A stretch of 64,000 nucleotides of DNA from a virus. Taxonomy: Duplodnaviria; Caudoviricetes. Positions 1 through 64,000 of the stretch are shown piece after piece (position 1 is the first letter of the stretch; each line of letters opens with the position of its first letter). Under the pieces are notes generated by a model, which ran no database searches, was not told the origin of the DNA, and saw only the letters and a list, made by a program, of their open reading frames with translations. The position numbers and the translations under genes were made by a program. The stretch is taken from positions 1-64,000 of IMG/VR virus record IMGVR_UViG_3300032038_006680. One strand, given 5' to 3'.

Positions 1-4
1 TGTT

Positions 5-763
5 TTGCCTACAGAGTATGGTTTACAAAACAATTCTCCAGAATATATCTCAACAGAACTTGCTGATAAGACTGCCTCAAATCCTTATATTGTTCCTCAT
101 GATGGTACTATTTATGCTGTTATTTCAAGTGTAAATGGCTATGGTAGCAGGGGCGCAAACTTAAATGGAAATTGGATAAACTTTACCAGAGGTTGGGGTT
201 CTGCAACAGGTGTTAATGCAGGATTAACAATAAATGTAAAGAAAGGTGATGCTCTTTATTTAACGAGCGCAACAACAGGTAGTATAGCAACACCGGGTGC
301 TTCAGGAGACTTAGGCGATAATAAATGGTATGCCACAGCTGTATGGAAGAAACCTATTTATAAATATATCAAAGCAGTAAGCGGAATTGAGACATCAAGT
401 ACAGAAGCGTCAGAAGTTGCTAATGCAGTCAATACTATTAAGGCCTATTGTAGAGCTCAGAATATATTGAGTGATTATGAGGATATAACATTACCTACAA
501 CAGCGGAAACAGCTATGGCAATGCCCTATGACGGAGTTTATATTCTTGCAAACTATGGGGTCGTCAATGTTCATCATATATACTTGAATGGTGTTGAAAT
601 ATCAGGTGGTATAACTGGTAATGGAACAACAGGAGCTTCAACAAGTTCTACAATTCTCTTTAAGAAAGGCGATAAGATGTATCGTTCAAATACTTATACC
701 TCGTCGTCACAATTCTTAGAGCATGTTGCCTACTACAAACTTCGTGATTATACAGGAAGATAA
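5..763 (+). CDS. Tail-fibre-like protein (probably 5'-truncated by the window edge)
   Basis: Gly/Thr/Asn-rich beta-type sequence with a repeated P(H/Y)DG motif (VPHDGTIY, MPYDGVYI); lies directly upstream of a tail-collar protein. Confidence 0.5.
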   Translation: MPTEYGLQNNSPEYISTELADKTASNPYIVPHDGTIYAVISSVNGYGSRGANLNGNWINFTRGWGSATGVNAGLTINVKKGDALYLTSATTGSIATPGASGDLGDNKWYATAVWKKPIYKYIKAVSGIETSSTEASEVANAVNTIKAYCRAQNILSDYEDITLPTTAETAMAMPYDGVYILANYGVVNVHHIYLNGVEISGGITGNGTTGASTSSTILFKKGDKMYRSNTYTSSSQFLEHVAYYKLRDYTGR

Positions 764-778
764 AAGGAGTTAAATAGA

Positions 779-1708
779 ATGAGTTTGTTAAGAAAGAGAA
801 ATGGTAAATTAGAAGTAGTAAGCGGAGCAAATTCATCAGGTTTGCCTATCGGAACTATTATACCTATTTATTCGGTTAAGGTTCCAGTTGGTTTCTTGCC
901 TTGTGATGGAAGCCAATATGATACCACACAATATCCAGAGCTTTATTTATTGTTAGGCTCAAACAAGCTTCCTGACTTGAGAGAGTCCACATTAGTAGGT
1001 ATTGGTACTTCTGACAGAACTGAAATTGCTGCACATGATGTTTATACATTAGGTCAGTTCAAAGATGACCAATTACAAGAGCACAAACATTACACAGTCC
1101 AAACCGCCTTGACAGGCGGTGAGATAAATGGCAACTTATATGCAAGACAGTCAAATTCAACCCATACTTATACTGGTAACAGACAAGTAGCTGGTGTAAG
1201 AGACGCTCGAGTTGGAACTACTACTCACGGTAAACAAACTGGTGTGTTCTTTGTTATTAAGGCTGTTACTGGTTTAACTACTGGTTCTGGTGAGTCTATA
1301 GAAGTTGTTAACGCAATAAATACAGCCACAGACGGTTTAGAGCAATACATTGTTGATAATTGTGAGACATTAGTAGAGAACGCATTGGGCACTATGCACT
1401 ACAACATTCTTCCATTGACAGTTGATTCTACAAGACATGTTTCTATTGACTCTTCTTTGTTACAAGGTGTTAACTACAGATTCAGACAGACATTCGCTGA
1501 CCAAGCAACAGGAACTTGGACTATTCAAAATACGGGAAACCATGATATTTCTGTTTCAAGATATGGCGGTAGAGGTAGTTCAGCAGTTGATAGAGTTGTA
1601 ACATTCTCTACTATTGCGGCTGGAGCTTCTGAGACATTTATTCTTGATTCTGACGATCCATACTTGGATTCAAATACATTCTCACTAGAAGCAATAAGGG
1701 TTTCATAA
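779..1708 (+). CDS. Phage tail fibre protein with tail-collar domain
   Basis: LPIGTIIPIYSVKVPVGFLPCDGSQYDTTQYPELYLLLG...LPDLR matches the tail-collar signature; GQFKDDQLQEHKH follows. Confidence 0.75.
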   Translation: MSLLRKRNGKLEVVSGANSSGLPIGTIIPIYSVKVPVGFLPCDGSQYDTTQYPELYLLLGSNKLPDLRESTLVGIGTSDRTEIAAHDVYTLGQFKDDQLQEHKHYTVQTALTGGEINGNLYARQSNSTHTYTGNRQVAGVRDARVGTTTHGKQTGVFFVIKAVTGLTTGSGESIEVVNAINTATDGLEQYIVDNCETLVENALGTMHYNILPLTVDSTRHVSIDSSLLQGVNYRFRQTFADQATGTWTIQNTGNHDISVSRYGGRGSSAVDRVVTFSTIAAGASETFILDSDDPYLDSNTFSLEAIRVS

Positions 1709-1709
1709 T

Positions 1710-2753
1710 ATGAATTACATACTGGCTAAACACAACTTTTGGCAACTCGTTCATAAGCAAGTTATCGTATACAGAGATGCCCCTGACTATGTTTTAGACT
1801 ATTTAAGACACAGGGGCTCTACAGTCATTCATTCTGAAACAAGACCAGAAAATGCTGTATTGATTAAAGGTACAGGACTTGACTGGCCAACAAAAGAAGA
1901 GCTTGGTGTTGTTGATGAAGTAGAAAATGACATTCAAGAAGGCTATGAAGTTGTTCAGTTTGTTGGCAACACAGCCAAAGGATTAAACATCTACAGAAGA
2001 CAGAAACTTAACGCTTATTTGAAGAAGCATTACAAAGTCGCAACAGTTTATAAAGGCTCTGTTGACACTTCTAACTGTAAGTTTATTGTTATTTCAGACC
2101 CAAGAGGAGCTGATGAGTTAGTAGAGAAAGCCAAATGCCCAATTTATTATGACAAGACAGATATGTGGGATGCTTTGGTAGACGGTATTGATAAGACAGT
2201 ATTAAACAAGGCTACTGGAGTATTCTGTTCAAGTAGGTTTATCTATGCTAACACTGAACACAAGAATAAAGTTTTGTTAGAGAATGCTGCCAATTATTAC
2301 CAATATCCATTTGACAGGGTTTATGAGAAAGAAAACATTGCTGTTTATGTTGGAAGAGCTGAGAATAAAGTTGATGTTGAGTTTTGCGATAAATTGAGAC
2401 AAGAACATCCAGACTTCAAGTTTGTTTCTATTGGATTAGAAATTCCTGGTTTTGAGAATATTCCTTCTATGAACTGGGAAGATATGATGAAGTATTTACA
2501 GAAATGTAAAGTAGGTTTAGTTCCATTAAAAGACAACGCATATACAGCTGGTCAGTTTAACTTAAAAGTATGGGATTATATCTTAAACAAAATGCCTGTA
2601 ATTGTTACTAATGACTACAATTACAAGAGCATCAAGAATGTTCACAAAGAGTGGACAACTGAGTTTGTTGAAGAGCCTATAACTTATTGGAATTCTGTAT
2701 TTGACAAGATTCTTTCTTATATAGAGGAAGACACGGAGGACGGCTTATGCTAA
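1710..2753 (+). CDS. GT-B fold glycosyltransferase (GT4-like C-terminal half)
   Basis: AVYVGR, FVSIG, LQKCKVGLVP...NLKVWDYI..KMPVIVT resemble the nucleotide-sugar binding half of GT4/Glyco_trans_1_4 enzymes. Confidence 0.65.
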   Translation: MNYILAKHNFWQLVHKQVIVYRDAPDYVLDYLRHRGSTVIHSETRPENAVLIKGTGLDWPTKEELGVVDEVENDIQEGYEVVQFVGNTAKGLNIYRRQKLNAYLKKHYKVATVYKGSVDTSNCKFIVISDPRGADELVEKAKCPIYYDKTDMWDALVDGIDKTVLNKATGVFCSSRFIYANTEHKNKVLLENAANYYQYPFDRVYEKENIAVYVGRAENKVDVEFCDKLRQEHPDFKFVSIGLEIPGFENIPSMNWEDMMKYLQKCKVGLVPLKDNAYTAGQFNLKVWDYILNKMPVIVTNDYNYKSIKNVHKEWTTEFVEEPITYWNSVFDKILSYIEEDTEDGLC

Positions 2754-3577
2754 CTCACAACTTGGATAACTTCTTTGAGGTAAGCTGGAAAATATCAGAG
2801 AAATGCAATATGAATTGCCCGTATTGCGTTGTTAAGAATAAAGCTCAGTTTCCAGATGCTGAGACTATAAGAAGAATTGCGCATAAAATAAATGAGCTTA
2901 TAAATATAAGAAAATGTAGTAATTCTCAGGTTTACATAACAGGTGGTGAGCCTTATTTACAAGACATAAATGAAATTATCAAGATATGGGATTCGCCATA
3001 TTTAAGAATGGTAAGAATAACTTCAAACATGTCATTAGATAAGGAAAAGTATTTGCAAACAAGGTCAATCTTAAAAGAAAGGGGCGTTAAGTTCTTGTTA
3101 AGAGCTTCTTATCATAATGGCGACTTCGGTCAATTCGTAAAGAAGTGTTCAGAATGTCAAGTTGATAACATAAATATAGTCTGTAATGACGATAACTATG
3201 AGTGGTACTTAAATGAGCTTAACAAGTTTGAGTTTGATGGAAACAAATATATCGTAGTTAACAACAGAATTATGATGATTAACTGGATGGTCGAGAGACT
3301 TCCAGGTGGCGGTATTCCTGAAACAGTAAAGAATATTCCAAAGAAGTCAAGAACATTCAGTATGGAAAATGGTTGCTGGTGTTCTGCAGGTTGGACTACA
3401 ATAAGAATTGAGCCATTCGGGGATATTAAAAGATGTTTCTCTACAGAGGTTGAAGGTAACATTTTGAAAGAAATAAAGACATTTCCAGAGAAGTATAGAT
3501 GTACAAGAAAGACTTGCTCAGGATGCCAGAATATATTTGTTTATGATGAAAGTGAGATAAAATATTTTCATAGGTAA
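2747..3577 (+). CDS. Radical SAM protein with C-terminal Cys cluster
   Basis: CNMNCPYC (CxxxCxxC), ITGGEP, ITSN, plus C-terminal CSAG...CF...CTRKTCSGC (Twitch/SPASM-like). Confidence 0.85.
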   Translation: MLTHNLDNFFEVSWKISEKCNMNCPYCVVKNKAQFPDAETIRRIAHKINELINIRKCSNSQVYITGGEPYLQDINEIIKIWDSPYLRMVRITSNMSLDKEKYLQTRSILKERGVKFLLRASYHNGDFGQFVKKCSECQVDNINIVCNDDNYEWYLNELNKFEFDGNKYIVVNNRIMMINWMVERLPGGGIPETVKNIPKKSRTFSMENGCWCSAGWTTIRIEPFGDIKRCFSTEVEGNILKEIKTFPEKYRCTRKTCSGCQNIFVYDESEIKYFHR

Positions 3578-3595
3578 AACTAGGGCTTTTTATCC

Positions 3596-3642
3596 TTGAA
3601 GTACCCCCCACCTAAAGGAAGGGGTTTTCTTGCTATTCCTTA
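3596..3642 (-). mobile_element. 47-bp IS200/IS605-type mini-element (fused left/right end, PATE-like)
   Basis: Minus strand reads TTTTAT|TAAGGAATAGCAAG-AAAA-CCCCTTCCTTTAGGTGGGGGG-TACTTCAA|; same TACTTCAA terminus and related hairpin as the TnpB element at 47370-48958. Confidence 0.65.
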
Positions 3643-3660
3643 ATAAAAATTATTCACTTC

Positions 3661-3711
3661 AAAAAAAGGTTATGCACTTCACACTTTATTCAGTGCATAA
3701 CCTTTTTTTTT
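3661..3711. terminator. Bidirectional intrinsic terminator
   Basis: 18-bp perfect inverted repeat AAAAAAAGGTTATGCACT / AGTGCATAACCTTTTTTT with a 13-nt loop. Confidence 0.8.
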
Positions 3712-3740
3712 GCATATTGACATTTTTTTTCTCTTTCGAT

Positions 3741-3769
3741 TTAAGGTCTTTTTTTTTCTCTTCTATATT
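3741..3769 (+). promoter_or_regulatory. Phage promoter family copy (TTAAGG-N17-TATATT) for the head operon
   Basis: 17-nt T-rich spacer; one of 8 similar sites. Confidence 0.65.
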
Positions 3770-3848
3770 TCCTTTAGAACGGTAAGAAACAGAAGTTTTC
3801 TCCCTCGGACGAGGCGGTTCTACTTTTACAGTTTGCAGGAGCAAAGAC

Positions 3849-4625
3849 ATGGGAACAACACCAAACACAGACGATCAGCGTTTAGCTGAATTTTCACAGA
3901 AATTGGATTCATTCAAGCCAGAAGGTTTTGATGATGAGAAATGGGGCAACCTGAAAGCTTCGGTCATCGGATTCCACGAGGATGAGGTTAAAGGACTGAA
4001 AATCAATTCGGCAAAAATGAAGGAAGAGAAAGATACCCTCTCCTCAAAGCTTACCGCATTGCAGGGTTCTTTCGATGACACCTCGGCGAAGATGAAGACA
4101 TTGGAGCAGCAGCTGGCTGAGAACCAGCCGGAAGAATTGAAGAAGGCATTTGAGAATTCTCAGAAAGAGATGGAAGAGAAATACGCTAAAAGCCTCTCAG
4201 AGCTTAACAAACAGCTTGCGGAGCGTGACGAGGCAATCAAAGGTCTGAAAGCCGGTGTCCTTGAGCGGGATGTCATGGCAGAATTCAATAAGGTTGCGGC
4301 CGATAAACAGTGGCTTGGTGGCGGCCGTGAGCTTGCGCAGTCGTTCATTATCGGTGAGCACGGAGAGAAATTCTCCCGCTTGAAGATGCCGGACGGAAGT
4401 GAGGTTCTTGTGAACAAAGATTCTTTGGATATGCGTCAGGCACTTAATAAGTTCCTCGACACAGAAGTTGGCAAAAACTTGCTTAAATCCGGTCTGAGCG
4501 GCGGGGGTGCGGAAGGCTCTGCTGGAACAGGCGGAAACGGCAAAAAGCTGACACAGGCTGAATATGACGCGCTGGGGCCGCAGGAGCGAATGGACTTCGA
4601 CATCAGCGGCGGGCAGATTATCTAG
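3849..4625 (+). CDS. Capsid scaffolding protein
   Basis: Coiled-coil EK-rich core, Gly-rich linker (SGGGAEGSAGTGGNG), short C-terminal helix; immediately precedes the coat gene. Confidence 0.75.
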   Translation: MGTTPNTDDQRLAEFSQKLDSFKPEGFDDEKWGNLKASVIGFHEDEVKGLKINSAKMKEEKDTLSSKLTALQGSFDDTSAKMKTLEQQLAENQPEELKKAFENSQKEMEEKYAKSLSELNKQLAERDEAIKGLKAGVLERDVMAEFNKVAADKQWLGGGRELAQSFIIGEHGEKFSRLKMPDGSEVLVNKDSLDMRQALNKFLDTEVGKNLLKSGLSGGGAEGSAGTGGNGKKLTQAEYDALGPQERMDFDISGGQII

Positions 4626-4653
4626 CCTGTCATAACTTATACAGGAGAAGATT

Positions 4654-5811
4654 ATGGCTTCTAACTCAAACATCAACAAAATTCGCCGTGATTACATGCT
4701 CGGCTTGCGAGAGAGCGGTTACTCACCGTTCTGTTTCATCAACTCAGTGAACACAAATACTGGGGCGGAAGAGGCCGCTGTCGGTGACATCGTTAAGGTG
4801 CCTATCGGAAAGGCTGGAAAGATGATTGACACCCCGGTCGGATTCAACTTCCCGAATGAGGCTGAGTCTGACGTCAACTCAATCAACATGGAGCTGACAT
4901 TCTCAAAGACCGTGCCAATCGACTGGAAAGGTGAAGACCAGAAAGCCGTTATGAATTCAGGCGCATGGGGAACTGTACGGGCCCAGCAGTTCGCGGACGC
5001 TTTCAATCAGATTCGCGACGCGATTGAGGAATCTGTCGCAAAAGAGGCAGTCCGTGCGGCTTCACGGGCTTACGGCACGGCAGGAACCTCTCCGTTCGCC
5101 GACGGCACTAAAATGGGCGACATGGCTCAGATGAAGGGAATCCTTGACGCGAACAAGTGTCCGAAAGTCGGGCGTTCAATCGCCCTTTCGCCGGAGGCCG
5201 AGACAAGTCTTCTTACCAATCAGGTGAATCTTGTCAAGGTGAACGAGGCAGGAAGCGATGCCGCCCTCCGTCAGGGAATCATCATGCCGACATACGGATT
5301 CAATGTCCGCTCAACGGCACAGCTCACGGAACATGTTGCCGGAGCCGGAACAGGATATGTGACAAACCTCGCCGAGACACTTGCGGCAGGCGCAGAGGAG
5401 ATTGCCGTTGACACTGGCTCAGGCGCAATCAATGCGGGTGACATCGTTACTTTCGAGGGCGACGCAAACAAATATGTCGTAAGTCAGGATTACGCTACAA
5501 CAACCACAAAGGTTGCAATCGGCGAGCCAGGCTTGCGTAAGGCACTTGCTGACGGAAAAGTAATGACAATCGGAGCAAACTATACTCCGTCTGTTGCTTA
5601 TCACAAATCGGCCATTGCCCTTGCTATCCGTCCTCCAAAGGCTCCCGAAGAGGGCGATATGATGGAGCGTACATTCGTGACAGACCCGTATTCTGGCATC
5701 ACTTTTGAGGTGGCTCTCGTAAAGGGCCAGCGTGTTGTCCAGTATCAGGTTTCTGCCGTATGGGGCGTAAAGGCAGTAAATCCTGCATGGATTGCCCTCT
5801 TGCTCGGCTAA
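4654..5811 (+). CDS. Major capsid protein, P22 coat (gp5)-like
   Basis: 385 aa; GDIVKVP, GFNVRST, GDIVTFEG, VSAVWGVKAVNP C-terminus typical of P22-coat family; position after scaffold. Confidence 0.85.
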   Translation: MASNSNINKIRRDYMLGLRESGYSPFCFINSVNTNTGAEEAAVGDIVKVPIGKAGKMIDTPVGFNFPNEAESDVNSINMELTFSKTVPIDWKGEDQKAVMNSGAWGTVRAQQFADAFNQIRDAIEESVAKEAVRAASRAYGTAGTSPFADGTKMGDMAQMKGILDANKCPKVGRSIALSPEAETSLLTNQVNLVKVNEAGSDAALRQGIIMPTYGFNVRSTAQLTEHVAGAGTGYVTNLAETLAAGAEEIAVDTGSGAINAGDIVTFEGDANKYVVSQDYATTTTKVAIGEPGLRKALADGKVMTIGANYTPSVAYHKSAIALAIRPPKAPEEGDMMERTFVTDPYSGITFEVALVKGQRVVQYQVSAVWGVKAVNPAWIALLLG

Positions 5812-5820
5812 GTCCCAAAA

Positions 5821-5857
5821 AAAATCCGCCCTGCATTTTTTCAGGGCGGTAAATTTT
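5821..5857 (+). terminator. Hairpin terminator after the capsid gene
   Basis: CCGCCCTG / CAGGGCGG 8-bp stem (5826-33 / 5842-49) with A/T-rich flanks. Confidence 0.6.
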
Positions 5858-5873
5858 CCATCAAGGAGAAATT

Positions 5874-6158
5874 ATGGCACTCGTAAAAATGATACGCGAC
5901 ATTCCAGAAGTTGCAGGCGGAAAAACCGAGGCGATGATGCAGGAGGATGCTGTCAAGGCGGCAATCCAGAACGGATGGCGTGTAGCTGATAAAGCGGTTG
6001 GCAATAATCAGGCGCAAAAAGAGCCTGTTAAAGAACCTGTTTCTGAGGCAAAGACCGAACCAAAGGCTGAGAAGCCAGAGGTGAAACCCGAGACAAAATC
6101 GGAGCCTAAGTCTGACAAGGCTGAATCAAAGAAACAGAAAACATTGCGTGACGCATAG
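5874..6158 (+). CDS. Small head-associated protein with Lys/Glu/Pro-rich tail
   Basis: AGGAG RBS; position between coat and adaptor genes. Confidence 0.5.
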   Translation: MALVKMIRDIPEVAGGKTEAMMQEDAVKAAIQNGWRVADKAVGNNQAQKEPVKEPVSEAKTEPKAEKPEVKPETKSEPKSDKAESKKQKTLRDA

Positions 6159-6166
6159 GAGCAGGC

Positions 6167-6745
6167 ATGGCTGACATAGCAGAGAACGAAGAAAGCAAGG
6201 TTATTCTCATTACGGAGGACGGCTCGTGCGTTCCGAACGCGAACTGTTATGTCACGCTTGCTTATGCTGACACTTACATGAGGAATACAGGTCGCACGGC
6301 ATGGGCCGCAAAGACCGAAGACGAGCGCAAGGCATATCTCATAAACGCGACCAAGTACATCGACCGCACTTACTCAAAGGTAGGCTGGAAAGGCGTGAAG
6401 AAGTTCCATCGGAAACAGACTCTCTGTTTTCCCCGCGTAGAGCTTTTTGACAAGGACGGGGATGAGGTTCTTGGAATCCCTGACGAGCTGAAACAGGCTG
6501 TCTGCGAGGCGGGCTTTATCGCCACCACCACTTCCCTTTTCACTACGAAAGATGCTTCGGGAACAATTAAGAAGCAGAAAGTTGATGTCCTTGAGGTTGA
6601 GTATTATTCCGAGAGCGATTCTTCTGGCGGATATATCTCACGCTTCACGATTCTTGACTCCCTTCTTTCTGATTTCTATAAGACGAAAGGCGGAAACAGG
6701 ATTCTGAGGGCGATTCACACCGACCTTCTTGGAGGACGAATCTAA
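6167..6745 (+). CDS. Head-tail adaptor (DnaT-like family)
   Basis: ANCYVTLAYADTY...W...ERKAYLINATKYID...QTLCFPR and IKKQKVDVLEVEY motifs; synteny. Confidence 0.75.
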   Translation: MADIAENEESKVILITEDGSCVPNANCYVTLAYADTYMRNTGRTAWAAKTEDERKAYLINATKYIDRTYSKVGWKGVKKFHRKQTLCFPRVELFDKDGDEVLGIPDELKQAVCEAGFIATTTSLFTTKDASGTIKKQKVDVLEVEYYSESDSSGGYISRFTILDSLLSDFYKTKGGNRILRAIHTDLLGGRI

Positions 6746-7117
6746 ATGGATTACGAAGCCCTCCGTAATGTCGCGGACTCGCTTATAGACAGTTTCTCAA
6801 ACAGTCAGACGGCCGTTCTTTTGAAGGAAGTCCTGACAAAAGAACCTGAGACGGGGAAAACTACAAAATCTTTCCGCGAGGTGTCGGAAGATGCCCGTGC
6901 CGTTATGACAAGCTACTCTGAGGAGGCTATCGCCCAGAGCAATGGTGTCGTAAAGGCAGGTGATGTGAAATTCGTGTGCAGGTTCACGGAGGAGCCTACG
7001 GAGGTCAAGGACAGGGTTCGGTACGCTGGTACTGAGTACAATGTAATCCATTACAGGCCAATCAATCCGACCGGGGACTATGTAATTACCTATGTAATTC
7101 AGGGAAGGAAGGCATAA
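6746..7117 (+). CDS. Head closure / head-tail joining protein
   Basis: VKAGDVKF, DRVRYAGTEYNVI..PINP motif; synteny. Confidence 0.65.
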   Translation: MDYEALRNVADSLIDSFSNSQTAVLLKEVLTKEPETGKTTKSFREVSEDARAVMTSYSEEAIAQSNGVVKAGDVKFVCRFTEEPTEVKDRVRYAGTEYNVIHYRPINPTGDYVITYVIQGRKA

Positions 7118-7119
7118 GT

Positions 7120-7977
7120 ATGGGCGCGACATTTTCTATAAAAGTAAGAACAGAAGGAAGTTCACATCAAAAGGTATACAAAGGAAAGGACGGGAAAGCT
7201 GTCGCCAATCTGATGATTGGTGCTATAGAAAACAAGGTTTTTGACCTTACAGGCAGAATGGTCGCGCATAAGGGACTTGAAGCGTCTGAGAGGACTTTGT
7301 GGTATGCAGCGATTTATTTTCAGAGGTTAATTTCAAGAACTCCGAGAGACGAGGATTATTCATATCGCGATGATAAGGGTCATATACATTATCACAAAGC
7401 TGATGATGATTATATGCAGGATTATTGGACTGCGAGGTATTGGAATTATAAAGGTATTACAGCCAAATATTTAAGAGAAAGTTGCGGCTGTACTTTTGAG
7501 GTTTTTAATAATCAGAAAGAAATAGAGACCATTTATGGGGAATTTCGTGACAGGTTTTTCGGTGCGGCTGGAAGCCGAGGGAGAGCTAATAAGGAATCTG
7601 GAAGAACAACTCTGAAAAGTGTCAGGTTTTACTGTGACTATCCAAAGGATGAAGAACACGAGCTTAGGTATCATCTCCTTGAATACGGCGGATATATCGG
7701 AGATGGAATCATAAAAAAAGATGGGGAAAACAAACATTATCACGGCGTTGCAAACGGCCACTCGATACAGGCCGCGAGAGGAATGACCGCAATGACAGAC
7801 ATGGAGTTCAAGTCAGGTCAGTTTAAAGCTCCTGGGAAAAGAGTTTATACGAAAAATATACTGAAACATATCGGCGGAATGCAGAATATAACAGAAGAGG
7901 TAAAGAAAATACTGAAAGGCAAGACTAAGCTTTCAGATTCTGATGTGGCGAAAATTATGAGTCTTTACGGAGTGTAA
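7120..7977 (+). CDS. Neck / tail-completion protein (HK97 gp10-like position)
   Basis: Basic; LLEYGGY...HSIQAARGM motif; synteny. Confidence 0.55.
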   Translation: MGATFSIKVRTEGSSHQKVYKGKDGKAVANLMIGAIENKVFDLTGRMVAHKGLEASERTLWYAAIYFQRLISRTPRDEDYSYRDDKGHIHYHKADDDYMQDYWTARYWNYKGITAKYLRESCGCTFEVFNNQKEIETIYGEFRDRFFGAAGSRGRANKESGRTTLKSVRFYCDYPKDEEHELRYHLLEYGGYIGDGIIKKDGENKHYHGVANGHSIQAARGMTAMTDMEFKSGQFKAPGKRVYTKNILKHIGGMQNITEEVKKILKGKTKLSDSDVAKIMSLYGV

Positions 7978-7978
7978 T

Positions 7979-8458
7979 ATGACTGACACTTACATCTGGA
8001 AGCATATAAAAAAGCGGTTCTATGCGATGTCTCGGAAAGAGTTCAATAAGGAGACTCAGGAATGGGAGATTTTTGAGTTTCCCTACTTTATCAAGGACGA
8101 TGACGGAAAGATTGAGAATGTCGTCGAGCCTAATATGACTTTGGAAAGACCATCCGATGACCTCTGGTTCGAGATATTCCCGCTTCATTCCATGCCGCGA
8201 CAGCAGGAGCTTGGAACGGCAGGAAGGAACAGGTGGATTTTCGGATTGCAGATAAACATCAACTGTTCAAGGACAGGTGGTTATGGCACTGACGACATTG
8301 ACAAGGCCTACGATTTTATCGCGGGCTGTTTCAAGCGTGGTGATATTTTTGACGGGATAAGGGTTCTACGGACGGCATACCGTTCTTCCGCGCGGCTGCT
8401 TGACGACTATTATTCCGTGCCTGTGACCGTAATGGTTCAGGCAGATTTGAAAAACTAG
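7979..8458 (+). CDS. Tail terminator protein
   Basis: GLQINI, F.RG, YYSVPVTV pattern; position just before the tail tube gene. Confidence 0.6.
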   Translation: MTDTYIWKHIKKRFYAMSRKEFNKETQEWEIFEFPYFIKDDDGKIENVVEPNMTLERPSDDLWFEIFPLHSMPRQQELGTAGRNRWIFGLQININCSRTGGYGTDDIDKAYDFIAGCFKRGDIFDGIRVLRTAYRSSARLLDDYYSVPVTVMVQADLKN

Positions 8459-8466
8459 GAGATACT

Positions 8467-10197
8467 ATGATAGACAAGTCAGAAGTATTGCACAATATCA
8501 AAACGGGCTCGGACACCGACCTCTATCTTTCGAGAATCAACACCGACAAGGCTTCTGCTGATTTCACGAAGATTAAGTCGCGTGACAAAAGCTACAAGTT
8601 CCCGTACCTTACGAGAACCACTGGAAACAGCCTGAAGCCGACAACTGAATACATTCAGTCAAGCGAGCTCCGTCACGGCGGCTCTGAGTCGGCTCCGAGA
8701 CCTGGAAACACATCTGTCGAGGGAAGCATTGACCTTGAGCTTTCTCCTGTCACATTCGATGACAACCTCTGCTCGCTCTTTCAGAGTGAATGGCGTTCAT
8801 GGAAGAACGACACTGATTCAGTGACTAACCTTGACAAGATTCCCTGTGAGGACGGCAAGTTTCTTACGAGAGCCTGCAAAGAGGGAGAGACCGAAGGAAC
8901 ATACGATGAGGAGAATTACAACAACAACGAGGCTTTCAAGCCCCGTCGCCTCCTTAATGACGGTATTACCGGGCACGAGGACGGACTTCTCATCGTTCCA
9001 AAGGGAAGCGTCGTAAACGAGCTTGCGTTCGGGAAGAAAAACATCGAGTACCTTATCGCCAAGAAATACGGCGGCACTGAGGGTGAGGACCTGTACCACA
9101 TCTTCAAACGCCTTACCGTCAGCACGCTTGATCTGAGCGCGGAAATCGGTCAGATTGTCACAGGCTCGTTCGGCTTCTTGGGAGACTCAAGCTCTGACAT
9201 CCTTGACACGGCAGAGGCGAAGGAATACCTCGGCGGAGCGACATCGGCGAAATTCGAGGACGGCGTGACCACGGGAGAATCGTTCATCGACAACCTCCCT
9301 GAGAAAGCCACCGACACCGACCAGTTCACCGCCCGCGAGGGTGACTTGTGGATTAACGGGAAGAACATCACTTTCGGCCAGACACTCACTCTCAACATCG
9401 ACAAGAACATGGAGCACAAATACGCCCTGTTCGTAAAGAACGCAATCTCAAAGACATCTCAGAAGAAGGCTATCACTTCAAACCTTGACACCTATCTTGT
9501 TCCTGACGCAAAGGTTCTCTATAACCTCGCGAACAATAACAAGACATTCGAGATTCTTTTTGCGTTCGAGGACAAGGGATATATGAACGACTCGTTCAAG
9601 GATGAGGACAAGCCTGAGTTCATTTATCTCTTCCAGATTTTCAACGCGAAGGCGGAGGACAAAGACCTTTCTGCTTCGGGTGAGTCTGATTACGACATGT
9701 CGATTCCTCTCCGCTCGTTCGGCGAGAAACTTTGCCGCGTCTTCAAGATTGCCCTTCCGAAGCTCCTTGATTCAGAGGCATTTGAGGTCGTCGCTGAGGG
9801 AGAAACTGCTACTGGCGCGCCCAACGCGGTTACCTTTACCCCGAATATCCTTCTCAGTCAGGGAGAAATCCCGCTCTATGACGCAGATGAGAATCCAGGC
9901 GGGCTTAAAATCAGCGTGAAGGTTGACAATACGGAGCAGGAGTTTACCCCTGTCGTCGGCTATGAGGTTGATGACGGAGCGGGCGGCTCAAAAATCGTTG
10001 ACGCTAATGGCGACGCGGTTGCGAACGCAAATGTTATCCTTGACATCGTCAATAAGGGCGGGAACAGTGACAACTACGGACACATCACCGTCCTTACGGG
10101 TGTCACGCAGGGGGCGGCTGAGAAGAATGTCGAGGTCACTGCAAGCTGGAACGGCAAGGACTGCGTGAGCTACTTTACGGTTCCGGCCTCGGCATAA
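8467..10197 (+). CDS. Major tail tube protein with C-terminal Ig-like extension
   Basis: LTRTTGNSLKPTTEYIQSSELR, VEGSIDLELS, IVTGSFGFLG motifs of tube proteins; 576 aa with beta-rich C-terminus. Confidence 0.75.
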   Translation: MIDKSEVLHNIKTGSDTDLYLSRINTDKASADFTKIKSRDKSYKFPYLTRTTGNSLKPTTEYIQSSELRHGGSESAPRPGNTSVEGSIDLELSPVTFDDNLCSLFQSEWRSWKNDTDSVTNLDKIPCEDGKFLTRACKEGETEGTYDEENYNNNEAFKPRRLLNDGITGHEDGLLIVPKGSVVNELAFGKKNIEYLIAKKYGGTEGEDLYHIFKRLTVSTLDLSAEIGQIVTGSFGFLGDSSSDILDTAEAKEYLGGATSAKFEDGVTTGESFIDNLPEKATDTDQFTAREGDLWINGKNITFGQTLTLNIDKNMEHKYALFVKNAISKTSQKKAITSNLDTYLVPDAKVLYNLANNNKTFEILFAFEDKGYMNDSFKDEDKPEFIYLFQIFNAKAEDKDLSASGESDYDMSIPLRSFGEKLCRVFKIALPKLLDSEAFEVVAEGETATGAPNAVTFTPNILLSQGEIPLYDADENPGGLKISVKVDNTEQEFTPVVGYEVDDGAGGSKIVDANGDAVANANVILDIVNKGGNSDNYGHITVLTGVTQGAAEKNVEVTASWNGKDCVSYFTVPASA

Positions 10198-10200
10198 CAT

Positions 10201-10229
10201 TTAAGGTCTGATTTTTTAGGCAATAGGAT
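10201..10229 (+). promoter_or_regulatory. Phage promoter family copy (TTAAGG-N17-TAGGAT)
   Basis: 17-nt spacer with T-tract; upstream of tail chaperone. Confidence 0.55.
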
Positions 10230-10266
10230 ATATCCGTGATTCGTAAGGGTCACGGATATTTTTTTT
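10230..10266 (+). terminator. Intrinsic terminator after the tail tube gene
   Basis: ATATCCGTGA / TCACGGATAT 10-bp stem followed by a T run. Confidence 0.75.
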
Positions 10267-10277
10267 CAGGAGCATTT

Positions 10278-10724
10278 ATGGCAGAGAACGCAGAGAACGC
10301 AGAGAAAAAAATCGTTGACATCGAGGATTTTTTCACTATTGACAATGAGCAGGCCGGGAAATGGTTTGAGCCGAAGGTCAACGGGATTCCGTGCGGCTTT
10401 GAATTCCTCGTAACCGGCAAGAACACTGATGAGAATGTGATTGCATCGGAGCGGTATGACAAGGCACTGGCTGAGGTTGAGGATATAAAGGACAGTTTCG
10501 AGCGGACAAAGAAAAAGAAGGAACTGGACGCTAACCGCGTGGCAGATTTCGTCAACGGAATCCGAGCAGCAGGGGGCAAGGAGCTTCATTTCGGGGGCAA
10601 GCCTCTTGAGTATTCAAAGCCTTTTATCCAGCAGCTTCTCTTGAAGTCTCCTCTTATCAAGGAAGAAATCGTCAGATTTGCCATTGACACCGCAAATTTT
10701 ATCGGAAGGGAGAAAAACGCTTAA
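10278..10724 (+). CDS. Tail assembly chaperone (G-like)
   Basis: AGGAG RBS before ATG 10278; position between tube and tape measure. Confidence 0.7.
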   Translation: MAENAENAEKKIVDIEDFFTIDNEQAGKWFEPKVNGIPCGFEFLVTGKNTDENVIASERYDKALAEVEDIKDSFERTKKKKELDANRVADFVNGIRAAGGKELHFGGKPLEYSKPFIQQLLLKSPLIKEEIVRFAIDTANFIGREKNA

Positions 10725-11170
10725 AGGAAGCCGTAGAGCGTTATTTCTTCCTTTACCATTACCACCCGAAGAAGAAGAAAGTCCTTAAAAAAGGAAAGGA
10801 GACCACGGAGACTGAGTGGGTGCGTAATGTTGACGCGAGGGAGCGTCTTATAAAGCAGTTCGGCGGGAAGGATTATCGGAAGGGTTATCAGAAATTCATC
10901 GAATTCGGGGAGAAGGAGGAAAAGTGGAAGAAACTCCGTGAAATCCCCTGCCCCCCTGAATACTCGTGGATTTTCAGGCACTTCATGCAGATATGGCAGA
11001 ACGCTGAGTACGATATGGCGGGCAATGTCATATTCACATACAGGACGGTGAACGAGTATGTGGAGTGCATGAAGGTACCGCTCACCGTTGAGGACAAGAA
11101 AATGCTCTTTAAGATGAAGGGCTGGGCTTTAGGGGTTATCTCTGAGCTGAGGGAAAAAGACAAGGAGTAA
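10721..11170 (+). CDS. Tail assembly chaperone GT extension, probably reached by -1 frameshift
   Basis: The -1 frame is open from upstream of the G stop (GAG AAA AAC GCT TAA) through to 11170; no good RBS/ATG at its 5' end. Confidence 0.6.
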   Translation, partial: LKEAVERYFFLYHYHPKKKKVLKKGKETTETEWVRNVDARERLIKQFGGKDYRKGYQKFIEFGEKEEKWKKLREIPCPPEYSWIFRHFMQIWQNAEYDMAGNVIFTYRTVNEYVECMKVPLTVEDKKMLFKMKGWALGVISELREKDKE

Positions 11171-11175
11171 ATACT

Positions 11176-14100
11176 ATGGCAGAGACAGAAATAGCAGCGG
11201 GAATAGATTTAAGTGTAAATGTACAGAACGCACTTAAAGGTATTCAGGCTGTTGATAAAAGCACGGAAAATTTGGTTAAGTCTTTTCAGGATGTCTCTGC
11301 TCAGGTTGATGCCGTCATTCAGCGGATAGAGAAACTCACGACTGTAGCCTCTAAAGCAAACAGGACGGTAAATAATACTCGGAACGATTACCAGAACTCT
11401 ACCTTTACAAATCAGAACAATTTCTCAAACGCCACTTATGCCGCAACTTCTGCGACTGGTGCTTCAATGGTGTCGCCGACTGGAAGCGACAAGGCATTTA
11501 AGGATTTCCAGAAAGCGCAAATCGATGAGACGAACGCCCGTATAGAACTGACAAATGAAATCAAAGAAGACACGAAAGAGCGAAAAAGGCTCAGGAAATA
11601 CCGGGCTAATACAGAAAGAATTTCAGCCAGCGCGGCTCAGACGAAAGCTAATAAGAAGGAAGACCAGACTACGGCCGAATACATCGCAGACCGCGCGAAG
11701 CTCGCCGATGCAAAGCTTCTTAATGCTAAAGCTAATCAGGCCGGAGCCTTAAATAAGAACTGGCGGTATCAGATTGGCCGTGGCGTAACTCAGGTCGGTG
11801 ATAAGCTGAGCACTATGGGGACAGGCGGACGGATTGGCGGAGACCTGCTCAGTGTCGTCGGAAAATCAATAATCTCCCCCGCTTCGGCTGCGGGTCTTGC
11901 CATTGCCAAGCTCGGTGAGGGAGTTCTTGATTTTGCAAAAGCCGCGACGACGGCATACGCGGAGATTGAGTCGATAAAGACCCAGTTGGGCGTTGTGTTC
12001 TCTTCACAGTCGCAGGCTGATTCAATGTTCGGAGAATTGTCGGTTTACGCCACGAAATCTCCGTTCGGAGTTCAGCAGACGAGCGAGCTTGCCGTCCTCT
12101 TGAAGCAGTCGGGTGTTTATGCCTCTGACCTTCTGAGTACGCTCAAGATGATTGGTGATACGGCTGGCGGCAACATGGAGAAGATGAAGCGTATCGCAAA
12201 TAACTACGCCCAGATTATGTCTATCGGGAAAGCTTCCATGCTCGATATGCGACAGTTCGCTTATGCTGGAATACCAATTTTTGAGGCTGTGTCAAAGGAG
12301 CTGAAAGTTTCACAATCGACGCTTCGTGAGATGATTTCTGATGGAAAAGTTTCATCCGAAGTTATTGAAAAAGTATTTAAAGATTTAACAGGTGTAAATG
12401 GCATATTTAATAATGCGACTCTTCTAGGTTCAAAAACGGTAAAATCTCGTTTGCAAAACCTGTCCGATGAAAAGCAACTCGCAATGGCTTCTGTGGGTAA
12501 TTCTTTTTGGAATTTAGGAGGAACAAGCAATTCTACAAGCATCGCGAAACAGTTTCTTACATCGGCAGAAAATTTTTATAAATCTATAAATAATTTATCT
12601 TCTAATTTTGTGGATTCTCAAACTTATGCGTATGCGAAATCATCATTTTCACTTCTTGAAGACTTAAAAAAAGCATATAAACAAGCTCTCCAGGATGAAA
12701 ATCCTAAACTTGCAGAAGCTATTGGTCAACAAATAGCAATCATTCGCTCAAGTGAATTTAATGAAAGTTCTATTAGAGCTGAATTCGCAAAGCAATTTCT
12801 TAAAGACAATGGGCTTGATAATAAAAAAATTATCAGCAATGAAAATTACCTACGATTAGAAAATGAAATAATAGATATTCTAAAAAAATATGGAAAAGTT
12901 TTGGGAAATGGGGGATATAGAAATCCTAATATCTCTGAAATAAACAAATTTTTAGATACAGGAAACCTTTCTACTGCTTCAATAGCGTTAAGAGGAGCAC
13001 CACGCACTCTTTTAGATAATTTGTATTCAGAATACTCGTCTGTTATCAATAAAGGAGCCGTTAATGTATCATTATTAAATGCTGGTCAATCTGCTAATGG
13101 TAAAATAGATTTTGAAAAACTTAATAATGCTTTCGCTTATAGGGGGTCAGAACTAGAAAAAAGTATTATTTCATTTTCTGAATCTGCTGACAAATTAGGG
13201 AAAAAATCAGATTCTTTATTTTCTTTATCAGAAAAAGCAAACCAAGAATTTAAACATTCAAAAGAAGGTCAGGAGGAAGAAAAGAAAGAGAAGGAACGGA
13301 AGGATGCTGAATTAGCAGAATTTTATAATAAAATGTCATCTATGTATGACTCAAATATAAATAGGGTAAAAGCTTCGGAAATAAGAAATCTTGAATCGCT
13401 TTCGGCTTTTTATGAAAGTGGCTTTGTAGGAAAAGTGACGGCGTTAAAAGGTACAGAGGAATACCTAAGTGGAAGCGAGAATGCAGATAATGTATTAGAA
13501 ATTGAAAAAAATGTAGAAAATGTGTTACAGATTTTGTCGGCATTGAGAAAATCTGGAGATTTATCGTCGAAGGATACAGATAAAATTGAGCAGCAACTTG
13601 GCTTTATATTAAATACGATAGGTACGGGGATGTCCCCCGATGGAAAGTTTAAGGGGCTTTCAAATGGAAACGCAAGATCCTTACAAAGTTTTCTCTATGA
13701 AATAGCAGATATTGCAAACGATTTTTCAGATGATAATGTCCTGAAAAAACTTCTTGGAGATATTTTTGTAAAATATACTGAAACGGCTAGTAAACCACGC
13801 TTTGCAAGTGATGAAAAAAAAGGCAAAGACCTTCCAGACTATATTCCCCTTTGGAAACGCATCGTCGCCAACGCTACGGGCTGGGATGCGTCCCTTGTCG
13901 GCAACAGCGGCTCTGGATTCATTGATAAATACTCAAATCAGGCGGCTCGGAATGTCGTAACTGGTGGAGTACAAGGTCTTGTCTCTTCGGGAGCAATGGC
14001 AGGCGATATTTTGTCGCGGATGAGATATGACGATGAGCAGAACAAACAGGGTGTAAGGCAGATAAACTGGAAAAAGACAGAGAGCGACATGATAAAAGAT

Positions 14101-16200
14101 GCATTGTCGCTGAAGGACGGAGTGAAGATGTCGGCTTCTGCCTTGTCGGGTCTGTCAAAAGCCTTGGAGAGCCAGCTTTCCGTTTATGAGAAACTTACCG
14201 TTGACATGATAGGTGTCGGCGAAGACTGGGCTACGATTCAGAACAGCCTGAACGAGAAGTTTGCGAACAATCCTTACCTGAAAGAAGGCAATTTCCTTGA
14301 CAATGCGTTTCAGGCATCTGCTAAAAATATAGGCGGCTACTCGCTCGGATATGACTCTGAGCTTGGAATGATTGTAAAGGACAGTACGGGAGCCACAAAA
14401 GGAAGCGTAGAAGAACTTAAAAAAAGCTCTAATACTCTGAGTGGAGATTTGAAAGAATTCGTTGACTCAATAAAAGTGGATACGATTGTAGAAGCACTCG
14501 ACAATCTCCGTAAATCAACAATGAGTCTGAATGATACAGTCAGTCTCGCAAATAGTTTGGCAAACCAGAGCGTTGATTTCAGGAATCGCGCCGGACAGCT
14601 TCGCGGTGAGGCTTGGGGAAATTCAATCGGAGCCATGTCTGCCATGTCAGTATCAGCAGGAAATAGGACTGTATCAAAGGGAGCAAAAAATCTTCTCTCA
14701 GAATATATGACAGGCTTTGCAGGAAAACTCGCCAGCTACGATACGCTCGATAACGCAACTATTGATAAGATTTTTAAAGATAACGGAGGGGAATCTACTT
14801 TAGGGAAAAACCAATACGAGGCTATACGACAGGCTTCCGAAAATTTTAAGAACGCAGGATTCGATTATCAAAAACAAACTGACGCGATGAAACATCTCTT
14901 TGACGCTTTCGGAATACAGATGAAGGAGCTGATAGAAGCTGCTGAGGACGCGGCTCAGGCAGAGGAAGGAAAAAAATATTCAGACGCGGCTTCAAATGCA
15001 CTGAAAAACAATTATTTTGACTCATGGACTCAGGCAGGTAATAAATACGCATATCTGCAAAAAGGAAACTCTATCACTGAGCAGAATCTTATGACATCAC
15101 TGGGACTTGGCGATATGAGTTTTTCAAAGATGTCCGCAAATATGACACAACAGGTTTTTGCTGATAAAAAATTAAACCCAGAATCTACGCAATATGCCCA
15201 GCTTCTTAACGGATACAAAGAAGCTGGTGGAAATTTTATTAAAGATACATGGGGAGAAGGTGAATGGGGGCAATTTAATACAGAAGGTTTTAACGCAGCC
15301 ATAGATTCAGGAAACCTTGAGGAAGCACGGCGAATTATTGAAAGCATGGGCGGAAATTTCGATGAAATGACGAACAGTGTGAACAAGACGAATCTTGCTT
15401 TTGATGATATGGCTCACAGGCTCTCTGATTTAGGTGCTAATCTGGGTAATCTTCTTGAGGACTTCGCGGGTAACGCAGTGTCGTCAACTATGGAAACATG
15501 GGGCAAATCCCTTGCGGAAGGTGCGGATTCATCCAAATCTCTTATGGAGAATTTCAGACAGCTTGGCGCGGGCCTTATGCAGAATATGGGCACGATGATA
15601 ACCCAGGCAGGTCTTTCAATGGCGATTCACGCCTCTTCAAAGGGTGAGGTTCTTGCGGGATTGGCAATCGCTGCGGCAGGCGCCGGAGCTTCGTTTCTGG
15701 GAGGGTATTTATCCGCTGATAAGAGTGAAGATGAAGGTGAAGAAGATGAGTATCAAAGACTTTCAAAAATAAAGGATGACCTTGCCGACCTCTTGAAGCA
15801 GGCCCGTGAGGACGCTATTTATTACGAGAACACTCTCCGCCACAAGAACGCTATATCTGCGAACGACAGCTTCACGCAGAAAAAAGTAAACGACGCTATC
15901 ATAACGCCGTCAGGAGACATTATTTCGACACACCCGGACGATTACCTTATCGCCACCAAGACACCTCAGACCTTACTCGGAAGCGGTGCTGGTGCTCCGA
16001 CAATAAACTTCTCAGTGATAGATAAGTCAACGGGAATAAAGGTCACGCAGCAGAAATCCACTTACAACGAGAATGATAACTCGATTGACTTTACGGCAAT
16101 AATCGAGAGCAAGGTGAACGAGATTATCGCAAGCTCTAAGGGTGACGATGCCTTTGCCGCACGGGAAGCCCGGCTGAGAGGAAGGAGCGTCATAGCTTAA
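11176..16200 (+). CDS. Tape measure protein
   Basis: 1674 aa, helical; ATKSPFGVQQ...IGDTAGG...YAQIMSIGKASMLDMRQFAYAGIPIF tape-measure motif; C-terminal hydrophobic Ala/Gly helices. Confidence 0.9.
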   Translation: MAETEIAAGIDLSVNVQNALKGIQAVDKSTENLVKSFQDVSAQVDAVIQRIEKLTTVASKANRTVNNTRNDYQNSTFTNQNNFSNATYAATSATGASMVSPTGSDKAFKDFQKAQIDETNARIELTNEIKEDTKERKRLRKYRANTERISASAAQTKANKKEDQTTAEYIADRAKLADAKLLNAKANQAGALNKNWRYQIGRGVTQVGDKLSTMGTGGRIGGDLLSVVGKSIISPASAAGLAIAKLGEGVLDFAKAATTAYAEIESIKTQLGVVFSSQSQADSMFGELSVYATKSPFGVQQTSELAVLLKQSGVYASDLLSTLKMIGDTAGGNMEKMKRIANNYAQIMSIGKASMLDMRQFAYAGIPIFEAVSKELKVSQSTLREMISDGKVSSEVIEKVFKDLTGVNGIFNNATLLGSKTVKSRLQNLSDEKQLAMASVGNSFWNLGGTSNSTSIAKQFLTSAENFYKSINNLSSNFVDSQTYAYAKSSFSLLEDLKKAYKQALQDENPKLAEAIGQQIAIIRSSEFNESSIRAEFAKQFLKDNGLDNKKIISNENYLRLENEIIDILKKYGKVLGNGGYRNPNISEINKFLDTGNLSTASIALRGAPRTLLDNLYSEYSSVINKGAVNVSLLNAGQSANGKIDFEKLNNAFAYRGSELEKSIISFSESADKLGKKSDSLFSLSEKANQEFKHSKEGQEEEKKEKERKDAELAEFYNKMSSMYDSNINRVKASEIRNLESLSAFYESGFVGKVTALKGTEEYLSGSENADNVLEIEKNVENVLQILSALRKSGDLSSKDTDKIEQQLGFILNTIGTGMSPDGKFKGLSNGNARSLQSFLYEIADIANDFSDDNVLKKLLGDIFVKYTETASKPRFASDEKKGKDLPDYIPLWKRIVANATGWDASLVGNSGSGFIDKYSNQAARNVVTGGVQGLVSSGAMAGDILSRMRYDDEQNKQGVRQINWKKTESDMIKDALSLKDGVKMSASALSGLSKALESQLSVYEKLTVDMIGVGEDWATIQNSLNEKFANNPYLKEGNFLDNAFQASAKNIGGYSLGYDSELGMIVKDSTGATKGSVEELKKSSNTLSGDLKEFVDSIKVDTIVEALDNLRKSTMSLNDTVSLANSLANQSVDFRNRAGQLRGEAWGNSIGAMSAMSVSAGNRTVSKGAKNLLSEYMTGFAGKLASYDTLDNATIDKIFKDNGGESTLGKNQYEAIRQASENFKNAGFDYQKQTDAMKHLFDAFGIQMKELIEAAEDAAQAEEGKKYSDAASNALKNNYFDSWTQAGNKYAYLQKGNSITEQNLMTSLGLGDMSFSKMSANMTQQVFADKKLNPESTQYAQLLNGYKEAGGNFIKDTWGEGEWGQFNTEGFNAAIDSGNLEEARRIIESMGGNFDEMTNSVNKTNLAFDDMAHRLSDLGANLGNLLEDFAGNAVSSTMETWGKSLAEGADSSKSLMENFRQLGAGLMQNMGTMITQAGLSMAIHASSKGEVLAGLAIAAAGAGASFLGGYLSADKSEDEGEEDEYQRLSKIKDDLADLLKQAREDAIYYENTLRHKNAISANDSFTQKKVNDAIITPSGDIISTHPDDYLIATKTPQTLLGSGAGAPTINFSVIDKSTGIKVTQQKSTYNENDNSIDFTAIIESKVNEIIASSKGDDAFAAREARLRGRSVIA

Positions 16201-17144
16201 TGAAAAGCATAGTTCGTCTTGAAGACTTAGACCCTGCTGACTTTATCATAAAATGGCGTATGACGGAGATATGTAATCTGAAATGTTCCTATTGCATAAG
16301 AGGCTGGCGAGAAAACAGAGAATTTGATAGGGAAATACTTTCTGCACAGGAGAAAAGACTCTGTGAGGTTGCGGAAAAGCTATCCTCTATTCTCGATAAA
16401 ACGAGATTTAATAATATAAAGATTGACCTTATAGGTGGCGAAGTGACTTTACTTGATTTAAAGGGAATACTGTCACATTTGGCCACAAAGAAAATTACAA
16501 AAATACAGGTTACGACTAATTTTATGAGAGACGCTGATTATTACGCTTCTCTCGCCGTTTATCTGAAAGAGCGCGGTATATCACTGTCAATGACGGCCTC
16601 TTTCCATTATGAGTTTCAGTCATTTGAAAAATACTTTGAGAAAGTCTGTAAGGTAAAAGACAAGGTGGGTATTTTTACTGCGGAAATCGTCTCAAATGAA
16701 AAGAATCAGCCTTTATGCAGAAGATTTCAGGCGAAGTGCAAGGAACTTGGAATAAATTATATGATAGAGGCTGATTTAAGGAATTCTTCTAAAACAGCGA
16801 GGGAAAAAGGGTTTTTAGTTGACGGCAATAAACCGTCTAATATTCCCAGATACAAAGCGATATTTACAGATAACACTCAAAAATTTTATACGACGCGAAA
16901 CCAGTTTCTTACAGATAAAAACATCATAGAAAACTCTGACTTAAAATATATGAAAACTAAAGGATATTACTGTACTAATACCAGCGATTTCTTTTACCTC
17001 GATTTTGACATGGCTGTGGGAAGAACCGAACAGAGCGACTCCTGTACGAACCGTATGCCGATAGAAGATTTTAAGGTGCTTCCGCCAAGAAAATGCCCTC
17101 ATAACAAATGCTCTCTTTGCGGACACATGAGCCTATGGCGGTGA
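16200..17144 (+). CDS. Radical SAM protein (paralog of 2747-3577)
   Basis: CNLKCSYC, LIGGEV, VTTNF, TASFH, C-terminal C...C...CPHNKCSLC. Confidence 0.85.
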   Translation: MKSIVRLEDLDPADFIIKWRMTEICNLKCSYCIRGWRENREFDREILSAQEKRLCEVAEKLSSILDKTRFNNIKIDLIGGEVTLLDLKGILSHLATKKITKIQVTTNFMRDADYYASLAVYLKERGISLSMTASFHYEFQSFEKYFEKVCKVKDKVGIFTAEIVSNEKNQPLCRRFQAKCKELGINYMIEADLRNSSKTAREKGFLVDGNKPSNIPRYKAIFTDNTQKFYTTRNQFLTDKNIIENSDLKYMKTKGYYCTNTSDFFYLDFDMAVGRTEQSDSCTNRMPIEDFKVLPPRKCPHNKCSLCGHMSLWR

Positions 17145-17145
17145 T

Positions 17146-17174
17146 TTAAGCGAATATTTTTTCTGCCATATCAT
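17146..17174 (+). promoter_or_regulatory. Phage promoter family copy (TTAAGC-N17-TATCAT), predicted leaderless
   Basis: ATG 17181 is the 7th base after the -10; no SD upstream. Confidence 0.7.
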
Positions 17175-17180
17175 CTCGTT

Positions 17181-17954
17181 ATGGCTTATGTCGGCTGGGC
17201 TACGAATGTAAACAAGATAATCCTTGACTCTACAACAATCACTGTCGGAGATGGTGCGACTATTCAGGACTCACTTGAAACGGGCGGTCAGAAAAAATCA
17301 CGGCTCGTTTCTGCCAATCCAAGTGATAAATTTTCCGTCACTATGGCTTTTAATTGCGTTGAAAAAGATGTGGACGGTGACGGCAAGTGGGTCGGAGACG
17401 GGCTTACCGAATACGAGCGTTTTATGGCCTGGTTTAAATACCAGCATTGTTATGGCACGAATCCGTTTATGTTCCCCGCGATACTCATAAATTCAAATCG
17501 CCAGCAGGGAATGTCTCAGGAAGATGTCGAGCATGTCATCAACAGGATAGCCAACGGTGACACAACGGCGAAGCTCCCTGATTACGAGTATTACAGAATC
17601 ACATCTGCGGCCGAGGGCAGTAAGAGCGGCCTGCATCAGCAGGTGACTATGACATGGGAGACTTATGCCACGGGAGCTTTCACTATTCCCGATGACATCT
17701 CGGCGATCAATAACATCACGGCAGAAAACGGCTGTGTAGATGTCGTGCTTACCTCTGCCCCTTCCACAGAACCAACGATAGACACTTGGACTCTTATGAT
17801 AACGCCTCCCGGCGGAACGGAGGCTCAGGAACAGGTCTTGTTCTGTATCTTTGACGGAGACCTGACCGCAAAACTTTACTTTGAAAAAAAAACAGGGACG
17901 GTTGGAACCTATATTGCCCGTATAGGTGATTTTACGGCGAGCTTTACGGTTTAG
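17181..17954 (+). CDS. Distal tail / minor tail protein
   Basis: Position after TMP; SLETGGQKKSRL, FSVTM, F.AWF...YG.NPF pattern of lambda M-like/Dit proteins. Confidence 0.6.
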   Translation: MAYVGWATNVNKIILDSTTITVGDGATIQDSLETGGQKKSRLVSANPSDKFSVTMAFNCVEKDVDGDGKWVGDGLTEYERFMAWFKYQHCYGTNPFMFPAILINSNRQQGMSQEDVEHVINRIANGDTTAKLPDYEYYRITSAAEGSKSGLHQQVTMTWETYATGAFTIPDDISAINNITAENGCVDVVLTSAPSTEPTIDTWTLMITPPGGTEAQEQVLFCIFDGDLTAKLYFEKKTGTVGTYIARIGDFTASFTV

Positions 17955-17962
17955 GAGATTTT

Positions 17963-18502
17963 ATGAACGAGAAAAACATTCAGACGATAGCAATGGAAGA
18001 AATATGGGCAAGGACAACGGACGGGCATATTCCCGTCCTTCTTGAGATTTATAACCCTGACATAAAGTGGGACGATGGTTCCGTTGAGCAGGAGAATATG
18101 TATCTCAGGGTTATAGACGACTCAAATCCTGTCGTTTACAAAGGAAAGAAGTACCTGCCTGCCAGCTTTGAGTTCACGCCTCCCGAAGAGGACGGAAAAA
18201 CAGTCGGACAGGCATCGATAACCCTGTCCGCGATAGATTCCCGCGTGGTCCAGATGCTCCGTTCTATAGAGTTGCAATGTGAAGTCACTGTAATGGCGGC
18301 TTTCGCAAAGCTCGTCAATGAGAACGGAAAGACGACTTTCAGGTTCTATCCCCTTGACCAGATAAAAACCCGTATGCCGTCAGCGACTTACAACCGCACG
18401 ACGGCTCAGCTGAGCCTCGTCTATAAAGATGTTTTGAAGCTGAATGTCCCAAGAGACAAGGCAACCAAAAATCAGCTTTCGTCGGTGAGTGAGAATGGCT
18501 GA
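17963..18502 (+). CDS. Tail tip protein, DUF1833-like
   Basis: VLLEI, LRVIDD, YLPASFEFTPPEE, ASITLSAID pattern. Confidence 0.65.
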   Translation: MNEKNIQTIAMEEIWARTTDGHIPVLLEIYNPDIKWDDGSVEQENMYLRVIDDSNPVVYKGKKYLPASFEFTPPEEDGKTVGQASITLSAIDSRVVQMLRSIELQCEVTVMAAFAKLVNENGKTTFRFYPLDQIKTRMPSATYNRTTAQLSLVYKDVLKLNVPRDKATKNQLSSVSENG

Positions 18503-18890
18503 TTTGCGGATAGATGACCTTATAGGAGTCAGGTTCACGAGCCATGGGCGGTCTGTTGTTGAGGGCTTTGATTGTTACGGGCTTGCGATTGAAGTGTCGA
18601 AAAGGCTCGGACATAAGCTTCCTGACCTATGGTACGAGAAAGCCTGTCCCGCGACCTTCTCAGAGAACGCGGAGATAATGCTGTTCGGTCTCGGAGACCT
18701 TTTGGAAGAGACGAAAGAGAGGGAACTGGGAAACCTTATCGTGTTCTCGGACGGAAACGGGAATATGGTCCATATAGGGGTAATGCTTGACGAGGATGAT
18801 TTCATTCATGCCGATACGGGCGGAGTGAGGGTCACTGGGCTTGACGGATATTACAGAAAAAGCTGGAAGGTGTATAAATGGCGACAGTAA
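18489..18890 (+). CDS. NlpC/P60 tail tip protein (gpK-like)
   Basis: GVRFTSHGR...GFDCYGL and HIGV..FIH catalytic Cys/His motifs. Confidence 0.85.
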   Translation: MRMADLRIDDLIGVRFTSHGRSVVEGFDCYGLAIEVSKRLGHKLPDLWYEKACPATFSENAEIMLFGLGDLLEETKERELGNLIVFSDGNGNMVHIGVMLDEDDFIHADTGGVRVTGLDGYYRKSWKVYKWRQ

Positions 18891-21800
18891 GGATTCTTAA
18901 CAACATTCTTGAGGATAAAGTTGACACATTCACTGTGGAGAAAGGCATTACCATTGAGACCCTTATCAGGGAGCATACTGACGGGAACGCCTATGACGGA
19001 CAGCTGGTGGAATGTTATGACCTTGATACGGGAGAGACATATTTTGCCCCTATCGAAGACGATACCGCGACAACGAATGCGATTGTCCAGGTAAACGGAA
19101 AGGACACATCTCTTGATTATGTAATAAAAGAAAATGACATTGTTTCTGTAATCATAACACCAGCAGGCGGCGGCGGAGGATGGAATTGGACAACGGCATT
19201 GCTTGGAGGAATTGAAGGTGCTCTAACAGGAGCTTTAATTGGTTTTCAAGTAGGCGGCCCTATAGGTGCAGTTATAGGTGGGGTAATAGGTTTTGTTGTT
19301 GGTTTTGCTGTTTTTGGAAGTTTAGGGGGGATGGATTTAAATACTGACGACCAGACTTCTTCATCTGGTTTAAATTCAGAGCAGCTTCCCGATGTCCGCG
19401 GCTCACAGAATCAGCCTCTTACAGATCAGCCCTACCCTATGGTTCTCGGAAAACATCTCGTCACGCCTTTTATAATCGGAAGCCCGTGGAATGAGATTTC
19501 TGGCAATCACGGTGAGGATAACTGTATTCATATCCTATATGCCGTTGGTTACGCTCCGCTTCGTCTTACGGAATTCAAGCTCGGAGAGATGGACTTGGCT
19601 CACAATCAGCCTTGGAGCGGCAATAAAAATCTTAAAAACATTTTTCATGGCGAGCTAAGCGGAATTGACAGTCAGACTGGCTCAGGAAGTGACACGGGCG
19701 ATATTGTAAGCACATGGAAAAACAATGACATCTCCATAGAGATTCTTCAGCAGGGACAGAACAGACAGGCGGTTGATTGCGGAAATATCTACCCATACGC
19801 GAAAATCCAGGAAGACATAAAGGCTAATGTCCTTTACATTGCCGACGGTTCGATTGAGGAAATTGACAGTGCGAACAATATTTCTTATAAAGGGCTGGGA
19901 CTTGCCAACGGTCTCAGAAATAATCCGATAAGATTCTCCGAACAGTATGCAGACTCAGTAAAGGTTGAGCTTGATTTCCAGAACGGACTTTATAAGACGA
20001 GAAGCGAAACAAGCGGAAGCAATTCTTCTGTCAAATACTACCAGATTCCTATGTGGATTGCGGTTCAGTGGCGGGTGTATTCTGATGACAATGTAAAGAC
20101 AGACGGAGATGAGCACGGAACGGGAGTTCCGCTTCCTGAATTTGATTATGATAAGGGCGTATACAAGAAAGTCACCGTAAAGAATAAGGACGGGAATGAT
20201 GTTACGGGAGATTTCCGAGGCTGGCACTCGTTTGAAAAGATAAATAATATCGTTGTTGCCGAGGAATTTACAGAAGAGAAACGCTATAATGATATTGCCG
20301 CTCATTCAGGAAATCATTTAAGAAACAATAAGATAGCGACATCCTCACATGAGGAAGAATATTGGGTAGATGATGGAATTGTTTGCGGGGAGCAAACCGG
20401 TCATTATGAAAAAGAACTTGTAATTGACAGCTGGGGGTATTCGGCTGACATAAACAATAATTGGTTAGGGGCAGATGTCTTTAATTTGCAGTCGCTTGGC
20501 GGAACGAATTCCAATCAGGACGGCATAAACGAATTCCGCTGCGTTACAGATGTTAACCTCGTTCAGTGGGCGAATGATAATCTGCTCACAGAGGAAGAGA
20601 AGTCGAGCCCGAATAAAGATGAGATACTGTCAAAAAAATTCAGGGCATACTTCTATGACGGATTCAACACGGCAAAGTCTATTGAGGTTCGTGTAGTAAG
20701 GGTTTCTCCTTGCTATATAGATGAGACGGTCTCAAACAAGGACCATTCGGCGTTTAAGTTCAATGATATTTTTACATGGACTACCCTCACATCGACAAAA
20801 CTGGACGGCGACAAGCTTGTATACGAAAATACCATAGAGAGGCTGAGACCGATTTCAGAAGACCGAATGAGGAAACTTTGCGTCATCGCGCTCAAGGCAA
20901 AGACTGACAATGTGGACCAACTTTCAAATACGCTCAAGAAATTCTCATGTATCGCACAGTCGTTCGCACCTTACTATAACGATGAGGAAAAGAAATGGCT
21001 GCCTGAAAAAGTCAGCACGACGACGAGATATTACAAGCCATCATACAAGGATGAGAGCGGTGTATGGTATCAAGGCGAAGAAATTACAAAACAGCAGTTT
21101 GAAGAGGACAGACAGAAAGGCATTAAATCCTTGCGTATGCCTGCGGGGAATGACTATGTTCCGCAGATTGTCGAGAATGTGATACGGACAGCGGAGCATA
21201 TTGACGACAGGGGAAGATATTATATCCCTGACCAGCTTGACGAGAACGGAGTCCATTACAGTCCTGACGGCACGCTTAAATACTGTAATAACAATGTCGC
21301 CTCTATGTTCCTCCTTGCGGGTATAGGACCTCATCTCGGAATCGACGCGCTGGGATATAACCAGAAATTCTATGACGAAAACGGAAATCTGATTGAGGAC
21401 GGCGCGGGAGACTTCAATATGGTTTCTCTTGCCAAGTGGTACAAGTGGGCCGAGGATGTCACTGATAAATCGACTTATTCTTCGGACGGATCGCACTACG
21501 ACCATGACGGAAGAAGCGTATTGCACGGCAAGGGTGAATTGGTTCACATGTATTTTGCGGCAAACGCATATATCTATCAGGAGATAATGCTTGAGCAAAT
21601 GCTCGCAAAGATTGCCGTCGCAGGCCGAGCCGTATATACGAGAGACAGCAAGAACAGGCTTACGGTCGTTATAGATAAAGAAGAGAAATACCCTGTAGCC
21701 CTTATAAATCAGCAGAACACGCTCAAATCGACTTATACGATTTCTTTTGCCGACAATCCTTCGGGTATGCAGATTACCTTCCCTGATGAGAACGACGGTT

Positions 21801-24800
21801 ACATTCAGAATCAGATTTACTGTATGGCTGACGGAGAAAGCGCGGACAAGCCGCGGGCGGCGATTGAGCAGTATAAATTTGACTATGTGACGAACAATGT
21901 ACAGCAGTGGTCTCTCGGACGGTACATGCTCGCGAACAGATTACTGAACAAAGAGGTGGTGACTAAGCAAATCGGAGTCGAGGGAGCGTCTATCGGGCTT
22001 GGAAACCTCATACTTTTACAGGACGACACCATGCTTATCGGCACGGATAACGGAGGTCGGATTACCAGACTTATTGAGAATGATACTTCGATATTTGGCT
22101 TCGTCATTGACAACGCTTATCATTACACGGGAGAGGAAGAGGCAGTAAAGGATGATGAGGGAAACGCCATTCTTGATGAGAACGGAGAACCCGTCACGAG
22201 ATGCAGGCAAGGCGTAATCGTAATGCAGCCCGTTGAGTATCAGGCTTCAAGGGTTATCACCCTCAGACTTGCGAAAAAAAACACGAAATTCATCGTTAAC
22301 GGAGAAACTTGGCAGGCCGTAAAAGGAAACACGAATACTGTCTTGTTTGACACTCCTATTGCCAAAGATAAGAATTCAAGCGACGGAACGGATTATTATG
22401 TATACAAGCCGCAAGCCGGAAATATCGTCGGTTTCGGTATTATCGGTCAGATGACGGCCACCTATCGTGTAATCAAGATTAAGCCTGACGCAAAAAGAAC
22501 ATTTGAGCTCACGCTGATGAAATATCAGGAAGACTTGTACAGTTATGGTGCTGAGCTTCCCTCATTCCAAAACAACATGACCGTGCCTGATAGAAGCGAT
22601 GAGGACGCTTTCGCGCTGTCAAACAATGTCACCGTGGCGGATTTGGTGCGAGCCCTTGCGGAGTCTGCGGAACTGGCACAGGGAAAAATTGACGACACAT
22701 TCGGATATGCGCCTCCGTCCCCCAATAACCTTACGGCAGATGTCGAGCGGGATTGCATACAGTTCACTTGTACTGTCGATTCTGATAAGGTCAACAATAT
22801 CGACCATATCACTTATGAGATAACGAAAGCTGACGGCACGATAACCACGATAGACGGCTCTTATTCTACGGAATATTTCTTTGACAGGGCTATGGACGGA
22901 TACCCGGAGAAAGATGACCTTGCGCTGTGGCAGTTCAGGGCAAAAGCGGTAAGTATTTATCTTGACGCGGAAGGAAACAGGTATGAGAGCGAATGGTCTG
23001 ATTATATAGGTCTTTCGGCGGCATCACTCCGTAAATATGGGACATGGATTCCGCCAAAACCGACTAATCTCAGTTTTATAGCCGATGAGAACGGGATAAC
23101 GGCTGCATGGAGCTGTGACCTTACGAATGTTTATGGCTCGGTACAGTTTGAGGTTAAAACATATTATGACGGAATAGCAAGGGTTACGCCATCAGGGCAG
23201 CAAGTTGTCCTTGTAAAAACAGCCACATACCAATTCTCAAGAGCCACTGACGGATTCCCGGAAAAACCAGGTACGGCTGGTATGAAAATCGGAACCCTTA
23301 CCCTGGATAAATATTCTGTCGTTGTCAACGCTGTTAATATAACGAGCGGAAGCCAATCTGAGAGTGACGAAGAGTTTTGTGATTACTCCAAATACAGAAC
23401 CTGGATTCCCGCTGCCCCAAGCATTTCGTCAAGGGTAAGCAACAGGAACATAACGCTTTATTTCTCTCAGTCAGCAAACTGTTACGGAGTCATACAGTAT
23501 CTTGTCGGTGTCAGGCGATATGACGACCCCTCTGATATATTTTATGTTCCCGACCTTGAATCAAATCCTTATGCGAGGGAGTCCGCTTATAAATTACAGG
23601 TAGACGGAGTTTTTGTAATCGGAAAGGCTGAGAGTGAAAGTCAGTTTACGCAGACGATGCCGCTTGAGACTCAGAACGGTATACAGGGTATGCTTGATGT
23701 AGACGAATCCGAAGATGACAACAGGATTTTTGCGGCAAATCTTGATCCGTCTATAAAGGGCTGGTACGACGGAGCTAATTTTTATGAGGATGAAGAGCAT
23801 ACCGTAAGGATTATCCCCTCAGATTCCCGTATGTATTTTGATAACGCAGAGAAAAAATATTACAAATGGAATGGCTCTGATTATATACTTAAAGAAAATT
23901 ATGGTTCTTTGCTTATACTCGGACTCGGAGGCTATGCCCCTATAGACACGCAGTATCAGTTCGAGGCATATTCTTACAACAAGACCGTAGAAGATTTCTA
24001 TGACTCATTACTTGATACAAACCACAATTATGACAAGGACACTTACCATAAGGTAAGCGTTGAGGGAACACGAAGGCAATCGACGGCCCTTGCCACAAGC
24101 GTTCAGGATGTCCTTAACGGCTCTATCGTGTCCGATAAGGTCGGTGTCGGAGCAATTACGGAGACTAAGATTGAGGATGACGCGATTTCTTCCCCGAAGA
24201 TTCAGGCAAACGCCGTCATCGCAAGAAACATATATGCGTACAATCTCCTTACGCTCACTGAGGGGGCCCATTCGATTTCAGGCTATGCCTATAACGCCGA
24301 CACGGATGAAGAGGTCGGGAAAATCCTTGATAAGATAAAGTCAGGAATTGAGAAGTCCAGCCAGCAGCCTCTCATAAACAGGCTTGATGAGATTACGAAG
24401 GAAAAGTCTAATAACTATTGGATCGGACTCGATACAGACAGCCCTGAGTTCTATATGGGAAATATGAAGGTAGCTGATAAATGGAGAGACGACGCGAATT
24501 ACTTTCATTATTACAAAGAAAACGGCGAGACGAACCTTGACATCAAACTCTCAAACTTCATCGTTACGGCCGTCACCTCCACAATCAAAGGCTTCTTCAA
24601 TGTAAGGAACAAAAAAGGAGCCATAAAATACACTGGCGCGAACTCTTTCTTGCAGGTGAACCCGGAGAGCGAAAATTTCGAGGAAGATACCGTAAAGGGA
24701 TATTATGACTCCTCTTCTGACAGCTTCTATGAGGACTCGGCTTTTACCAAGGAGATTGAGCCTGACGGCACGGTAGTGTTCATAGATAAAGCCACAGACA

Positions 24801-25513
24801 AGGCGTACCGATACAACACAAACTCCGAACAGTACATCGAGATTCAGGGCTATAAGGGCGTTACGAATCCTGAGACTATGGTGCTGAGGGGCGACCTTCT
24901 CATTGACAGAAAAAACTCTGACGGAACAAACGGAACCCTTACGGTAAGGGGATTGTCAAAACTTTCTGGCGGGCTTCGGGTCGGGGAAGAGGGCGCGCTT
25001 GCGGAATCTCATTTCTACGGAAAACTTACGGCTCACGAGGGCTTGCAGGTCGGAAGCGCGGACTCGCCGAAGACAGCCACCGTTTACGGCTCGCTCACAG
25101 TCTCCAAAGACCAGAACGGCAACAACGGGCACTTGATAGTAGAAGCTACCTCTACCCTTTTCGGAACTCTCACGGTGGGAACGAGTGACAAGAACAGCAA
25201 CACCACCCTGAACGGCAAGCTCGCCGTCTCATCCATTGCCACCCTCAATGACGAACTGAAAGTCCCGAACAAGCTGACTACCCTGCACTCACTTGAAGTG
25301 ACGAACGGAACGACGCTCAAAGGCACCCTCTCGGTCACGGGACTTGCCACGATGAGCGGCGGAATAGAGACGAACACGATTTCGGCAATTAACGAGCAAG
25401 TTCTGACAATAGATTCCGCATGTGTAATTAAAGGAACATTAACTTCAACGGAGTTAAAAATTCCTTTAGAGCGTCCAAAAAATCCACAGCCAGGTCATAT
25501 TTGGATGGAGTAG
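18878..25513 (+). CDS. Tail tip / central fibre (gpI+gpJ-like host specificity protein)
   Basis: 2211 aa; ubiquitin-like N-terminus, Gly-rich hydrophobic segment, QPYPMVLGKH, Fn3-like P..P.NL segments, C-terminal LTVxG repeats. Confidence 0.8.
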   Translation: MATVRILNNILEDKVDTFTVEKGITIETLIREHTDGNAYDGQLVECYDLDTGETYFAPIEDDTATTNAIVQVNGKDTSLDYVIKENDIVSVIITPAGGGGGWNWTTALLGGIEGALTGALIGFQVGGPIGAVIGGVIGFVVGFAVFGSLGGMDLNTDDQTSSSGLNSEQLPDVRGSQNQPLTDQPYPMVLGKHLVTPFIIGSPWNEISGNHGEDNCIHILYAVGYAPLRLTEFKLGEMDLAHNQPWSGNKNLKNIFHGELSGIDSQTGSGSDTGDIVSTWKNNDISIEILQQGQNRQAVDCGNIYPYAKIQEDIKANVLYIADGSIEEIDSANNISYKGLGLANGLRNNPIRFSEQYADSVKVELDFQNGLYKTRSETSGSNSSVKYYQIPMWIAVQWRVYSDDNVKTDGDEHGTGVPLPEFDYDKGVYKKVTVKNKDGNDVTGDFRGWHSFEKINNIVVAEEFTEEKRYNDIAAHSGNHLRNNKIATSSHEEEYWVDDGIVCGEQTGHYEKELVIDSWGYSADINNNWLGADVFNLQSLGGTNSNQDGINEFRCVTDVNLVQWANDNLLTEEEKSSPNKDEILSKKFRAYFYDGFNTAKSIEVRVVRVSPCYIDETVSNKDHSAFKFNDIFTWTTLTSTKLDGDKLVYENTIERLRPISEDRMRKLCVIALKAKTDNVDQLSNTLKKFSCIAQSFAPYYNDEEKKWLPEKVSTTTRYYKPSYKDESGVWYQGEEITKQQFEEDRQKGIKSLRMPAGNDYVPQIVENVIRTAEHIDDRGRYYIPDQLDENGVHYSPDGTLKYCNNNVASMFLLAGIGPHLGIDALGYNQKFYDENGNLIEDGAGDFNMVSLAKWYKWAEDVTDKSTYSSDGSHYDHDGRSVLHGKGELVHMYFAANAYIYQEIMLEQMLAKIAVAGRAVYTRDSKNRLTVVIDKEEKYPVALINQQNTLKSTYTISFADNPSGMQITFPDENDGYIQNQIYCMADGESADKPRAAIEQYKFDYVTNNVQQWSLGRYMLANRLLNKEVVTKQIGVEGASIGLGNLILLQDDTMLIGTDNGGRITRLIENDTSIFGFVIDNAYHYTGEEEAVKDDEGNAILDENGEPVTRCRQGVIVMQPVEYQASRVITLRLAKKNTKFIVNGETWQAVKGNTNTVLFDTPIAKDKNSSDGTDYYVYKPQAGNIVGFGIIGQMTATYRVIKIKPDAKRTFELTLMKYQEDLYSYGAELPSFQNNMTVPDRSDEDAFALSNNVTVADLVRALAESAELAQGKIDDTFGYAPPSPNNLTADVERDCIQFTCTVDSDKVNNIDHITYEITKADGTITTIDGSYSTEYFFDRAMDGYPEKDDLALWQFRAKAVSIYLDAEGNRYESEWSDYIGLSAASLRKYGTWIPPKPTNLSFIADENGITAAWSCDLTNVYGSVQFEVKTYYDGIARVTPSGQQVVLVKTATYQFSRATDGFPEKPGTAGMKIGTLTLDKYSVVVNAVNITSGSQSESDEEFCDYSKYRTWIPAAPSISSRVSNRNITLYFSQSANCYGVIQYLVGVRRYDDPSDIFYVPDLESNPYARESAYKLQVDGVFVIGKAESESQFTQTMPLETQNGIQGMLDVDESEDDNRIFAANLDPSIKGWYDGANFYEDEEHTVRIIPSDSRMYFDNAEKKYYKWNGSDYILKENYGSLLILGLGGYAPIDTQYQFEAYSYNKTVEDFYDSLLDTNHNYDKDTYHKVSVEGTRRQSTALATSVQDVLNGSIVSDKVGVGAITETKIEDDAISSPKIQANAVIARNIYAYNLLTLTEGAHSISGYAYNADTDEEVGKILDKIKSGIEKSSQQPLINRLDEITKEKSNNYWIGLDTDSPEFYMGNMKVADKWRDDANYFHYYKENGETNLDIKLSNFIVTAVTSTIKGFFNVRNKKGAIKYTGANSFLQVNPESENFEEDTVKGYYDSSSDSFYEDSAFTKEIEPDGTVVFIDKATDKAYRYNTNSEQYIEIQGYKGVTNPETMVLRGDLLIDRKNSDGTNGTLTVRGLSKLSGGLRVGEEGALAESHFYGKLTAHEGLQVGSADSPKTATVYGSLTVSKDQNGNNGHLIVEATSTLFGTLTVGTSDKNSNTTLNGKLAVSSIATLNDELKVPNKLTTLHSLEVTNGTTLKGTLSVTGLATMSGGIETNTISAINEQVLTIDSACVIKGTLTSTELKIPLERPKNPQPGHIWME

Positions 25514-25517
25514 AATC

Positions 25518-26939
25518 ATGGATATAGAAACTTTAAATACTAATATCAATTCAGCAGATTTGGATGATGTTATATATGCTTTTGGAAACGGAATGTTATT
25601 GGTTTTTCGTTATCCTAATAAATATAACTCAGACTACTTAGAGATGTGTAAAAGTACAGATCTTGGACAGACATGGGAATATATTTATATTAGTAAGGAT
25701 TGGCATTATTCTTTTGTTGGATTTATTGATGACAATTCTGCTATTTTACATTTTAATTATGTACATGGTTCTGGCCATGAGTCTTTAAGAAAAATATCGT
25801 CTGATGGCAGCTTATATGAAATAAGTGGATGGCCGCAATATGGCGAGCCTTTGTTATATATTGATGGATATATTTTTGTAAAAAGAACAGGAAGATCTTT
25901 TGATTTGTATAAATATAACGATAAAACACTTAGCGTATCTTTTATTACAAAGATAGAGGATTATGAAAATCTAAGATCATGGTCTTTCCTTGGAACAGAA
26001 AAAAATGAAATTACAGGACAAAAGTTTGTTTATTTTGTAAAACAAGGATATGGCGAACAATCTTACATATATCAAATAGGGATTCCTGATAATAATAACG
26101 ATTATATTATTTATAAGCGGCGTATAATGGTTTATGATGGCACCTTTGAGTTTCCTTGTTTCTTTGTAAAAAAAGAGGACTATATTTATTTTTTTTCAAA
26201 AAGCTATAGTTGGAGAATACTAAGAGATTCCATGACAAATGAAGATTTGGAGTTTCTTGGAGGTTATGGGGGATGGTATGATTCTTCTGGTCATTTTCAT
26301 CCTTCAATTATTCAAATACAGGCTATTATATATATTCCTTTTGAGAATCATAGTGGTTTAAACTTTTATGCTATAGTAAATGGCGGTGGTTCCCTTTCTA
26401 CATTATGCGAATTAACAAATTTTGAAAGAAAGAAGAATATGACATATCGAACAATCGGGAAGGTTGAGGGTACTTATGATACATATTTTTTTGAACATTT
26501 AAATAATGGGCACTATATCGTATCCGGCTGGCAGCGCGAACGCACTTTTAAAGACTACAAAAGTCCTCGTATCCTTGCAGGAACGACAGAGACAGATTGT
26601 GAAAGTTTTTCATGTTTAAATACTTCCGGCTATCTTCCTAAAATAATTGCAAATTCAAACAAACTTTCGCAATTATTTTATGCCCTAACATCAAATATAA
26701 CAATACCTTCAAAAATGGTTTTTCTTAATAAAGGAAAAACCGCTTGTTATCCATTAGCATTTAATATAAATAATATATCATTTTTGGAGAATGTGAAAAA
26801 AGAATGGAAAGAAATCAGTAAAAATTTATTGTTTTTTTTTGATACAGAAGAAAGACTTCTTTTAACCTCTGATTATGGTGAGACAATTACTTATGATAAA
26901 AAACTTATTGTCTATAGCTCGAATCTTTATTATAAATAA
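25518..26939 (+). CDS. AT-rich beta-propeller-like protein with Asp-box (BNR) motifs, candidate receptor-binding protein
   Basis: KSTDLGQTW and TSDYGETI Asp-box motifs; Tyr/Phe/Ile-rich; follows the tail tip gene. Confidence 0.5.
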   Translation: MDIETLNTNINSADLDDVIYAFGNGMLLVFRYPNKYNSDYLEMCKSTDLGQTWEYIYISKDWHYSFVGFIDDNSAILHFNYVHGSGHESLRKISSDGSLYEISGWPQYGEPLLYIDGYIFVKRTGRSFDLYKYNDKTLSVSFITKIEDYENLRSWSFLGTEKNEITGQKFVYFVKQGYGEQSYIYQIGIPDNNNDYIIYKRRIMVYDGTFEFPCFFVKKEDYIYFFSKSYSWRILRDSMTNEDLEFLGGYGGWYDSSGHFHPSIIQIQAIIYIPFENHSGLNFYAIVNGGGSLSTLCELTNFERKKNMTYRTIGKVEGTYDTYFFEHLNNGHYIVSGWQRERTFKDYKSPRILAGTTETDCESFSCLNTSGYLPKIIANSNKLSQLFYALTSNITIPSKMVFLNKGKTACYPLAFNINNISFLENVKKEWKEISKNLLFFFDTEERLLLTSDYGETITYDKKLIVYSSNLYYK

Positions 26940-26942
26940 TTT

Positions 26943-27131
26943 CTAATTTATAATAGAAAGTGCAAGCATGTCATCAAAGGGCATGTAATTAAAAATTTTC
27001 TCAGTCTTCAACACCAAGTCATTTATAGTCAATTCTTCATAGTTATCTCCGTAAAAGGAAGCTTCTTTTTCAGTGTCAAAAAACATAAATTTTAAATATA
27101 AATTATTTGAGTTGGAATAAATTTCAAACAA
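26943..27131 (-). CDS. Small hypothetical moron protein
   Basis: 62-aa ORF downstream of the lipoprotein, same orientation. Confidence 0.35.
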   Translation of the reverse strand: MFEIYSNSNNLYLKFMFFDTEKEASFYGDNYEELTINDLVLKTEKIFNYMPFDDMLALSIIN

Positions 27132-27190
27132 TGTAAAATAATATGAATTATAAACATTACCGATATATCTTTGTAAGCTTATATTAGTAT

Positions 27191-27598
27191 CTACATATCC
27201 TTTGTCAGAGAAAAAAAATATAAATCCTCTGACAAATCAAAAAGCCTCTGGTCATCATATTGTTGCCACACATATCCAATTAAATCATAATATTCTAAAT
27301 CCACGGCACACGAACAACAATCTCTTACACCGAATGAAATAAATTTACTATGCGAATCAAAGTATTTGAAATAATCTTCATCTGAAAGGTTATCTATGTG
27401 TTTAGCCACATGTGTTCTTAAATTCTCTCTATCATAATCTTCATAGCATAAAGTTTTAACGCCATTTATTGTTGTTAAATATACACCTTTATATTTAGGA
27501 CTATATTCACGAGTAAGTGAACTTTCATTACTAATATCAGTGCAGGCAGTAAAAACAAATGAGAGTATAACTAAAGGTAACAGAAAATACCGTTTCAT
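27191..27598 (-). CDS. Lipoprotein moron (candidate superinfection exclusion)
   Basis: MKRYFLLPLVILSFVFTAC signal peptide with lipobox; own promoter; antisense to late genes. Confidence 0.7.
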   Translation of the reverse strand: MKRYFLLPLVILSFVFTACTDISNESSLTREYSPKYKGVYLTTINGVKTLCYEDYDRENLRTHVAKHIDNLSDEDYFKYFDSHSKFISFGVRDCCSCAVDLEYYDLIGYVWQQYDDQRLFDLSEDLYFFSLTKDM

Positions 27599-27604
27599 AA
27601 CTGA

Positions 27605-27633
27605 ATTATACTACGCTTCCCGCCTTTTGTAAA
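27605..27633 (-). promoter_or_regulatory. Sigma70-type promoter TTTACA-N17-TATAAT, predicted leaderless
   Basis: ATG 27598 is the 7th base after the -10. Confidence 0.75.
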
Positions 27634-27638
27634 ACGAT

Positions 27639-27667
27639 TTAAGCCTTATTTTTCCTTGCCGTAAAAT
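27639..27667 (+). promoter_or_regulatory. Phage promoter family copy (TTAAGC-N17-TAAAAT)
   Basis: 17-nt spacer with T-tract; back-to-back with the lipoprotein promoter. Confidence 0.65.
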
Positions 27668-27699
27668 CACCTGTATCCGACGAAAACGGAAAGGGAAAT

Positions 27700-27933
27700 T
27701 TGATTTTGAAATCAGTTAAATAGATAAACGCATATTTCAGGTCAGCAAACAAGGCTGACATCAGCCGTCTGCTCTCGCTCATAATACTCTCCGAGCGTCA
27801 GGAGAAAATCTTCGACATGTATTACATAAAGAAAAAAGACCTCGGCTTTATCGCTGACAAGCTTTGCACAAGCTATTCCGTGGCGAAATCAGAGCTTAAT
27901 GCCATAAGAAAGAAGATAACTCCCTTTCTCTAG
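27700..27933 (+). pseudogene. Sigma-region-4-like HTH regulator with early in-frame TAG (27721-23)
   Basis: Frame reads MILKSVK*INAYFRSANKADISRLLSLIILSERQEKIFDMYYIKKKDLGFIADKLCTSYSVAKSELNAIRKKITPFL*; LSERQ..IF..YY....L..IA..L pattern; absent from the ORF track. Confidence 0.6.
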
Positions 27934-27967
27934 CCAAATTCAAGCTTTTTTCAAGCCAAATTCAAGC
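27932..27967 (+). repeat. 14-bp direct repeat AGCCAAATTCAAGC x2, 22-bp period (likely operator)
   Basis: Copies at 27932-45 and 27954-67, upstream of extended -10 TGCTACCCT (27987-95). Confidence 0.6.
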
Positions 27968-28018
27968 CATTTGATTATCAGCTTTATGCTACCCTATCTC
28001 TTGTAAGGAGATAAGGAA

Positions 28019-28522
28019 ATGCCACCATATCAGTACGGAAACCCGATGAATGACTTTTACATAAGGCAGGCCCAGCAGCTCGCGCAGAATCAGCCCCAGT
28101 TCCAGCAGGCTCCGCACCAGTATCAGCCGCCCTTGCAGTTTCCGCAACCCGCTCCGCAAGCACAGCCTCAGATTGTCGCGAGTATCGTCACGAACATTGA
28201 CGAGGCAAAGGCCACGAAGGTTGACCCGTATTCAAGGGAATTTAGGAAAGCACTCTTTATCGGGCAGCTGTACATGGCGGCAAAATGCCTCTGTGACGAT
28301 GATGATGTCGAGGAAGAGCTTGAAGGTGCGAAGAAGTATATGAATGAGTATCTTGATAACGGAGAGTCCGCATACAAGGAAATGGCTCGTGACGAACTGA
28401 AACACGCGGGAATCCTTATCAAGGAGCATTACAAGCACGCTGACGCTGACATGAAAGCCACGCTTGAGGAGCACGAGAACGAGCGGCAGGAACTTCTGAA
28501 GCGTCTTGAAAAGGAGGAGTAG
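28019..28522 (+). CDS. Gln/Pro-rich N-terminus joined to a ferritin-like four-helix domain
   Basis: QP-rich 1-50; VEEELEGAKKY...EMARDELKHA (ExxH) ferritin-like motif. Confidence 0.6.
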   Translation: MPPYQYGNPMNDFYIRQAQQLAQNQPQFQQAPHQYQPPLQFPQPAPQAQPQIVASIVTNIDEAKATKVDPYSREFRKALFIGQLYMAAKCLCDDDDVEEELEGAKKYMNEYLDNGESAYKEMARDELKHAGILIKEHYKHADADMKATLEEHENERQELLKRLEKEE

Positions 28523-28525
28523 CTT

Positions 28526-28903
28526 ATGACCGTGACAAAGAAACAGATTGTAAACGGCCTCGTCAAGTTCATTGAGGAAGACCTTATGGCAGATATCGGC
28601 GACAGGAACACCAAGTTCGTGCTCGCAATGGCAAAAGACAGCCTTAAGGAAAACCCCGCTTTCGTTGACATCTTCCTTCAGAGTCCGATGGTCTCATCGC
28701 TCGTCGTGGAGCAGGACGGAGAATATGACCTCACGCACTTTTCTTCTATATTAAAGAGCGTGTTGTCAGAGTATCAGTCATTCCCTGTGACTATTCCGAA
28801 GATACCGCTCTTCTCGCCGACTGAGAAAACGGTAAAGGTGACGGGAGAGGACATCGACAAATTGATGAAGTATATGATACCGACAGAAGTAACGGCTATG
28901 TGA
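28526..28903 (+). CDS. Hypothetical protein of the same cassette
   Basis: GGAG RBS; co-oriented. Confidence 0.6.
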   Translation: MTVTKKQIVNGLVKFIEEDLMADIGDRNTKFVLAMAKDSLKENPAFVDIFLQSPMVSSLVVEQDGEYDLTHFSSILKSVLSEYQSFPVTIPKIPLFSPTEKTVKVTGEDIDKLMKYMIPTEVTAM

Positions 28904-28945
28904 AAAAAAGGCGGTTTCTGTTTTTCAGATTCCGCCGATTTTTTT
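28903..28945. terminator. Bidirectional terminator between convergent operons
   Basis: A-run, GGCGG..CTG / CAG..CCGCC stem, T-run. Confidence 0.7.
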
Positions 28946-28948
28946 AGA

Positions 28949-29131
28949 TTATTGTTTTTCTTCTAAAAGGGTGTCTAACCACCATGAGGACTTCTCATCC
29001 TTAATAGGCTCACCCTTGTCAATTTTTGATTTGATTACGGACTGCTTGCAACGAAAATGCTCCGCCGCTGTAGTGAATGTGTTGAAAATCATCTGATGAC
29101 CGAAAGTGTCATTTGCGATTATCTTTGTCAT
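28949..29131 (-). CDS. Small protein, possibly NUMOD1-like DNA-binding
   Basis: IFNTFTTAAEHF motif; ATGA coupling to the upstream gene. Confidence 0.4.
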   Translation of the reverse strand: MTKIIANDTFGHQMIFNTFTTAAEHFRCKQSVIKSKIDKGEPIKDEKSSWWLDTLLEEKQ

Positions 29132-29784
29132 TTATTCTCCGAGGAGTCTTTGTCATTCAGGAACTTAAAAGCCCCACCCTTCACAAGCCATGAGACGGCG
29201 AAAAATGTAAGCGCACCCATCTCAACCCACCAAGTTTTCGCTGGAAAATGAATAGGTAAAGGCATAAGAATCATCACGGCAATCATACCTACCCCGCATA
29301 CACAGTACACGATATTCCTTATTTTCTTTTTCTTCGTTTTCTCTCCGTCGTGCTTGGTAAACAGAAACAAGGCGTTAAAAGCGAGCAGAATAAAGAATAC
29401 CACCGCGCTAGTACAGTGAATTGCGCTAGAAACTTTTGCGGGAACTTGAAAGAATCCTACATAATCAGACGATAGGCTACAGTTGCACGGAAACAGGACT
29501 ATAAGTATTCCGAATACGCCTGAAATCGTGGTCACATAATTGTCAATCTTCTCATAGCCGTCATAGCACATAAGAACGATTGAAGCAGCCGTTAAAATAC
29601 CAGCCAAAGCCGGTGAACAATAGTAAGTCGCTGAAATCGAAAGGTCTGACCAGAACCCTTCCGTAAGCCCGCCAGTCAGCTTTCCGTAAAGAAACGCACT
29701 GAAAAGACTGAGCCAGGGCAAAAGTCCGCCGAGCAGCCCTGCGTAATTCCTTATCCGTCTTTGCCATACCAACCTGTTATCCAT
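29128..29784 (-). CDS. Multi-pass membrane protein, DUF998-like
   Basis: About 6 hydrophobic segments; SISATYY, YDGYE.IDN, IH..SAVVFF, E..AL.FF.VSWLVKG. Confidence 0.65.
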   Translation of the reverse strand: MDNRLVWQRRIRNYAGLLGGLLPWLSLFSAFLYGKLTGGLTEGFWSDLSISATYYCSPALAGILTAASIVLMCYDGYEKIDNYVTTISGVFGILIVLFPCNCSLSSDYVGFFQVPAKVSSAIHCTSAVVFFILLAFNALFLFTKHDGEKTKKKKIRNIVYCVCGVGMIAVMILMPLPIHFPAKTWWVEMGALTFFAVSWLVKGGAFKFLNDKDSSENK

Positions 29785-29827
29785 ATTTTCCTCCTGTGAA
29801 AATATCTGTGATTTTTATTTCTTACGG

Positions 29828-30280
29828 TTAAACAACCGTGAAAAGATAATAATTTGTCAGTTCCCCGTTTCTCACGGTGTTGCTGTCAACCAAGGTGTCT
29901 CCCCACTGTCTGCGGAAATGCGTGTACCTTGTCTTTTGGTTGTACCACCGCTCCACGGTGTACACATTGTCTGAAACTGGCTCAGGCAGCTTCTCCACAA
30001 TCTCACGCTTCCACTTCTGTCCCGTAAGGTACTCAAGCACCGCCGTGGAATCCTTAACGAAGAATTCATCTCCGATATATCCCTTGCTTCTGCAAGCGAG
30101 GTAATCAGCGAGAATGTCAACACGGTATCTTGAGTGGTGTGATTCGTTGTACTCCTCGGCAATCGAGCAGAGGCAAAGAAAAAGACATGAGTAATCGCCG
30201 AACTGTTTTATATCGTCAGCCGATTTCAGCATTTTTGTCTGCAAGCCGATGTATTTTTCCCGAAGTTTGTTTGCGTTCAT
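29828..30280 (-). CDS. DUF261-like / papain-like (C39-type) protein, candidate endolysin
   Basis: FGDYSCLFLCL and THF Cys/His pair; last gene after holin and spanins. Confidence 0.45.
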   Translation of the reverse strand: MNANKLREKYIGLQTKMLKSADDIKQFGDYSCLFLCLCSIAEEYNESHHSRYRVDILADYLACRSKGYIGDEFFVKDSTAVLEYLTGQKWKREIVEKLPEPVSDNVYTVERWYNQKTRYTHFRRQWGDTLVDSNTVRNGELTNYYLFTVV

Positions 30281-30297
30281 TTCTCATTCTCCTTATC

Positions 30298-30573
30298 TTA
30301 CTCGTAAAACTTCTCGTAGATTTCTCGTAATCCGTCATAAAAATCTTCCGTTGATTTGTACCTTATGCGGAATTCTTCAAGCCGCACAATCCATTCAGAA
30401 GGAACGGTTACGGTCCCGTCCTTGTTGTCCGTCATTTCCTCTGCAAGCGGGAAGACAGGGAAGGCAATATCGGGAACAGTAACCTTCTCAACCGTTACCA
30501 CCTGAGTGCTTTGACAGGCCGTTAATAGCGTTAGCGACAGTATCGCCAGTATGCAAAGAATCAATCTTCTCAT
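30298..30573 (-). CDS. Outer-membrane spanin-like lipoprotein (Rz1-like)
   Basis: Lipobox LLTAC, Pro-rich mature part, overlaps the 3' end of the TM+coiled-coil gene. Confidence 0.7.
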   Translation of the reverse strand: MRRLILCILAILSLTLLTACQSTQVVTVEKVTVPDIAFPVFPLAEEMTDNKDGTVTVPSEWIVRLEEFRIRYKSTEDFYDGLREIYEKFYE

Positions 30574-30778
30574 TCGTCTCTTTCTCCAGTTTTGCTTTAA
30601 GATTCAAACCGTCTCTGAGGGCGGAATTTTTCTTTTCCAGTTCCTTGATTGTGTATTCGTACTCTTCGTTTTTCATCTTTGCCAACGACAGCTTTTCAAG
30701 AGCCGTCCTCAAAGCAAAAAAAAGAATCATAACTAATAAGACAAGGATAATGATTGTAATTAGTATTGCGTTTCTCAT
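30488..30778 (-). CDS. Inner-membrane spanin-like protein (Rz-like)
   Basis: GGAG RBS before ATG 30778; single N-terminal TM followed by a coiled coil. Confidence 0.65.
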   Translation of the reverse strand: MRNAILITIIILVLLVMILFFALRTALEKLSLAKMKNEEYEYTIKELEKKNSALRDGLNLKAKLEKETNEKIDSLHTGDTVANAINGLSKHSGGNG

Positions 30779-30786
30779 ATTTTCTC

Positions 30787-31314
30787 CTAGTGCGGAAGCT
30801 GATTCATAATTTCGGGTGGAGCGTTCAGCCATTTCAGCAGGACGACTATTACGGCAATTATGACAATCCACATAATTTTATCTACGATTCGGTCATACCA
30901 TTTTGCGAGCATTTTTTCTTTTTTCTGCTCCAATGCTGAAAGTCTGTCATTGACATCTGTTTTCCACTCAGAGATAGACTGCTCAAAGCCTTTTTTCCAT
31001 TCCTCTGTAGATTCTTTTATTTCCTTTGTGAATTTTTCGATATTCGTGTTAAGGCTGCTGAGATTATTGCTTACGGTGAGGATAAGCGTCTTGTTGTTGT
31101 CAATCTGATGCTGCAAATCGTCCCGGATATTGTCCTGGCGTGTCTTAGCATAGTCCATGGCTTTTGCATAGGCTTTTTCGAGTTTTTCGTCGGCCTCAAC
31201 ATCTTTCTGCTTCAGCTCGGCGATGTCCTCTTTTATGGCGGTGCTGGTAGCTTCAATTCTTCCGAGCTGGTTTTGCATTTCAAGCAACACTTCCTTGTTC
31301 TCCGTGATTTCCAT
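30787..31314 (-). CDS. Coiled-coil protein with C-terminal TM helix (XhlA/holin-accessory-like)
   Basis: Heptad-rich; KIMWIVIIAVIVVLLKWL TM near the C-terminus. Confidence 0.55.
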   Translation of the reverse strand: MEITENKEVLLEMQNQLGRIEATSTAIKEDIAELKQKDVEADEKLEKAYAKAMDYAKTRQDNIRDDLQHQIDNNKTLILTVSNNLSSLNTNIEKFTKEIKESTEEWKKGFEQSISEWKTDVNDRLSALEQKKEKMLAKWYDRIVDKIMWIVIIAVIVVLLKWLNAPPEIMNQLPH

Positions 31315-31317
31315 GAG

Positions 31318-31581
31318 CTAATCTCCTTTTTCTGAAATTTTTTCTATAAGCCGCTGGAATGTTTTGAAGATTGTGTCGTAAAAAAGCGTTGCACCCGTTA
31401 CGGCAACCCAGACTTGCAAGGCCTTTAAGGGAAGGTACATGGCGGCTACCGCGACACCCGCCCCGATTACAAGGGTCGCAATCGTCCAGATTTTCTTTCC
31501 GCCTTTATTTATGAAATTTTTGATTACTCCGACGGTCCCGACTATCGCGATCATCGTCCAAAGAATAAGCTCTGTCTCCAT
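31318..31581 (-). CDS. Holin
   Basis: 87 aa, three hydrophobic segments, charged C-terminus, in the lysis cluster. Confidence 0.6.
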   Translation of the reverse strand: METELILWTMIAIVGTVGVIKNFINKGGKKIWTIATLVIGAGVAVAAMYLPLKALQVWVAVTGATLFYDTIFKTFQRLIEKISEKGD

Positions 31582-31779
31582 TTACTTTGCCTCCTCATGT
31601 TTGATTCTCTCTTCGAGCCAGTATCTGTAACTCTCCATTGCCTTGACCTGCTCGGCGAGCATACGAAGCCCCTCCGCATCAGAGCCGTAAGGCGGGGCTT
31701 CAATGGCTTTGCGAGCCTTTTTGATTTTCCCGCACAGTTCATCTTTTTCTGTAATCATTCGTTTTACGAATTCTTTCAT
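31582..31779 (-). CDS. crAss001_48-like small helical protein
   Basis: F..RM..E.DEL..KI.K.....L..Q..AM..Y...LEERI pattern (recognised by eye). Confidence 0.5.
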   Translation of the reverse strand: MKEFVKRMITEKDELCGKIKKARKAIEAPPYGSDAEGLRMLAEQVKAMESYRYWLEERIKHEEAK

Positions 31780-31958
31780 TTATAAAAATCCTCCCATTCC
31801 CGTTCCGTTGACGGAACTCCGTTTACATATTCCTTACACTCGGTCTCTGCCGTGTAAGTAAATAAGTCGCGTACAAGGCAGAACCCATACGGTTTATTCT
31901 CTTTCTTTCCGCAATCAACCCAGCAAATACAGGTCTCGCAAAGCGTCTTTTTATCCAT
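31776..31958 (-). CDS. Small Cys-rich protein
   Basis: CETCICW..C, GFC, ECK. Confidence 0.5.
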   Translation of the reverse strand: MDKKTLCETCICWVDCGKKENKPYGFCLVRDLFTYTAETECKEYVNGVPSTEREWEDFYK

Positions 31959-32175
31959 CTGTCTTTTGCATGTACACCGTAAGCCCCGCCGCCTCGTAGT
32001 GTTTCATGCCCTCCTCTATCCGGGAGCGTTTCTCGTGCTCGTAAAGGACAACGAGCCAGCCGCCGGATTTCCCCTGCGTTATGCTCGGTGACGACGCTTT
32101 GCCGTCAAGTTCTTTGAGTGCCTTAACGGCTTCTTTCTCACTGTCATAAATTTTCTTGTAGATAATTCTGAACAC
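31951..32175 (-). CDS. SPOR-like small protein (leaderless GTG start proposed)
   Basis: YDSEKEA.KA.KEL.GK....I......W.VVL pattern; GTG is the 7th base after the -10. Confidence 0.45.
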   Translation of the reverse strand: MFRIIYKKIYDSEKEAVKALKELDGKASSPSITQGKSGGWLVVLYEHEKRSRIEEGMKHYEAAGLTVYMQKTDG

Positions 32176-32181
32176 GGTTTT

Positions 32182-32252
32182 ATGATATGAGAGATAAAAA
32201 CAGAGCTTAAACAACTTCTTTATTTAAGCCTCATTTTTTGCCGTGCTACCCT
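32182..32252. promoter_or_regulatory. Back-to-back pair of phage family promoters
   Basis: Minus: TTAAGC(32210-05)-N17-TATCAT(32187-82); plus: TTAAGC(32224-29)-N17-TACCCT(32247-52); both put a start codon at the 7th base after the -10. Confidence 0.75.
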
Positions 32253-32258
32253 ATCGGC

Positions 32259-33779
32259 ATGATGAACCCGATATGTGCGAAATGTATCTATCTCACAAGT
32301 GAAAAAGAAAAATTCAGAAGATGTCCCGCTATCCCGATTTTTCACCGCGATATGCTCTGCTCGAACAGCGAGAATGCGAGGAAAGACCATGTTGACGGGG
32401 TGGCGTATAAGCCGTTTTGCGAGGAAGTGAACCGCCACGGCGAGTGCCTTGTGTATATGCCAAAAGGTCTTGAATCTCCGAAAATCGTGTTTGATGATTT
32501 GGATAATGTCGTGCGTATCTGCGGGACAAAGCCTTTTGTGGTCACTTATGATGACGGAGAATTAAATGCAAACCTCCCTGAATCGGGAATATATGACGAG
32601 GAAACAAAGGTTTATTCAGAGGAATTCAGTCTTCCTCATACCTGCAAGGTAAACGCCGCTTGCGTTGAGGACGGCGTACTTTCAGAGACAGCTACCCTTT
32701 TCTGTGAGATACCCGATACTCCTGAAATCGAGTTTGATAAGGCTACTAACACCGTCATAATCAAGTCTTACAACAAGGTCTACTTCACTACTGACGGAAA
32801 GAATGTTACTGAGGATTCTCCTGTTTACACAGGGCCTTTTGTCATTGACCACAATACCACGGTCAAGTGCCGCTCATACGCGAGGGAAGATTTCTCCGAG
32901 CAGGTTTCAATGCTCTGCATTTCCATCGAGCCACCTGTTATTGACTTCAACGCTGACTTGAACGAGGTCTCAATTTCCGCTGACGACAAGATTCTCTATT
33001 CTACTGACGGAAGCGATATTTACGATGACGCGGCTGAATACGACGGCCCGTTTGTAATTAATAAGAACACTGTCGTAAAGGCAGCCTGTATCGTAGACGG
33101 AGAGCTTTCTGAGCAGGTTGAGCTTGAGTGCAAGGTTCCTAATGTTCCTGTCATCACTTACGACCAGACTACCCACAAGGTTACGATTGAAAGTGAGAAC
33201 GAAGTACGCTACACGACTAACGGAGAAGATGTGAAGAAAAAAGATGTGCTCTACTCTGCCCCATTTTCAATTACCGAGACCTGCACGGTCAAGGCTGTTT
33301 CCGTTGTGGGTGACAGGATGAGCGAGCAGGCAGAACTCCTCTGTGTATTCGTTTCTGCCCCAAAGATTACTTTTGACCCTGACACCAATACGGTCTCAAT
33401 CACAGGCGAGGACAAAATTCTTTATTCAACTGACGGCTCAAAGATTTACGATGACGCTGAGGAATATACGGAGCCGTTTGTCATTATGAAGAATACGACT
33501 GTAAAGGCCGCCTGCATTAAGGACGGAGTTCTCTCCGATGAAGTTACCCTCACCTGCAAGGTTCCGAGCGTACCAACCATCACATTTGATTCAAAGACAA
33601 AGACTGTCACGATTAAGGGAGAGAATACAATCCTCTACACCACGGACGGAAGCGATGTAAAGAAAAAGGACGCTGAGTATAAGACTGCGTTCAAAATTAC
33701 TGCTACTACCACGGTCAAGGCAAGGACTATTGTTGATAACAGGTTGTCTGAGCAGGCTGAGTTGGAGTGCGTGATTTAA
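32259..33779 (+). CDS. Cys-rich N-terminus plus six Fn3-associated / CHB_HEX_C_1-like repeats
   Basis: About 72-aa repeats P.I.FD...N.V.I......Y(S/T)TDG...Y..PF.I....TVKA; no signal peptide. Confidence 0.75.
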   Translation: MMNPICAKCIYLTSEKEKFRRCPAIPIFHRDMLCSNSENARKDHVDGVAYKPFCEEVNRHGECLVYMPKGLESPKIVFDDLDNVVRICGTKPFVVTYDDGELNANLPESGIYDEETKVYSEEFSLPHTCKVNAACVEDGVLSETATLFCEIPDTPEIEFDKATNTVIIKSYNKVYFTTDGKNVTEDSPVYTGPFVIDHNTTVKCRSYAREDFSEQVSMLCISIEPPVIDFNADLNEVSISADDKILYSTDGSDIYDDAAEYDGPFVINKNTVVKAACIVDGELSEQVELECKVPNVPVITYDQTTHKVTIESENEVRYTTNGEDVKKKDVLYSAPFSITETCTVKAVSVVGDRMSEQAELLCVFVSAPKITFDPDTNTVSITGEDKILYSTDGSKIYDDAEEYTEPFVIMKNTTVKAACIKDGVLSDEVTLTCKVPSVPTITFDSKTKTVTIKGENTILYTTDGSDVKKKDAEYKTAFKITATTTVKARTIVDNRLSEQAELECVI

Positions 33780-33804
33780 GCTAATTTTTTTTCTGAACTA
33801 CTCT
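33776..33804 (+). promoter_or_regulatory. Phage promoter family copy (TTAAGC-N17-TACTCT)
   Basis: 17-nt spacer with T-tract. Confidence 0.65.
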
Positions 33805-33808
33805 GAGT

Positions 33809-33950
33809 TTCAGCAGATGTAAGCAATCTGCTGAATAAAACATTGGAGTGATGAGAAGCTTTATTAAATTCGGTTTGTAACGGTTCTTTTCCAATGGGGA
33901 ACTGTGAAGGTGTGCTTGACCGCAAGCCGAATCCAATAAGGCTTTTTGTT
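33809..33950 (+). ncRNA. Candidate structured leader RNA (unassigned)
   Basis: 10-bp hairpin 33809-18/33826-35, then a long stem 33856-65/33935-44, 33868-77/33923-32, 33881-84/33919-22 followed by a U-rich tract. Confidence 0.45.
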
Positions 33951-33970
33951 TGCTCCGAACAGGAGTAGTT

Positions 33971-34609
33971 ATGACAGAAAATGATTTTTTGCTTCAGGAC
34001 CGAATAGCAAAAATCAAATCAATCAACGAGCAGGAAAATGTAATAGGTGAAGTTTGGAAAAAATGCGTTGACTATGAAGATTTGTATCTAATTTCAAATA
34101 AGGGGCGAATAAAAAGTGTCCCTAGAACCATTGAATTTATAAAATATGGGAAAAAATATAGTCGTAAAGTTTACGAAAGAATTTTGAAACTTAATAAACA
34201 ATTTAATGGATATTTATCAGTTACAGTTTCTAGTTCTAACTTCCCCAAAGGAAAAAAAGAATTAGTTCATCGTTTAGTTGCAAAAACTTTTATTCCTAAT
34301 CCAAGTAACTTACCGTGTATAAACCATAAAGATGAATGTAAGTCAAATAATAGTGTAGAAAATTTAGAATGGTGTGATAAAAGTTACAATGCATTATATG
34401 GAACATGTCAAGAAAGAGTTAAAAAACACAAAATAAAACCTGTATACATGCTTGATAAATCCACTGAAAAGATTATTAAAAAATTCACATCTATTTCAGA
34501 CGCTGCTAAAGAAACTGGTGCTCAAATTGCAAATATAAGTGCAGTGGCTCGTGGGCGTGCAAAAACTGCTTGTGGTTATAAATGGAAATATGCAAATAAA
34601 GAGGAATAA
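33971..34609 (+). CDS. NUMOD4-HNH-NUMOD1 homing endonuclease
   Basis: EVWK..V.YE.LY.ISN.GRIKS (NUMOD4); VHRLVA..F.PNP.N.P.INHKD....NN.VENLEWC (HNH); F.SISDAA (NUMOD1); AGGAG RBS before ATG 33971. Confidence 0.9.
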   Translation: MTENDFLLQDRIAKIKSINEQENVIGEVWKKCVDYEDLYLISNKGRIKSVPRTIEFIKYGKKYSRKVYERILKLNKQFNGYLSVTVSSSNFPKGKKELVHRLVAKTFIPNPSNLPCINHKDECKSNNSVENLEWCDKSYNALYGTCQERVKKHKIKPVYMLDKSTEKIIKKFTSISDAAKETGAQIANISAVARGRAKTACGYKWKYANKEE

Positions 34610-34616
34610 AAAAGAA

Positions 34617-35531
34617 ATGACAGAAAATGAATTTATATTATCTGACAGAATAGCAAAAATACAAAGCATAAACGCCATATATGGCTTAGAGCATAATGCT
34701 TATGTTTCGTTTTCTGGCGGAAAGGATTCTACCGTGCTGCATTACCTTATTGATGAAGCTTTGCCTGGAAATAAAATACCAAGAGTATTTTTTAATACAG
34801 GCATTGAATATAAGGCAATTCTTTCTTTTGTAAGGGAAATGGCAGCAAAGGATGAACGCTTTGTCATTTATACTGTCGGTAAGAATATAAGGGAAACTTT
34901 ACAGGCCGTAGGCTATCCATTTAAGTCAAAGGAACATTCTCAGAAACTCTATGAATGGAAAAGAGGAATACACAGTAAATCTCACCGCAAATATTTTAGG
35001 GAAGAAGCAGACGGTTTCTCTCCTTGTCCTAAAGCATTGATGTATCAGATACAGCCGGATTTCAATCTTAATATCTCTCACTTCTGTTGCTATGAGTTCA
35101 AAAAGAAGCCAGCGAAAGATTATTCTAAGGAAAGCGGCAGAAAAATCACTATTACGGGAATGATGAAAGCAGAGGGAGGACAGAGAACTACCCTCAACTG
35201 CATTGTAACCGATTCAAAAAGCGGAAAAGTAAAAAAGTTTCACCCAATGGCAGTAGTTTCTCAGGAATGGGAAAACTGGTACATATCTCAGAAATCAATA
35301 AAGTTATGTGAATTGTATTACCCGCCTTATAGCTTTGAAAGGACAGGTTGTAAGGGCTGCCCTTACAACCTGCATTTACAGGAATACCTTGATACTCTTG
35401 AAAAAGCGCTGCCTGCTGAAAGAAAACAGTGTGAATTCATCTGGAAACCTGTTTATGACGAGTACAGACGAATTGGCTACAGATTACGGAAAGAAGATAA
35501 TCAGCCGTCTTTATTCGGAGGTCAGATATGA
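34617..35531 (+). CDS. PAPS-reductase-family (PP-loop) protein
   Basis: SFSGGKDSTVL PP-loop, FFNTGIEY, CCYEFKKKP, ERTGCKGCP; start refined to ATG 34617. Confidence 0.85.
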   Translation: MTENEFILSDRIAKIQSINAIYGLEHNAYVSFSGGKDSTVLHYLIDEALPGNKIPRVFFNTGIEYKAILSFVREMAAKDERFVIYTVGKNIRETLQAVGYPFKSKEHSQKLYEWKRGIHSKSHRKYFREEADGFSPCPKALMYQIQPDFNLNISHFCCYEFKKKPAKDYSKESGRKITITGMMKAEGGQRTTLNCIVTDSKSGKVKKFHPMAVVSQEWENWYISQKSIKLCELYYPPYSFERTGCKGCPYNLHLQEYLDTLEKALPAERKQCEFIWKPVYDEYRRIGYRLRKEDNQPSLFGGQI

Positions 35532-36274
35532 GTTACGACCTCAGACACGGCGACTGCTATGAGATTATCCCTACGCTGCCCGACAATTCCATAGACCTTG
35601 TAATTTCAGACCCGCCTTATCAGTTCGGAACGATTCACGGCTCCGGTATGTTCAGCGAAAAGAACTATGAGAAATACGGACGGACAAGGAACATCAATAT
35701 GCTTCACAACTTGGAGAAACTTGATTCAATCGTATTCGAGCCTATAAAGCTCCTTGATATGCTTGAGCCTAAGATGAAGTCCTTCTACGGATATTTCTTC
35801 TGTAACAAAATGCTTGTCGCTGATTATATCAGTTGGGCGAAAAGCCGTGGATATACTTTTGACATTCTCACGATGATAAAGAAAAACCCCATACCCGCAA
35901 AATCAACACATCATCTTTCTGACATTGAGTACATCGTCCTTATACGCGGCAAAAAGACTTATTGGCAGGGGAAAGGCCTGGAAATGGACGATTACCGCAA
36001 GTGGTTTATGACGACCTGCCAGAAGCGTATTCACCCTGCTGAAAAGCCTGTCGAGCTTCTTGAAAGGTTCGTGCGTGTAAGCTGTCCTGAGAACGGTCTT
36101 ATCTTTGATCCTTTTGCAGGAAGTGGTAGTACAGGAATTGCTTGCCTAAATAATAGGCGTAATTTTATCGGCATTGAAAAGGATGACAATTATTTCGAGC
36201 TTGCAAGCAAAAGAATTAAGGACCGTCAGGACGAAATAAACGGAGTGGGAAGTTTGTTCGAGGGGATGTTATGA
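35528..36274 (+). CDS. DNA N6-adenine/N4-cytosine methyltransferase (beta class)
   Basis: SDPPY catalytic motif precedes HPAEKP and DPFAGSGSTG SAM-binding motif. Confidence 0.9.
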   Translation: MSYDLRHGDCYEIIPTLPDNSIDLVISDPPYQFGTIHGSGMFSEKNYEKYGRTRNINMLHNLEKLDSIVFEPIKLLDMLEPKMKSFYGYFFCNKMLVADYISWAKSRGYTFDILTMIKKNPIPAKSTHHLSDIEYIVLIRGKKTYWQGKGLEMDDYRKWFMTTCQKRIHPAEKPVELLERFVRVSCPENGLIFDPFAGSGSTGIACLNNRRNFIGIEKDDNYFELASKRIKDRQDEINGVGSLFEGML

Positions 36275-36645
36275 AAGGTTATAAGAAAGCATTTGATTTT
36301 TTAGGATTTTCTGTTGAGGTATGGCTCGTAGATTCCGTACCCAATGGTCACCGAGCTGAAGCACTGGCAGGAGTTGAACCGCACAAACCGAACAGTCCTA
36401 TCGTTCAGATATGGTTTAAGGGACTTGTAAATCCGACTATGGTAGTCCACGAGTGCTGGCATTTGTATATGGAAATGCTTTCTGCAATGGATAACAAGGC
36501 TCATTGGTTTGATGAGTTAAACTCGGAGATATACGCTTATTCATTTCACAGTCTATTCGTTGAAGTTTTGGAGAGTGTTACAGGAATGAAAGAATATCAT
36601 CGTCTTTGGGACGAAAAAGATAAAATCAAGGAGAAAAAAGAATGA
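36271..36645 (+). CDS. HExxH zincin-like small protein
   Basis: VVHECWH ... E.YAY. Confidence 0.55.
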   Translation: MKGYKKAFDFLGFSVEVWLVDSVPNGHRAEALAGVEPHKPNSPIVQIWFKGLVNPTMVVHECWHLYMEMLSAMDNKAHWFDELNSEIYAYSFHSLFVEVLESVTGMKEYHRLWDEKDKIKEKKE

Positions 36646-37013
36646 CTGAAAAAGTGAAAATTGGTTACATTCGCTTTGGTCCGATTCCAAAAGATGAAAG
36701 AAGCCGAATAGGAAACGGAGTCATAGGTGATGAATATAAGTGCGTCGGGAAAGAAAAAGGTGTTTCTGTATGGAATGCAGTTTTGATTAAAGGAAAGTGG
36801 TGTCTTGTTGCACCTCATGGAAATTCTTGTACACACGGAGATTTTACTAGTTGTGCTTTTCCCGATGATTGTCTTGGTTGTTGCAAGGAAGACCTAATTT
36901 ACATTGTTGATGGCGATGAAGTAGGAATCGGTTCAGATGGAGAACCGCTTCTAATAAATGTAAAAATAATTGAACAGCTACCATTTAATTATTTTTCATT
37001 CATACAAAAATAA
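36642..37013 (+). CDS. Conserved-looking phage hypothetical protein
   Basis: YIRFG, EKGVSVW, G..VG.GSDGEPLL; ATGA coupling. Confidence 0.6.
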   Translation: MTEKVKIGYIRFGPIPKDERSRIGNGVIGDEYKCVGKEKGVSVWNAVLIKGKWCLVAPHGNSCTHGDFTSCAFPDDCLGCCKEDLIYIVDGDEVGIGSDGEPLLINVKIIEQLPFNYFSFIQK

Positions 37014-37028
37014 ATTACGGAGGATATA

Positions 37029-37397
37029 ATGACAATTAACGGACACAAACTTCCTGATTGCGCAAATGTTCTAGGTCAAGAATATAAGATAATTTACGAA
37101 TGTGAAGATGAAAATATAAGACTTAAAGATGGGGACGGTTATCTTGAATCTTACGCAAAGGAAATTCACATTGATAAATCTATATTTGAGCAAGATAACA
37201 ATGACCCACTTCAAATGAAAAATCTTGATATTTATGGTCGTAAAGTTATTCGACATGAAATTATACACGCATTTATTCTTGAAAGCGGGCTTTGGGAATG
37301 TTGCAAATGGGCGCAAGATGAAGAACTTACAGATTGGATTGCAAGACAATTTCCGAAGCTTTCGGAATGTTTTAGTAAATTAAAAATTAACCAATAG
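37029..37397 (+). CDS. HExxH zincin-like small protein
   Basis: VIRHEIIHAF ... DEEL.DWIA. Confidence 0.65.
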   Translation: MTINGHKLPDCANVLGQEYKIIYECEDENIRLKDGDGYLESYAKEIHIDKSIFEQDNNDPLQMKNLDIYGRKVIRHEIIHAFILESGLWECCKWAQDEELTDWIARQFPKLSECFSKLKINQ

Positions 37398-37406
37398 GAG
37401 AAATAT

Positions 37407-37700
37407 ATGGTAATTAAAGCAAAAAAGAAGCCTGTTGTGATTGAGTGTATTCAGTTCAACGGAAACTCAAACAAAATGGAAATCGAAAAATGGATGGGGA
37501 AAGAATTGAAATGCGAGGTCTTTTCTGACAGTGCCTATGAAGTAGGAATGGGAGCACCAAGTTTTAGTCTTTTTATTCCTACGCTTGAAGGAGAAATGAG
37601 CGCAGACCCTTACGACTACATTATTAAAGGTGTAAACGGAGAGTTCTACCCTTGCAAGCCGGACATTTTTGAAAAAACATACGAGGTAGTAAATGATTAA
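37407..37700 (+). CDS. PGDYG-like conserved phage protein
   Basis: KKPVVIE.IQF...IPTLEGEM....DYIIKGVNGEFYPCKPDIFEKTY. Confidence 0.7.
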   Translation: MVIKAKKKPVVIECIQFNGNSNKMEIEKWMGKELKCEVFSDSAYEVGMGAPSFSLFIPTLEGEMSADPYDYIIKGVNGEFYPCKPDIFEKTYEVVND

Positions 37701-37846
37701 GCAGATTATTCACGATTATATTCATTGCACACAGATGGAATTTCTTTTTAAACATCCATTTGTTGTATTAGGAATAACTGTTGGCATATTTGGAGCAGGT
37801 TGCATTGCTCTAATCGTACAAGAGAAAATACGAAACAAGAAAAAGA

Positions 37847-38479
37847 ATGACCCGACAACAGATTGCTGAATCACTAGACCTTCACATCAATTACATCAAC
37901 TCTGCGTTTGAGGCTGCTATTAAGGAGCACCCTGAGCTTGACATCTATGACTGTGCGAAAAACAACAGAAAAGGAATGGGTGCGGATTATACCTTGGAGC
38001 AGGTGCTTCTTGCAATGTCCTATCTCCGTGACGGCAGGGGAATTTCTGAGATTGAGAAGATAATGCTCTCTGAGGATTTCTCAATGCGTCCGCCTGAAAA
38101 GGTAAAGGCAATCGGTATAAAGGGCACTGAGGAGTTTATTCGCAAGGTGAAGAATTATCCCAAAAAGAAGTGCTGTTCTACCTGTTCATTCTGCACGAAA
38201 TCCACGATGAAAAACAGAAAGCCTGTCTTAAAGCCTTACTGCCTCTTATGGGAGCGTTTTCTGCACAGGCTGAACGCAGACCCTTACAACGACTATTGCC
38301 GTCAGTGGGAGTATTCGGGCAAAGAGCCGCTTATCTTCTATACCCATAATTCCCCTACCAATGTTGATATTTACGGAAATGTAAAGAATGAAGTAATGGG
38401 CTTTGATGTAAGCGAGTTCGGGAAGAAGTCAGACGGTGAAATCCGACTTGTAACTGATGTGGGATTGGGAGAGATTTAG
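37847..38479 (+). CDS. HTH + Cys-rich protein, candidate transcription regulator
   Basis: MTRQQIAESL N-terminal HTH-like segment; CCSTCSFC...YC...YC Zn-binding candidates. Confidence 0.5.
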   Translation: MTRQQIAESLDLHINYINSAFEAAIKEHPELDIYDCAKNNRKGMGADYTLEQVLLAMSYLRDGRGISEIEKIMLSEDFSMRPPEKVKAIGIKGTEEFIRKVKNYPKKKCCSTCSFCTKSTMKNRKPVLKPYCLLWERFLHRLNADPYNDYCRQWEYSGKEPLIFYTHNSPTNVDIYGNVKNEVMGFDVSEFGKKSDGEIRLVTDVGLGEI

Positions 38480-38709
38480 CCTTTTCTCCTAAGCAAATTC
38501 ACAGGATAGAACTGATGTATTTCTGTTGCGTATTTGCAGTCTTTCACTTGTTTCAGGCTTGCGTACACATCAAGTGAATCAGTAAATCTTTTAAGCTGAT
38601 AAGTTTCTTTCAATTTTCCCTTATAAAAAATCTGAATGGTAAAAGACTCCCTATTCCACACTACTTCGTAAGATGTTCCTATTTGTTTTGATATTGTTCC
38701 GCCAGGCAT
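38476..38709 (-). CDS. Small hypothetical protein (predicted leaderless)
   Basis: ATG is the 7th base after TAACAT. Confidence 0.55.
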   Translation of the reverse strand: MPGGTISKQIGTSYEVVWNRESFTIQIFYKGKLKETYQLKRFTDSLDVYASLKQVKDCKYATEIHQFYPVNLLRRKG

Positions 38710-38715
38710 ACGGAG

Positions 38716-38744
38716 ATGTTAGCGGAAGAAAAATTAAAGGCTAA
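38716..38744 (-). promoter_or_regulatory. Variant phage family promoter TTAGCC-N17-TAACAT
   Basis: 17-nt T-rich spacer; leaderless geometry. Confidence 0.55.
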
Positions 38745-38903
38745 TCAGATTCTAGCTTTCCAGTAAAAACATCATTAAACACTTTCGTCAGTGCTTCCAT
38801 TTGCTCCCTTAACTGTTTTTCCGTCAGTTTCTCTATCTGTTCTTTTGTCGGAAAATGTGATGTGTAAATCTTGTATTCATTTCGGATTTCCCAATATCTT
38901 TTC

Positions 38904-39431
38904 TCAGTCATAAAACCTCTCACTTCCCCTCAGTCCGTTCTTTCTTAGTGTTGCCTTGCAGGTTTCGTAATTTCTGTAATGGGTTAAATGCCAGCTTCCG
39001 CAATACTGACATCTGTAACTTCGCTGAGGTATGTTCTTCGGTCTGTGGGAGTTACGGGCTTTCTTTATCCTGCGGATAGTGTCGCTCGCTTCTTTTTGAG
39101 AAAAGCATATCTTGTTAGTTACGGAACAGTGTGGTTTATTGGTCATTTTTAATTTCTCTTTTAGTTCTGCATTTTCCTTTTCAAGTCTCATTACTTGTTT
39201 TACTTGATAGTCAAATTTATCTGATAAGTCTTGACAAACTTCTTTCAGTTTTGAAATACGCTTTTCTCTTGGCTTTGCTCCTGCAAGATAACCTTCTTTT
39301 GAAGCCTTAAAATCAACATCATCATAAAACCTGTTGCTTCCATCATAAGGTACTCTAAAAGCGTGTTTGTCTGCATAATCACCTGCTTCTTTTTCAAGTT
39401 CTTCTTTAGTCATTTTTTTCCTCCACAACAC
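38904..39431 (-). CDS. Modular hypothetical protein: coiled coil plus C-terminal Zn finger
   Basis: EKEAGDYA N-module; YRCQYCGSWHLTH. Confidence 0.6.
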   Translation of the reverse strand: MLWRKKMTKEELEKEAGDYADKHAFRVPYDGSNRFYDDVDFKASKEGYLAGAKPREKRISKLKEVCQDLSDKFDYQVKQVMRLEKENAELKEKLKMTNKPHCSVTNKICFSQKEASDTIRRIKKARNSHRPKNIPQRSYRCQYCGSWHLTHYRNYETCKATLRKNGLRGSERFYD

Positions 39432-39588
39432 AATTTAGCTTCACATTCCTGCGAATGTATTTTCTTTGTTTTACTTTGGAATTTTTCTTGAAGTTGAGAT
39501 AAAGGTAATGTGCATCTTCTCTAAAACATTCAACACCTCTTACCTCTTCTTGCTTTCCGTCTATTCTATACTGAACTATTACTATCAT
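39406..39588 (-). CDS. Small hypothetical protein
   Basis: GGAGG RBS. Confidence 0.5.
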   Translation of the reverse strand: MIVIVQYRIDGKQEEVRGVECFREDAHYLYLNFKKNSKVKQRKYIRRNVKLNCVVEEKND

Positions 39589-39749
39589 TTTCTTCCTCCT
39601 TTATCATCATACTGACAATCTTTAGCCGGATTATTGTCATTTGAGTTTTGACTTTGATAAAACTTGCACTTGAACGGCGGATATTGAGGGAATATCAATT
39701 TACCACCCCCTGTCTTTAATACAACTCTGTATATTCTTTCCCTCTTGCC

Positions 39750-39974
39750 TCAATCATCTTCATCCATATATTCGCCAGTATTGATAACGAATCCTTCCTG
39801 CTCACAATACGGACAAATCATTTTTTTTAGCAACAAACCTACGGGAGATACATTTATCCATCGGTTTTTACAGTTGATACAAATAAGCTCCTCTACTCTG
39901 TGAGGAATATTTTCTTCAAACGAAATTACTTCACTCAAAATCCACTCCCGGTGCTTTCGTACCATGCACCACAA
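39750..39974 (-). CDS. Small Zn-ribbon protein (start uncertain)
   Basis: CINC...CPYC. Confidence 0.5.
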   Translation of the reverse strand: MWCMVRKHREWILSEVISFEENIPHRVEELICINCKNRWINVSPVGLLLKKMICPYCEQEGFVINTGEYMDEDD

Positions 39975-40053
39975 TGTTTACACTGCCAGCCATGAGTAAA
40001 CTGGACTAATTGATAGCCACAGACATTACATCTAAAAATCAGCATACTTTCTC

Positions 40054-40095
40054 CTATATCTCAATGATTTGCTGTGCAATATCCTTGATTTCCTG
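40054..40095 (-). repeat. Diverged copy of the last 13 codons + stop of the SbcD-SbcC gene (other copy 42878-42919)
   Basis: Both encode QEIKDIAQQIIEI*; 35/42 nt identical, all 7 differences at third codon positions. Confidence 0.8.
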
Positions 40096-40104
40096 ACAGA
40101 TATT

Positions 40105-40830
40105 TCATCTCACAACTCCATCGTATTTAAAAGTTAGGTAGCGAGGAATTTTGAACCAAGCCTTAATCGGTCTGCTTGTACACCACCGTTTTTGCTCAAG
40201 ATTAGCGTAAGCTGTACCGCCGTCGTCAGCCATTACAGTGATACTAAAGCCACAATGCTCTGGGTCTTCAGGCGGAAAGTCATCAGGATTTAGTTCCATA
40301 TTATGCCACTCAATGCAATAATGCTCGGCAATATGTCTTAATTTTGCATTTTCGGCGACTAACTTCGCATAAGCCTTTGTGTGTCGTTCATTATCAGCCA
40401 TCATCGACTGTTTTAGTTCACGATACTGCTTTTTCATTGTCTGTCGATAAGACATCTTGTGAGCAAGTTCTTTTTTGAGAAAATTGATGATTATATCTTT
40501 CTCGTTCAACATCTGCTGAAGGTTATACACATCTGTCATATTCTTGCCGTCAATTTCAAGACATATTCCTTTTTGTCCTCGTATAAGCTCCAGTTCGTGC
40601 AGAAGTCGTTTGTTTTCTTTTTCAAGCCTTTCAATCACCTTTGAATTGTCAGTATGACTACAGTTGCAGTGATTTTGTCCTGATATGAATGCTTTTCTTA
40701 GAAGCCATTCCAATTCATCGTAGCAAGTCCTTGTGTCTACACCTCTTTCGTAATTAAAAAAAACTGTTGCTACATTTACTATTTCATCATCATATTTTGC
40801 TTTCCATTCTTCAAAAGTTTTAATTCCCAT
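40105..40830 (-). CDS. Coiled-coil protein with C-terminal DUF551-like domain
   Basis: WH.....P...P ... IKAW..IP motif. Confidence 0.55.
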   Translation of the reverse strand: MGIKTFEEWKAKYDDEIVNVATVFFNYERGVDTRTCYDELEWLLRKAFISGQNHCNCSHTDNSKVIERLEKENKRLLHELELIRGQKGICLEIDGKNMTDVYNLQQMLNEKDIIINFLKKELAHKMSYRQTMKKQYRELKQSMMADNERHTKAYAKLVAENAKLRHIAEHYCIEWHNMELNPDDFPPEDPEHCGFSITVMADDGGTAYANLEQKRWCTSRPIKAWFKIPRYLTFKYDGVVR

Positions 40831-42026
40831 TATTCTGCCGCCTTAAAATTGTAGATCGGTTTCACAATGTTGATAATATCAACAGAGTTTTTTACATTCT
40901 CGATAATCTCAGAAGCTGACTTATATGCCATAGGAGCTTCATCAATGGTTGAGTTATTCACGCAAGTCGTATAAATTCCGTCCATACAATTTTTGAAGTC
41001 ATCCAATTTAAGGGATTCTTTTGCAGCCTTACGCGACATCAATCGGCCAGCTCCATGAGGAGCGGAGAAGTTCCATTCAGGATTTCCTTTTCCTATACAG
41101 ATAAGAGAACCGTCACGCATATTCATAGGAATGATAAGCTTTTCGCCTTTTTGGGCAGAAACAGAGCCTTTCCTGAGAATCATATTTTTAGTGTCAATAT
41201 AGTTGTGAATTGACGAAAACGATTCAATGATTTCATTCTGAGTAATACCAAGACCTTTAATGATAACATCGAGCATTGCTTTTCTGTTGAAAACTGCATA
41301 TTTCTGGGCAAGCTCCATATCGTGAATGTAGTTGTTGAAATTTTCCCCTTCAACATAAGTAAGTTCGTCAGGACAGTTTTCACCTTTCAGTTTTGAAAGT
41401 GTACTTTCAATCTCTTTGTATTTACCCTCAGCCTTTAATTTTGCAATAATCTCTGCACGCTCTTTCGTATGATTGTGCATTTCTTTAATTGCAAGTTTCT
41501 GATAGAAATTGCAGATTTCAACGCCAAGGTGTCGAGAACCTGAGTGAACTACGACATAGAAGTTGCCAGACTCATCTTTATCAACTTCGATAAAATGATT
41601 TCCTCCGCCAAGAGAGCCTATTGATAAAGGTGCAATCGCTGATACAGGTGCAATGAAATCTTTGTAATTGATTTTGCTTGCAAAAGCGTGTGGTGTTTGT
41701 CTGTGATTTTTGCCTGACGGAATCTTTTCGTGAATAAGAGCGTCAAGTTTTGCAAGGTCAATCTTAGTGCAATCAGCTTTTACAACGACAACATCAACGC
41801 CGCAGCCAATATCTACTCCGACGAGATTTGGGCAGATTTTATCCTTAATTGTCATTGTCGTACCTATTGTACAGCCTGCTCCTGCGTGAGCATCAGGCAT
41901 GATGCGTACTTTCAAATCTTTGCACCAAATCTGATTCATCATCTGCAAAATCTGTTTGTAAGCCTCATTTTCCAAGTTGTCCGTATAAACAATAGCACTG
42001 TTATATTTTCCTTTTATTTCAATCAT
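40830..42026 (-). CDS. rtcB: RtcB-family RNA ligase (3'-P/2',3'-cyclic-P to 5'-OH)
   Basis: MPDAHAG, VGVDIGCG, GSLGGGNHFIE, HSGSR, HNY, RKG, SAPHGAGR, DEAPMAYK. Confidence 0.95.
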   Translation of the reverse strand: MIEIKGKYNSAIVYTDNLENEAYKQILQMMNQIWCKDLKVRIMPDAHAGAGCTIGTTMTIKDKICPNLVGVDIGCGVDVVVVKADCTKIDLAKLDALIHEKIPSGKNHRQTPHAFASKINYKDFIAPVSAIAPLSIGSLGGGNHFIEVDKDESGNFYVVVHSGSRHLGVEICNFYQKLAIKEMHNHTKERAEIIAKLKAEGKYKEIESTLSKLKGENCPDELTYVEGENFNNYIHDMELAQKYAVFNRKAMLDVIIKGLGITQNEIIESFSSIHNYIDTKNMILRKGSVSAQKGEKLIIPMNMRDGSLICIGKGNPEWNFSAPHGAGRLMSRKAAKESLKLDDFKNCMDGIYTTCVNNSTIDEAPMAYKSASEIIENVKNSVDIINIVKPIYNFKAAE

Positions 42027-42262
42027 AATTTCACCACCTTATATGAGTTCGGGAGCAATTTCTTAAAATGCTTCATTATTTCTGTATTATCTGTTTCCCT
42101 TGCCATTCTTCTTATTCTGTCAAGAACCTCTATAAGATTTTTCCATTCTGACATACAGTAGTTTTTCCACTCTTCTGAATCGAAATTTATGTCAAAACAG
42201 TCCATTGTTATAGGTGTTGTAAGAAGCAGTTTTCTCTCATATTCTATTTGAGTTTTTGTCAT
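42023..42262 (-). CDS. Hypothetical protein
   Basis: ATGA coupling on both sides. Confidence 0.55.
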   Translation of the reverse strand: MTKTQIEYERKLLLTTPITMDCFDINFDSEEWKNYCMSEWKNLIEVLDRIRRMARETDNTEIMKHFKKLLPNSYKVVKL

Positions 42263-42534
42263 CTTTTTTTTATCACCTCCTCAAATTTTGAAGACCTGTC
42301 TGATAAGGGTTTGAAATCAAAATCTGGTAATCGTTCGAAATGAATTATCTTCCCTTCTGATTTTAATCTTATCATATCTTTTATGGCGTCATTGAAATCC
42401 ATGAATTTGCACGGACAAATATGCCCTTTAGAAATGTTCACGAACTGAAATTCAAACGGGCTGTATTTATTCCTTATCAGCCACACCTCAACGGTGTCTT
42501 TTGGTCTTGTTACTGAAAATCTATATATCAGCAT
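42259..42534 (-). CDS. Small conserved protein (paralog of 62425-62679)
   Basis: RPKD.VEVWL ... FVNI(S/T)KGH.CPC.F..F..AI.DM shared. Confidence 0.7.
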   Translation of the reverse strand: MLIYRFSVTRPKDTVEVWLIRNKYSPFEFQFVNISKGHICPCKFMDFNDAIKDMIRLKSEGKIIHFERLPDFDFKPLSDRSSKFEEVIKKR

Positions 42535-42863
42535 ACGCTCTCCCTTACATCAGCAAGATGTATCGCATACACAGGCTTGTCTATGTGCAAGTCTGTGTCC
42601 TTGCCGTCTACAACCTCAATTTTCTTAATGATTGCATTTAACCTAGTTTTTGGATTATATCCAAGTTGTAGCTTACAAATCATTGGAAATAGAAAAACAT
42701 CTTTTGTCGCTTCATAATCGTATGAGATAGTGTTAAATGTTAGACTTCCTCCTTCATGCCACAATCTTTTCGTCCAATACGGTTTTACTTCCCGATACTC
42801 AATCGTCTTTTCACCGCTCTTGATTTTCTCATACCATTCTTTTTTCAGTGGAAATATCAGCAT
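42528..42863 (-). CDS. ASCH domain protein
   Basis: LKKEWYEKIKSGEKTIEYRE (GxKxxExR). Confidence 0.8.
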   Translation of the reverse strand: MLIFPLKKEWYEKIKSGEKTIEYREVKPYWTKRLWHEGGSLTFNTISYDYEATKDVFLFPMICKLQLGYNPKTRLNAIIKKIEVVDGKDTDLHIDKPVYAIHLADVRESVC

Positions 42864-42877
42864 TGTTTCATTCTTCC

Positions 42878-45800
42878 CTATATCTCAATAATCTGCTGTG
42901 CGATGTCCTTAATCTCTTGACTATGCGTGATAAGCACTGTCAGTCTGGAATTCGCTGCATTGTGTGCCGAAGTTACCATGTTCAGATACTTTGGCCGTAA
43001 CGCTCCGTCAAGGGAACCGTCTGATTCGTCAATAAGCCGTGTGCGGAAATTGAATCCTGTTCGGTTCATCTGTACGATTGAGAATGCATAGAAAAGGGCC
43101 TGCTTTATCCATATACGCTCGCCGGAAGAAACAAGGTCGATTGTCTTTTCGTCATCGTTGTCAGAATCGTACACGAGAATGTTGAAATCCTCGTTTGCTT
43201 TGCGGTTTGCCTTTAATTCTGATGTGCTTCCGAAACGGACGGTGAACTTGTTGCCGTAGCTTTCAGAGAGGATTTTGTTGGTAATCTCTGCAATCTCTGG
43301 AGCGGATTCACGGAGTTCTATTGCAGGAATGCCATTGTTTGAGAAAGCGTCCTCAATGAAGAGATATGCTGTTATCTTCTCGCTCAGTTCCTTGAGTTCC
43401 TTTTTCTTTTCAGTAACAGATTTAAGTTCCTTCCTGTAACGCTCGTTTTCCTTTTCTGCTGACTTTATTGTGGCTGCAAGATCGCTTTTTCTGTTGAGTT
43501 CCCTCTGCAACTTATCCTCAGTTTCTTTCAGCTTCTCGGAAACATCTTCTGCCATTTCGGAATCAACGATTGAATCCATTTTGTCCTGCAAATCATCAAG
43601 CTCCTTTGAAAGTTTCTGATGTTCCTCAACGGCTTCGTCATAAGAGTATTCCTTATAGACTTCATCAACGCTTTCGATAAAATCTGTACAGGATTGTGAT
43701 TCAGATTGTAAATCCACAAGGCTGCCTTCAACCTTTGCCTTTTCATCTGCGAGACTGTCTCTTTCTGTTTCAAGTTCCTTTAAGTCTTTGCGTATCTCAA
43801 TCAAAGCCTTGCTTTCTTTATCAAGTTCTTTTTCAAGGGCTGAAAGTTCATTCTGTGACTTTGTGATATGTGACAGAAGTTCCTGCTTCTTGTGCTCAGA
43901 AATAGGCTGTCCGCAAGTCGGGCATACTTCATCAACTTTGACAATCTGAGACTTGCAAAGTTTTATATCCGCTTCAATCTTGCTTATTGAGAGTTTTTTC
44001 TCAGATTCTTCTTTGCTTTTCTGCATTACCTTTTCGGTAAGATTGTTTATTCTGCCATTCAAGCCAGCCGACTTGTTCATTAGTTCTTCAATAAGCGGTG
44101 CATTTTCTGCTACGGTCTTATTTGCGGAATCAATCTTGTCATAAACGGACATATTGCTTACGGCTTCTTCCAGCTTCTCAAACAGAGGCTTTGTCTCGTC
44201 AAACTCTTTCTTGTACTGGTCGTACAGTGCGGAGTTCGCTTCCCTCACGGCTTTTACTTTCTGATATTCAGCGTCCCTTGCTTTAAGCTCCGCAACTTCC
44301 TTTTCAAGTGCGGCTACTGAAAATTCCTGCCCTTTAAGTTCATTCTGCCATGAGGTTATGTCCTGCTCGTTCTGTCTGATTATGTCTTCGTAGCGTGAGT
44401 ATGAATCAATCTCAGCTTCGATTTTTTCAGCAGATTTCTCCACTTCCTTTCTCTCTTCCCTTGCGATTACGGAAACTTCCTTGAGGTGGTCCGTTCCTGC
44501 AAGTTTTGAGAGCAGTTCCATACGCTCACCTTTTGTTGTTGAAGAAATATCGGGAGTTCCCTTTGTCTGTTCCTTTGCAAAGAAAGCCGTTCTGAGAAAT
44601 ACATCAATGCTTCCGAATGTGGAATCAACCCACTGCTTATAGGAATCAAGTGAGCCGTCAGTTTCTGGAAGTGAAGTCCAGGTCTCACGGTCTTTTGATG
44701 TCTCGACAAAGTAAACGGCTTTCCCTGTCTTTGTTTTTCCGTCTATAAGCATGGAGATTCTGTAGTACAGTCCGGTCTCATCTCTGTAGACAAGAATACG
44801 GTGGCTGTCCTTGAGATAAAAGTTCTCTTTAAGAGTTCCCTCGCGGGTAAGCATACAAGGATATGGGTGACAGTTCTCTATAATTGTTGTCTTACCATGT
44901 CCGTTAGGACCTATTAGGCACACTACCCCGTCATCATATTTCTCAAAATTCAGCTCAAAATCTTCCTTGTGCTGACCGTCCCTGATTCCGATTGCACCTC
45001 TTAATGAGAGCGAGAGAAGTTCAAACGAGTGCTGGGGGTATGCGAGTTTAATGAGAGTGTTATCCTGTATGTCTTGCAGGAGTTCCTTTGTATGCTTTGG
45101 AAGTTTAAGGCCTTTTTCCTTAGCGTACTCCGTCATTTTCTCAACGATAGACTTACGCTTTACGACCTCGCTTTTCGGTGCGTTTTCCGTGTCGATTATA
45201 GTAGGCTCCAGCTTTACAGAAACGGCATTTGTCTTTGCCTTGATTTCATCCGCAAGCTGCTTGAGATTGAGCGTTTTCTTTTCTTCTTTTGTGCATTGAA
45301 AAAGAATCCGAAGATGATTTAATCCAAAGCTATATTTTCCAATAGACTTTAAAGCGTCACCAAGCTGTCCACTTTTATATGTTAAAACATTGTGCTTAAT
45401 GAAATCTAATGTTTTAAAAGTCGGCAAACCGAAAGAAATTCTCTCAACTCTTGTTTCTCCGTTTTCAATAGCCACGAGGTTATAGCAGCCGTCATGTGTC
45501 TCTCCGAAGTCTTTAGGACAGGCGGAGCCGCTGTACCATGCGTTCTTGAATACTTCCTGTGGCTTATGAATATGACCAAGAGCATAGTAGTCAGCATTAA
45601 GAGATTGCAGAAGTCCTTTTGGAATAGCAGTCGGGGAAGAAGCTGACACTCCGTTCTGATAGACGGCACCTTTTACTTCGCCGTGGTAGACGACAATAAG
45701 AGGAGTTTTTATATCCTGAAAAAGAGGGTCTGATGTCTCTTTCTCTCTATACCCTCTCAAGAAATCTCTTAAACCTTCAATACTACCTTTTATGTTGTCG

Positions 45801-46255
45801 TTAATTGCTTTATTTGTTTCTTCAACAGAATTTCTTACATAATTGCTTCTTCTTGGTTCTGGAATACAGTAAATCGTCACTTTATCACAAGCCGTTGCTC
45901 CTGTAAGTGGGTTTATATATTCTTTTCCAAATTCGGGCGATAAGATTTGTATTGAATCTATTACGGTTGTTCTGTCAGACTGAAAAGCGTCTAATGAACC
46001 GTTTGGTTCGTGAGTCGGAGTGCCGTAAATAAAATAAAGATAGGTATGTTTCTCAAGCTCTCTTACAGCTGAGATAATATCAGAGAATCCACTTCCCTTT
46101 GTCGCAGTTATAGTTGAATCCCAGAAATCACCTGCAAAGAGAATAAAATCAATGTCACCCCGCTTGCAGCGTTCTATAAGAGTATTGAGAATATGAAGTG
46201 TCTGTGGTAAACGCTCTCTTGAAGCGTGAATGTCTGCAATATGAATAAAACGCAT
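42878..46255 (-). CDS. Single-chain SbcD/Mre11 nuclease - SbcC/Rad50 ATPase fusion
   Basis: HIADIH, AGDFWD, YGTPTHE, LGHIH nuclease motifs; GPNGHGKT Walker A, CPTC hook, VSSGE signature, LIDESDGSLD Walker B/D-loop, LITHS H-loop. Confidence 0.9.
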   Translation of the reverse strand: MRFIHIADIHASRERLPQTLHILNTLIERCKRGDIDFILFAGDFWDSTITATKGSGFSDIISAVRELEKHTYLYFIYGTPTHEPNGSLDAFQSDRTTVIDSIQILSPEFGKEYINPLTGATACDKVTIYCIPEPRRSNYVRNSVEETNKAINDNIKGSIEGLRDFLRGYREKETSDPLFQDIKTPLIVVYHGEVKGAVYQNGVSASSPTAIPKGLLQSLNADYYALGHIHKPQEVFKNAWYSGSACPKDFGETHDGCYNLVAIENGETRVERISFGLPTFKTLDFIKHNVLTYKSGQLGDALKSIGKYSFGLNHLRILFQCTKEEKKTLNLKQLADEIKAKTNAVSVKLEPTIIDTENAPKSEVVKRKSIVEKMTEYAKEKGLKLPKHTKELLQDIQDNTLIKLAYPQHSFELLSLSLRGAIGIRDGQHKEDFELNFEKYDDGVVCLIGPNGHGKTTIIENCHPYPCMLTREGTLKENFYLKDSHRILVYRDETGLYYRISMLIDGKTKTGKAVYFVETSKDRETWTSLPETDGSLDSYKQWVDSTFGSIDVFLRTAFFAKEQTKGTPDISSTTKGERMELLSKLAGTDHLKEVSVIAREERKEVEKSAEKIEAEIDSYSRYEDIIRQNEQDITSWQNELKGQEFSVAALEKEVAELKARDAEYQKVKAVREANSALYDQYKKEFDETKPLFEKLEEAVSNMSVYDKIDSANKTVAENAPLIEELMNKSAGLNGRINNLTEKVMQKSKEESEKKLSISKIEADIKLCKSQIVKVDEVCPTCGQPISEHKKQELLSHITKSQNELSALEKELDKESKALIEIRKDLKELETERDSLADEKAKVEGSLVDLQSESQSCTDFIESVDEVYKEYSYDEAVEEHQKLSKELDDLQDKMDSIVDSEMAEDVSEKLKETEDKLQRELNRKSDLAATIKSAEKENERYRKELKSVTEKKKELKELSEKITAYLFIEDAFSNNGIPAIELRESAPEIAEITNKILSESYGNKFTVRFGSTSELKANRKANEDFNILVYDSDNDDEKTIDLVSSGERIWIKQALFYAFSIVQMNRTGFNFRTRLIDESDGSLDGALRPKYLNMVTSAHNAANSRLTVLITHSQEIKDIAQQIIEI

Positions 46256-46536
46256 TATTTTTTCTCCTCTTTTGTTTTTAAGTCTTTAATATGCTCTTGT
46301 TGGTAAAGCATGAAGTTGATTTTCTGTAAGTCTGAAATACCGCCGTTACGAACAAAGCTTTTTAAGAAACCCATTATTGAATACAACTCGAAATCTTGTT
46401 CAAACTCCGGCTTATGTTCTTCCATATATTCAAACGCAACTTTCAATTTATCTTCACAGTCGTCTAACATTACGACTAATTTGTGTAAATTGAATCTTTC
46501 TTTGTTCATGCAATCTCCTCTCGTGCTCTTGCCCAT
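46255..46536 (-). CDS. Hypothetical protein
   Basis: ORF coupled to the SbcD-SbcC gene; start uncertain. Confidence 0.45.
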   Translation of the reverse strand: MGKSTRGDCMNKERFNLHKLVVMLDDCEDKLKVAFEYMEEHKPEFEQDFELYSIMGFLKSFVRNGGISDLQKINFMLYQQEHIKDLKTKEEKK

Positions 46537-46796
46537 TCAGCCTGTTTTAGCCAATAGTCGTTATACCGTTCGTGCTCATCAGCTTTCTCTTCAAGCCAAT
46601 AAATACGGTCACGAAGGATATTTATCTCATACGAAAACTGAGGGTCACAGATGTTTTCAAGTTCCCGAAGCCGGGAGTACAAAGGTTGCAACTGAGAATC
46701 ACACTCACTCATCAATCTGTACTGCTCCGCTGCGTTTCTTTCTGCTTCTTCAACGGTGCAATCTATTGGCTCAAACAGCATTAGCGTACACTCCAT
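46506..46796 (-). CDS. Hypothetical helical protein
   Basis: First ORF after a sigma70-type promoter. Confidence 0.5.
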   Translation of the reverse strand: MECTLMLFEPIDCTVEEAERNAAEQYRLMSECDSQLQPLYSRLRELENICDPQFSYEINILRDRIYWLEEKADEHERYNDYWLKQAEWARAREEIA

Positions 46797-46810
46797 GTAT
46801 ATTTTTCTTT

Positions 46811-46839
46811 AGTATAATATACTGTCTATATATTGTAAA
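46811..46839 (-). promoter_or_regulatory. Sigma70-type promoter TTTACA-N17-TATACT for the recombination/RtcB operon
   Basis: Near-consensus hexamers with a 17-nt spacer. Confidence 0.7.
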
Positions 46840-46887
46840 GGTGAAAAAATATACTATCTGTATATTCTGAGAGAAAAAAAAAATTTA

Positions 46888-47247
46888 TTATTCGAGACCG
46901 ACATTCACGCTGTCTGACAGTTCTTCCTGAGCCTTATGTTTGGCCCATGCTGACTCAACTTTCTTTATCTGTGTTTTCGCGCCTTTGAGAGAAGTAACAA
47001 GCAGGTCACAGTAAGAGTTCAGTTTGTCGGTATCGACTTCGAACTCATCAACCATTTCCTGTATTTTATCAAAAAGTTTGAGTATTCCGTTGTCATGGAA
47101 ATAATTTCCGATTGGCGTTGATTCTTCTTGTCTGATTAGCACTGTTCTGCCTCTACTTTTTCTGAGATTTGGTAATCGTTTTCGGGATAAAAATATTTGC
47201 AAGATAAGCATTTTCTTTTCCGTGGTTTTCCAAAACGGTAAGCACAC
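46888..47247 (-). CDS. Hypothetical protein (true start probably internal)
   Basis: C-terminal ~75 aa look coding; 5' part overlaps a separate 56-aa Cys-rich ORF starting at 47306. Confidence 0.4.
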   Translation of the reverse strand: MCLPFWKTTEKKMLILQIFLSRKRLPNLRKSRGRTVLIRQEESTPIGNYFHDNGILKLFDKIQEMVDEFEVDTDKLNSYCDLLVTSLKGAKTQIKKVESAWAKHKAQEELSDSVNVGLE

Positions 47248-47369
47248 ATCGTACAGTTTATTGACAAATATTTTCTAAACCTGTTTCTTTTTTTATAAGC
47301 TTTCATATTTTACCTTTGTCTACTTTAATGGTGGCGAAAAAGGACGCCTGGTAGCAATAGAATTTTGGA

Positions 47370-47560
47370 TTGAAGTACCCCCAGCTAAGCAAAGGGATTC
47401 CGACGGCTCTCACGAGACTCGTCTTTCTGTTTCAACGGACGCTCCGAAATGAACCAAAGCGAGTTCAGCCATTCCTTCCACGCCCTCCGCAGACCTAAAT
47501 TCCTGTCCTTCCGACAGTATTTTTATTGCGTTAAGTTTCAAGTTGATTGCCGCATTTACA
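47370..47560 (-). ncRNA. Predicted omegaRNA/reRNA scaffold; guide would continue as TCCAAAATTCTATTGCTACC
   Basis: Established TnpB architecture (scaffold overlaps tnpB 3' end and right end, guide is flanking DNA); 5' boundary is a guess. Confidence 0.6.
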
Positions 47561-48663
47561 TCACGGTTATGCTCTGTATGACATACAGGACAAACCCAGT
47601 GACGAGTAGAAAGCGTCAAATCCGTTTTCTTATATCCGCAAGTATGGCACAGTTTGGAACTCGGAAAGAACCTGTCGGACTTCACGACCGAACACTCAAA
47701 TCTGTTTGATTTATCAATCAGTCTAGCTGTGAATGTTCCCCATGAAGTATCAACATAGTTTCTTGCGTTCCTGCTGGCTCTCAGAAGACCTTTGGTTGTC
47801 AAATCTTCGATTCCAATCACATTGAAGCTCCTGACAAGCCTGAGCGTTTCTTTCTCAATCCAGTCCTTTCGTGAAGAAGCAATGTGCTGTTCTAAGCGGG
47901 CAACTTTTATTCTTGCTTTTTCACGATTCTTAGAACCTTTCCGTTTCCTTTCAAGCCGTCTCTCCAGCTTTCTCAATTGTTTAAGATGAGCCTGCTTCTG
48001 CGGGATATATCCAAAATCCCTGCATGTCATGCCGCATGATGAAACATACAAATCAGCAGGAGAGAAGTCTAAACCTATCGCTTGGTTCTCGCTTTTAGAT
48101 TTAGGCTGTTCTTCTACCTCAAAAAGTATGCTTGCGTAATACTGACCGCTAGGATTCCTGCTTACGGTTATGTTGCGGACCTTATCATCAACATTGAGCC
48201 ATTTGGGAAGCTCCCGGTTTCTGAACCTGACTTCACCGATTTTAGGAAGCGTTATCCTTCTTGCGTTCCAAAAGAACTTGCAGTTATTGTTGATGTTTAT
48301 CTCCCTGTATGAGTTCTTCTGTTTCTTTGAATGAAACCTTGGAAACTTTGCAAGACCTTTGAAGAACCTCTGGAACGCTCCCTCTTGGTCTCTCCGTGAC
48401 TGCTGCAAAGCAACGGAGCTTACCTCTTTCATATACTCATACCGTTGTTTCAATTCTTTTTCGGTAGGTGCCTTGTACGACTTGTATAAAGCGGCTTTCT
48501 CCTGTTTGGTAAGTTCCTTATCTTTTATGTTCTCATCATAGAAATCTAATCGTGAAGCAAGCATGGTGTTGTATACCTGACGACAACAGCCAAGCGTCTT
48601 GTTTATTAAGACAGCCTGTTCTTGAGTCGGATATATTCTTACTTTTAATGACAAGTGTTTCAC
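47410..48663 (-). CDS. tnpB: TnpB RNA-guided nuclease
   Basis: N-terminal LKVRIYPT..Q; RuvC-I GLDFS, RuvC-II IEDL, CHTCG...CPVC Zn finger, RuvC-III RDVNAA; all three acidic residues present. Confidence 0.95.
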   Translation of the reverse strand: MKHLSLKVRIYPTQEQAVLINKTLGCCRQVYNTMLASRLDFYDENIKDKELTKQEKAALYKSYKAPTEKELKQRYEYMKEVSSVALQQSRRDQEGAFQRFFKGLAKFPRFHSKKQKNSYREININNNCKFFWNARRITLPKIGEVRFRNRELPKWLNVDDKVRNITVSRNPSGQYYASILFEVEEQPKSKSENQAIGLDFSPADLYVSSCGMTCRDFGYIPQKQAHLKQLRKLERRLERKRKGSKNREKARIKVARLEQHIASSRKDWIEKETLRLVRSFNVIGIEDLTTKGLLRASRNARNYVDTSWGTFTARLIDKSNRFECSVVKSDRFFPSSKLCHTCGYKKTDLTLSTRHWVCPVCHTEHNRDVNAAINLKLNAIKILSEGQEFRSAEGVEGMAELALVHFGASVETERRVS

Positions 48664-48678
48664 AGTTCTATCACCTAT

Positions 48679-48755
48679 ATATCACTATTATATCTAATAT
48701 CTTTTATATGTCAAGGTTATATCTACTTGAAATATCTAAGATATTGATTTATTAT
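48679..48755. promoter_or_regulatory. Divergent tnpB / RHH promoters covered by ATATC(T/A) repeats
   Basis: Minus TTGACA(48714-09)-N16-TATAAT(48692-87); plus TTGAAA(48727-32)-N17-TATTAT(48750-55); five ATATC(T/A) copies plus one inverted AGATAT. Confidence 0.75.
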
Positions 48756-48762
48756 TATTCCC

Positions 48763-48909
48763 ATGATTGGAAAAAACAGTACAAAACTCATATTCACATT
48801 GCCTAAAACTTTATATTCTCAGTTGAAACAGGAGGCTGAAGAACAGAACAGAAGCATGGCAAATCTCATCGTTGTTATACTGACTGATTACTTCAAGAAG
48901 AAAAGGTGA
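48763..48909 (+). CDS. 48-aa ribbon-helix-helix (Arc/CopG-like) regulator inside the IS
   Basis: MIGKNSTKLIFTLPKTLYSQLKQEAEEQNRSMANLIVVILTDYFKKKR; alternating beta strand then LY..LK..A...NRS..NLI; not in the ORF track. Confidence 0.8.
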   Translation: MIGKNSTKLIFTLPKTLYSQLKQEAEEQNRSMANLIVVILTDYFKKKR

Positions 48910-48921
48910 TTCATCTTCCTC

Positions 48922-49107
48922 CTAAAGGAAAGGGGTTTCTCGTCCTTTTTCTCCACCAATAAATGTTGAAACTTCGATAGATGTAAGTCTTGTTTTCCCA
49001 AAACGACGACCTACAGACAAGGAAGATATAAGCTTCTCTCTATTTATTCTATTTATCTCGTTTGCACGATACCATGATTTCGGTTTTATATATGCTGTCC
49101 AATTCAT
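48922..49107 (-). pseudogene. 5' part of a 71-aa ORF interrupted by the TnpB element (3' part 47303-47369)
   Basis: Joining 48959 to 47369 gives ...VSTFIPKFYCYQASFFATIKVDKGKI*, whose stop overlaps the next ATG (ATGA). Confidence 0.7.
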
Positions 49108-49108
49108 A

Positions 49109-49552
49109 TTATTTTCTTCTTTTACCTAATGTGAATTTTGCTCCACAGGCAACGCAAATACCATTAAAAGACCCTTTTCTTGATTGTTTTAATGTTCCAT
49201 TACATTTTACGCACTTCACTTGACTGATTCGATTTTTCATAAATTCATCAATTTGTGAGGAATGATTTTTTCTAGGCTTGCGTTTTATCAATCCTAATTG
49301 CATTGCTATTTGTTTATATTCTTTCCCCACCCAGGCGTCACAATCTCCGTCACCTAGCATTTCGCCCAGACGGATAAATTGCGACCATAAGAACTCGTTA
49401 TCATCAAATGATTTGTTCATAAATTTATTTGACCTTTTCATAAATATAACTTGGACATAATATGTGATTACAAAGACCTTTTTCATCATATAAACAAAAA
49501 CAATAGTTCTCCCAAGTAAGGTTCCCCTGTACCTCATAACTGCCATCATCAT
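49109..49552 (-). CDS. Hypothetical Zn-ribbon protein (start probably internal)
   Basis: CVKC...CVAC. Confidence 0.5.
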   Translation of the reverse strand: MMMAVMRYRGTLLGRTIVFVYMMKKVFVITYYVQVIFMKRSNKFMNKSFDDNEFLWSQFIRLGEMLGDGDCDAWVGKEYKQIAMQLGLIKRKPRKNHSSQIDEFMKNRISQVKCVKCNGTLKQSRKGSFNGICVACGAKFTLGKRRK

Positions 49553-49814
49553 TCGTTACTTTTATTAAATCACCTTCACAGCAAGGTGTTCCATTCTTAT
49601 CCTGAATATATCCGCCTCTCGTAAGATGAGATTCTATTCCTGGCAGGGAATCAAGAAATGCCATAGCTTTCTTATAATCATCGTTATAGGCTTCGTGCTG
49701 TCCGTTCCATGCAGGGTCAATATTGTTTGTCTTGGCGATGTTGATTTGTTTCTTGATCCAATCAACAAGTTCCTTAGTTTCCTGCTTCATTGTCTTGCCT
49801 CTCATAAGATTCAA
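49425..49814 (-). CDS. YopX-like protein
   Basis: YIQDKNG.PC.EGDLI motif. Confidence 0.5.
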   Translation of the reverse strand: MNLMRGKTMKQETKELVDWIKKQINIAKTNNIDPAWNGQHEAYNDDYKKAMAFLDSLPGIESHLTRGGYIQDKNGTPCCEGDLIKVTNDDGSYEVQGNLTWENYCFCLYDEKGLCNHILCPSYIYEKVK

Positions 49815-50136
49815 TCAATTTATTTATGTACCACACGGACTTTTTAAGCTCTTGTACGACTTCATCTTTCTTACCTGCCCTGCAAAGGTATTTTATTGCG
49901 TTACAGTGGAGAAAACCCCTGTACTCTTCTTCCGATACCCATGCTTTAAGTACCTTCACACATTCGTAAGTCGTGTCTCCGCCATATCGTGCAGGATGAT
50001 TGATAACTTTCTTGTCATCTTCGAATTTAAGTTCATTTGTATATGCTTTCATCTCCTTGCCGAAAACCTCATCTGCGTAAAATGGTGCACACCCAATTTC
50101 TTTTAGTCTGTCGTCAATCAATTTCTTATTGTTCAT
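49774..50136 (-). CDS. DUF3310 (T7 gp1.7-like nucleotide kinase) protein
   Basis: INHPARY...ECV....GFLHCNAIKYL.RAGKK....ELKK..WYI. Confidence 0.8.
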   Translation of the reverse strand: MNNKKLIDDRLKEIGCAPFYADEVFGKEMKAYTNELKFEDDKKVINHPARYGGDTTYECVKVLKAWVSEEEYRGFLHCNAIKYLCRAGKKDEVVQELKKSVWYINKLIESYERQDNEAGN

Positions 50137-50160
50137 TTTTCTTGCTTCTCCTTATGCTCT

Positions 50161-50487
50161 TTACTTCCCTATTTTTACGCTTCCACCTGCGTCAACATCA
50201 CCACCAACAGTCCCGCAAACAACAGAACCGCCTGCATCGACTCTTCCTCCGACATTTCCACAGTGACACGAGCCACCACAATCTATATCTCCCTTAACAT
50301 TGCCAGTAATATGAACGCTTCCCGCACATTTTATGTTTCTGACATCGCCCGTGATATAGACATCTTTGAACTTTGTGTTTTCATCGCCGACTTTCACTTC
50401 TTCGCCGTCAACGAATACTTTTCCGTTTTTGACGGTGATGTTACCGCCCGTAATATTTTCAAAGCAAATACCGTTAATCTGTATCAT
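50161..50487 (-). CDS. Short beta-helix repeat protein
   Basis: G(D/N)V.(A/C)GGSV.(C/I) repeats. Confidence 0.6.
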   Translation of the reverse strand: MIQINGICFENITGGNITVKNGKVFVDGEEVKVGDENTKFKDVYITGDVRNIKCAGSVHITGNVKGDIDCGGSCHCGNVGGRVDAGGSVVCGTVGGDVDAGGSVKIGK

Positions 50488-50499
50488 TTATTCCTCCTT

Positions 50500-50778
50500 T
50501 TACCAATAGATCGAAATTGTCTTATCCATATTGACTTTGTATGAAAAATGCTTGTCGCTGAGTTCCTTGACGACAAGGTTTATCGGAGAGCTGAACCTCG
50601 ACTCATCAATCTCAATGTCGACTTCCATAAGAATGTCGCTGACTGATATGGTCACTTTCGTGTAGCCACGGTCAGCACCTCTCGCAATTTTAGCTGCGAC
50701 TCAGTTCATAATCGCCTTGAATCGCGGGGTGTTCTTGATTGTGAGTTTCCTGTAAGATTTTGCGTTTCTCAGTTTCAT
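50500..50778 (-). pseudogene. 92-codon ORF with one in-frame TGA at codon 26
   Basis: MKLRNAK...AIMN*VAAKIARG...ISIYW*; GGAG RBS upstream; exactly fills the gap between neighbours. Confidence 0.6.
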
Positions 50779-50780
50779 TT

Positions 50781-51470
50781 TTACTGCTCCTTCCTGTTCG
50801 TTTTCCTCTGCTCGTATTCTTCTTTGGTTATTTCAACCATATTGCCGTCTTTCTCTCCGTAATAGCGGTTGATTTCAACTTTCTTTCCATTGGGAGTAAT
50901 GCAATACAAAATAGCTTCGGTATTGTAGTCACCGTTATCACCCTCAAACCCCTTTGCAATGAATGATTCCGTGTACACCTTATCCCTGTCTTTTTCAGGA
51001 TAGTAAGGAAAAGTAATCGGAAAAATCTCGTTTACGATTTTGGAAACAAGACCACTTGAATATCCGTGACCTTTCTCATCAATTCCGACATAGCGGGAAT
51101 TGTCACCGTATGACACAGAACCATTTTTATTCACAGTTTTGAACAGTGATGAAAGTCTGTTGCACTGGTACACGGTTTCATCACTGTTATCTGAAAAACC
51201 CTTAATCTCATTCCAAACATCTTCAGTGTCCTCTATCGGTGTGAGAGGTCTTTCATTCAAAAGCCTTTCAAGAATGTTTCTTGTTATTGCAAAAGAAGCA
51301 CCACTATGGTCATCTTCCATAAGCGACTTGTATGCTTTCAAGGCACTCTGATAACAGCTGCATCCATAATCAAAATTCTCTCCGTTCCAGTTAGGATTTT
51401 CCTTCTTACAGGCAATCTTTACTTCATTCTCAGCCCATTTAGTCATTGACATTTTATTTCCTCCATTCAA
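50781..51470 (-). CDS. Conserved phage hypothetical protein
   Basis: WAENEV.IA, HSGASF, PLTPIED motifs. Confidence 0.6.
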   Translation of the reverse strand: MNGGNKMSMTKWAENEVKIACKKENPNWNGENFDYGCSCYQSALKAYKSLMEDDHSGASFAITRNILERLLNERPLTPIEDTEDVWNEIKGFSDNSDETVYQCNRLSSLFKTVNKNGSVSYGDNSRYVGIDEKGHGYSSGLVSKIVNEIFPITFPYYPEKDRDKVYTESFIAKGFEGDNGDYNTEAILYCITPNGKKVEINRYYGEKDGNMVEITKEEYEQRKTNRKEQ

Positions 51471-52128
51471 TCTTTTTCTTTTCTGATAAACCGCAACATT
51501 TTGTCTCTGTGCAGTAACTGACTTTCATACATTTAGGAACAAATAGATTTTTAGCAACCTGTTTCCATTCATCGTCAATCTCAGAAAGCTGAACCGAAAG
51601 CAAAGTTGCAAACGCCCGCATTTCTTTATAAGCCCTCGTACAAAGTCGCTGGTTCATAAGGTTCTCAATCATTCTAAGGTTAGTCTTCATAACGACCTTA
51701 GACATCATTCCGAGAGGCAGTAAATTGGCAGCGTCCTCTTTCTTCATACCTTCCTCGATCAGAAGCTTGTAGTAATGAGCGGCAGATTCCATAGCCTCGT
51801 CATAAAGCTTCTTCAAGTCTTCGTTTTCAGTCGGCGTGTAATACGAAAAGTTGTCGTAATCAATGTATCTTGTCGAAGCCTGTAAGCGTGTCGGCCCGCC
51901 TGCGATGTGCGTGTACAATTCTCGAACGGCTCTTGCTGACATATCCTCTACGACGAACTCCACAGAGACATACTCAAGTACGCGACCGTGACCGCTCTTT
52001 ATGCAGTCAATGGCACGCCTGACGTTCTTATCTTTGTCTGAAATGTCTCCGCCCCAACAGATTCCGGCTCTCTCGCCTATCGTCTGGAGCGGATTTTTAG
52101 TTGTTCCGTTCAGTATTGTTATTTTCAT
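51454..52128 (-). CDS. thyX: FAD-dependent thymidylate synthase ThyX (variant motif)
   Basis: GHGRVLEY, SARAVRELYTH...LQASTRY, KEDA..LLPLG, N.R, RLC..A..EMR. Confidence 0.8.
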   Translation of the reverse strand: MKITILNGTTKNPLQTIGERAGICWGGDISDKDKNVRRAIDCIKSGHGRVLEYVSVEFVVEDMSARAVRELYTHIAGGPTRLQASTRYIDYDNFSYYTPTENEDLKKLYDEAMESAAHYYKLLIEEGMKKEDAANLLPLGMMSKVVMKTNLRMIENLMNQRLCTRAYKEMRAFATLLSVQLSEIDDEWKQVAKNLFVPKCMKVSYCTETKCCGLSEKKKIEWRK

Positions 52129-52253
52129 TTAATCTCCTTTCTGTCTCCATAAATAACAAGGGCAGTCTGTAAATATAAAGCCAAGGCATATATAGCCATC
52201 GCACCCGCCATTACTGTGATAAAAGACACAATTTTCTTTTGATTTTTCTATCT

Positions 52254-52466
52254 TTAAGAAAATTTGACAGCGTCTTTTACCCTTGTATCATTCTTCCATT
52301 CTTCAAACAACTTTTCTGCTTTTTCATAAGCACAGTTCGGAACATCCATTTTTGAATCTGGATTTGCTTTGTAATATAAAGCGTGTGCAATTGCTTCTAT
52401 CATATCAGTCCTGTTAAAGAGATAATAAGTTTTGTTATCTCGCTTAATCTCAAAGCCTTTCACCAT
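52254..52466 (-). CDS. Hypothetical protein
   Basis: GAAGGAG RBS. Confidence 0.5.
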   Translation of the reverse strand: MVKGFEIKRDNKTYYLFNRTDMIEAIAHALYYKANPDSKMDVPNCAYEKAEKLFEEWKNDTRVKDAVKFS

Positions 52467-52637
52467 TCAATCTCCTTCTCCATAATTACAGCCAATTTAT
52501 AAGCTAGTTTATAAATCTTTTTACACAATCTCTATGCTTTAGGATTCTTGAATCGCTTATAATCTCCTTCCGCACCAATATCTAAAAAATTCACGAGATC
52601 AAATAAGGCTTTCTTTCTTCCTCGTTTTTATTCATAT

Positions 52638-53003
52638 TTATTTAATCTCCTTTGGCGGTATGATTTCTTTCCAAGCATAAGGACAACAAACTTCTTTATG
52701 TTCTTGATTAGTCCAACTCAAAAATAATTCTTCATATTTAGCAACATAATAGATACCATTAGAAGAAATACACCACTTGTAATCTTCATCTTTCGGTAAA
52801 TCTCCGTCTTTCACAAAATGCCATTCATTAGCCTTGTCATAGCCGAACTCTGCACCTTGCTGAAAGGCTTCCTGTATAGTCACATTTATTACGCTTTTTG
52901 CATATTCAGAACCATCATTCCTTTTAGCCGCTTCATAATGAGTGTGTAAAAGTTTATACTCTTCTGCTTCTTTCTCAAACATAAATTTACTCCTTAAAAA
53001 CAA
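52638..53003 (-). CDS. DUF551-like modular protein
   Basis: EKEAEEY N-module; WH.VKDGDLP ... AWKEI..P. Confidence 0.6.
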   Translation of the reverse strand: MFLRSKFMFEKEAEEYKLLHTHYEAAKRNDGSEYAKSVINVTIQEAFQQGAEFGYDKANEWHFVKDGDLPKDEDYKWCISSNGIYYVAKYEELFLSWTNQEHKEVCCPYAWKEIIPPKEIK

Positions 53004-53208
53004 CCACCATAAATAGTTTCAAGAATATGTGGGATACTTCTTTTTTTTGTGTATTCTTCATACACTTCTAAAGCTTTTTGAAATTCAATATCCCTTGCTT
53101 CTTCTGTTGTAAAAATATCAGAAATATACACGACTTTCTTACCACTCATAACTATAATTTGTTTTCCGCTCATAATTTACTCCTTAATCAAACAGTGTCG
53201 GTGAATTA

Positions 53209-53403
53209 TCAACAGATTTTTCTACCTTTACTCCATTCCCGTTCGATTTTTCGCACTACGGCTTCCATTCCTTGAAAAGAAACACTTCCGAGACAGTCAG
53301 CCATATATGCAAAAGCAACTATCTGCCCTTTCTCAAAGGCGGTTGCCTTGTCGGCAACTTCACCTTTTATTTCCTCGTATTCGTCAAGGCTCATAAGTAT
53401 CAT
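53209..53403 (-). CDS. Small hypothetical protein
   Basis: Coupled to the upstream gene. Confidence 0.45.
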   Translation of the reverse strand: MILMSLDEYEEIKGEVADKATAFEKGQIVAFAYMADCLGSVSFQGMEAVVRKIEREWSKGRKIC

Positions 53404-54101
53404 TCATACACTCCACAAAGGCTTCCGTCAAGAAATGTGTACATCTCAAACAATCGGTCAAATGTTATCGGCTTTGCTTTAACACCGACCTCGACAAAAT
53501 TATCACCGAAGCCGACAATCATTCTTCTTCTGCCGTCAACCTTGTGCTTCACCCAAATGTCAACCATCTGCAACGGATTTACTGAATATCCGACTTTTTC
53601 ATGTTCCCAATAATAAACAAGCTCATTACAACTTTTGAATGGTCGGAATGTTTTTTCTTTTGTTCCATTCCAATGCGAAAGAATCCTTTGAAAGACATTA
53701 TCAGCAGTAAGGTTTCCCAATACAGAATCATCTTTTTCTTCTTTTTCTGTTAAAAGTCCTCGTATTTCAAGAAGGTCGTTTTGACTTCCATAACTGAATA
53801 AATGTTCAATTACAGAACACACACACTTTTCGTCTTTTGGATAGCAAATCTGATAACCATTTCTAAAATCGTTATGCTCTATCCATTTAAACGGAATATG
53901 ATTTTCTTCAAGCAGCGATTTCAGTTTGAATATTTCGTTATATTTTTCTGACGGTTTTACTCGATACAATTTGGCATCAAAACCTGCAAAATTAGGGTCT
54001 GATAAATCACACCATTCATTACCAATTTTATGTTGAATAGTCTTTCCATTTGCATAAGCCTGTATTATCGGCAGCAGTTCTTTTGCTCGTTCTTTAGTCA
54101 T
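53400..54101 (-). CDS. Modular hypothetical protein
   Basis: AKELLPIIQAYANGKTIQ N-module. Confidence 0.6.
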   Translation of the reverse strand: MTKERAKELLPIIQAYANGKTIQHKIGNEWCDLSDPNFAGFDAKLYRVKPSEKYNEIFKLKSLLEENHIPFKWIEHNDFRNGYQICYPKDEKCVCSVIEHLFSYGSQNDLLEIRGLLTEKEEKDDSVLGNLTADNVFQRILSHWNGTKEKTFRPFKSCNELVYYWEHEKVGYSVNPLQMVDIWVKHKVDGRRRMIVGFGDNFVEVGVKAKPITFDRLFEMYTFLDGSLCGVYE

Positions 54102-54719
54102 TCAGCTTTTACTCCTTACATACTTCTGCATATCAAGCACCTTTATCTTGGGGCTGTCCTCATATTCCCAATCCCAAATCATCCAGCAACTGACAATCAT
54201 TCCCACAGAAACCTTGCCATTCACTTCCGGCTTATCAAAGGCTATCATGCGGTCAAAAGGTAATACCCATTTCAAGTTCTCCCATAAGCCGCCCACATTG
54301 CGGTTATGAGCACCGAAGAAGTTCATCTTGCCGATAGAGTAAACATATTTCGCCTGCGATTTTGCTTTCTTCACGAACTCGTCAAAGAGTTTGAAAGGCG
54401 GGTTCATAATGATTACATCGTACTCCGTAAGGTCTGCGTACCTTCCGTCCTTATTCTTTTTGAGGAAATCATCGCCGTACATAATGTCCTTTTCAGTGAT
54501 GTTCGTATAACCGTAACCTCTCAGCACATTGCCGATTGCGTAATATCCACAACAGGGGTCGAATATCCTTAAATTGTCCTTGTCCGCAAACTGTGTGAAC
54601 AGTCCGCTTTCAAGAAGTTCTTTAACCATACAAGAAGGAGTCGGATAAAAATCTCCCCGTGGTCTCTGAGACTCAGGCTTTCTGTTTGCGTATGCTTTAC
54701 CTTTAAACATCAGATACAC
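54102..54719 (-). CDS. DNA adenine methyltransferase
   Basis: DFYPTP, FDPCCG (SAM binding), IMNPPF catalytic motif. Confidence 0.85.
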   Translation of the reverse strand: MYLMFKGKAYANRKPESQRPRGDFYPTPSCMVKELLESGLFTQFADKDNLRIFDPCCGYYAIGNVLRGYGYTNITEKDIMYGDDFLKKNKDGRYADLTEYDVIIMNPPFKLFDEFVKKAKSQAKYVYSIGKMNFFGAHNRNVGGLWENLKWVLPFDRMIAFDKPEVNGKVSVGMIVSCWMIWDWEYEDSPKIKVLDMQKYVRSKS

Positions 54720-55422
54720 CTCTTTTTATTTCTTCCAGAAGTTTTCTTGGAATGCGAGGGCCACAGTGTAATCCCCAGCGGTAGATTTTCACCCTGTCTT
54801 TTCCAATGGCTTCGTACAGCATCTTCTTGTCAATATTTGTTGTCGGAGTTGCAGTAATGAATATTTTCTTAACCTTCCAGTTCGGCTGATGATTGGCAAG
54901 ATAATCATTCTGTGCAATAAGCTTCACAGGGTCGTCGCAGTCATCCGCAATCAGAATGCCAGGAATATCAGAACCAGGTAAGTAAGCCTTTGCAATATCA
55001 AAGGTTGGAAAAAATGTAATTCTGCTATTCTCGTTCTTGATTTGCAAATTCATAACTGAACGCTCTGTAACTCCAATCTGGTATCGAGATTTGTTATACA
55101 TCCACATTGCCCTTATAGAATTGCCACACAAAACCCCTATTTCTTTATGATTTTCAAAGGCTTTTCTCATAAGTTGAAAGACCGTAAATGTCTTTCCGCT
55201 CCTTCTGCGTCCGTATACGATTACGATGGGCTTCCTGCAATGCAGGGCAAACCACTGACAGAGATAGAACTTTGTTTTCTGTCTTTTCACCTTTAATGAT
55301 TTAAGTCCACTTTCCTTTTTAAATCGTGATTCGATTTCTTTATTAGCTTTCGTTATGGAAATTAAGCAGACAATCTGAAAGAGTGCACAAATAATCTGTA
55401 TTAAAGCTAGAACAATTCTCAT
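54703..55422 (-). CDS. N-terminal TM + P-loop ATPase resembling a terminase ATPase lobe
   Basis: YGRRRSGKT Walker A, LIADD Walker B-like, FITATP motif III-like. Confidence 0.55.
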   Translation of the reverse strand: MRIVLALIQIICALFQIVCLISITKANKEIESRFKKESGLKSLKVKRQKTKFYLCQWFALHCRKPIVIVYGRRRSGKTFTVFQLMRKAFENHKEIGVLCGNSIRAMWMYNKSRYQIGVTERSVMNLQIKNENSRITFFPTFDIAKAYLPGSDIPGILIADDCDDPVKLIAQNDYLANHQPNWKVKKIFITATPTTNIDKKMLYEAIGKDRVKIYRWGLHCGPRIPRKLLEEIKRGVSDV

Positions 55423-55566
55423 TTATTCCCCTTACAGTATTTTACCCAAATCTCAACGGCTACTTCCCGCCCGTATTTTTCCTGAATGTATTTAAGAGCT
55501 TTTATGTCACCGACATCACTCTGCTCTGCCATAATCGCAAACCGCTCAAAGGCTTCGTACTCAAGT

Positions 55567-55848
55567 TCAGGCATCTGTGCTCCCGATTGTCAGAAGCTCG
55601 ATGCACTTCACGAGAATGTCAGTCCTTTTCTTATAAAGCGTGTCGAATTCATCAATCTGTTCATTCATTTTTTTTACAAGGAAGCCAGCGAATATGTCGT
55701 TTTCCAACTCTTTGTCATGTTCCCGTATCTCGCGAACTTTGCGAAGATTACCGTGAACCGTATCACAGCAATCATTAAGCTTTTGCAAGTCGGCCCTGAG
55801 ATAAGTGAGAATGAAATCTGCGTCTTTTTGAGTGAGAGTTATGTCCAA
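55567..55848 (-). CDS. Hypothetical helical protein
   Basis: GAGGG RBS. Confidence 0.5.
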   Translation of the reverse strand: MDITLTQKDADFILTYLRADLQKLNDCCDTVHGNLRKVREIREHDKELENDIFAGFLVKKMNEQIDEFDTLYKKRTDILVKCIELLTIGSTDA

Positions 55849-55976
55849 TCTTATTTTCCCTCAGAAATATCCGTCTACTCACGGAAAACGAGATACCAGT
55901 CCTTTAGAAAAATTGCACGAATCCAAAGGCAAAAAAAATCGGTAAACCTTGCCATTTTACGCATGACTGCGAAGTA

Positions 55977-56074
55977 TGTTCCCGAAGGGAATCGAACCCT
56001 TATGCCCTGAAAGGCAACTCGAAGAAAACAGTCAGTAAACTTCGCGCCCTGTCTTACCATTCCAGCACGGAAAC
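55977..56074 (-). tRNA. tRNA-like RNA with Leu-type body and an extended, non-canonical anticodon arm (98 nt)
   Basis: Acceptor GTTTCCG/CGGGAAC + A73; D arm CTG-GAATGGTAAGA-CAG; long variable arm; T arm AAGGG-TTCGATT-CCCTT; 21 nt where the 7-nt anticodon loop should be. Confidence 0.7.
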
Positions 56075-56228
56075 AATAATCCGCATCGTTTCATTGGCAG
56101 AGCGATTTTCATTGACCAGTGCCGCATAGTCCCACCGTTTGACTTGTCAGGGGTCTACATTTGCAGGTTTTAGGTGATTATCCAATGCTTTCTCACCAGT
56201 TTTTTTTAACGAGGTTATCAATCCTCAA

Positions 56229-56301
56229 TGGGACATCTTGGACTTGAACCAAGGACCAAAGGATTATGAGTCCTCTGCTCTGACCACTGAGCTAATGTCC
56301 C
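56229..56301 (-). tRNA. tRNA-CAT, probably Ile2 (lysidine type), no encoded CCA
   Basis: GGGACAT/ATGTCCC acceptor, GAGGA-CTCATAA-TCCTT anticodon arm, TTCAAGT T-loop; body resembles tRNA-Ile2. Confidence 0.9.
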
Positions 56302-56412
56302 GTAACGCCCGAATCGTGCCACTTCAAGGCGGGGTTTATCGCACTCCTGCGGTCCAAAATTTTGCTTTTTAAAGAGGTGTTTCAATGGCAATCCTTCCGG
56401 CACGGGATTGTT

Positions 56413-56622
56413 TTATTCAAAATCAATATCAAGCTCTTTGTAGCCTTCTGATTCATAAGCATCTTTGTCAAAATCTCTTTCACTAAGGACAGCCGCTACG
56501 AGCCCGTCAAGATGCCAGAAATTTTGATTTCTGGCACACTGCTCCCTCGTTCCGAAAAACTTTATGTACCTCTTCCTGAATACTGAGCCTTCGCTGAAAA
56601 TGAAATACCAGTTCTGTTTCAT
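56413..56622 (-). CDS. Small hypothetical protein, first ORF of the leftward transcript
   Basis: GAGG RBS. Confidence 0.5.
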   Translation of the reverse strand: MKQNWYFIFSEGSVFRKRYIKFFGTREQCARNQNFWHLDGLVAAVLSERDFDKDAYESEGYKELDIDFE

Positions 56623-56727
56623 TTTTCCTCGCAGGGATGTCCGCCCAAGTTTCCCTGAGCGGACTGAAAAAATTCGCCTATAACGGGTGGGGCCATTATG
56701 GGTTGAAACGGCAACGCCGTTCTTTTG

Positions 56728-56836
56728 AGTAACTTCCGTTACTTTATGATATTAATATAAATCATTTTTGTTACTTAATCAAGTAAAAAATAGTAACATT
56801 TGTGATTTTTAAGAAATTTTAGTAATATTTGTGCCA
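56728..56836. promoter_or_regulatory. Repressor operator cluster (AGTAAC-N4-GTTACT) and leftward promoter TTGATT-N17-TATATT
   Basis: Perfect palindrome 56728-43; partial copies 56760-75 (in the promoter spacer), 56792-807, 56821-36. Confidence 0.7.
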
Positions 56837-56856
56837 CAAATGCCGAAAAAATTAGT

Positions 56857-57225
56857 ATGAGAACAGGAAAAGAGCTTATAGAGTATTTGGATTCAACATT
56901 AAAAAGTATGGGGAAGCACAGGAACTGGCTTTCAGAACAGGTTGGCATGAGTCATAATGTATGGTCTATGACAAAAACCCGGAACGGTTATCCTTCCGTC
57001 ACGATACTGGCAAAAGTCGCGGAGCTGCTGGGAATTACCATTGAGGAGTTGCTTGGCATCGAGTGTCCTGAACCACAGAAAAAAGAATATGATGCGGATG
57101 TCAGGAAAATGGCGGACATGCTTATGGAAATTCCGCCTGAAATAAGGAAAGGTATCGAAGCAAATATCCTGGTTCTTTATAACATGGAAATCGGAAAAAA
57201 AGATACGGATAGAGCAATCGGCTAA
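56857..57225 (+). CDS. XRE/Cro-CI family repressor
   Basis: RNWLSEQVGMSHNVWS......YPSVTILAKVAELLGITIEELLG HTH_3 pattern; only rightward gene in the region. Confidence 0.85.
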   Translation: MRTGKELIEYLDSTLKSMGKHRNWLSEQVGMSHNVWSMTKTRNGYPSVTILAKVAELLGITIEELLGIECPEPQKKEYDADVRKMADMLMEIPPEIRKGIEANILVLYNMEIGKKDTDRAIG

Positions 57226-57258
57226 TACGACGATTTATCACTATCCATTCTGAATAAA

Positions 57259-57299
57259 AAAATAACGGGCGGTAATGCCGCCCGCACCCCCCCTTTTTT
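57259..57299. terminator. Terminator between the repressor and the convergent ORF
   Basis: CGGGCGG / CCGCCCG stem flanked by A and T runs. Confidence 0.65.
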
Positions 57300-57322
57300 C
57301 GCTATACAGGGAAAAAAGCAGA

Positions 57323-57664
57323 TTACTTTCCGCCCCTTCTCCGTGAGTCCAGAAACTTCTTAATGTCACGGCGATAGTAGACATACCCAACCCCCATACG
57401 GATTTTAGGAATATCTTTGGGTATGCTCATTCTTGGGTCAATGGAATCAAGCTTGAGATATTCCCTTACTTCCTGCTCTGACATAACTTCGGCACCACCA
57501 GCAAGGGATTCGTCTATCTTTCGCTCCAAGTTCAAAAGGTACTGAATCTGGTCACGGATTTCATTCTTCTTTTCAAGCAGGTCTTCTTCCGTGTAATGGA
57601 ATCCGCCTGTAAAATCTCTCGGCTTCTGCGGCGTATCAAAAGGCTCTTTTACTTCGTCTGACAT
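57323..57664 (-). CDS. Protein with C-terminal HTH_17/excisionase-like domain
   Basis: MSEQEVREYLK.....IPKIR.G...YY.R.DI..FL. Confidence 0.55.
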   Translation of the reverse strand: MSDEVKEPFDTPQKPRDFTGGFHYTEEDLLEKKNEIRDQIQYLLNLERKIDESLAGGAEVMSEQEVREYLKLDSIDPRMSIPKDIPKIRMGVGYVYYRRDIKKFLDSRRRGGK

Positions 57665-57678
57665 AAGTTTCCCCTATA

Positions 57679-57762
57679 CGGAAGTGGCGAGTCCCGACCT
57701 CGCATTACCCGAAGGTACCCAACTTAGCAGGCTGGTGGTTTTGCCAATTCACCCACACTTCC
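57679..57762 (-). tRNA. tRNA-Ser(GCT) with non-canonical T-loop
   Basis: GGAAGTG/CACTTCC + G73; CCAGC-CTGCTAA-GTTGG; long variable arm; T arm GCGAG-GTCGGGA-CTCGC. Confidence 0.8.
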
Positions 57763-57772
57763 AAAAAAAAAC

Positions 57773-57844
57773 AGAGAACAGGGAGAATCGAACTCCCTCA
57801 TAGCGATTTTGCAGACCGCCGCCTTTCCACTTGGCAATGTCCTC
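57773..57844 (-). tRNA. tRNA-Cys(GCA), no encoded CCA
   Basis: GAGGACA/TGTTCTC + U73; GCGGT-CTGCAAA-ATCGC; TTCGATT T-loop. Confidence 0.92.
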
Positions 57845-57960
57845 TAGGAGTGCCTGTTTTTAGTCGGTGCACACAGACGACATCTGACTTTTTCTAAGCC
57901 AGTGAAATAGGTTAATCAAGCTGACTACTTCCCATTCGGGATTTCGCGAGCCAAACCGTT

Positions 57961-58383
57961 TTACACTGAGTACATCTTGATGAATTTATTGTCCTTCCAC
58001 CTATTTGTAATCTCAATGATAATCTCCGTGTCAGAAGGTCTGTCCTCGTGCGGATTCAGTCTCCTCTCCTCAGTAACCACATTCGCAATCATCTTGAAGA
58101 GTTGCTTCGAGACCTTATCCTCGGCACGGAACAAATCTTCGTCTGACAAATCGACGGAGATACAGTCAGCAAAGGTATCAGTTATCTTTGCCTCAGTCTC
58201 CGAGACCTCAGCCTGGTATTTTCTCAGGGCAATCTCAGCCGCCCTCTGAGCTGACATCTCAAGATTATTCCACTTGATTACCACGCTTACCGGGACATTC
58301 CATTTCTCGGAGCATTGCTGCGGGGTGAGCCCGTAGCCAATATCTTTCTGAACATTTGCCTGAAGTTCTTTTGTATACCTCAA
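57961..58383 (-). CDS. Hypothetical protein with N-terminal HTH-like segment
   Basis: LTPQQCSEKWNVPVSVVIKW. Confidence 0.55.
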   Translation of the reverse strand: MRYTKELQANVQKDIGYGLTPQQCSEKWNVPVSVVIKWNNLEMSAQRAAEIALRKYQAEVSETEAKITDTFADCISVDLSDEDLFRAEDKVSKQLFKMIANVVTEERRLNPHEDRPSDTEIIIEITNRWKDNKFIKMYSV

Positions 58384-58602
58384 TTTTCCCCTCTGAGATA
58401 TGAAATGAATTCATCGTTTATACCAGCCAAAGCATCTTTCATTTTCCCGAACTCTTTCTGCAAGTGCTTCGTGTAAAACCACGCCACCCATTTTCCGTTG
58501 ATATTATCAAGCCTTGCGAATACCAGCTCGGAATTCCGTATCACAAAAGATGTCTCAACGGAAGTGTCCTGAAAGATTCCTAGCCGATTATTTTGTCTCG
58601 TC
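58380..58602 (-). CDS. Small hypothetical protein (start near 58602, approximate)
   Basis: 3' part of track ORF 58380..58943; the 5' part overlaps ssb and is unlikely to be coding. Confidence 0.4.
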
Positions 58603-58734
58603 ATAGTGCTTGCGGCTTTCCTCTGTTCTACCAAATAGCTTCCCCTCTTATTTAGTAGTCTTAAATTTTTGTATCCTACTGATGCGCTTACTTTTGTTCC
58701 ATATAACCCCTGCGCAAACGCAGGGGTTAGTGAG

Positions 58735-59172
58735 TTAGAACGGCATATCTTCGGGAAAACCGTCAGCGGGATTAAATGACTGCTGTGGCTGAGAGTAGCC
58801 CTGGGCGGCTCCCTGGTTCGGAGCTTGACCGTCACGTTTTCCACCGACAAGCTGAATATTCTCCGAAACGATTCCGACAGATGAACGGTTCTGTCCGTTC
58901 TGGTCTTTCCAGCGGTCTTGCTTGAGATACCCCTGCACGGCAACCTGAGTTCCTTTTCTAAGATAAGTCTTAAGGTTCTCCGCCGTCTTTCCCCAAATTG
59001 TCACGTCAAAATATGAGGCCTCGTCCTGCCTCTGGTTATCTTTTTTTACGGAGCGGTTGACCGCTACGCTTATGCGTGCCCGTGCCGTTCCGTTTGCCGT
59101 GACCTGATAAGACTTGTCATCAAGGTCTTTTGTAAGCCGTCCGATAATTGTTACGCTGTTCAAGTCTGTCAT
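58735..59172 (-). CDS. ssb: Single-stranded DNA-binding protein
   Basis: LNSVTIIGRLTKD...AVNR...KG..VAVQG.L.Q..W and acidic PEDMPF tail. Confidence 0.95.
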   Translation of the reverse strand: MTDLNSVTIIGRLTKDLDDKSYQVTANGTARARISVAVNRSVKKDNQRQDEASYFDVTIWGKTAENLKTYLRKGTQVAVQGYLKQDRWKDQNGQNRSSVGIVSENIQLVGGKRDGQAPNQGAAQGYSQPQQSFNPADGFPEDMPF

Positions 59173-59365
59173 TTATTCGTCCCTCATAAATTCAGGTTTA
59201 GACTCCGCCTCTGGTGCGGATTCATCGCGGATAGATTTTTTAGAGGCTTTTTTCTCCTCTTTAGGCTCTCCCTTTTGTTTTCCTGTCCGCATCACCGTGA
59301 TTCCGAGCTTCTTGCTCGCTTCTTTGTCGATTTTCATATATCCTCCAATATTTTATTTGCCATAA
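59114..59365 (-). CDS. Small charged hypothetical protein
   Basis: GGAGG RBS. Confidence 0.4.
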
Positions 59366-59535
59366 AAATATTCACACTTCGGATTCTTGTGTTTGCTTGC
59401 GCGGGCCATCAACCCCTTTGATTCGAATTCCAACACAAGCTCCCTAGCTTCCTGTTCTTCAAGATTCACCGCCTTGACGATATATCCAACTTGTTTCTCG
59501 TCAAAGACCGAGACCTTCCAATAAGTCCTTGCCAT
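59353..59535 (-). CDS. Small hypothetical protein
   Basis: TGATG coupling to dut. Confidence 0.55.
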   Translation of the reverse strand: MARTYWKVSVFDEKQVGYIVKAVNLEEQEARELVLEFESKGLMARASKHKNPKCEYFYGK

Positions 59536-59966
59536 CAGTTTATGCCCGTTGAGCCAAAACCATTTTGTCCGCGTTCTGTCTCGGAAAGTTCGTCAACTTG
59601 CATGAATTCAAATTGTTTAGCCTTCTGAATTTTCATCTGACAAATACGGTCAAGGTTCTTGATATCAAAGTCTCCATCAGAATCGTTGATAAACTGACAC
59701 ATAACCTCGTTACGGTAGTCCGAGTCGATTGTTCCGATGGCAACATCAACACCTTTTTTTGTCATTCCGCTCCGTGGCCTGATTACAGCCTCATAACCTT
59801 GCGGAAGCTCAATACAGAAACCTAGAGCAATCAAAACTCTTGTTTTTTTTGGAATGGTAATAAACGGTACCGCGAGCCTTGCATAACAATCACAACACGC
59901 AGCTCCCTCGGTTTTGTACTCAGGCATTTTCCCGCCGTCAATTAGTTTTACCTTAATCTTTTCCAT
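59535..59966 (-). CDS. dut: Trimeric dUTPase
   Basis: GAACCD, IRPRSG, GTIDSDYR, DRICQM, RGQNGFGSTG. Confidence 0.95.
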   Translation of the reverse strand: MEKIKVKLIDGGKMPEYKTEGAACCDCYARLAVPFITIPKKTRVLIALGFCIELPQGYEAVIRPRSGMTKKGVDVAIGTIDSDYRNEVMCQFINDSDGDFDIKNLDRICQMKIQKAKQFEFMQVDELSETERGQNGFGSTGIN

Positions 59967-60174
59967 AAAGCCCCTCCGCGATTTTGCCGGTCATTCTGAC
60001 TGAATCGTTTTTCTTGAGATCTTCAAAAACCTCATCCTTAAGGTAATAGCGGATGTTCCCCATTCGGTGTTCCCTGAGAACTCCTCGCTTAACCCAGCGG
60101 CAGACCGTCTGTTTCGTGACTCGGAACAGTTTCATTATGTCCTTTCTTTTTAAAAGTTCTTCCTCTTTTTCCAT
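59953..60174 (-). CDS. xis: Excisionase / HTH_17 protein
   Basis: LLKRKDIMKLFRVTKQTVCRWVKRG.L...R.G..R.Y; divergent from the integrase across attP. Confidence 0.7.
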   Translation of the reverse strand: MEKEEELLKRKDIMKLFRVTKQTVCRWVKRGVLREHRMGNIRYYLKDEVFEDLKKNDSVRMTGKIAEGLYGKD

Positions 60175-60221
60175 GTGTTTTTCTTTTACCGATTTGATTT
60201 TAGATTACGCTTCTGACACTA

Positions 60222-60335
60222 ATTATAAGTTACTTTTGTTACTTTGTCTATAATTTCAAGTTACTTTTGTGCACAAGAAGAGTAAAAAAGCGTGTTTCCA
60301 AATGTGTGACCAAATGAAAATTAACAAAAGTTACC
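60222..60335. promoter_or_regulatory. Leftward promoter TAGACA-N17-TATAAT with operator-like sites
   Basis: AGTTAC-tttt-GTTACT (60228-43) fills the spacer; further copies 60259-74 and 60320-35. Confidence 0.7.
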
Positions 60336-60437
60336 TAAAGTATACGGTATTGAATAAAATAAAGATTGATGTTACAGTATTTATATGCTGTAAAAGCAGA
60401 TAGTAAAACATTGACCTGCATAGATTTATGGATTTAT

Positions 60438-60519
60438 GCGACGGAGCGAGGCGAAAGACAACGGCTCATTATCTCAGCCTTCCAAGCTGATGACGAGGGT
60501 TCGACTCCCTTCTGCCGCT
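60438..60519 (+). other. attP candidate: 3' half of tRNA-Gly(TCC) with a non-tRNA 5' half
   Basis: TCAGC-CTTCCAA-GCTGA, GAGGG-TTCGACT-CCCTT, CTGCCGC-T (60474-60519) is canonical; upstream 29 nt do not form a normal D arm; adjacent to the integrase. Confidence 0.75.
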
Positions 60520-60520
60520 G

Positions 60521-60562
60521 AAATCCTTGTATTATATAAGGTTGTAATACAAGGATTTTTTT
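60521..60562 (+). terminator. Terminator downstream of the tRNA-Gly half
   Basis: AAATCCTTGTATTA / TAATACAAGGATTT 14-bp stem plus T run. Confidence 0.8.
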
Positions 60563-60583
60563 ATTGCACGAATCTAGGGGGCA

Positions 60584-61720
60584 ATGTGTTACCAAAATGT
60601 TACCACTATGCCCAGATACAAAGAACCTTTCACTATTTTTCCTCGAAAATTAAGGTCGGGGAAGACTGTCTATTATTACAGGACATACTCACCTGACGGG
60701 GAACGCACGGTCCCCCGCTCCACTGGCCTCACGAACAAAACTCAGGCAAGAAATTACTGCTCAGAGCTTTATGCCGCAGGAATGCTTTACTGTGGTATCG
60801 GAATGAGTTTTGGCGCATACGCAAATAAATTCTTCGACGACGGCGAGGAATGGATGTGCGACAAGATTCAGACAAGTAACGGAAAGGAACAGCCTGTGGC
60901 GAAAAGCACATTAAAGGCTTACCGACATAACACTAAAGATGTCCTTATTCCCTATTTCTCGAAAATAAAACTGGCGGATTTAAAACCACGGCACATAAAA
61001 TCATTCAGGGATAAAATGATTAAGGACGGAAAATCCAACGCAACGATAAACCTTGCCTGTGCCTGCCTTAAAATCATCATCTCTTATGCGATTGCTAATA
61101 AACTTATGACTTTCAACCCATTTTCCTCTGTCTCGCAGATGTACACGGACGCAAGGAAAAGGAAGGCGTTCACGCTTGATGAGATGAAGGATATTTTGAA
61201 ATCAGACTGGGATAGCGCGGAAAGAAGGGCTTTCGTTATTACAGCCGCCGTAACGGGAATGAGAATCAGCGAAATTTGCGCGATAAGGAAAGAGACCCTT
61301 CACGAGGATTACATAGATATTAAGGACCAATATCTTAACAACGAGTTCGTTCCCGTAAAAGACGGTGAGCGACGGAAAGTAAGGATTTGCAAGGAGTTGC
61401 ATACCCTTTTGGCGTGGTGTATCAAGAAGAATGATGGCATGGCGTTTTGTGAGGATAAGGATACATACAGAACCGAATTCTATAGAAAAACAGGGCTTAC
61501 GCATGAGCAGCGTGTACAGAAAGGGCTTTCATTTCATTCTATAAGACGCTTCGTGAACACATATCTCCTCTCAAAAGGCTTGCCGGAAATAAAAGTAAAA
61601 TGTGTCCTGGGACACTCTTCGGGAAAAGGCTCCATGACCGAGCGATACGCCAATTTCCAGCCGAGCGATTTTGATGATTTTGCAGAAATTCAGAGGAATT
61701 TGATGAGTGAGTTTTACTGA
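60584..61720 (+). CDS. int: Tyrosine integrase (likely start ATG 60608)
   Basis: TGMRISE (R), FHSIRR (H-x-x-R), LGH, TERY catalytic residues; SAM-like core LADLKPRHI..F. Confidence 0.92.
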   Translation: MCYQNVTTMPRYKEPFTIFPRKLRSGKTVYYYRTYSPDGERTVPRSTGLTNKTQARNYCSELYAAGMLYCGIGMSFGAYANKFFDDGEEWMCDKIQTSNGKEQPVAKSTLKAYRHNTKDVLIPYFSKIKLADLKPRHIKSFRDKMIKDGKSNATINLACACLKIIISYAIANKLMTFNPFSSVSQMYTDARKRKAFTLDEMKDILKSDWDSAERRAFVITAAVTGMRISEICAIRKETLHEDYIDIKDQYLNNEFVPVKDGERRKVRICKELHTLLAWCIKKNDGMAFCEDKDTYRTEFYRKTGLTHEQRVQKGLSFHSIRRFVNTYLLSKGLPEIKVKCVLGHSSGKGSMTERYANFQPSDFDDFAEIQRNLMSEFY

Positions 61721-61730
61721 CATCACCATA

Positions 61731-61776
61731 TTGAAGTACCCACAGCTAAAGCAGGGGCTTTCTCGCCCATATTTCC
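61731..61776 (-). mobile_element. 46-bp IS200/IS605-type mini-element (fused left/right end)
   Basis: Minus strand TTTTAT|GGAAATATGGGCGAG-AAAG-CCCCTGCTTTAGCTGTGGG-TACTTCAA|. Confidence 0.65.
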
Positions 61777-61850
61777 ATAAAAATCAAAGTATAATTCCTC
61801 ATCGCTTCCAGCATATACTTCAATTCCGTCAAATGTTTTTGACATTTATT

Positions 61851-62165
61851 TTAGCTATCCTTTTTATCAAAAACCCTTACCTCTGGCTCATATTCTTCTT
61901 CCCATGCACAATGCCTGTTGTCTTTACGGCCTATTGATTTAACGAAATATAAACGGGTTGGAACTTCTGAAAACCTTGATTTTGCTTCTTCCAATGTGTC
62001 AGCATAGATACAGCAGAAAGACCAGCCCCCGTCTATGTATTCATAAACGAAAGTGAACATGTATCTAGGACAACTCATATCTTCTTTACATCCTTTACCC
62101 AGATTACCGCTCCCTGATGTTTTTCGTAATCGAAAGGAGTGACTTCTCGAACATCTTCGAGACAC
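61851..62165 (-). CDS. Small hypothetical protein (true start probably internal, near MSCPRY)
   Basis: 5' part overlaps the ASCH gene. Confidence 0.4.
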   Translation of the reverse strand: MSRRCSRSHSFRLRKTSGSGNLGKGCKEDMSCPRYMFTFVYEYIDGGWSFCCIYADTLEEAKSRFSEVPTRLYFVKSIGRKDNRHCAWEEEYEPEVRVFDKKDS

Positions 62166-62425
62166 CAGCCGTAAGGAGTTTTGTATCTTTTCAAAAGCTC
62201 CTTAAATATGATGTCTACCTTATGAGCAGCGCGTAAATCTTCCCAAGTCTGTTCATCAAACTTAATAACCTTGCTTATCACGGCTGTTGCCACAACCTTA
62301 CCTTTTGATTCGATAAGGTAAATTTTCTCGCCAATCTTTTTAGTCTGAGAACCACGAACTTCAATCCTTTTACCGTGAGAAAGTATTCGTTCAAGCCAGT
62401 AGGGTTTTATTATCAATCCGTCCAT
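62075..62425 (-). CDS. ASCH domain protein
   Basis: GLIIK.YW...IL..GKRIEVRG...GE.IYL ... YGW.LEDV. Confidence 0.8.
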   Translation of the reverse strand: MDGLIIKPYWLERILSHGKRIEVRGSQTKKIGEKIYLIESKGKVVATAVISKVIKFDEQTWEDLRAAHKVDIIFKELLKRYKTPYGWCLEDVREVTPFDYEKHQGAVIWVKDVKKI

Positions 62426-62679
62426 TATTCTGCCTTTTCAGTTTCCAGAGGTTCAGAAATCAAATCTGGTAATCTTATATATTTCAGAATCTTACCTTCT
62501 TTTATTTGTTTATCCATATCTCCAATCGCCTGTTCGAAATTCTCAAATACACAAGGACAAACATGACCTTTAGTTATATTTACAAAACGACAACCTGTAG
62601 CAAGCCCTTTATTGTTCATTAACCAAACTTCTACAGCGTCTTTTGGTCTGATAACATAGAATCGTATTATTTTCCCCAC
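62425..62679 (-). CDS. Small conserved protein (paralog of 42259-42534)
   Basis: RPKDAVEVWL...FVNITKGHVCPC. Confidence 0.7.
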   Translation of the reverse strand: MGKIIRFYVIRPKDAVEVWLMNNKGLATGCRFVNITKGHVCPCVFENFEQAIGDMDKQIKEGKILKYIRLPDLISEPLETEKAE

Positions 62680-62855
62680 TTATTTAGTTCTCCTCTTTCG
62701 TCATATAAGTTTTCCTTGTTCTTCAAGCCATTTATAATCTCATTAAATTTTTCCCGTGGTGTAAATATACATAACGCCAAGAATAAGAACATAAAATCCT
62801 CCCCGTTTTCTTTTATGTTTTTATCTGATATATCCGTTGACAATTCTTTCTGCAT
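62667..62855 (-). CDS. Small hypothetical protein
   Basis: ORF in a tightly packed leftward run. Confidence 0.4.
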   Translation of the reverse strand: MQKELSTDISDKNIKENGEDFMFLFLALCIFTPREKFNEIINGLKNKENLYDERGELNKWGK

Positions 62856-62862
62856 TACAACC

Positions 62863-63123
62863 TCACTTTGGTGCTATATAGTTACCACAACAAGAACAAA
62901 CACACCTTCCATTTGATGTGATTGTATAAGCGGCATCTTTGTTACAAAACTCACAGTATGTTGTCTGTTCAAACTCTTTCATTGCTAACTTATAACCTCG
63001 GCAAAAAGCAAAATACTCGTTTTGCCATATAGGGTTTCTCATTATAGTTTCATAATCGAAAGCACAGTTATATTTGTTTTTAAGATACTCAAAAGCTTTT
63101 TGTTCAATTTCTTTTTCGTCCAT
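62863..63123 (-). CDS. Small protein with C-terminal Zn ribbon
   Basis: CEFC...CSCC; GGAG RBS. Confidence 0.55.
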   Translation of the reverse strand: MDEKEIEQKAFEYLKNKYNCAFDYETIMRNPIWQNEYFAFCRGYKLAMKEFEQTTYCEFCNKDAAYTITSNGRCVCSCCGNYIAPK

Positions 63124-63467
63124 ATTTTAGTTCTCCTTAAACACTTCTTTCTCCATAAGAACCGCTAGTTTATGAAGCCTCTTGTCAATCTGCTTGTAAA
63201 GCCTGTATAAAAAGTGCCATATAATCACTTTCAGCACCTAATGTCGTGAAGTTGATTTTATCAAACAGGGTTCTTTTTCTTTCTTCGCCTATCATTTTTT
63301 CATCAGTCATTTGCTTTTATCCTCTTTCTCAACTTCAACTTTATAATCCTCTTCCAAATCTCCACTCCAAGGATAAGATACGAATCTACAACCAATACCA
63401 TAGCACTCGCCTATAGCACCTGCTTAACAATGGTAGCATGGATTGTCTATTTCCACGGTTTCTTTTG

Positions 63468-63917
63468 TCATTCTGTCTCCTTCAGGAATTGTTTTGCTTC
63501 TGCACAGATATTTTCATAAAGTAACATATTAACACTATGCCCAACGGCACAAGGTTTATTCTTTAATTCTATAAATCTTAATAACAAATCTTTCGCTTTG
63601 GTGAGTTGTTGCTTTTTTGCTTTCGACTGTTTTTCAAGTTCTGGTGTGAGCAAGTTAATAGCATTAAGCCTTGCTTTCAGCCCTTCACATTGCTTTGCAT
63701 AATATTTATCATCCCTCCCATTGATAATCGAAATCGCCTTGCTATAGAGATGTTCGGGAATTATGTTTTCCTTTTTATAAATTTTTGATTCACATATCAA
63801 AATTTCGATTTCATTTAATTTGCTCTGCTTAGAAAAAGCTTTTTTCTTAAATTCTTCAGTATAAATATTAAACACGGTTTCCTCATTGCCGTTTTTATCG
63901 ATAAAATTGATATACAT
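63468..63917 (-). CDS. Modular hypothetical protein
   Basis: AGGGG RBS; QLTKAKDLL...EAKQFLKE C-module. Confidence 0.55.
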   Translation of the reverse strand: MYINFIDKNGNEETVFNIYTEEFKKKAFSKQSKLNEIEILICESKIYKKENIIPEHLYSKAISIINGRDDKYYAKQCEGLKARLNAINLLTPELEKQSKAKKQQLTKAKDLLLRFIELKNKPCAVGHSVNMLLYENICAEAKQFLKETE

Positions 63918-64000
63918 TTTTTTTCAACCCCTTTTATCTAAAAAATATCGTAATCCTGTTTTTCGTCAGTTAAAGCTAAATCAGCAAGCGATTCAGTTGT

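Follow-up and report, generated by a model that had tools for sequence, protein, structure and literature searches.

How can a homing endonuclease gene live inside the coding sequence of a phage gene, with neither intron nor intein, and leave that gene with a complete reading frame? The question is raised by two adjacent open reading frames (ORFs) of a rumen phage, lying in a 64,000-nucleotide stretch of DNA (the window), that begin with nearly the same amino acids and then part company. To our knowledge, homing endonuclease genes are thought to survive in essential genes only by way of introns or inteins, and otherwise to lie between genes or to split them. The solution found in this phage differs: the element brings along a spare, recoded gene start, and the displaced original serves to translate the endonuclease. 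This solution is shown by filled and empty alleles, sampled from natural populations, that can be compared to the exact base. The locus is probably a splicing-free homing element that replaces the 5′ end of a gene, with cleavage, homing and immunity being inferred.

An earlier note, made from the sequence alone, had placed an HNH ORF at ATG 33971, preceded by an AGGAG ribosome-binding site, and an ORF resembling PAPS reductases at ATG 34617. Both are present as described, the first encoding 212 amino acids up to a stop codon at 34607-34609 and the second 304 (Table 1). The note had also described a shared N-terminus followed by an abrupt break, and this holds as well: 15 of the first 19 residues are identical, and divergence is complete after residue 19-21, beyond which one ORF matches NUMOD4/HNH_3 and the other the PAPS_reduct domain. 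When the termini of all ORFs were compared with the window by tblastn, this pair was among the strongest non-self matches (E = 6.8e-7), surpassed only by one pair of paralogous ORFs. At the DNA level the two gene starts, here called copy A (upstream) and copy B (downstream), are identical at 43 of 62 bases (69%), or 42 of 57 over the first 19 codons. These codons comprise 10 that are identical, 5 with synonymous and 4 with non-synonymous changes.

Table 1. Features of the locus, with positions in the window.
Feature	Position	Strand	Basis
Native Shine-Dalgarno site AGGAG, 5 nt before ATG 33971	33961..33965	+	Sequence
Copy A: native ATG and first 62 bases (20 2/3 codons), now the N-terminus of the endonuclease	33971..34032	+	Matches empty alleles up to 34032
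Endonuclease ORF as translated: 21 borrowed residues, then NUMOD4, HNH_3 motif and a putative NUMOD1/I-HmuI-like C-terminal DNA-binding part	33971..34609	+	Pfam, PHROG HNH families, 1u3e
646-base insert (cassette) with endonuclease body, stop codon, Shine-Dalgarno-like site and replacement gene start	34033..34678	+	Skipped exactly in contigs of three studies
Cassette-borne Shine-Dalgarno-like site AGAGGA, within the last endonuclease codons	34600..34605	+	Sequence; function inferred
Copy B: cassette-borne replacement start of the PAPS-reductase-like gene	34617..34678	+	Absent from endonuclease-free contigs
Native remainder of the PAPS-reductase-like gene	34679..35531	+	PF01507, 58.6 bits
N6/N4 DNA methylase gene, overlapping the end of the PAPS-reductase-like gene	35528..36274	+	PF01555, 97 bits

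The interrupted gene belongs to a large family. Its product exceeds the PF01507 cut-off of 22.5 bits and also matches phrog_424, and 6,515 homologs were found, mostly of about 300 amino acids. No close relative was found among curated phage genomes, where the best match is 49% identical. The N-terminus encoded by copy A equals those of several homologs (e.g., P0013 and P0046) at 20 of 21 residues. The methylase gene downstream is probably part of the same operon; a scan for promoters and terminators returned no more sites than in shuffled sequence.

The boundaries of the inserted DNA are given by contigs that lack it. Contigs from three independent cattle-gut studies other than that of the window (X2, 14.8 kb; X3, 14.0 kb; and X5) join position 34032 directly to 34679, and since no letters are shared at the joint, the boundary is unambiguous. 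The joined form is an open gene of 304 codons that reads ..SINEQYGLEHNAY.., as in the rest of the gene family; the endonuclease-free allele that the earlier note had predicted, with SINEQ followed directly by YGLEHNAY, thus exists in all three studies. An insertion about 20 codons into the gene had been proposed. The position was right and can now be stated exactly, as 646 bases placed inside codon 21, between its second and third base, after base 62 of the gene. In both flanks, identity between the window and the empty alleles is 95-99.5%, with X5 reaching about 99%; one record of X5 (record 21) differs at a single base of 216 in the native remainder of the gene while lacking the cassette. 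Genomes that are nearly identical elsewhere thus differ in having or lacking the cassette at this one site. Sequencing runs with only small word shares (X6-X24) were left out of the evidence.

These alleles also settle which gene start is original. The empty contigs have only one start, which is copy A and not copy B in type, and they are collinear with the window across the AGGAG site. Copy A and its ribosome site are therefore native to the PAPS-reductase-like gene and now serve the endonuclease ORF, whereas copy B arrived with the endonuclease. This bears out two further proposals of the earlier note: that the endonuclease kept the native ribosome-binding site and start codon, and that it supplied a recoded 5′ end that restores the host gene, copy B being in frame with the remainder of that gene and missing from the empty alleles. 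The base composition of the cassette sets it apart as well, with a GC content of 0.29 compared to 0.39-0.43 in the flanks; copy B taken alone has 0.27, and copy B and the endonuclease together 0.27-0.30 versus 0.39.

Direct repeats on either side of an endonuclease body would also be expected if the start of the gene had been duplicated in tandem long ago and had diverged in place, with the endonuclease settling between the copies later. The empty alleles make this history highly unlikely. Because they are nearly identical to the window in both flanks and have a single start of the copy-A type, the 31% divergence between the copies cannot have built up in place. Furthermore, copy B resembles the endonuclease in base composition and apparently recurs with it in another background (see below). 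Relatives with two diverged starts but without an endonuclease were not found among the loci L001-L015.

That the window could be a chimeric assembly of two phage strains deserves consideration as well, given that the whole stretch was found only in its source sample (X1, share 0.99), but this is scarcely conceivable. The longest exact run common to copies A and B is 14 nt, which is too short to confuse an assembler working with 31-mers; neither ORF is broken, and each is in the frame that the arrangement requires; and the endonuclease protein is listed for two contig records. Contigs of a further sample (X4) cover approximately 34031-34677 in pieces and neither flank, and so start or stop at the same boundaries. 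The arrangement of the window itself is nevertheless documented only in the source sample and those two contig records.

As judged from its domains, the inserted ORF is a NUMOD4/HNH endonuclease of the I-HmuI-like kind, in which the HNH catalytic core is present and nicking or cutting activity is inferred. NUMOD4 (PF07463) is matched with 50.7 bits (cut-off 23.4) at residues 27-86, whereas HNH_3 falls slightly below its cut-off (24.4 versus 24.8 bits); PHROG HNH families match as well. Residues H119, N127, N131 and N140 are invariant in an alignment of relatives (A1), and the HNH core aligns to the I-HmuI structure 1u3e with E = 1e-6. The C-terminal part aligns to the corresponding part of 1u3e and gives matches below cut-off to I-HmuI_NUMOD-like (23.1 bits, cut-off 27, E = 5e-5) and NUMOD1 (21.0 bits, cut-off 22.8, E = 4e-4). 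Close relatives are lacking: the best matches are about 42-43% identical in curated phage genomes and at most 42% over the greater part of its length in viral contigs (where a segment of 46 residues reaches 72%), and no related loci were found in genome contigs.

The body of this endonuclease has neither a ribosome site nor a start codon of its own, and no in-frame ATG, GTG or TTG occurs between the junction and the NUMOD4 motif. The earlier note had conceded that its reading would fail if NUMOD4 proteins commonly carried this N-terminus independently of the neighboring gene. They do not: none of the 119 NUMOD4/HNH relatives has a PAPS-like N-terminus, most of them starting 3-9 residues ahead of the NUMOD4 tryptophan, and the N-terminal extension is unique in alignment A1. 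For the host gene, the cassette carries its own putative ribosome site, the GAGG core of which is located 12 nt before ATG 34617, a rather long spacing; the endonuclease stop codon lies 7 nt before the same ATG.

Empty alleles would lack the insert just as precisely if it were a self-splicing intron with an ORF continuing from the upstream exon, and organellar group I introns commonly have ORFs fused in frame to that exon. An intron, or else an intein, with copy B as an incidental feature is nonetheless barely credible here. No Rfam intron family matches the insert even at E <= 10, and since 577 of its 646 bases are ORF, a ribozyme core could not be accommodated. Nor would an intron give any reason for a second start that is conserved, in frame and placed behind a ribosome site. 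Group I introns are preceded by U and have G as their last base, and group II introns have GUGYG..AY ends; the insert is preceded by A, begins with GGAAA and ends with CAT, so that its ends are not canonical for either. An intein is ruled out by the stop codon at 34607-34609 and by the reading frames, copy B being in a different frame from copy A because 646 is not a multiple of three. The claim that this element does without intron and intein is thereby upheld.

An indication that the cassette is not confined to one genome comes from two protein records. P0122 is a shorter, apparently truncated copy that is 94% identical to the endonuclease. P0069, ranked 53rd among the PAPS homologs, has a start of the copy-B type (20 of 21 residues) on a body that is only 63.6% identical to that of the window. 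Among approximately 100 PAPS homologs that were parsed, alanine at residue 20 is found only in the window and in P0069. Both records list the same longest contig of 108,327 bases and so point to a second phage, although the link rests on the equality of that figure, and the DNA, the left junction and any copy A of its own remain unseen. Neither short proteins with residues 1-95 (an N-terminal fragment of the copy of the P0122 type) nor matches to degenerate patterns for the endonuclease end with the PAPS start, the start of the endonuclease body, or the copy-B start were found, the patterns having been run against viral, metagenome and genome contigs.

The same design is also found at another gene. 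Endonucleases that are approximately 48% identical (P0129-P0131, L030 and L031) take their N-terminus from the first 13 codons of a downstream phage gene of 240 amino acids, which is unrelated to the PAPS-reductase-like gene and whose own start is a diverged duplicate of those 13 codons. In L031, the duplicate is identical at 26 of 39 bases, with changes mostly at third positions. The endonuclease is absent from 74 of 76 homologous loci of this gene. Both the second genomic background and the recurrence at another gene have support, and the latter suggests a lifestyle rather than an accident.

This matters for the strongest rival, namely a single accidental illegitimate recombination in which a free-standing endonuclease gene upstream of a donor's PAPS gene was joined out of register to the recipient and by chance became fused to the start of the recipient's gene. 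The result would be a fossil that is not mobile, and the recoding would have no role. The cassette probably did arise through an event of this kind; moreover, the second background is known only from its proteins, and at least one copy, the much shorter and apparently truncated P0122, looks decayed. As an account of the present state, however, it is unlikely, since the 646-base unit is covered without its flanks by the X4 contigs, a copy-B-type start also precedes a PAPS gene body of only 64% identity, and related endonucleases show the same kind of fusion to the start of an unrelated gene.

Insertion of the cassette has turned one gene into two complete ORFs. If the cassette is a homing element that replaces the gene's 5′ end, the endonuclease would be translated from the host gene's own strong start, comprising the ribosome site, ATG and first 21 codons, and the host protein would be rebuilt from the substitute start provided by copy B. 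In a mixed infection the enzyme would be expected to nick or cut the empty allele near codon 21, by analogy with the WHO elements at FBA1 and with free-standing phage endonucleases, and the break would then be repaired from the cassette-bearing genome. The left homology arm would consist of copy A together with the upstream DNA, and the right arm of the sequence that begins at 34679.

The recoding of copy B could contribute to such a cycle in three ways: it would avoid re-forming the target at the right junction, keep the recipient's end from pairing with copy B in place of copy A, and suppress loss of the cassette through recombination between the repeats. That the recoding destroys the homing site, and so gives resistance, is inferred. 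It fits the sequence, because four of the five bases adjoining the junction differ between the copies and the change from EQ to AI is found only in endonuclease-bearing alleles (AI or AM, counting both forms); among the 23 bases before the right junction, 10 differ from the target. Yet this evidence is indirect, and there are no cleavage data. I-HmuI nicks intron-containing as well as intron-less DNA, and its contacts are mostly in the downstream exon. If the present enzyme behaves similarly, recoding of the upstream 62 bases need not confer immunity.

A broader hypothesis could well be correct, but is held only tentatively. It states that a clade of I-HmuI-like NUMOD4/HNH enzymes in gut and rumen phages consists of obligate ‘gene-start parasites,’ whose cassettes of about 0.6 kb lack a promoter, ribosome site and start codon and home into the first 13-21 codons of conserved genes, with the displaced start acting as translation start and left arm and the recoded start as immunity determinant. 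If so, replacement of the 5′ end would be a general third way, beside introns and inteins, of living inside phage coding sequences. The locus meanwhile explains how a phage gene can begin with codons whose history differs from that of the rest, and it is a warning for annotation, where a short N-terminal duplicate next to an HNH gene should not be taken for an error. With 646 bases, one enzyme and one target junction, it also offers a compact system for studying recoding, protection from self-cleavage and the steering of break repair.

Literature searches returned no phage precedent for a homing endonuclease with a duplicated gene start, though they were not exhaustive and are no proof of novelty. 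Free-standing endonucleases of T4-like phages (seg, mob and ‘intronless homing’) resemble the cassette in being phage-borne HNH or GIY-YIG genes without intron or intein, next to or inside conserved genes, inherited by break repair and often dependent on upstream translation (Edgell et al., 2010; PMC2988022). Their positions are intergenic, or else the host gene is divided and its product made as two polypeptides that have to reassemble, as in Aeh1 nrdA/mobE and T4 gene 39/60 mobA, whereas here the host gene is one full-length ORF. That review reports no duplication of gene ends, and the words ‘duplication’ and ‘duplicated’ are absent from it. The nearest solved relative, the HNH nicking enzyme I-HmuI of Bacillus phage SPO1, resides in a self-splicing group I intron, while no intron is detectable in the cassette. 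The ShiLan insertion, in which an HNH gene is concealed out of frame within a phage methylase gene, is likewise an HNH element in phage coding sequence without a recognizable intron or intein (Arsenault et al., 2025; PMC11855218). However, the host reading frame continues through it and gains an additional loop in the protein, with the nuclease in another frame and no duplicated gene end.

Closer parallels exist outside phages. Fungal mitochondrial mORFs have produced hybrid atp6, atp9, cox2 and nad3 genes, including atp6 of Allomyces macrogynus, and are also described in Glomus sp. (Beaudet et al., 2013; PMC3630166). As in the cassette, a foreign, diverged gene terminus and an endonuclease ORF are inserted in phase with the host gene, and the native terminus stays adjacent and matches close relatives. 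The mORFs are organellar, encode LAGLIDADG or GIY-YIG enzymes and replace the C-terminus in the order core, foreign end, mORF, native end. The cassette has the mirror-image order, and its native end supplies the translation start of the nuclease.

The WHO elements at FBA1 in Torulaspora and Lachancea yeasts are similar in principle (Coughlan et al., 2020; PMC7282813). In both systems an endonuclease gene travels with a replacement end of its target gene, which is resistant in WHO and inferred to be so here, and the old gene end is pushed aside as a homology arm (again inferred here) without any splicing. Both leave a chimeric gene whose two parts have discordant histories; in the phage, the order of copy A, endonuclease body and copy B places the endonuclease between two copies of a gene terminus, one of which completes the gene. 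The WHO proteins, which are of an intein-like LAGLIDADG/zinc-finger type, are expressed from signals of their own in a eukaryotic nucleus, whereas the cassette nuclease is an HNH enzyme, and allele-specific cleavage has been demonstrated for WHO (PMC7282813) but is only inferred for the cassette. Finally, it is the 3′ end that is replaced by WHO, and the old fragment is left to decay as a pseudogene. The phage cassette replaces the 5′ end, and the fragment that it displaces is still used, as the ribosome site, start codon and first 21 residues of the nuclease.

Two neighbouring ORFs of the window, an HNH endonuclease and a PAPS-reductase-like protein, were described in the earlier note as having near-identical starts at 33971 and 34617, and every observed detail of that description proved correct, from the 15 of 19 shared residues to the ORFs and their domains (see table). 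The window covers the opening 64 kb of a virus record in IMG/VR that is 81,263 bases long; among sequencing runs, those matching it best are from gut samples of bovine, sheep and goat origin. The endonuclease also matches PHROG HNH families and the solved structure of I-HmuI (1u3e, E = 1e-6). Its stop codon is followed after 7 bases by the ATG of the PAPS_reduct ORF, and a DNA methylase gene comes next. Of the 19 codons compared between the start of the endonuclease ORF (copy A) and that of the PAPS_reduct ORF (copy B), 10 match exactly, 5 differ synonymously and 4 non-synonymously; over the whole repeat, 43 of 62 bases are identical, with a longest exact run of 14. When all ORF termini were compared with the window, this pair was among the strongest non-self matches (E = 6.8e-7), outscored only by one pair of paralogous ORFs. 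The GC content is 25-30% in the endonuclease region versus 40-47% around it. The upstream gene, which encodes an Fn3-repeat protein, stops approximately 190 bases 5′ of the endonuclease ORF.

Features of the duplicated gene start and of other repeats and paralogs in the window
Feature	Position	Strand	Remarks
Endonuclease ORF, 212 aa	33971-34609	+	NUMOD4 (50.7 bits), HNH_3 motif, NUMOD1/I-HmuI-like C-terminal matches
Copy A	33971-34032	+	
Insert	34033-34678	+	646 bases
Insert 3′ end: stop	34607-34609	+	
Insert 3′ end: AGAGGA site		+	Within last endonuclease codons
Insert 3′ end: copy B	34617-34678	+	
PAPS_reduct ORF, 304 aa	Start 34617	+	PAPS_reduct domain (58.6 bits)
Fn3-repeat protein, 513 aa	32238-33779	+	Five to six Fn3-associated / CHB_HEX_C_1 repeats (146 bits)
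ORF, 1,125 aa	42878-46255	-	
Its last 13 codons	42881-42919	-	
Recurrence of the 13 codons	40057-40095	-	
Small paralogous ORFs	42259-42534; 62425-62679	-	
ORFs with radical-SAM-type motif	2747-3577; 16200-17144	+	CxxxCxxC-containing N-terminal motif in common

Other repeats were observed elsewhere in the window. A second version of the final 13 codons of the 1,125-aa ORF lies 2.8 kb downstream, with 13/13 residues and 32/39 bases identical, all 7 differences being synonymous. TAG closes both copies, an ATG-CTG-AT(A/T)-TTT gene start comes 9 to 15 bases after each, and the block separating them contains an RtcB region; judged by sequence, this looks like another gene-end duplication. Two small paralogous ORFs 20 kb apart have N-termini that are 57-59% identical over about 33 residues, and the radical-SAM-type N-terminal motif common to two further ORFs is identical at 8 of 19 positions (E = 2e-5 within the window).

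Homologs of the PAPS-like gene are numerous, 6,515 in all and around 300 aa in length. The gene starts with M-T-E-N/H-E-F in the 120 best of them and in related loci L001-L015, and there it reads ..SINEQ/L directly before Y-x-L-E-x-N-A-Y; no endonuclease lies upstream of it in L001-L015. Logan contigs of four sequencing runs were aligned to window positions 33400-35500. Contigs from three different studies (X2, 14,837 bases; X3, 14,029 bases; and X5) are collinear with the window to 34032 and resume at 34679, lacking exactly 646 bases and sharing zero letters at the joint. To either side of it they are 95-99.5% identical to the window; in record 21 of X5, the left flank differs at only 3 of 271 positions and the right flank at 1 of 216. 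Copy A is present in each of the three, copy B, which would give about 19 more mismatches, is absent from them, and the joined sequence is an open 304-codon gene reading ..SINEQYGLEHNAY.. Since these contigs skip exactly the 646 bases and carry copy A, the insert is delimited as tabulated, the insertion point lies inside codon 21 (CA/A to CA/G), and copy A is native, including the AGGAG site 5 nt before its ATG; copy B is foreign. An endonuclease-free allele, with ..SINEQ running straight into the Y-x-L-E-H-N-A-Y region, had been predicted, together with insertion about 20 codons into the gene and takeover of the native RBS and start by the endonuclease. The contigs contain that allele, place the insertion within codon 21, and match copy A with its AGGAG site. 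The endonuclease-free X3 contig, otherwise collinear, also has 735 extra letters at window 33772-33774, at the end of the Fn3-repeat gene; these adjoin, on the 5′ side, the leader of the HNH/PAPS operon and mark another variable insertion site no more than 260 bases from the first.

The insert starts at the third base of codon 21 and leads straight into the NUMOD4 motif. Because no in-frame ATG, GTG or TTG occurs between these points and the next methionine is near residue 160, the endonuclease has no start of its own and is predicted to rely on the ribosome site and ATG of the host gene. Copy B contributes a replacement ATG and 20 2/3 codons, in phase with what is left of the native gene; this leaves the gene intact as a 304-aa ORF and agrees with the proposal of a recoded 5′ end restoring it. 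The ORF fills 577 of the 646 bases. An intein is ruled out by the stop codon and by the frame of copy B, which differs from that of copy A (646 is not divisible by 3). A comparison with Rfam intron families gave no match to the insert at E <= 10; its ends, an A just before it and T as its last base, are inconsistent with a group I intron, and the insert does not start as a group II intron does. The arrangement is, as had been suggested, both intron-free and intein-free.

The proposal would have been refuted had this N-terminus been common among free-standing NUMOD4 proteins. This is not so, since none of 119 endonuclease relatives has a PAPS-like start; in these, the NUMOD4 tryptophan is mostly at residue 4-10. 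Other short N-terminal extensions are present on some relatives. Four of them (P0206, P0214, P0223 and P0226) have a different extension of 20-25 residues ahead of the NUMOD4 motif, which might be another captured gene start.

Several observations link copy B to the endonuclease and support a second genomic background for the cassette. The GC content of copy B (0.27) is close to that of the endonuclease (0.30), with the PAPS-like gene at 0.39. The PAPS protein P0069 matches copy B at 20 of its first 21 residues, while its remainder is only 63.6% identical to the window protein (rank 53rd of 120). Alanine at residue 20 is found only in the window and P0069 among approximately 100 PAPS homologs parsed, the others having E, K, D, N, S, Q or R. 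P0122, which lists the same longest contig as P0069 (108,327 bases), has 134 aa and shares 94% identity with the C-terminal part of the window endonuclease; since it fails to match over its first residues, it resembles a copy that is truncated or in decay. Contigs of run X4 cover about 34031-34677 in pieces and neither flank, and record 11 has 206 further upstream letters without a match to the window. The X4 contigs, P0122 and P0069 are read as this cassette occupying the identical site in a diverged phage, an interpretation that has good support but, without the DNA of that phage, is not demonstrated.

Recurrence at another gene is likewise supported. Endonucleases P0129-P0131, P0134 and P0147, about 48% identical to the window enzyme (the P0131 cluster has 181 member sequences), begin with M-E-I-K/N-G-K-V-H-C-F-F-E-Q immediately before the NUMOD4 motif. 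In loci L030 and L031, the gene 3′ of such an endonuclease encodes a 240-aa protein without any Pfam family and opens with a diverged version of the same 13 codons; at L031, 26/39 bases agree between the pair, the differences being mostly at third codon positions. Among homologous loci of the 240-aa gene, 74 of 76 have neither upstream duplicate nor endonuclease, and the start seen most often in these 74 consists of precisely the 13 residues with which the endonucleases begin. Given these fusions, duplicate starts and empty loci, a design in which a start-less endonuclease takes over the native start and the gene receives a replacement one appears to occur at at least two unrelated genes within one endonuclease clade. 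The fusion to the first 13 codons with a recoded duplicate start is seen at L030:2501-3769, L031:2501-3793 and L032:2501-3802; in L030 the endonuclease ORF is reduced to 165 aa, and in L032 the 240-aa-type target gene is apparently frameshifted right after the duplicate start.

Cutting, repair and the effects of recoding are inferred by analogy with the WHO/FBA1 model of yeast and with free-standing phage endonucleases. In a mixed infection, the empty allele would be cut or nicked close to codon 21 by the enzyme; the filled genome would then be the template from which the cassette is copied during repair, the two homology arms being copy A with the upstream DNA and the DNA from 34679 onward. 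Of the 23 bases leading up to the right junction, just 13 are identical to the target, and 4 of the 5 bases adjoining the joint differ in copy B (E-Q to A-I). For this reason, the recoding of copy B should keep the target from re-forming at the right junction, block pairing of the recipient's end with copy B, and impede deletion of the cassette through recombination between the repeats. However, I-HmuI reportedly nicks DNA whether or not the intron is present and binds for the most part to the downstream exon, so immunity through upstream recoding is not certain.

The feature is real, with exact boundaries, and its reading as an insertion is supported. No phage precedent was found in a literature search that was not exhaustive. 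A review of T4 describes endonucleases that are intergenic or gene-splitting, and the words "duplication" and "duplicated" are absent from its text (PMC2988022); the portion of the ICP1 survey's text that was searched holds no comparable case (PMC10448857). The ShiLan element is also an unorthodox phage HNH insertion, but works in a different way (PMC11855218). The structure is well documented and recurring, and one enzyme plus three short DNA substrates would suffice to test the mechanism. The arrangement is a mirror-image version of the mobile endonuclease ORF (mORF) hybrid genes of fungal mitochondria (Allomyces atp6; Glomus atp6, atp9, cox2 and nad3; PMC3630166) and of the WHO elements of yeast, which bring a replacement 3′ end to FBA1 and whose allele-specific cleavage has been shown (PMC7282813). 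Unlike these, the window element resides in a phage, at a 5′ end, its enzyme is of the HNH type, and the nuclease takes its translation start from the displaced fragment. Ultimately, it belongs to the known kind of gene-end-replacing homing elements, and what is new here is the phage setting, the 5′ end and the capture of a start.
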